Shown here piece after piece: positions 1-20,003 of a stretch of 20,003 nt of DNA. The position numbers were made by a program, and so were the translations under genes. A model generated the notes under the pieces. That model saw only the letters and a list, made by a program, of their open reading frames with translations. It was not told where the DNA came from and ran no database searches. The stretch is from Candidatus Heimdallarchaeota archaeon (lineage in GTDB: Archaea > Asgardarchaeota > Heimdallarchaeia > Heimdallarchaeales > Kariarchaeaceae): contig WAKA01000143.1 in the NCBI GenBank assembly GCA_015523565.1, forward strand, positions 1 through 20,003, read 5' to 3'. Positions within the stretch are counted from its first letter, which is position 1. Each line of letters begins with the position of its first letter.

Positions 1-229
1 GGATTGAAACTATCAGTACTAAAGTCTAATTCTGGAAGTTTCTTGAATGTCGCGAACGCCTAAAACCTAGAAATAGGATTGAAACTTGTCCTTAGGTATT
101 TTCCCATTTTTGATCTCTTTTGTCGCGAACGCCTAAAACCTAGAAATAGGATTGAAACGTACATAGACCGAAGAGATAATTTTTTCAAATTCGTCGCGAA
201 CGTCTAAAACCTAGTAATAGGATTCAAGC
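1..229 (+). CRISPR. CRISPR array, trailer end; 37-bp repeat GTCGCGAACGCCTAAAACCTAGAAATAGGATTGAAAC; continues left of the window
   Basis: Partial repeat at 1-10, identical repeats at 49-85 and 122-158, and a degenerate terminal repeat at 193-229 (4 mismatches). Unique spacers are 38, 36 and 34 nt (11-48, 86-121, 159-192). The repeat has a CCTA-GAAA-TAGG hairpin followed directly by the 8-nt ATTGAAAC handle typical of Cas6-processed class 1 repeats. Confidence 0.97.
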
Positions 230-259
230 AGAGGATATGTATCTCGAATACATATCTCT
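230..259. repeat. Near-perfect palindrome directly after the last CRISPR repeat
   Basis: AGAG(G)ATATGTAT(C)TCGAATACATATCTCT is a 28-bp perfect palindrome once two single extra bases in the left arm are removed. Core arms are GATATGTAT (234-242) and ATACATATC (248-256). Confidence 0.75.
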
Positions 260-269
260 AAGACATTAA

Positions 270-300
270 TTGCGTTTAGCCACCACTATACGCAAAAAAA
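270..300 (-). terminator. Possible terminator region between the convergent CRISPR and amylase transcripts
   Basis: Imperfect hairpin with arms TTGCGT (270-275) and ACGCAA (290-295). The A7 run at 294-300 reads as oligo-T on the minus strand downstream of the amylase stop. Confidence 0.3.
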
Positions 301-376
301 TAACATCGGTTGAAATGATTGAGATTGAAGCAGTCAGGAAGAAGAGGGATAATTGATTTTTGGCTTGATTTACAAT

Positions 377-2656
377 TCACCAGCGTTTTTTCATTACAAC
401 AGCAATCGCCATGGCAGACGCAATGAATGAAATGTATGCACTGGAAGAGGTTGAAACAGAGAATTGGGAAGGTATTGGAAGGGCAGTTGTTGATGAGATG
501 GTCTGTACGGGTTGTGAAGATGTCTCGCTTGAGGGCATCCCAGTTGGTGTGCTTATTTCTGGAAGGGTTATTTGGAAGGTTTGGGGCATGAATATCCAGC
601 TTGTCTGATCCTTTTCAATGGTTAGGTCAGTTGGGATGGAGTCAAGGACATTGGAGCTGTTTGACAATGCGGAGATCACTTTCACACTGATTCCCGTGTT
701 TCCGTCGAGACCAAGCTCTTCAAAGGGGATTGCGACTTCAATGAATCCCATCATTGGATGGCTGGCAGTAGTAATGGAAGTTGGGACAGACTGCCAATTT
801 GAATCAAATTTGTATTTTTCTATTGAGTTGACTACACGAGCATACCCGTTATCAGCGAAGTCTGTCTCCAACCTGAAAAGATAGTCGGGGAGGTCGCTCA
901 GTCCACCGAATCTCACCTGTGATCGGTATGGATGGTCATTGCTTCCGCCTTTCTTTACGTCGACCGCAATTTCAAAATCGACAGGTCCTTTTGTCCAGTT
1001 GTAGAAATTTACATAGGAGAAACCGACATATAGGTTTGAATCATCCTGTTTCAGGTAGAGGTTTCTGAGGTCAGAGATTTGCAGGTCTTCCAGTTGGTCG
1101 ATTGAGGCAGGGGTTCCCCATTGCAGTTCAGGTTCCCCATCGACGGAGATTTGTGCATAGCTCAAATTGTCGGGGTATTGGGCAATGCCCTTGGGGATTT
1201 TCAGGTCAATGTTTGTCTGGAGGGTTGGGTCTGGGGAATATATGAGGAAACCACCTGCGGGGATTGTAAGGGAGACAGTTCCGTTTTCATCAGAAAGGAT
1301 GGAATCGCTGGCATTCAGCAAGTTGTATAAGCGAGTGTTTTTCCATTTGGTAGTTACAGTTGCATTCTGTGCGTCAAATTCTTGGTCAGTAATTGCAATG
1401 ACAAGCCCTGCATGGGAATCGTCACCACTCCGTTGTGCCACGTATATGTCTTGGTTGACAAACAGGCGGGTCAAGTTTCCATATGCATGTTCATTGTGGA
1501 TCTTGACCAGTTGGATGATGAGGTTTCGGAGGTTGGGGTTGACATAGTCCATATAGAAGACGGAGGGGTATCCAGGGTGTGTCATGATGTAGGCATAGCC
1601 CAACAGCCTTCTATTGTCCCTGATATTGAACTTGTCCCTGTAGGTGTCATGGTTGACGACAAAGGTGACTGCCTTGCTGGGATCAATATTGCTGACCCCT
1701 TGGTCAACAAGAGTGCTTATGTCTCCTGTGCCATTTGTGTTGAAGTCCTTGCGCATGGCTTCAAGGAGGGCAAAATCCATTGCATAAGTTGTATCGTTTG
1801 TCTTATGGACATAGTCCAATACTTCGTTTGGATCTGGAGTATACATCCAGTATTCGTCGACGCCAAACATCTCACCTGGAAACCTGCTGACATTCTGCAT
1901 CCAATATTGGATCATTGCGGGATCGATGAATTGGGCAGAGTCGAAACGGTAACCGTCAAAGCCGATTTCATCACGGAGCCACTTTGCCCATTCGATAAGC
2001 ATTGTCTGTACCTCTGGATTTTTGTGGGAAATGTCGGGGAAGTCTCCGTATTGGCCTGCATCGCCAGATCCATATGAATTTGGCCAAAAGTGGGTATAGT
2101 TCATCTTGAGTTTGCCACTTGCCACATTCATGAAATTTGTCGGAGTATAGTCGCCGACAAATGGGTTGTATTCCAAGTCTCCACCGACCCTGTGATTGAC
2201 AACAGTGTCAATGATTGCGCCAATGTTTCTTTCATTTGCGGCGGCAATCAGGTCGATAAGTTCCTGTTGGGTGCCGAAGAGTGTACGGACACGACCCTTT
2301 TGATAATAGGCACCAAGGTCATAATAGTCGTATGGCTCATATCCACCTGTTGCAGGGTATCCAGCTCTTGTTTTTTGTGGGGGAGGGAGCCACATTGAGT
2401 CAAAACCGTGCGAGGCGATCTCATCGATGTTGTCATAAAGCATTCTCCAGTGGGTTCCCCTGTCGGGCATGTCCCAATAGAAGGGCTGGAAAAGGACTTT
2501 TGAGCCGATGGGGATCACTTGGGATGCAGGAGGGAGGTGCGATCCATGGGGTCTTGGCTTATGCGGTATTGAATAAGACACATTTCCCTTGGAAGAGGGA
2601 GAAGGGAGGGAGATCAGAGACAATGCAAGGATTGCCAAAAGAAGATATGTTTTCAC
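377..2656 (-). CDS. amyA: Secreted, C-terminally membrane-anchored GH13 alpha-amylase (Thermococcales GH13_7-like catalytic domain plus DOMON/CBM9-like domain)
   Basis: Signal peptide MKTYLLLAILALSLISL. GH13 conserved regions DTVVNH, GFDGYRFD (nucleophile), DEYW (acid/base) and FVVNHD. GYEPYDYYDLGAYYQKG and DLEYNPFVGDYT..NF..VASGK closely resemble the Pyrococcus amylase. C-terminal beta domain (LYLKQDDSNLYVG...IEVAIPFEELG), S/T/P linker, TM helix and KKRW. GTG start. Confidence 0.92.
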   Translation of the reverse strand: MKTYLLLAILALSLISLPSPSSKGNVSYSIPHKPRPHGSHLPPASQVIPIGSKVLFQPFYWDMPDRGTHWRMLYDNIDEIASHGFDSMWLPPPQKTRAGYPATGGYEPYDYYDLGAYYQKGRVRTLFGTQQELIDLIAAANERNIGAIIDTVVNHRVGGDLEYNPFVGDYTPTNFMNVASGKLKMNYTHFWPNSYGSGDAGQYGDFPDISHKNPEVQTMLIEWAKWLRDEIGFDGYRFDSAQFIDPAMIQYWMQNVSRFPGEMFGVDEYWMYTPDPNEVLDYVHKTNDTTYAMDFALLEAMRKDFNTNGTGDISTLVDQGVSNIDPSKAVTFVVNHDTYRDKFNIRDNRRLLGYAYIMTHPGYPSVFYMDYVNPNLRNLIIQLVKIHNEHAYGNLTRLFVNQDIYVAQRSGDDSHAGLVIAITDQEFDAQNATVTTKWKNTRLYNLLNASDSILSDENGTVSLTIPAGGFLIYSPDPTLQTNIDLKIPKGIAQYPDNLSYAQISVDGEPELQWGTPASIDQLEDLQISDLRNLYLKQDDSNLYVGFSYVNFYNWTKGPVDFEIAVDVKKGGSNDHPYRSQVRFGGLSDLPDYLFRLETDFADNGYARVVNSIEKYKFDSNWQSVPTSITTASHPMMGFIEVAIPFEELGLDGNTGISVKVISALSNSSNVLDSIPTDLTIEKDQTSWIFMPQTFQITLPEISTPTGMPSSETSSQPVQTISSTTALPIPSQFSVSTSSSAYISFIASAMAIAVVMKKRW

Positions 2657-2679
2657 TAATTTTCAATTCAAGTGGGACA

Positions 2680-2687
2680 TTTATAAA
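2680..2687 (-). promoter_or_regulatory. Archaeal TATA box of amylase (leaderless transcript)
   Basis: TTTATAAA on the minus strand 24-31 nt upstream of GTG 2656; no SD motif. Confidence 0.6.
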
Positions 2688-2731
2688 TTTGGAAGCAGGA
2701 AAAGATGCAAAGAATAAAATGGCCTTTGAGA

Positions 2732-3673
2732 CTAATTGGATTTCTTTAATCGTTTAAGCTCTTTTTCTGCTTTTTCCGCCCGTCTCATTGCACCGTCTGC
2801 CCTATTCCTTTCTTTTTCGGCTTCTTTCTCTTTTTCCTCCAGCATTTTCTCAGCCTTTCTGAGTTTTTCAGAAATTCGTCCCTTTTCTTTTTCCATTTCC
2901 TTCTTTTTTTTCTCGATTTTTTTGGATGCGTTTTTTTCTGCCTCTTTGATTTGTTTTTCTGCCTCCATTTGGCATATTTCAGCCCTTGTTTTGATGATTC
3001 GTCTCTTTTCCCTGTCAATCAGCACAAGTCGGTAAGTGGGATAATCCTTGTGATTTTTTCGATATTTGCCTTGTAATTCCATGATTCCGAATTTGAATGG
3101 GAGAATGTCAGGTCGAATATCTATTAGTTTTTTGTAGCTAATATACCCCTTACCCTCGATACAACAGACCTCGCTTAAGTCAGCAATATGGTAGTTTCCG
3201 TCATCCAAATAGATGATCTTGAGAAAAGGGGCTTTAACAATTGCAGGATCGGGGAGATAACCACTGAAAAGCACATAGATGGGGATTCCCAATTTCTGGC
3301 AAATCTGAGCAGTTAAGCCCAAGTCATCATTATATGTTGATGATGAGATGATATTAATTACCATAGTGGGTATGCGACCGTCAAATTCGTCAGAATCATA
3401 GAATGAGAGTCTATAAGGTGGATTAAATCCCTTAAAATAGGAAATGTCAAATGACATCCCGATTTTTTCGTCATCTAAACGGAAATAATGCAGGAAGTTA
3501 CAGAAAGTACGATTCTCAGGATAATTTGTGGAGAGCACATCATGCAGATAGTCAATCACAAGAAAATGAGGTTCACTTATTCCCAAGCGAGTTGGGGAAT
3601 GGGTTGTTTCCCTCATTTGTTTATTTGGAGTCTTGGGGATGGGAGAGGCATAGTCATCATCAACTTTTGGCAT
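2732..3673 (-). CDS. Uma2-family (PD-(D/E)XK) putative endonuclease with C-terminal E/K-rich coiled coil
   Basis: SEPH, FDISYF and P.MVINIISSST..DD...C..LGIPIYVLF follow the Uma2 motif order. The last ~85 aa are EKEK-type heptads. ATG 3673 is preferred over TTG 3676. Confidence 0.75.
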   Translation of the reverse strand: MPKVDDDYASPIPKTPNKQMRETTHSPTRLGISEPHFLVIDYLHDVLSTNYPENRTFCNFLHYFRLDDEKIGMSFDISYFKGFNPPYRLSFYDSDEFDGRIPTMVINIISSSTYNDDLGLTAQICQKLGIPIYVLFSGYLPDPAIVKAPFLKIIYLDDGNYHIADLSEVCCIEGKGYISYKKLIDIRPDILPFKFGIMELQGKYRKNHKDYPTYRLVLIDREKRRIIKTRAEICQMEAEKQIKEAEKNASKKIEKKKKEMEKEKGRISEKLRKAEKMLEEKEKEAEKERNRADGAMRRAEKAEKELKRLKKSN

Positions 3674-3695
3674 CAAAATAAATTTGGCATAGTAA

Positions 3696-3708
3696 ATAAT
3701 AAACTTTT
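3696..3708 (-). promoter_or_regulatory. BRE plus TATA box of the Uma2-like gene
   Basis: The minus strand reads AAAAG-TTTATTAT, with the TATA 23-30 nt upstream of ATG 3673. Confidence 0.55.
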
Positions 3709-3840
3709 AGAGGACAATTTCAGAATTGGTGGATACAGATATAAAATATGTTTTGATTACTAATTTTTTGAAATTAAACAAACATCCCAACAGTCGGAAA
3801 AAGAATTAAGAAGTGAAAAACAAAGATGCTAACGATAAAT

Positions 3841-5730
3841 ATGAAAAAACTGACCCCAATCATATTATCAATACTAACAGTGACAGGCATGTTGGGGGGA
3901 GTTTCAGCAACAGAGGAATCAAAGGTACTGCGTATCGGGATCTCATATGCGCCAAGTGGGATTAATTTGTGGCAAACGGGAGGGTATTCTGAAGACTTGG
4001 TGCGCAATGCAATTTTTGCACCGTTGTATCATCTTACGAAAGATGGAGGATTGATTCCTGATTTGGCATCAGGTCAGCCAATTGTTGAAAATGGAGTTTG
4101 GAAGATAAGATTAAGGGATGGCCTTCAGTTTTCCAACGGGGACCCATTGACGGCAGATGATGTAATATTCACCTACAAGGCACACATGACACCAATTTTG
4201 AGATCACTCAATTATTACAGGTTGTCAGGATTTTTGGAAAGCAATGATTCAGTAGTTAAGATAAATGATACGACAATTGAGTTTCATCCACGGTATTCGG
4301 GTCTTGATTTTGCACCAATTTTGACCATAGGCATATTACCGGAGGAAGTCTATGGGGCAGGCTATGACCAGTGTCTTTCCTCATCAAGCAGTTGTTATTT
4401 GAAGGATGACCTGACAAGCGTGCCCATTGGAGCAGGTCCGTATATTTTGGAGAAATTGCCATATTCAAATCAGGATATGGTGGAATTAACAAGGAATGAC
4501 AAGTACTGGGATATGTCCAATGTGTTTTACGACAAGCTGGAATTGGTACCGTCATACACGGAAGATGGCATTGCATTGTTCAACAACGGTAGTTTGAATT
4601 TATTGAGTCCAAACTTTGCATATGTGAACACGATAAATGAATATAATGTGACCTATGTGGATGGTCAAGTGTCAATCATGTTCATGTTGAATCATAATCA
4701 TCCGTACTATGGAACAGGGGAATTGGTTCCAGATAATGGGTCAAAAATCGTTTCGACAGATGACAGGGTTCAGGCGAGATTTATCAGGAAAGCGATGGAC
4801 TATTTGATTAACAGGACATTTGTAGCCAAAGAGAACTTTGAAGGAATGGCAATGGAAGGGGAAATCATTCTACCACCTTCAGCCATAGGCAGGTCATTGA
4901 TGGATTACAGGAACTATTCAGTTGAGATGGCACGGTCAATGATGGAGAAGGCAGGGTTTGACTATGCCACTCTTGGGAATCCAGATGGCGAGGGGAAATA
5001 TCAGAAATTCTTTTTCAACATAACCATATTGGCCCCCTCCACTTGCCCGGCAAGGAATTTGTATCACAGGGTATTTGGAGAGGAGCTCAAGAAAATAGGG
5101 ATTGGCGTCAAAGAATATGTTGAAGCAGGATGGAATGTGATAGTCCCTAGGACATTTGGCTATGGCAATGCCTCTGTACCGGTCTATGATGAGGGAGGCT
5201 TTGATTTTCTTCCATTGGGTATTTCGATGGACAAATTTGTAAGCACAATATCATGGGTTTATTCAGGCGACAATGACTATCTTAGACAAGACAATTTCAT
5301 CAGTTATTCCAATGCGACCCTCAATGGACATATTGACACTGCAATGAACACGACGGATTTGGAAACCTATTCCAATGAGGTTCAAGCGATTGAGAAGATA
5401 CTGTATGATGATTTGCCGGTATTGACGATTGTCTATCCAAAATCAGGGGTGGCTATTGACAACAAGACACACATAGATCCCGAAGATTTTGCATGGGCAT
5501 CTGTGGATTGGAGGGAAGTGTATGATCGGACATATAGCCCACCAACAAGCGAAACAGGGACATCAGAGAGTACAACATCCAGTCCAGCAGGCACTACGGG
5601 TTCTGGGGTGTCATCCACGAGTGAAAAATCAGGATTGACTTTTATGATTGCCATAATTGCCCTTCCGACAATATTATTCAAGAGGAGAAGAGGGGTGGGC
5701 AAAATTGTTCCAATATGTCTAAATAAGTAA
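3841..5730 (+). CDS. ABC transporter substrate-binding protein, family 5 (OppA/DppA-like), C-terminally anchored
   Basis: Signal peptide MKKLTPIILSILTV. Family-5 signature PDLA...W.I.LRDGLQFSNGDPLTADDVIFTY, plus PIGAGPY, RNDKYW, RKAMDYLINR and LYDDLP. Ends with S/T linker, TM helix and KRRR. Alternative start at 3826. Confidence 0.92.
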   Translation: MKKLTPIILSILTVTGMLGGVSATEESKVLRIGISYAPSGINLWQTGGYSEDLVRNAIFAPLYHLTKDGGLIPDLASGQPIVENGVWKIRLRDGLQFSNGDPLTADDVIFTYKAHMTPILRSLNYYRLSGFLESNDSVVKINDTTIEFHPRYSGLDFAPILTIGILPEEVYGAGYDQCLSSSSSCYLKDDLTSVPIGAGPYILEKLPYSNQDMVELTRNDKYWDMSNVFYDKLELVPSYTEDGIALFNNGSLNLLSPNFAYVNTINEYNVTYVDGQVSIMFMLNHNHPYYGTGELVPDNGSKIVSTDDRVQARFIRKAMDYLINRTFVAKENFEGMAMEGEIILPPSAIGRSLMDYRNYSVEMARSMMEKAGFDYATLGNPDGEGKYQKFFFNITILAPSTCPARNLYHRVFGEELKKIGIGVKEYVEAGWNVIVPRTFGYGNASVPVYDEGGFDFLPLGISMDKFVSTISWVYSGDNDYLRQDNFISYSNATLNGHIDTAMNTTDLETYSNEVQAIEKILYDDLPVLTIVYPKSGVAIDNKTHIDPEDFAWASVDWREVYDRTYSPPTSETGTSESTTSSPAGTTGSGVSSTSEKSGLTFMIAIIALPTILFKRRRGVGKIVPICLNK

Positions 5731-5868
5731 AGCAAGAATATTGAATTGTCCCTTATTTGGGCAAAGCACTCAGCGATCAAAAGACAAAAATCAAGTATTT
5801 TAATTAGAAACAGCAATATCACCTACAAATATCTTAAATTTGGAGAGACAAATTGGACATAGTCAAAG

Positions 5869-7137
5869 ATGATGAACCTTTTCTTTGAGAATACTTTTAC
5901 CCATCCAAGCACAAGGATCCTTTCATCCATATCCAGCAGGCTTGAGGGGAAGCGGATAGTATTGGGGATAACTGGAAGTGTTGCGGCATTTTTGGCACCC
6001 CAATTGGCAAGGGAATTGATACGAAGGGGGGCGACAGTCATTCCAGTGATGACGGAGGCCGCATTGACGATGATAGGGAAGGATTTGATGTGGTGGGCAA
6101 CAGGAGTTGAGCCAATTACCCGTGTGACGGGAAAACTGGAGCATATTGCTTTTGCGGGGGTGATGAACAGGCCTGTTGATTTGATGCTGATTTTTCCCGC
6201 AACAACAAATACAGTGGCAAAATTGGCGGCGGGAGTGGCGGACACACCAGTCACATTGATTGCAAGCAGTCTGCAAGGTGCAGGAGTTCCAATTCAGGTC
6301 ATGGCAGTTGCACATGAGGACTTGATTAATGCAGATGCCATTCAAGAGGCGATCATGAAGCTGAAAAAACGGGGGATAAAGTTCATAGAGCCTGTCAGGG
6401 AGGAAGGGAAGGTAAAAGTGCCCCCTATTGAGGAAGTGGTTTTTGATGTTGTCTCCATGCTTACTCCCAAGATCATGGAGGGTTATCATGCCATTATTAC
6501 AGGTGGACCAACTCATGAACAGATAGACAATGTGAGGTTCATTACAAATGCGGCAAGTGGGAAATCAGCCATTGCACTTGCGATTGAGGCGAAACTCCAT
6601 GGGGCAAAGGTTTCACTGATTTTGGGACCGACAAGGCAATTGGTTCCGAGAATTTTGAATCCAATATATGTGGAAAGTGCGGCGGAGATGAAAGAAAAGG
6701 TTTTGGAGGCATTGAATTCAGAGGAACATCCAATTGTCATATTAAGTGCGGCAGTTGCAGATTTCAGACCAGCAAAGCAATTTAAGGGGAAAACGAAAAG
6801 CGACAGGGAATTGGACATTCATTTGGTTCCAACAGAGAAGATAAGTGACAGCGTGAAGCCCAAAAGGGGAGATAGCATACTGATAGTCTACAAGGCGGAA
6901 TGGGGAGTTTCGAGGCAGGAGCTTATAAGGCGTGCAAGAGAGAAGATGGAAAAGACTAATGCAGATTTGGTTATAGCCAATGACTTATCAAAGGAGGGGG
7001 CAGGGTTCGGTACAGATACAAATCAAGTGTTGATGATCAGACCAGATGGAAAAGTAAGGGAGATTACAGGCTTGAAGACGACAATTGCCTATGAAATAAT
7101 GCAACACCTGATACGGAAATATATCTTGAAGAGATAA
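5869..7137 (+). CDS. coaBC: Bifunctional phosphopantothenoylcysteine decarboxylase / phosphopantothenate-cysteine ligase, archaeal type
   Basis: LGITGSVAA, EHI, PATTNTVAKLAAGVADT, EEGK.K (archaeal clamp), ITGGPTHEQIDNVRFITN.SGK, AAVADF, KAE, IAND and GFGTDTN. Confidence 0.95.
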   Translation: MMNLFFENTFTHPSTRILSSISSRLEGKRIVLGITGSVAAFLAPQLARELIRRGATVIPVMTEAALTMIGKDLMWWATGVEPITRVTGKLEHIAFAGVMNRPVDLMLIFPATTNTVAKLAAGVADTPVTLIASSLQGAGVPIQVMAVAHEDLINADAIQEAIMKLKKRGIKFIEPVREEGKVKVPPIEEVVFDVVSMLTPKIMEGYHAIITGGPTHEQIDNVRFITNAASGKSAIALAIEAKLHGAKVSLILGPTRQLVPRILNPIYVESAAEMKEKVLEALNSEEHPIVILSAAVADFRPAKQFKGKTKSDRELDIHLVPTEKISDSVKPKRGDSILIVYKAEWGVSRQELIRRAREKMEKTNADLVIANDLSKEGAGFGTDTNQVLMIRPDGKVREITGLKTTIAYEIMQHLIRKYILKR

Positions 7138-7144
7138 GAAGAAT

Positions 7145-7212
7145 GCCTCTTCAGAGCTCCAGATTCTGCTCATCGAAGTACTCCTCAAACCAGGGTCTCA
7201 TCATCAGAGGGC
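7145..7212 (-). ncRNA. Box C/D 2'-O-methylation guide sRNA
   Basis: Minus strand reads GCCCUCUG-AUGAUGA (C, 7204-7198)-GACCCUGGU-UUGA (D', 7188-7185)-GGAGUACU-UCGAUGA (C', 7176-7170)-GCAGAAUCUGGAGCU-CUGA (D, 7154-7151)-AGAGGC. The terminal stem CCUCU/AGAGG plus a 3-nt GAU bulge gives canonical K-turn geometry. It is about 68 nt, intergenic, with an upstream promoter. Confidence 0.82.
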
Positions 7213-7235
7213 TAAGTAGAATACGGAACAAACAA

Positions 7236-7248
7236 GTTTAACTTTTTG
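7236..7248 (-). promoter_or_regulatory. BRE plus TATA-like promoter of the C/D sRNA
   Basis: Minus strand CAAAAAG-TTAAAC; the TTAAA element is 25-29 nt upstream of the sRNA 5' G (7212). Confidence 0.55.
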
Positions 7249-7260
7249 GGTAGGGAGTTG

Positions 7261-8511
7261 CTAGGTGATGGAAAAGTTAGGTGAGGGGGATGAAGCATGA
7301 GAATTATTGATGAGATTTCTGATTTGCCAATAGATGACAGTGGAAAGAAAATAAAGGGAAGCAGTGGTCAAGATAGGAATTCTAAACCCTTTTGCATCAA
7401 CAGTCCGTCCTCCTGCAATATTTCCAAGGGCGAAGAAAACTTGCCAAGAGATTTGATTGATTGCAGAGATTTTGGATCTTTGTTTTCGGGGAGTATGTTC
7501 CATAAGTATTGCATTGGCAATGGGACCGACGCCATTCATCACGGCATTCCGAATGATCAGTGCGGCTAAGGCAAATAGGAGGGGGGGATAAGTGGAAAGC
7601 ACAACTAGAAGAGTGACAGAAACCAATTGATTTAATACAATGAGTTCAATTCCACCTAATTTTTCAGCAAGATTGGAGTTGACTTTTCCCCAGACGGCAG
7701 TGATGACGGAGACACCTGCCATAAGGAGGGAAAGGTTTGACAGGTTAATCCCATAAATGTCAAAAAAGAAACGAGGGAGGTAAGGAATTGTGAATCCAGC
7801 ACCAAAGCCGATGATAAATGCAGTGGCAAGCAGAAAATAGACTACTTTTTTGGAGATATTGGAAGCTATTGGTTTTGAGTTTTCTTTTTTGGTCTTTTCT
7901 TCCTCTTCGGAGAGGGCATGGGAATCACGGATGCCAAGGAGAGAGATAATGAACACTATGGAAAATGCGAATACTGAAAGACGGATATATGATTGGATGG
8001 CAGGGACGTCGAGGGTGGAGACATCAGAAGTGTCCAATCCTTGGAAATAGAAATATCCTAAAACTCCACCAAGTGCGTTTGATGTTTCAGAAAGCAGGAA
8101 TTGTGTACCAAAGACGCGGGTTCGGTTGTCAGCATTGATTGAATCTGAGAAGAGGGCATTCATTGTAGGGTTGGATGCACTGCCTCCAATTGAGATCAGG
8201 ATTTGACCTAAAAAAGCCAGAGACAGGGAGTTTGCAGTTGAGAGCAGGAGAATCCCAGTCAGTAAGATGCCAATTGAAGTTATTATAACGACATCCCTTC
8301 TGAAACGGTCTGCCAAATAGGAAGCAAGAAAGGAGAATGTAATACTAAGCAGTGAACTGAGACCAAAGATCAATCCCAAATCGGAATTGCTACCGCCAAG
8401 TCCGTATATGAGCCATGTCGTGGCAAACCAGAGGATACTAAAGCCCAAAGAATTGAAAACAGAGCTAACAAGAACAGCTTTCACGTTCTTGTTTCCATAG
8501 GCTTTTCTCAT
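7261..8511 (-). CDS. MFS transporter (12 TM)
   Basis: Two 6-TM halves with a charged central loop and motif A-like YLADRFRR and NLAEKLG. ATG 8511 is preferred because TTTAAA lies 26-31 nt upstream; the ORF track uses TTG 8532. Confidence 0.9.
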   Translation of the reverse strand: MRKAYGNKNVKAVLVSSVFNSLGFSILWFATTWLIYGLGGSNSDLGLIFGLSSLLSITFSFLASYLADRFRRDVVIITSIGILLTGILLLSTANSLSLAFLGQILISIGGSASNPTMNALFSDSINADNRTRVFGTQFLLSETSNALGGVLGYFYFQGLDTSDVSTLDVPAIQSYIRLSVFAFSIVFIISLLGIRDSHALSEEEEKTKKENSKPIASNISKKVVYFLLATAFIIGFGAGFTIPYLPRFFFDIYGINLSNLSLLMAGVSVITAVWGKVNSNLAEKLGGIELIVLNQLVSVTLLVVLSTYPPLLFALAALIIRNAVMNGVGPIANAILMEHTPRKQRSKISAINQISWQVFFALGNIAGGRTVDAKGFRIPILTTASLYFLSTVIYWQIRNLINNSHASSPSPNFSIT

Positions 8512-8564
8512 GGAAGGAACTAAAGGTTTCAATGAATTTAAATCAATGTGTACATAACCTTTCC

Positions 8565-9149
8565 CTATTCATTTTGTTCAGAATTTTTTTTGCGTTTGAA
8601 TAGACCTCCAACAGATTTTCCGATGGATTTGGCACCTTCCAACCCTTTTTCCCCAATATCAGTGACTGCATTCCCGACAGAGCCGAGAGTCCCCCAAACG
8701 TTGACATTGTTTACAACATCAAGCATTTCTTTTACTTGACTTTTGGCTTGATCACCAAGAGAGTTGGCAAATGATTTGACATCATCAGCAGAGAATTTGT
8801 TTTTTGCCTTGATTGTTTCCAAGAACTTTGTGACCTTGTCATCAAGGTTGAGATCCTTTGCTTTTGTTGTGGCAACCTCTGCGATTTTTTTAGGGGTTAT
8901 GCCTTGGCTTCCTAGTACAGTATTGAGAATGAATACCAACGCCATCATGCGGGGACCAGTGACAGGGAGCACATCCCAGCTTTCTCCAAATGACTTTGAC
9001 ATTCCTGCATTAATCGCCTTGTTAATTGAAGGCATTGCCTGCGGCCCAAGGGATGATCCACCGCTTTTAGAGCCTACAAGGTCATTGAGCATGGATTGTG
9101 CAAGATTTTTCATGACCATCTCCCCCATTTTTTTCTCGAAGCTAGACAT
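8565..9149 (-). CDS. Hypothetical helical protein with C-terminal amphipathic Gly/Lys-rich helix
   Basis: Fills the gap between the flanking genes. TAATATA 23-29 nt upstream supports ATG 9149. No recognisable family. Confidence 0.75.
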   Translation of the reverse strand: MSSFEKKMGEMVMKNLAQSMLNDLVGSKSGGSSLGPQAMPSINKAINAGMSKSFGESWDVLPVTGPRMMALVFILNTVLGSQGITPKKIAEVATTKAKDLNLDDKVTKFLETIKAKNKFSADDVKSFANSLGDQAKSQVKEMLDVVNNVNVWGTLGSVGNAVTDIGEKGLEGAKSIGKSVGGLFKRKKNSEQNE

Positions 9150-9220
9150 ATTTGTAGTTCTCACAAAATAGTATATTAGTTCATCTCTTAGTCAATACAC
9201 CAGTCACAATTTTTTTTCAA

Positions 9221-12200
9221 CTACTTTTTCTTTTTCTGTATCAAGGTGATGACACCGGCACCAGCAATTAAAAGGAATATTGCAAAAATGTCAGTTGAGG
9301 ATTGTCCTACCAGACCATTGAAAGATGCATCACCAAGATCATTTCCTGCATCAGGGGAGAGGTTAACGGTTGTAAATCCGACATATTTTCCAGACACTGA
9401 AAAAGTCAAGTTGAGTGATGAGGATGTCAATGGTATTGAAAGGGAATAATCATTGACTTCCAAGGAGAATATATGTGTTCCATTGGAAATTTGGAGAATA
9501 TAGGGAATGAAAAGCAGATTGTTATTTCGTTTGTCTATGATTGTGATATTGACATTTGCAGTACTTGCATTGATGCCATAATCTATTTTGAATTGTACGG
9601 GGATAGGGATCAAAGTAAATGAACCTGTAGCATTGGTAACGGATGAGAACTGGGAATAACGAATTATAATGAATTCAATTGTTGCGGGCGATGGATATGG
9701 GTTTTTGAATGGCATAGCCAGTTTTGAATAGGTGAGATTTTCAGAAATCCAGACGATTGAGCCATTGACTTTAAAGATAATGGTATATTGAGCCGTTGAG
9801 TTCAATGGATCGGAAATGGAGACACTCAGGAGCTCATCCCAGTAGTTATCGGAAATTTGAGCTGAGAAACCCTGTTGAATTGGAGAAATGGAGAGAGAGA
9901 AGAAAAGCGTTGCCTCCATGACGGGCATTTGCTGTGAAATGAGAAGAGAAACGTTGAAAGTCCCTACATCCATGTTGGGAATTGAAAAATAGAGGATACC
10001 CATATCAGTGGATATTGCGGAATAATTTCCAAAGGTAGTTATTAATAAAACATGGATGTTTCTTAATGGAGTTCCATCCTGTGTTTGAAGATGCAGGGTG
10101 AAGTTAATTGGATTGGAATAAGCAACAGAAACCTCCGTTTCCTTGAGTTGGGGAGATGTAGGGCTCCAACCAAATTCATAGACAAATCCATCGTCTCCAA
10201 CATAATAGGGATTGTCATTGACGTATTCAACATATAATTGGAAATTGCCTGTGAAATTAAAGGTAAAGACGATTATCCCTGTTTCAGGCAATGCAATGAA
10301 CCCAGACCACCCATCCAGTGGCAACCATACATTTGCCTCATTTTGGTAATAGACAGTCCAATATACTTGACCTACACTTATTATGCCACTTTCGTCCTTG
10401 ACAGTTACAGCAATGGTCTGGTTAAATGTGGGACCGTAATCAACAGTAAGGGAAGGAACAAGGGACACCTCGACGTTTTCTCTTGATACGGATACGTCAT
10501 GGATTATGAGAGATGAGGGAGAAAGAGCAGAATCACCCAAAAAATCAATGGTTATGGTGTAATTTGCACCAGGAACAAGGTCAGAGAGTATATCAGAGAA
10601 AACGGCATAGCCAGAGCCATTTGTGACAGAATAATATTGATTGAGCAATTCCTCTCCAGAAAAGACAGAAAGCATGATTGTTTTGTTTGATACAGGGACA
10701 TCACCTTCAGTAAGCAGGACAATAATTGTGACAGGATCAGAATATGTAATCTCAATGGGAGATGGGGAGATCAACTGTAGTGATGTCTGTTTGGATATGG
10801 TAAGGGATTTTTCAATAATGGCCATTGCATAGATGTCTTGTTTAGGAATAAGGTATCTAAGAGTATAGACCCCATATGGCAGAGATGGATTGACTGCAAT
10901 CGTTGCAACCCCATTGTTGATGGTTGCATTGCCGATCGTCAACCAATTTCCATTCATGTATATTTGGAGGTAGATATCAATATTGGAAACAGGCATTCCA
11001 TCATCATCAGTCACAGACACAACAATGGTGGTGCTGTTGTCTGGTTGGAGATTCAGATCGCCACCATTGATTGACAGGCTTTCCAAAATGACATTGACTT
11101 GAAATTGAATGGATGCCTGCCTGAACCACCCTTGTTCAGGGAAGACAGCCAAAAAGTCATTCATTCCCAATGAGAGGTTGAGGGGGAGACTATAGACATT
11201 TGATTGCAGAGAAAGCCATTGCTGTGCAGGCAGGAGAATTCCAATGGAATTCAACATTATTGAAACATTTGTTTCAGAAATGACACCAACAACAGAATAA
11301 AAACCATAATCCGTAAAAATTAGATAGGTACCGTTAATCACGAAAACAGTTCCCCAAAGAATTTGTTCATTATTTGATGCGAGGTAATAGAGGTTGAAAT
11401 AGAAATAATTTGGTGTGTTCGAGGTGTTAAGTTTGATTTGTGGGATAACGTAATCTCCAAGCTGTACTGTCAGGGGAGTAAGGGGATCGATTACCACATT
11501 CTTGAGATTGATAAGCAACGTAGCGGATGAATTGACAAAATCGGCAGACACAATGGTTGCCCTAAACTGCATCCATGTTTCAGAAATGTATTCTTGGGGG
11601 ATAACAACTGTGGATTGATTGTTGACGGTCATTTGTGTACCAATCAGTATCCATTGTCCATTGCTATAGACTTCAAAAGAAACATTTACTGGAACATTGA
11701 CAGATGAATTCAGAGATGCAACCAATACAGGTTGGAAATCAGTAGAACTTGATGTAGATAAGGATAGACCCGCCGTTGCCTTGGAAATGACTAGGGGAAT
11801 TGTACCATTTCCTTGAAGATAATTACCATTCAAATCCTCTATAAGGATGATAAGATACAAATCACCAGCAAAGGGTGGATTGAATTCAAAAATGGCGTAA
11901 CCCTCATTTGTGGACATGGTTTGACCGATGAGGTAGTTCTTTTGCCCAAAATTATAACTGATGGTTACTTGGAGTCCCTCTAACGGGGCATTTGACACAT
12001 CAACAACATGGATTATTATGAGAGAGGGCATGAAAGCGGAATAATTTCCAGTGGTCACGGTAAAGAGTATGGGGGCACGTTTTATTTCAAATATACGAGT
12101 TACGGCATCTGAAGAATAGTTTTCATGGGTGAATATGACCCTTATCGTAAAGACAGATCCAGCAGGGAGATCAATAGTGCCATTAAATGAGAAATAACCA

Positions 12201-15200
12201 TTGGAGGTTGTTTTTCCTTCTGCCAGTAAGGTTTCTTGATTTTCGACAATATATACCTTAACAGATACATTTGAAACAGGCTTTCCGATTGAAGAGTTGA
12301 CAAAGAAGGTAAAGTTGTTTGGAATACCAAACAATGGGTTTTCAGCAAAAACGTATCCAGAGAGTGCAATTTTCTTGACTGGCAAGATTATGGTTTTACT
12401 AGAATTCACATAATTTACATTGCCATTGAATTCAATGGTTATTTGTATTTCAGAACTGTTTTCAAAAATAGGCTGTGAGAAGAAATATTTCCCGTCTCCT
12501 GCTGTCGTACCGAGATAGGTATTGTTAGCAATTCTAATGATGACCATCTCGTTTGCCAATGGATTTCCATATCCATCAGTAAGGAGAACTGTGAAATTCA
12601 ATTCTTTTGAATAAATTGCCTCCGCAGGCATTCCACTTACAGTGATTGATGAAGGGGTGCCTAATACGGAAATATTCCAAACCAACGATGAGGCATTGTA
12701 TAATTTATCCCCAGAAAAGGAGATGGAAAGTGAATAGTTTCCAGGGGCTATTCCTGCTGGAAGCGTGGTTGATACCTGACCTGAAATGGAAGTGACTTCA
12801 GACCAAGAATATGAACCCATGGAGAATAGAATTTCCTTTTGTGGGATTGAAACATTCAATGCTGTGGACAACCTGATATCAAGTGAAGCCTGTTGTGAGA
12901 AGTTATATTCATGAGAACCTGCAACCTCAATTTTGGTAATGATTTTTGAAACTGTCAGGATGAATGGAGAAGAGGATAGGGTAAAGTTGGCATTTGGGGA
13001 AACACGCCATTCAAAAGAATATTCACCAATTGTAGGCAAGTCAATCAAGTAAAGGAAGGATGCATACCCAGAGGAATTTGTAAGAATTGGATTGGCATTC
13101 ACTTTTCTCCAAAAACCTGCATAATACCATAATTCAAGAGATACAGAATCTAGTGGACGGTTTTGAAGGTTAGTTGCGGAAACCTCAAGGAGGATTTCCT
13201 CCCCTTGCATACCAGTATAATCCATTGAGACAAGATTCACATCTGCTGGAGATACAGCAATTGTGGATTGAATGAAAAGAGAGCCATAAGGGAATGAATA
13301 GATGGTGTTAGTGGCTTGGAAAAAGAGGGAGATATCAATGGATCCAGTTGTATTGAAGATAAGATCAAATGACACAACACCACCACTACTGTATCCTTTG
13401 AGGTTTGTTCCCAAGATGACCAATGTGAATGGTAGCCCATCCACTACATTTTCACCAAATGAATCAACCACTGTAAACTGTATTTGTTGTGAAAAGCTGT
13501 AATAGTAAGAAGAAGGAATAAGGGATGCCGAAATATTCAATCCTTGGATTTGCCAAAATACCTTCAGATCAGGCACAGTGAAATTCTCATGGGTTGCAGT
13601 TATTTTCAAGAAGGGGTGTTGTCCACTCAATTGCAAAGCCAAGGCAACATCTATGAATGAGTCGCTTGGATGCCAAAAGAAGGTTGCCAATCCAGAATTG
13701 TCAGTGTATGCAGAAAATAACAAGATTTCAGATGGAGACCCATTAAGTGAAGGAGTATACCATTTGACGAGTGCATTGGAAACAGGGGTTCCGTCACTTG
13801 CCTTTAAAACGACGGAGAAGTCAGAAAGATGGTTGTAATAAATAGTGATTGGATCAGAGGGAGTAAATAAATTGGGTGAGTTAAGGTACGCAGTACTTTT
13901 TTTAACATTGAATGTGATTTCATTTTGAATGGGGTTGAAACTATTATCGCCATTGAAACTGACAAGATACCGTGCTTGTCCAACACCAGGATTTGGAGTT
14001 ATAAACTCAAATGAACCATTGATGGTTGTGGTTGTGTTAATAGCCACCCATGTGGGAAATGGCTCTGCTGTTGTATCATAGAAAAGCAGAGAAATTGGAA
14101 GATTTACTCCAACACCATTGGATTTTACAAGATTTCCTGCAATAATAAGGGATGAATTCATGAATTCATATGATGGAAGTGTATCAAAGATAAATGAGAG
14201 AGTTCCCTTCTTTATTGTCACATCCACAAACATATCGGGAATTTGGTAAACTGGGTCTTTGGCAGAAACATAGACTTGAGACGGATAAAAGCCGACAGAT
14301 CCATTGTGAAGGTATTGAAAGGAGAAACGTCCCAATTGATCTGTTGCGGAGGTTCCCAAAAGAGGACCATTTGCTGAATGAAGTTCAAGGGGGATATCTG
14401 CTAAAGGTTGACCCCAATCGCTATTGACTTGACCCACTATTGTCACAATTGAGGAATTTTCAGGGATTCCACTACCATAATTCCCCTCTGCACTTGAAAT
14501 CATGATTTTTCCAGTTGGGGGAATTACAGACAGTGATGCCAATGAAACAATTTCTGTTCCAGAGGAATGCACCACTGCCTTGATTGGATAAGTCCCTTGT
14601 TCAATATCTGCGATGAATTTATATTGTGCAATTCCACCATAATCTGTTTTATTTTGTCCAAGCTCAATCCAAAAATCATTTCTGAAAATGTAAAATGACA
14701 CAATAGCTTGATAAACAGGGATTCCATTCACTTCAAAAGAACTGGTCAATGTCCCTTGCGCTTTTTGCATCACGGTAACATCGGAGAGGGAGGCATTCGA
14801 GTTAATGTCAGGGAACACTTCAATCCTTGAGAAGTTGATTGAAGGAAGGAAGAGAGATTGTACACCTGAATAATAGGCAACCATCCATTTTGTGCCTGTT
14901 GTAAGGGGTGTATATGGAACTTGAAAAGCATCCAATGAAGAGGACTGTCTTACAAAACTGTTTTTATGGATCAGTTGGAAGCTGAGATTGTAGGTTTTAT
15001 TGGTGGTGAGATCTTCAAGTACAGGGGAATCTACAGTACCAAGGGGAAAGACAAACGAGTTGCTTTGGGAAGTTGAACCGATATTAAGTTCCAATGAATA
15101 GGTTTTTCCAAATTTTATAGAGTAATAGTTGTTTCCATATATGTTTCCAGATGTCTGTACAGTTCCAAAGATAAGCCAAATGGAAGATGTGGATTTAACC

Positions 15201-15637
15201 ATTTGTCTTGCTTCAGTTCCGCCAATTTGACCAATGATCACGTTATTTCCGTTCTCAACTAGTTTCCATTCAATTTGTTGGGGAATTGTGATCTTATTGA
15301 CAGGAATACGAAATCCAGAAATATTCAAGTTCTCAGATGCAGTCCATGTAATTTTCGGAGATGTCAGATTTGCAGATTGAGAGAACTGTCTTTTTCCCAA
15401 TGTTTTTACGGTGGAGGCAGAAATAACGTCCACATATCCAAATGGGGAAAGATTATTGTTGGGTTCTCGTACACTTATGTTAAAAGAAGTGGCTTGGTTG
15501 ACAGTAAGTTGAGTATTCCCAACCATTGTGATTTGTGTCGGAAATCCATTTGTCACTGATTCACTATTTCCATGATGAAGGGATATCAACAAAAGTGAAC
15601 TGATAATTATAATTAGGACTGCGTGTATCTTTTTCAT
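9221..15637 (-). CDS. Giant cell-surface protein with tandem Ig-like (Big/carboxypeptidase-regulatory-like) beta-sandwich repeats
   Basis: Signal peptide. A recurring ~100-aa pattern L.D..G.P(L/V)....V...W..(I/L)G...T...G.A.F...G.Y....F.G...Y..S, many N-x-S/T sequons, and a C-terminal TM helix plus KKKK. Confidence 0.9.
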   Translation of the reverse strand: MKKIHAVLIIIISSLLLISLHHGNSESVTNGFPTQITMVGNTQLTVNQATSFNISVREPNNNLSPFGYVDVISASTVKTLGKRQFSQSANLTSPKITWTASENLNISGFRIPVNKITIPQQIEWKLVENGNNVIIGQIGGTEARQMVKSTSSIWLIFGTVQTSGNIYGNNYYSIKFGKTYSLELNIGSTSQSNSFVFPLGTVDSPVLEDLTTNKTYNLSFQLIHKNSFVRQSSSLDAFQVPYTPLTTGTKWMVAYYSGVQSLFLPSINFSRIEVFPDINSNASLSDVTVMQKAQGTLTSSFEVNGIPVYQAIVSFYIFRNDFWIELGQNKTDYGGIAQYKFIADIEQGTYPIKAVVHSSGTEIVSLASLSVIPPTGKIMISSAEGNYGSGIPENSSIVTIVGQVNSDWGQPLADIPLELHSANGPLLGTSATDQLGRFSFQYLHNGSVGFYPSQVYVSAKDPVYQIPDMFVDVTIKKGTLSFIFDTLPSYEFMNSSLIIAGNLVKSNGVGVNLPISLLFYDTTAEPFPTWVAINTTTTINGSFEFITPNPGVGQARYLVSFNGDNSFNPIQNEITFNVKKSTAYLNSPNLFTPSDPITIYYNHLSDFSVVLKASDGTPVSNALVKWYTPSLNGSPSEILLFSAYTDNSGLATFFWHPSDSFIDVALALQLSGQHPFLKITATHENFTVPDLKVFWQIQGLNISASLIPSSYYYSFSQQIQFTVVDSFGENVVDGLPFTLVILGTNLKGYSSGGVVSFDLIFNTTGSIDISLFFQATNTIYSFPYGSLFIQSTIAVSPADVNLVSMDYTGMQGEEILLEVSATNLQNRPLDSVSLELWYYAGFWRKVNANPILTNSSGYASFLYLIDLPTIGEYSFEWRVSPNANFTLSSSPFILTVSKIITKIEVAGSHEYNFSQQASLDIRLSTALNVSIPQKEILFSMGSYSWSEVTSISGQVSTTLPAGIAPGNYSLSISFSGDKLYNASSLVWNISVLGTPSSITVSGMPAEAIYSKELNFTVLLTDGYGNPLANEMVIIRIANNTYLGTTAGDGKYFFSQPIFENSSEIQITIEFNGNVNYVNSSKTIILPVKKIALSGYVFAENPLFGIPNNFTFFVNSSIGKPVSNVSVKVYIVENQETLLAEGKTTSNGYFSFNGTIDLPAGSVFTIRVIFTHENYSSDAVTRIFEIKRAPILFTVTTGNYSAFMPSLIIIHVVDVSNAPLEGLQVTISYNFGQKNYLIGQTMSTNEGYAIFEFNPPFAGDLYLIILIEDLNGNYLQGNGTIPLVISKATAGLSLSTSSSTDFQPVLVASLNSSVNVPVNVSFEVYSNGQWILIGTQMTVNNQSTVVIPQEYISETWMQFRATIVSADFVNSSATLLINLKNVVIDPLTPLTVQLGDYVIPQIKLNTSNTPNYFYFNLYYLASNNEQILWGTVFVINGTYLIFTDYGFYSVVGVISETNVSIMLNSIGILLPAQQWLSLQSNVYSLPLNLSLGMNDFLAVFPEQGWFRQASIQFQVNVILESLSINGGDLNLQPDNSTTIVVSVTDDDGMPVSNIDIYLQIYMNGNWLTIGNATINNGVATIAVNPSLPYGVYTLRYLIPKQDIYAMAIIEKSLTISKQTSLQLISPSPIEITYSDPVTIIVLLTEGDVPVSNKTIMLSVFSGEELLNQYYSVTNGSGYAVFSDILSDLVPGANYTITIDFLGDSALSPSSLIIHDVSVSRENVEVSLVPSLTVDYGPTFNQTIAVTVKDESGIISVGQVYWTVYYQNEANVWLPLDGWSGFIALPETGIIVFTFNFTGNFQLYVEYVNDNPYYVGDDGFVYEFGWSPTSPQLKETEVSVAYSNPINFTLHLQTQDGTPLRNIHVLLITTFGNYSAISTDMGILYFSIPNMDVGTFNVSLLISQQMPVMEATLFFSLSISPIQQGFSAQISDNYWDELLSVSISDPLNSTAQYTIIFKVNGSIVWISENLTYSKLAMPFKNPYPSPATIEFIIIRYSQFSSVTNATGSFTLIPIPVQFKIDYGINASTANVNITIIDKRNNNLLFIPYILQISNGTHIFSLEVNDYSLSIPLTSSSLNLTFSVSGKYVGFTTVNLSPDAGNDLGDASFNGLVGQSSTDIFAIFLLIAGAGVITLIQKKKK

Positions 15638-15658
15638 CAGACATTTGAAGAATTTTCT

Positions 15659-15668
15659 ATTTATAAAA
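15659..15668 (-). promoter_or_regulatory. TATA box of the giant surface protein gene
   Basis: TTTTATAAAT on the minus strand 22-31 nt upstream of ATG 15637. Confidence 0.6.
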
Positions 15669-15677
15669 TGGGAAAAA

Positions 15678-16115
15678 TCAGTATTTCAGGACAAGACATT
15701 CATTGCATTGGTGAGAGTGTCTCAAAAAGGGATAGGCAAAGACAGAAATGCCAAGTAAAATGAAAGCAATAGTTTTGATGACTGGAGATTGAATGGAAAA
15801 AACAATGGAAAAGAAGAGAGCAAGGGAGATTCCCAAGATGAAACGGACGAGCATTCGAAAAGAGTTGAGTTTCTTTAATCCAAGAGAAAAGAACAGCGAT
15901 ACGAAGGATAAGAACCACAAACCAAAAGATGAAAAGGGAATTATGGCAGAAGAGGTGATGGCAACTGTGACCAGAAAACCAGAATATGTAACCAAGCAAC
16001 CCAAACAAATTCGAAAAGATCCAATCCTAAGAGTATGTGTTTCAAGATGAGAACATGCGGGATGATGAGCAAGGAACGGATCAAGCTTTGTTAAGCCCTT
16101 GGTCTGATCATCCAT
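15678..16115 (-). CDS. Small membrane protein with Cys/His metal-binding motifs, DUF2085-like
   Basis: AHHPAC..L..HT..IG..RICLGC..Y.G, four TM segments and a C-terminal H.H.CNEC. Confidence 0.7.
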   Translation of the reverse strand: MDDQTKGLTKLDPFLAHHPACSHLETHTLRIGSFRICLGCLVTYSGFLVTVAITSSAIIPFSSFGLWFLSFVSLFFSLGLKKLNSFRMLVRFILGISLALFFSIVFSIQSPVIKTIAFILLGISVFAYPFLRHSHQCNECLVLKY

Positions 16116-16239
16116 AAGTTAGGATTTAATTTAAATTTAATATCTTTATCATAAAAATAAAAATTCAAGAGGGAAATTATTTGGGAAATTCTTAAGTTAG
16201 AAGGGAATGATTATATCATAAAATGTCCAAAAAGATATT

Positions 16240-17091
16240 ATGTCAAGTGATAGAGATGTGGGCAGGATAATTCCAACATCCAAGTTTGAGGAAGCAAAAT
16301 CAAAATTGGAGAAATTGGTGCATGAAAATCCAGAAGATGCATTGAACTACATGAGAAGTGATCCTGTTGCCACGATTGCCTATACAAGGATTAAATCAAA
16401 TTTAGAAAAAAGTAAAGAAGAAAATGTCAAGAAATTTTTTGAGTTGCTGTATAAAGAGTCAGACAACATTTTCGATGTAGAAATAGAGGAGAAAGAGGCA
16501 GATGAAATAGCATTTATTGTTGAGCTATTAATAGAGAGATGGAGAAAAGAATTTGTTGACAATAATTTTACATCATTCTTGGATTTTATTGAGCAGATGA
16601 TCAATAAGGTTGCCTCAAAAATAAATGAAAATGATGTTTCACTGGGAAACAGAATTGCAATTGAAATGTTAAATGACTTTCACAAGAGGGCAAGATCGTT
16701 GGAAAATTATCAGCGGAGGAAATTTCGGGAACATTGGGAGGCATTGAAGGATGAATTCCAGGAATTGGTTGCCCGTCTATTCAATTCCAATATAGAAGAC
16801 AAAAAGATTTCTGATGAGATTCAAGCATTGCTTTTTTTGGCGACAATGTCCCCAATAGTTGCAAAAGAGTTCAGATCACAACTGGCGTTGTTATTGTTTG
16901 ACAATATTTATCCCAAATTCAATGAATTGCAGGAAGAGTATAAGTACCTGATTGCCCCTTGGTTGAAAGCACTTGAGGAGAATGCCAAGACAATAAAAGA
17001 AGAAATAGAAAAGGAAAAAATGCCAGAACACAATGAGTTCAAGTCATCGTCAAGCAATAATGGAGCAGAAAACGATGAATTCTTTTCATAA
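16240..17091 (+). CDS. Hypothetical acidic all-alpha-helical protein
   Basis: 283-aa ORF with E/K-rich amphipathic helices; TTATAT about 27 nt upstream. Confidence 0.85.
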   Translation: MSSDRDVGRIIPTSKFEEAKSKLEKLVHENPEDALNYMRSDPVATIAYTRIKSNLEKSKEENVKKFFELLYKESDNIFDVEIEEKEADEIAFIVELLIERWRKEFVDNNFTSFLDFIEQMINKVASKINENDVSLGNRIAIEMLNDFHKRARSLENYQRRKFREHWEALKDEFQELVARLFNSNIEDKKISDEIQALLFLATMSPIVAKEFRSQLALLLFDNIYPKFNELQEEYKYLIAPWLKALEENAKTIKEEIEKEKMPEHNEFKSSSSNNGAENDEFFS

Positions 17092-17143
17092 ATTTCAGGA
17101 AGTTAAACCAACCTTTTTGATATCTAGTTAGTATTTAAATTGA

Positions 17144-18076
17144 ATGCTGGACGAGGGCATGCAATTACGTTTGGCAGTCATTGTGCCAAAGGGAACAGAT
17201 GACACGCTTGAGCAAAAGCGATTTCGCAAATTGATTGTTAAGCAAAAAGAAAGGCTGGAAGAGATAAACAACAGAGAACCAAAAGAGATGAGTCATAATC
17301 CTTTCGATATGCGCAATGCAATAAGGGATTTTTTGGAACAGAACGGAATTAGAAGATTTGGGGTTACAAGGCACATTCCAGACAAGATGTATAGAAATTC
17401 GCATTTGCCGACAAACTTGGACAGATTGATTGTATTTGTTGTCCCAATGAAATATGAGGAAATGGTCGATGTTCCCTCTCAAAGGTCTGCGACAGAGATT
17501 TTAAGGGCGTATTGGCAGACAGGGGAGATTGTGGTCAAGTTGTCGGAATTTTTGATGGAGAATGGATACAGAGTACAGGGGCATCATCCATTAGGGGATA
17601 TCAATGACTACCATCATATTCTTTTCCCACCACATGCGGTTGCGGCTGGATTGGGGGAAAAAGGGAGAACAGGTCTTTTTATTGACCACCATTATGGACC
17701 AATGGTAAGGATTGGAGCTGTATCAACAGATGCACCACTTGAATATGATGAAGAGGTTGACAAGGGGATCAATGCATTTTGCCATAGGTGCAGGTATTGT
17801 GCAAAGTTTTGTCCTCCGAAAGCAATCAGCAATGTAAAATTCACACAAATATTGGAAGAGGGAAACAGAATTGATTTCAAGATCAATGGGGAAAGATGCA
17901 TCAAATATTTTGAGAAACATTTTGCTTGCGGCAAATGCCTCTTTAAGTGCGTTCTTACACAACCAAATGTTGAGGAGGTACAGAAACGGATACGAAGAAT
18001 AGAGACATGGTATGACAGGTGGGTTAAAAACGGACCACCAGAAGAATGGAAAGAAGCATTTGCACAGGTTAGTTAG
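17144..18076 (+). CDS. Reductive dehalogenase / epoxyqueuosine reductase superfamily protein (cobalamin, 2x[4Fe-4S])
   Basis: AY....V.KLSEFL...GY, PHAVAAGLGEKGRTG, YGPMVRIGAVSTDAPL, FCHRCRYCAKFCPPKAIS and C..YF.....CGKCLFKC. No Tat signal. Confidence 0.85.
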   Translation: MLDEGMQLRLAVIVPKGTDDTLEQKRFRKLIVKQKERLEEINNREPKEMSHNPFDMRNAIRDFLEQNGIRRFGVTRHIPDKMYRNSHLPTNLDRLIVFVVPMKYEEMVDVPSQRSATEILRAYWQTGEIVVKLSEFLMENGYRVQGHHPLGDINDYHHILFPPHAVAAGLGEKGRTGLFIDHHYGPMVRIGAVSTDAPLEYDEEVDKGINAFCHRCRYCAKFCPPKAISNVKFTQILEEGNRIDFKINGERCIKYFEKHFACGKCLFKCVLTQPNVEEVQKRIRRIETWYDRWVKNGPPEEWKEAFAQVS

Positions 18077-19010
18077 GGGGATTGTATTTCATCATATGCT
18101 CCTCGATTTTTTTCTCCAGCACATCATTTTCAGGAGTTTCTGTGATTACATGAGAGGCATTGGGAGCAATCCAAACATCAAGGATTTCTGAGCCAATATT
18201 TTCCCGATAGTAATCAATAGTCGTGAGGTCAATATGCTCATCCCGATCGCCCAACATGAGTAACACTGGACATTTGACAAGGGGGAGTCGTTCTTGGGCA
18301 ACAGTTATGCAATCAAATAAGCCCGCTACTGCACGTAAGGGGTTTTTACGGTAGGCATAAATCCCCAATCTGTCAAGAAGCTGTGATTGACTTTTTTCCA
18401 AAGGCCAATATTTTATCAAAAAGGAAACAGGTCTTAGAAGGAAATGAACACGATACATTGGACGGGGTCGGACATATATGGGGCTTGAGAGAAGAACCAT
18501 TGACTTAATGGGATAAAGGGATGCCAGAATAATTGCAAGAAGGGTTCCCATAGAATGGGCAATGATACTGACTTCTTCGCATTGCTCCTGCAATTCAAAA
18601 TACTTTTCACGGGCAGACAGATACCAATCGACAGCATTTGTCGATGCAAAATGAGCAATGCTTGTGCCATGTCCCGCGAGCCTAACTCCAGAGACAATAT
18701 ATCCCCTTTCCAAAAACATTTCACCATATTTTCGAAAAATCTGAGGGGATGATGCAAAGCCATGAATGAAAAGAACCCCTTTTTTTGGTTGTCCTCCAGG
18801 GTGCCAGAAAAATTCTTCAGCTTCAGGATCAACAGTTGTATCATAGCTTCGGGGCCAGAATGAATGATAGATGGAAAGGAAGGGAGAAACAAGGATAATT
18901 AAAGCCTCAATCAAGATATGCCAAGATCGTTTTAAGCTCATTTTTAGTGTTTCAAGGATGGAAGGGGGATGTTCTGCCTTGATTTGGATGTATTTTATCC
19001 TGTGAGTCAT
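18069..19010 (-). CDS. Alpha/beta-hydrolase, carboxylesterase/monoacylglycerol lipase (Est30/YvaK-like) with N-terminal hydrophobic anchor
   Basis: VLFIHGF (oxyanion hole), LAGHG, AHSMG (Ser), GDRDEH (Asp) and ASHVI (His). Converges with an 8-nt overlap on the Fe-S gene. Confidence 0.9.
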   Translation of the reverse strand: MTHRIKYIQIKAEHPPSILETLKMSLKRSWHILIEALIILVSPFLSIYHSFWPRSYDTTVDPEAEEFFWHPGGQPKKGVLFIHGFASSPQIFRKYGEMFLERGYIVSGVRLAGHGTSIAHFASTNAVDWYLSAREKYFELQEQCEEVSIIAHSMGTLLAIILASLYPIKSMVLLSSPIYVRPRPMYRVHFLLRPVSFLIKYWPLEKSQSQLLDRLGIYAYRKNPLRAVAGLFDCITVAQERLPLVKCPVLLMLGDRDEHIDLTTIDYYRENIGSEILDVWIAPNASHVITETPENDVLEKKIEEHMMKYNPPN

Positions 19011-19534
19011 TTTTGATCCCTCACGTGTGAATCCTCAAGATGAACAATTTCACGTAAAAGTTCGACAGGTTTTTTCTGCTTCCTTCCAACAAATGATATG
19101 ATTGGCATTATGACAAACGCGATAATTATGATGACAATGGGATAATAACTCCAAGTAAGTCCCAAGAACTGTTTTTTCATGGAATAGGAGGAGGTAATGT
19201 TAAGATCAAGCAAAGCAAGAAACACAGCAACAAAAATGAAAAAGACAGGAACCAAAATCCAAGCATCTTCACTTCTGAATGAGAGCATGACCCCAAGCCC
19301 ATATACAAGCCAAAGTCCGCCGACAGCCCAGAAACTCCATTGAAATTCGTCAAATTTGCCGCCATCAGCCCCAAGCTCAATCAATATAAGAAGAATGGAG
19401 ATGAGAGTAAGATTTAGGGGGGCAACCCACCACTTAAATCTCGGCAAACCCCTTTTTACGACATGTACGGGTTTTTCATGGGAAATTTCAGTCCCACAGT
19501 TTGGGCACAAGATAATTTCCTCTATTTCAACCAT
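19007..19534 (-). CDS. Membrane protein (4 TM) with N-terminal CPNCG zinc knuckle
   Basis: CPNCG followed by four hydrophobic segments. The ATGA overlap with the esterase suggests translational coupling. AAAAA-TATAT promoter-like element 25-30 nt upstream. Confidence 0.8.
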   Translation of the reverse strand: MVEIEEIILCPNCGTEISHEKPVHVVKRGLPRFKWWVAPLNLTLISILLILIELGADGGKFDEFQWSFWAVGGLWLVYGLGVMLSFRSEDAWILVPVFFIFVAVFLALLDLNITSSYSMKKQFLGLTWSYYPIVIIIIAFVIMPIISFVGRKQKKPVELLREIVHLEDSHVRDQK

Positions 19535-19596
19535 AATTAAGAGGAAAAGGGTAAGTTGATATATTTTTCAGTGATTCATAAAGGAAAAACAAGAAT

Positions 19597-20003
19597 TCAG
19601 GGGCGTCTTTTGAATTTTCTTTTAATATTACGTTTAATGCGCCTAATTTTTCGTTTGTTTATTTTTGGCATCTTTAATCTTTTCATTGTTGAAAGATTAA
19701 CTCCTTTTGATTTTACTAATTGAAGGACAAGTGCACCACCAGTGACCATTGACAATCCAACCACCTCTGCACTAACAGGGAGACTATGAGTATCCTGTGC
19801 GTTCATTTGGATTGGTGTGGAAAGAGTACTGGAATTAATTGAAGATTGTGTGGGTAATGAGGAACTCAAAGGAGATGTGGTGGAAGAATAACTTGAAATT
19901 ATTATCATATTTTCCAGTAAAATTGTTTGATTTGTGTTTCCTGTGTACAGTGGACTATTAACAAATAAGACAAGTGTTGATTGATTCCAGTCAAGTGGGA
20001 CAA
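19597..20003 (-). CDS. C-terminal part of a surface protein (5' end outside the window): S/T linker, TM helix, very basic tail
   Basis: The frame is open from the window edge (..VPLDWNQSTLVLFVNSPLYTGNTNQTILLENMIIISS..) to TGA at 19597, so the ORF-track start at 19908 is internal. Confidence 0.8.
   Translation of the reverse strand, partial: VPLDWNQSTLVLFVNSPLYTGNTNQTILLENMIIISSYSSTTSPLSSSLPTQSSINSSTLSTPIQMNAQDTHSLPVSAEVVGLSMVTGGALVLQLVKSKGVNLSTMKRLKMPKINKRKIRRIKRNIKRKFKRRP

Follow-up and report, generated by a model that had tools for sequence, protein, structure and literature searches.

A probable free-standing box C/D sRNA gene in a Heimdallarchaeia genome, predicted to guide methylation of intron-containing tRNA-Trp at positions 34 and 39

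Introduction

What is encoded in the intergenic stretch that separates coaBC from an MFS transporter gene in an Asgard archaeon of the Heimdall group, and, if it is a guide RNA, on which form of its target would it act? Installation of Cm34 in tRNA-Trp differs by domain, relying on an intron-encoded guide in Euryarchaeota and on the protein Trm7 in eukaryotes. With this modification in place, UGA stop codons are not read by the CCA anticodon (PMC7668247). A preliminary description of the locus had proposed a free-standing, trans-acting box C/D sRNA placing the wobble C34 of tRNA-Trp(CCA) at its N+5 position, a proposal that the present analysis supports computationally through guide register, conservation and a target in the host.

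The host genome (G000) is a MAG of 3.57 Mb in 233 contigs with ~90% completeness. The window, meaning the whole stretch of 20,003 nucleotides analysed here, is contig C143.

Results

A probable box C/D sRNA gene flanked by coaBC and an MFS transporter gene

The minus strand at 7212-7145 very probably carries a genuine free-standing gene for a box C/D guide sRNA (Table 1). On this strand the gene follows the MFS transporter gene at a distance of 50 nt, and it is convergent with coaBC (DFP and Flavoprotein domains). Box C and box D, already recognized in the preliminary description, were found again on this strand between complementary ends, and their sequence predicts a K-turn geometry. Box C can be read in two overlapping registers, the second of which leaves a 12-nt spacer to D′, so that both spacers of the sRNA have the canonical length of 12 nt. 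The loop between D′ and C′ comprises 9 nt. The internal boxes are degenerate in the host genus, while orthologues from G006, G008 and G010 display a canonical UGAUGA C′ box and CUGA D′ box. Together with a guide that can pair to a stable RNA and sets the target nucleotide opposite N+5, these elements are sequence features of an archaeal box C/D guide.

Two earlier readings of this sequence had to be revised. The D guide, initially taken as 15 nt long, is shortened to a working guide of 12 nt, since three of its nucleotides belong to the C′ box. A plus-strand hairpin, CAGAG-CUCCAGA-UUCUG, which had been likened to an anticodon arm, turned out to be coincidental, its CAG being merely the complement of box D.

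Table 1. Features of the sRNA locus, in positions of the window
Feature	Position	Strand	Basis and remarks
Whole box C/D sRNA gene	7145..7212	-	~68 nt, terminal stem to terminal stem; direct reading, model R1 and orthologue alignment A1
Candidate promoter: purine run AAAAAG (7247-7242), then TATA-like TTAAAC (7241-7236)	7236..7247	-	24-29 nt upstream of the 5′ stem; inferred
Terminal stem, 5′ arm GCCCUC	7207..7212	-	CCUC pairs with GAGG
Box C within UGAUGAUGA	7198..7206	-	Two overlapping registers, 7206-7201 and 7203-7198; AUGA invariant in A1
D′ guide GACCCUGGUUUG	7186..7197	-	N+5 = G7190, opposite C39 of pre-tRNA-Trp; GGUUU core invariant in A1
Degenerate D′ box AGGA	7182..7185	-	A1; orthologues show CUGA or AUGA in the same column
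Degenerate C′ box UGAGCA	7167..7172	-	12-nt register, A1; alternative reading CGAUGA at 7175-7170
D guide GAAUCUGGAGCU	7155..7166	-	12 nt; N+5 = G7159, opposite wobble C34; AAUCUGGAG invariant in A1
Box D CUGA	7151..7154	-	Direct reading and A1
Terminal stem, 3′ arm AGAGGC	7145..7150	-	Pairs with the 5′ arm

The element upstream of the gene is compatible with an archaeal promoter of its own, and TTTAAA or TTAAAT elements occur 22-33 nt upstream of the sRNA in G003, G004, G006, G007, G014 and G018; this reading is only suggestive, because the DNA is AT-rich. Elsewhere in the window, positions 7306-7364 on the plus strand, antisense to the MFS transporter gene, gave a weak sR4-like Rfam match (12.5 bits, E 4.9) that is most likely due to chance.

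Conservation of the sRNA

Orthologues were gathered by BLAST in two congeners and through the coaBC flanks in four more distant genomes, and a model (R1) was built on the resulting 7 orthologous sequences (alignment A1). R1 scored the host copy at 61.7 bits (7142-7211, E 1.2e-16) and matched 12/12 genomes of the family, with E values ranging from 7e-18 to 2e-7; matches were also obtained in families f2, f4 and f6. The conservation that had been called for as a check was thus found, with boxes and guide kept in relatives. Across orthologues, the cores of both guides, CUGGAG and GGUUU, are retained together with the boxes, while the arms of the terminal stem vary in their letters yet stay complementary (UCCCC/GGGGA, GCCCU/AGGGC, GACCG/CGGUC, GCUUUUU/AAAAAGC and CCUCC/GGAGG). 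The R1 matches throughout the family and these covarying stems set the feature beyond chance. Scanning the sRNA against Rfam returned as best match sR20 (RF01140), a Pyrococcus C/D sRNA family, with 16.1 bits (E 1.6) where the gathering score is 44. The likeness is confined to the generic box C/C′/D layout; the host sRNA is not a member, and no Rfam family covers it.

Comparison of the congener loci (L089:1916-1991 and L090:3804-3876) with window 7145-7212 revealed that the gene has been inverted in place within the host genus: convergent with coaBC in G000, it is co-directional and directly after the coaBC stop in G001 and G002. In G006, G007, G008 and G011, the sRNA and coaBC diverge, with the sRNA on the upstream side of coaBC. 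The arms of the terminal stem are short inverted repeats and might mediate such flips.

The host tRNA-Trp carries an intron free of C/D boxes

The predicted target was recovered on another contig, at G000:C50:7077-7212 on the minus strand (L133:178-313), as a 136-nt precursor with two inserts, a 32-nt intron in the anticodon loop and an insert of ~31 nt in the T-loop. After in-silico removal of both, ARAGORN names the gene tRNA-Trp(CCA). Its anticodon arm is GCUGG-CUCCAGA-CCAGC, and the unspliced gene reads GGCUCCAG in exon 1, AUUGAG...GAACAA in the intron and ACCAGC at the start of exon 2. A search of the 32-nt intron for UGAUGA and CUGA found neither motif. The guide is thus located outside the anticodon-loop intron in which the euryarchaeal-type guide resides, the sRNA being on C143 and tRNA-Trp on C50.

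The two introns explain why standard searches had missed this gene: scans of the host genome with ARAGORN (with and without intron mode), with the Rfam tRNA model RF00005 and with a T-arm regular expression returned no tRNA-Trp. The contiguous target GCTCCAGATTC, searched in 41 genomes, gave chance matches in coding DNA only. Pattern searches for a tRNA-Trp that either lacks an intron or has a 37/38 intron with ATTY behind it returned chance matches and one tRNA-Thr, and nothing else; these patterns wrongly counted UUC as part of the stem.

The T-loop insert is shared with the orthologues of G001, G003, G004 and G008 and absent from those of G002, G006 and G007. It carries GUUCCAGAUG, a potential 8-bp partner of the D guide that would keep the register seen at the anticodon; this match is probably a coincidence, since it is not conserved in G001 (GUUUCAGAUG).

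Both guides pair across the exon-intron junctions of the host precursor

Pairing of the D guide with the precursor runs unbroken for 11 bp, including one G-U, through G30-G37 and the intron bases AUU; on the mature tRNA it reaches 9 bp. Direct reading confirmed the earlier assignment of the fifth guide nucleotide upstream of box D to the first C of the CCA anticodon. Of the target initially proposed, the anticodon loop of tRNA-Trp was retained and the 3′ stem strand was not: AUU is the start of the intron, and the real stem is GCUGG/CCAGC. The preliminary description had also anticipated a tRNA-Trp containing GCUCCAGAUUCUG and lacking a C/D-containing intron. The gene does have an intron without C/D boxes, but GCUCCAGAUUCUG is absent from the mature tRNA, because the 5′ part of the guide pairs with intron bases rather than with the stem. 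For the same reason, the unspliced precursor is the predicted substrate.

The D′ guide pairs with the precursor over 8 contiguous bp, CAA/ACCAG at the junction of intron and exon 2 (the slash marks the junction). Its register was taken from orthologues with canonical D′ boxes, which sets N+5 at position 39, a C in the host. The D′ guide pairs equally well with the mature tRNA and so does not discriminate between the two forms; the case for the precursor is made by the D guide only. From these complementarities, the sRNA appears to direct ribose methylation of both C34 and C39 in the intron-bearing tRNA-Trp.

Guides and precursors covary across genomes

A tRNA-Trp gene was recovered by BLAST and a 5′-half pattern in 59/83 genomes of the class, and for 28 genomes the guide could be paired with the genome's own pre-tRNA. 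All compared genomes are MAGs, and the exon 2 ends of multi-intron genes, especially in G069, were set by eye.

The N+5 nucleotide of the D guide faces C34 in 28/28 genomes with both genes. On the precursor the D helix spans 9-13 bp, or 7 in G063; on the mature tRNA it spans 6-10 bp. The precursor helix is the longer one in 26 genomes and equal in 2. Guide position N+10 and intron base +2 formed A-U in 12, C-G in 9, G-C in 2 and U-A in 1 of the distinct guide/target combinations, with a single mismatch. Intron starts differ by lineage (AUU in f1; AGU or AGA in f2; ACUC in f4; AAG in f5; GUA in f6) and are tracked by the D guide, which in G022 matches five intron bases, resulting in a 13-bp helix.

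On the D′ side, changes at tRNA positions 41-43 between genera are matched by changes at guide positions N+7, N+8 and N+9 (CUGG/CCAG, UUGG/CCAA, UCGG/CCGA and others), and the helix reaches up to 14 bp in f4. Poor matches were observed in G003 (5 bp), G005 (4 bp; its copy is cut off by the contig end) and G009 (0 bp). Wherever the D′ guide can be read, N+5 falls on position 39, apart from G009, which shows no pairing at N+5; G015 and G020 provide no D′ anchor. By register, the sRNA carries a guide pair directed at tRNA-Trp positions 34 and 39, with the D guide in place in 28 genomes and the D′ guide subject to the G009 exception. When guides and tRNAs were shuffled among 12 genera, the observed pairing was reached in 21/20000 trials for D and 1/20000 for D′, counts that overstate independence because the compared genomes are related and that are not strict probabilities.

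Other complementarities and alternative readings

The D guide was compared with the LSU rRNA of the host and the SSU rRNA of two congeners, and no site scored at least 9.5 of 12, which answers the earlier question of a better rRNA target for this guide. In the host genome, nine further sites, all of them apparently coding, could pair with the D guide over an unbroken 11 bp or more while including no more than one G-U; for D′, hundreds of sites equal the 8-bp match. As the D-guide match is not unique within the host genome, the target assignment rests on comparative evidence; it is drawn jointly from the RNA class, the double match on one 136-nt precursor, the register, the covariation and the homology.

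A GC-rich, strongly self-complementary intergenic element of ~200 nt stands out from the AT-rich genome at C144:3780-3990 (L109:480-690), with no Rfam match at E ≤ 1. Its plus strand contains, at G000:C144:3863, a 12-bp complement (one G-U) to the host D′ guide. In the LSU rRNA, 13/14 nt of CGAACCAAGGUCUC (G000:C157:2626-2639, L108) pair with the same guide, with one G-U, one A.C mismatch and N+5 on a C. Both were considered as second D′ targets and set aside, since congeners do not conserve the guide nucleotides involved; the LSU rRNA match is probably due to chance.

These sites, and the coding sites that match the D guide at 11-12 bp, are what could suggest that an rRNA, an mRNA or an unannotated RNA is the main target and that the tRNA-Trp match is incidental. 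We consider this extremely improbable, as it leaves unexplained the conservation of the guide cores across families, their covariation with pre-tRNA-Trp and the presence of homologues inside tRNA-Trp introns; the D guide moreover has no match in the rRNAs compared (host LSU, SSU of two congeners), and the D′ part that fits C144 and the LSU rRNA varies even within the genus. A second alternative keeps the tRNA and changes the role: with both guides placed exactly on the two splice junctions, the RNP might chiefly be a chaperone or checkpoint that clamps the exon-intron junctions and governs splice-motif folding and the timing of splicing, methylation being secondary or absent. The N+5 register at 34 and 39, kept across lineages apart from the D′ of G009, speaks against it, these being the sites methylated by the euryarchaeal homologue; a fibrillarin gene is present and no data require a non-catalytic role, which makes this possibility very unlikely.

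The remaining question is which form of tRNA-Trp would be modified. Guidance of Cm34 and Cm39 on the spliced tRNA, with the intron complementarity as a relic of an intronic origin, would agree with the 8-9 bp that the D guide still obtains there, with a D′ helix of equal length and with the prediction of Pyrobaculum sR26:C34Trp on mature tRNA sequences (PMC6009581). A relic would decay, however; instead, N+10 and N+11 of the guide follow the lineage-specific intron starts AUU, AGU/AGA, ACUC and AAG with compensatory changes, five intron bases stay paired in G022, and the longer helix is that of the precursor in nearly all genomes. We therefore regard action on the mature tRNA as unlikely. The reading that we favor, to which we give a probability of roughly 0.8, is that of a free-standing double-guide C/D sRNA of ~65-70 nt acting in trans on pre-tRNA-Trp(CCA), with Cm34 and Cm39 predicted to form before splicing.

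The guide occurs inside, beside and away from the tRNA-Trp gene

A C/D RNA with both guide cores was found inside the tRNA-Trp intron, 4-15 nt after CUCCAG, in G069 (f6), G063 (f5) and G118 (f23, another Asgard class). In genus g11 of f2, the sRNA shares the strand of tRNA-Trp and follows its 3′ end by ~75 nt, after a T-rich stretch, and in G022 it is ~270 nt from tRNA-Trp on the other strand. In f1, which includes the host, and in f4, it is unlinked to tRNA-Trp.

The tRNA-Trp introns of f7 (L202, L203 and L210-L212) contain CUGA, followed at a distance by AAUGAUG, UAAUUUUGGAGC and GGUG. By its sequence, this element looks like half of an intronic C/D guide (C′, C34 guide and degenerate D), without a recognizable box C.

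In f24, which belongs to another Asgard class, free-standing C/D sRNAs of G122 (L213) and G148 (L217) have a D guide, GUUUCUGGAGC(U/A) followed by CUGA, that is complementary to the tRNA-Trp anticodon loop. Only this D guide is conserved, the D′ guide being unrelated, which implies that escape of the guide from the intron may have occurred more than once.

A change from the intron outward is the parsimonious reading of these arrangements, given the euryarchaeal state. The guide occurs in three arrangements within one archaeal class. That, after its escape, the box-less intron was kept partly as a landing pad for the trans guide, through its first and last bases, enforcing methylation before splicing, is a tentative proposal whose chances we place just short of even.

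Discussion

In the scheme that we infer, the sRNA would be transcribed and would assemble with L7Ae, Nop5 and fibrillarin into a methylation RNP. The host genome encodes these partners, with Nop5 (C56:12464-13141) adjoining fibrillarin (C56:13261-13926), and with L7Ae family genes on C95 and C157. This RNP would work in trans on the intron-containing tRNA-Trp(CCA) precursor transcribed from C50. The D guide, bound to exon 1 nucleotides 30-37 and the first three intron bases, would place C34 at N+5 for conversion to Cm34, while the D′ guide, bound to the last intron bases and A38-G42, would place C39 at N+5 for conversion to Cm39; splicing would follow methylation. The sRNA would be an orthologue of the guide encoded in the euryarchaeal tRNA-Trp intron, having departed from the intron in this Heimdallarchaeia order.

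If correct, the locus points to an RNA-guided route to Cm34 in Asgard archaea. It offers a clear comparative picture of one guide both within its host intron and outside it, and the covariation of intron and guide after their separation provides a selective reason to keep a tRNA intron. The known chemistry is unchanged, and the value of the locus is evolutionary and one of genome annotation, as standard tools miss both the target, a tRNA with two introns, and the guide, an sRNA without an Rfam family. The sRNA and pre-tRNA-Trp also form an RNA pair open to in vitro reconstitution.

We found no published description of the presence of such a guide in Asgard archaea, of 34 and 39 guides retained outside the intron, of covariation between a trans guide and an intron, or of three arrangements in one class. 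Reviews from 2021 and 2024 describe the tRNA-Trp guide only as intron-encoded. The idea of a stand-alone tRNA-Trp guide is itself not new, since the free-standing C/D sRNA sR26 of Pyrobaculum was already predicted to target tRNA-Trp C34 (Lui et al. 2018, PMC6009581). Like the host sRNA, sR26 is a free-standing archaeal C/D sRNA with the wobble C34 of tRNA-Trp at N+5, a likeness drawn from its description; it differs in coming from a crenarchaeal thermophile and in having its target predicted on the mature tRNA. The same study calls it rare for the two guides of an sRNA to share one tRNA, and does not name sR26 among such cases (PMC6009581).

Another relative in function is sR-tMet of Haloferax volcanii (Joardar et al. 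2011), listed as a C/D guide (PMC4033218). It shares with the host sRNA the role of a trans-acting C/D guide for a tRNA wobble Cm34, but acts on elongator Met tRNA with a single guide and an atypical architecture, and does not derive from a tRNA-Trp intron. Its substrate is reportedly the intron-containing pre-tRNA-Met.

The closest known system is the euryarchaeal tRNA-Trp intron, which directs the formation of Cm34 and Um39 and can function in trans; the sources cited for it cover Haloferax volcanii, Pyrococcus sR50 and the studies of Clouet-d'Orval 2001, Bortolin 2003 and Singh 2004 (PMC7994747, PMC11408192, PMC4033218). Both systems consist of a double-guide C/D RNA directed at tRNA-Trp positions 34 and 39, and they would also share an intron-containing precursor as substrate and action in trans, as we propose for the host sRNA. 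Unlike the euryarchaeal guide, that of the host stands as a gene of its own, located on a contig other than that of tRNA-Trp, between the MFS transporter gene and coaBC; the host intron of 32 nt lacks C/D boxes and is solely part of the landing site; and position 39 is a C in the host where the euryarchaeal tRNA has a U.
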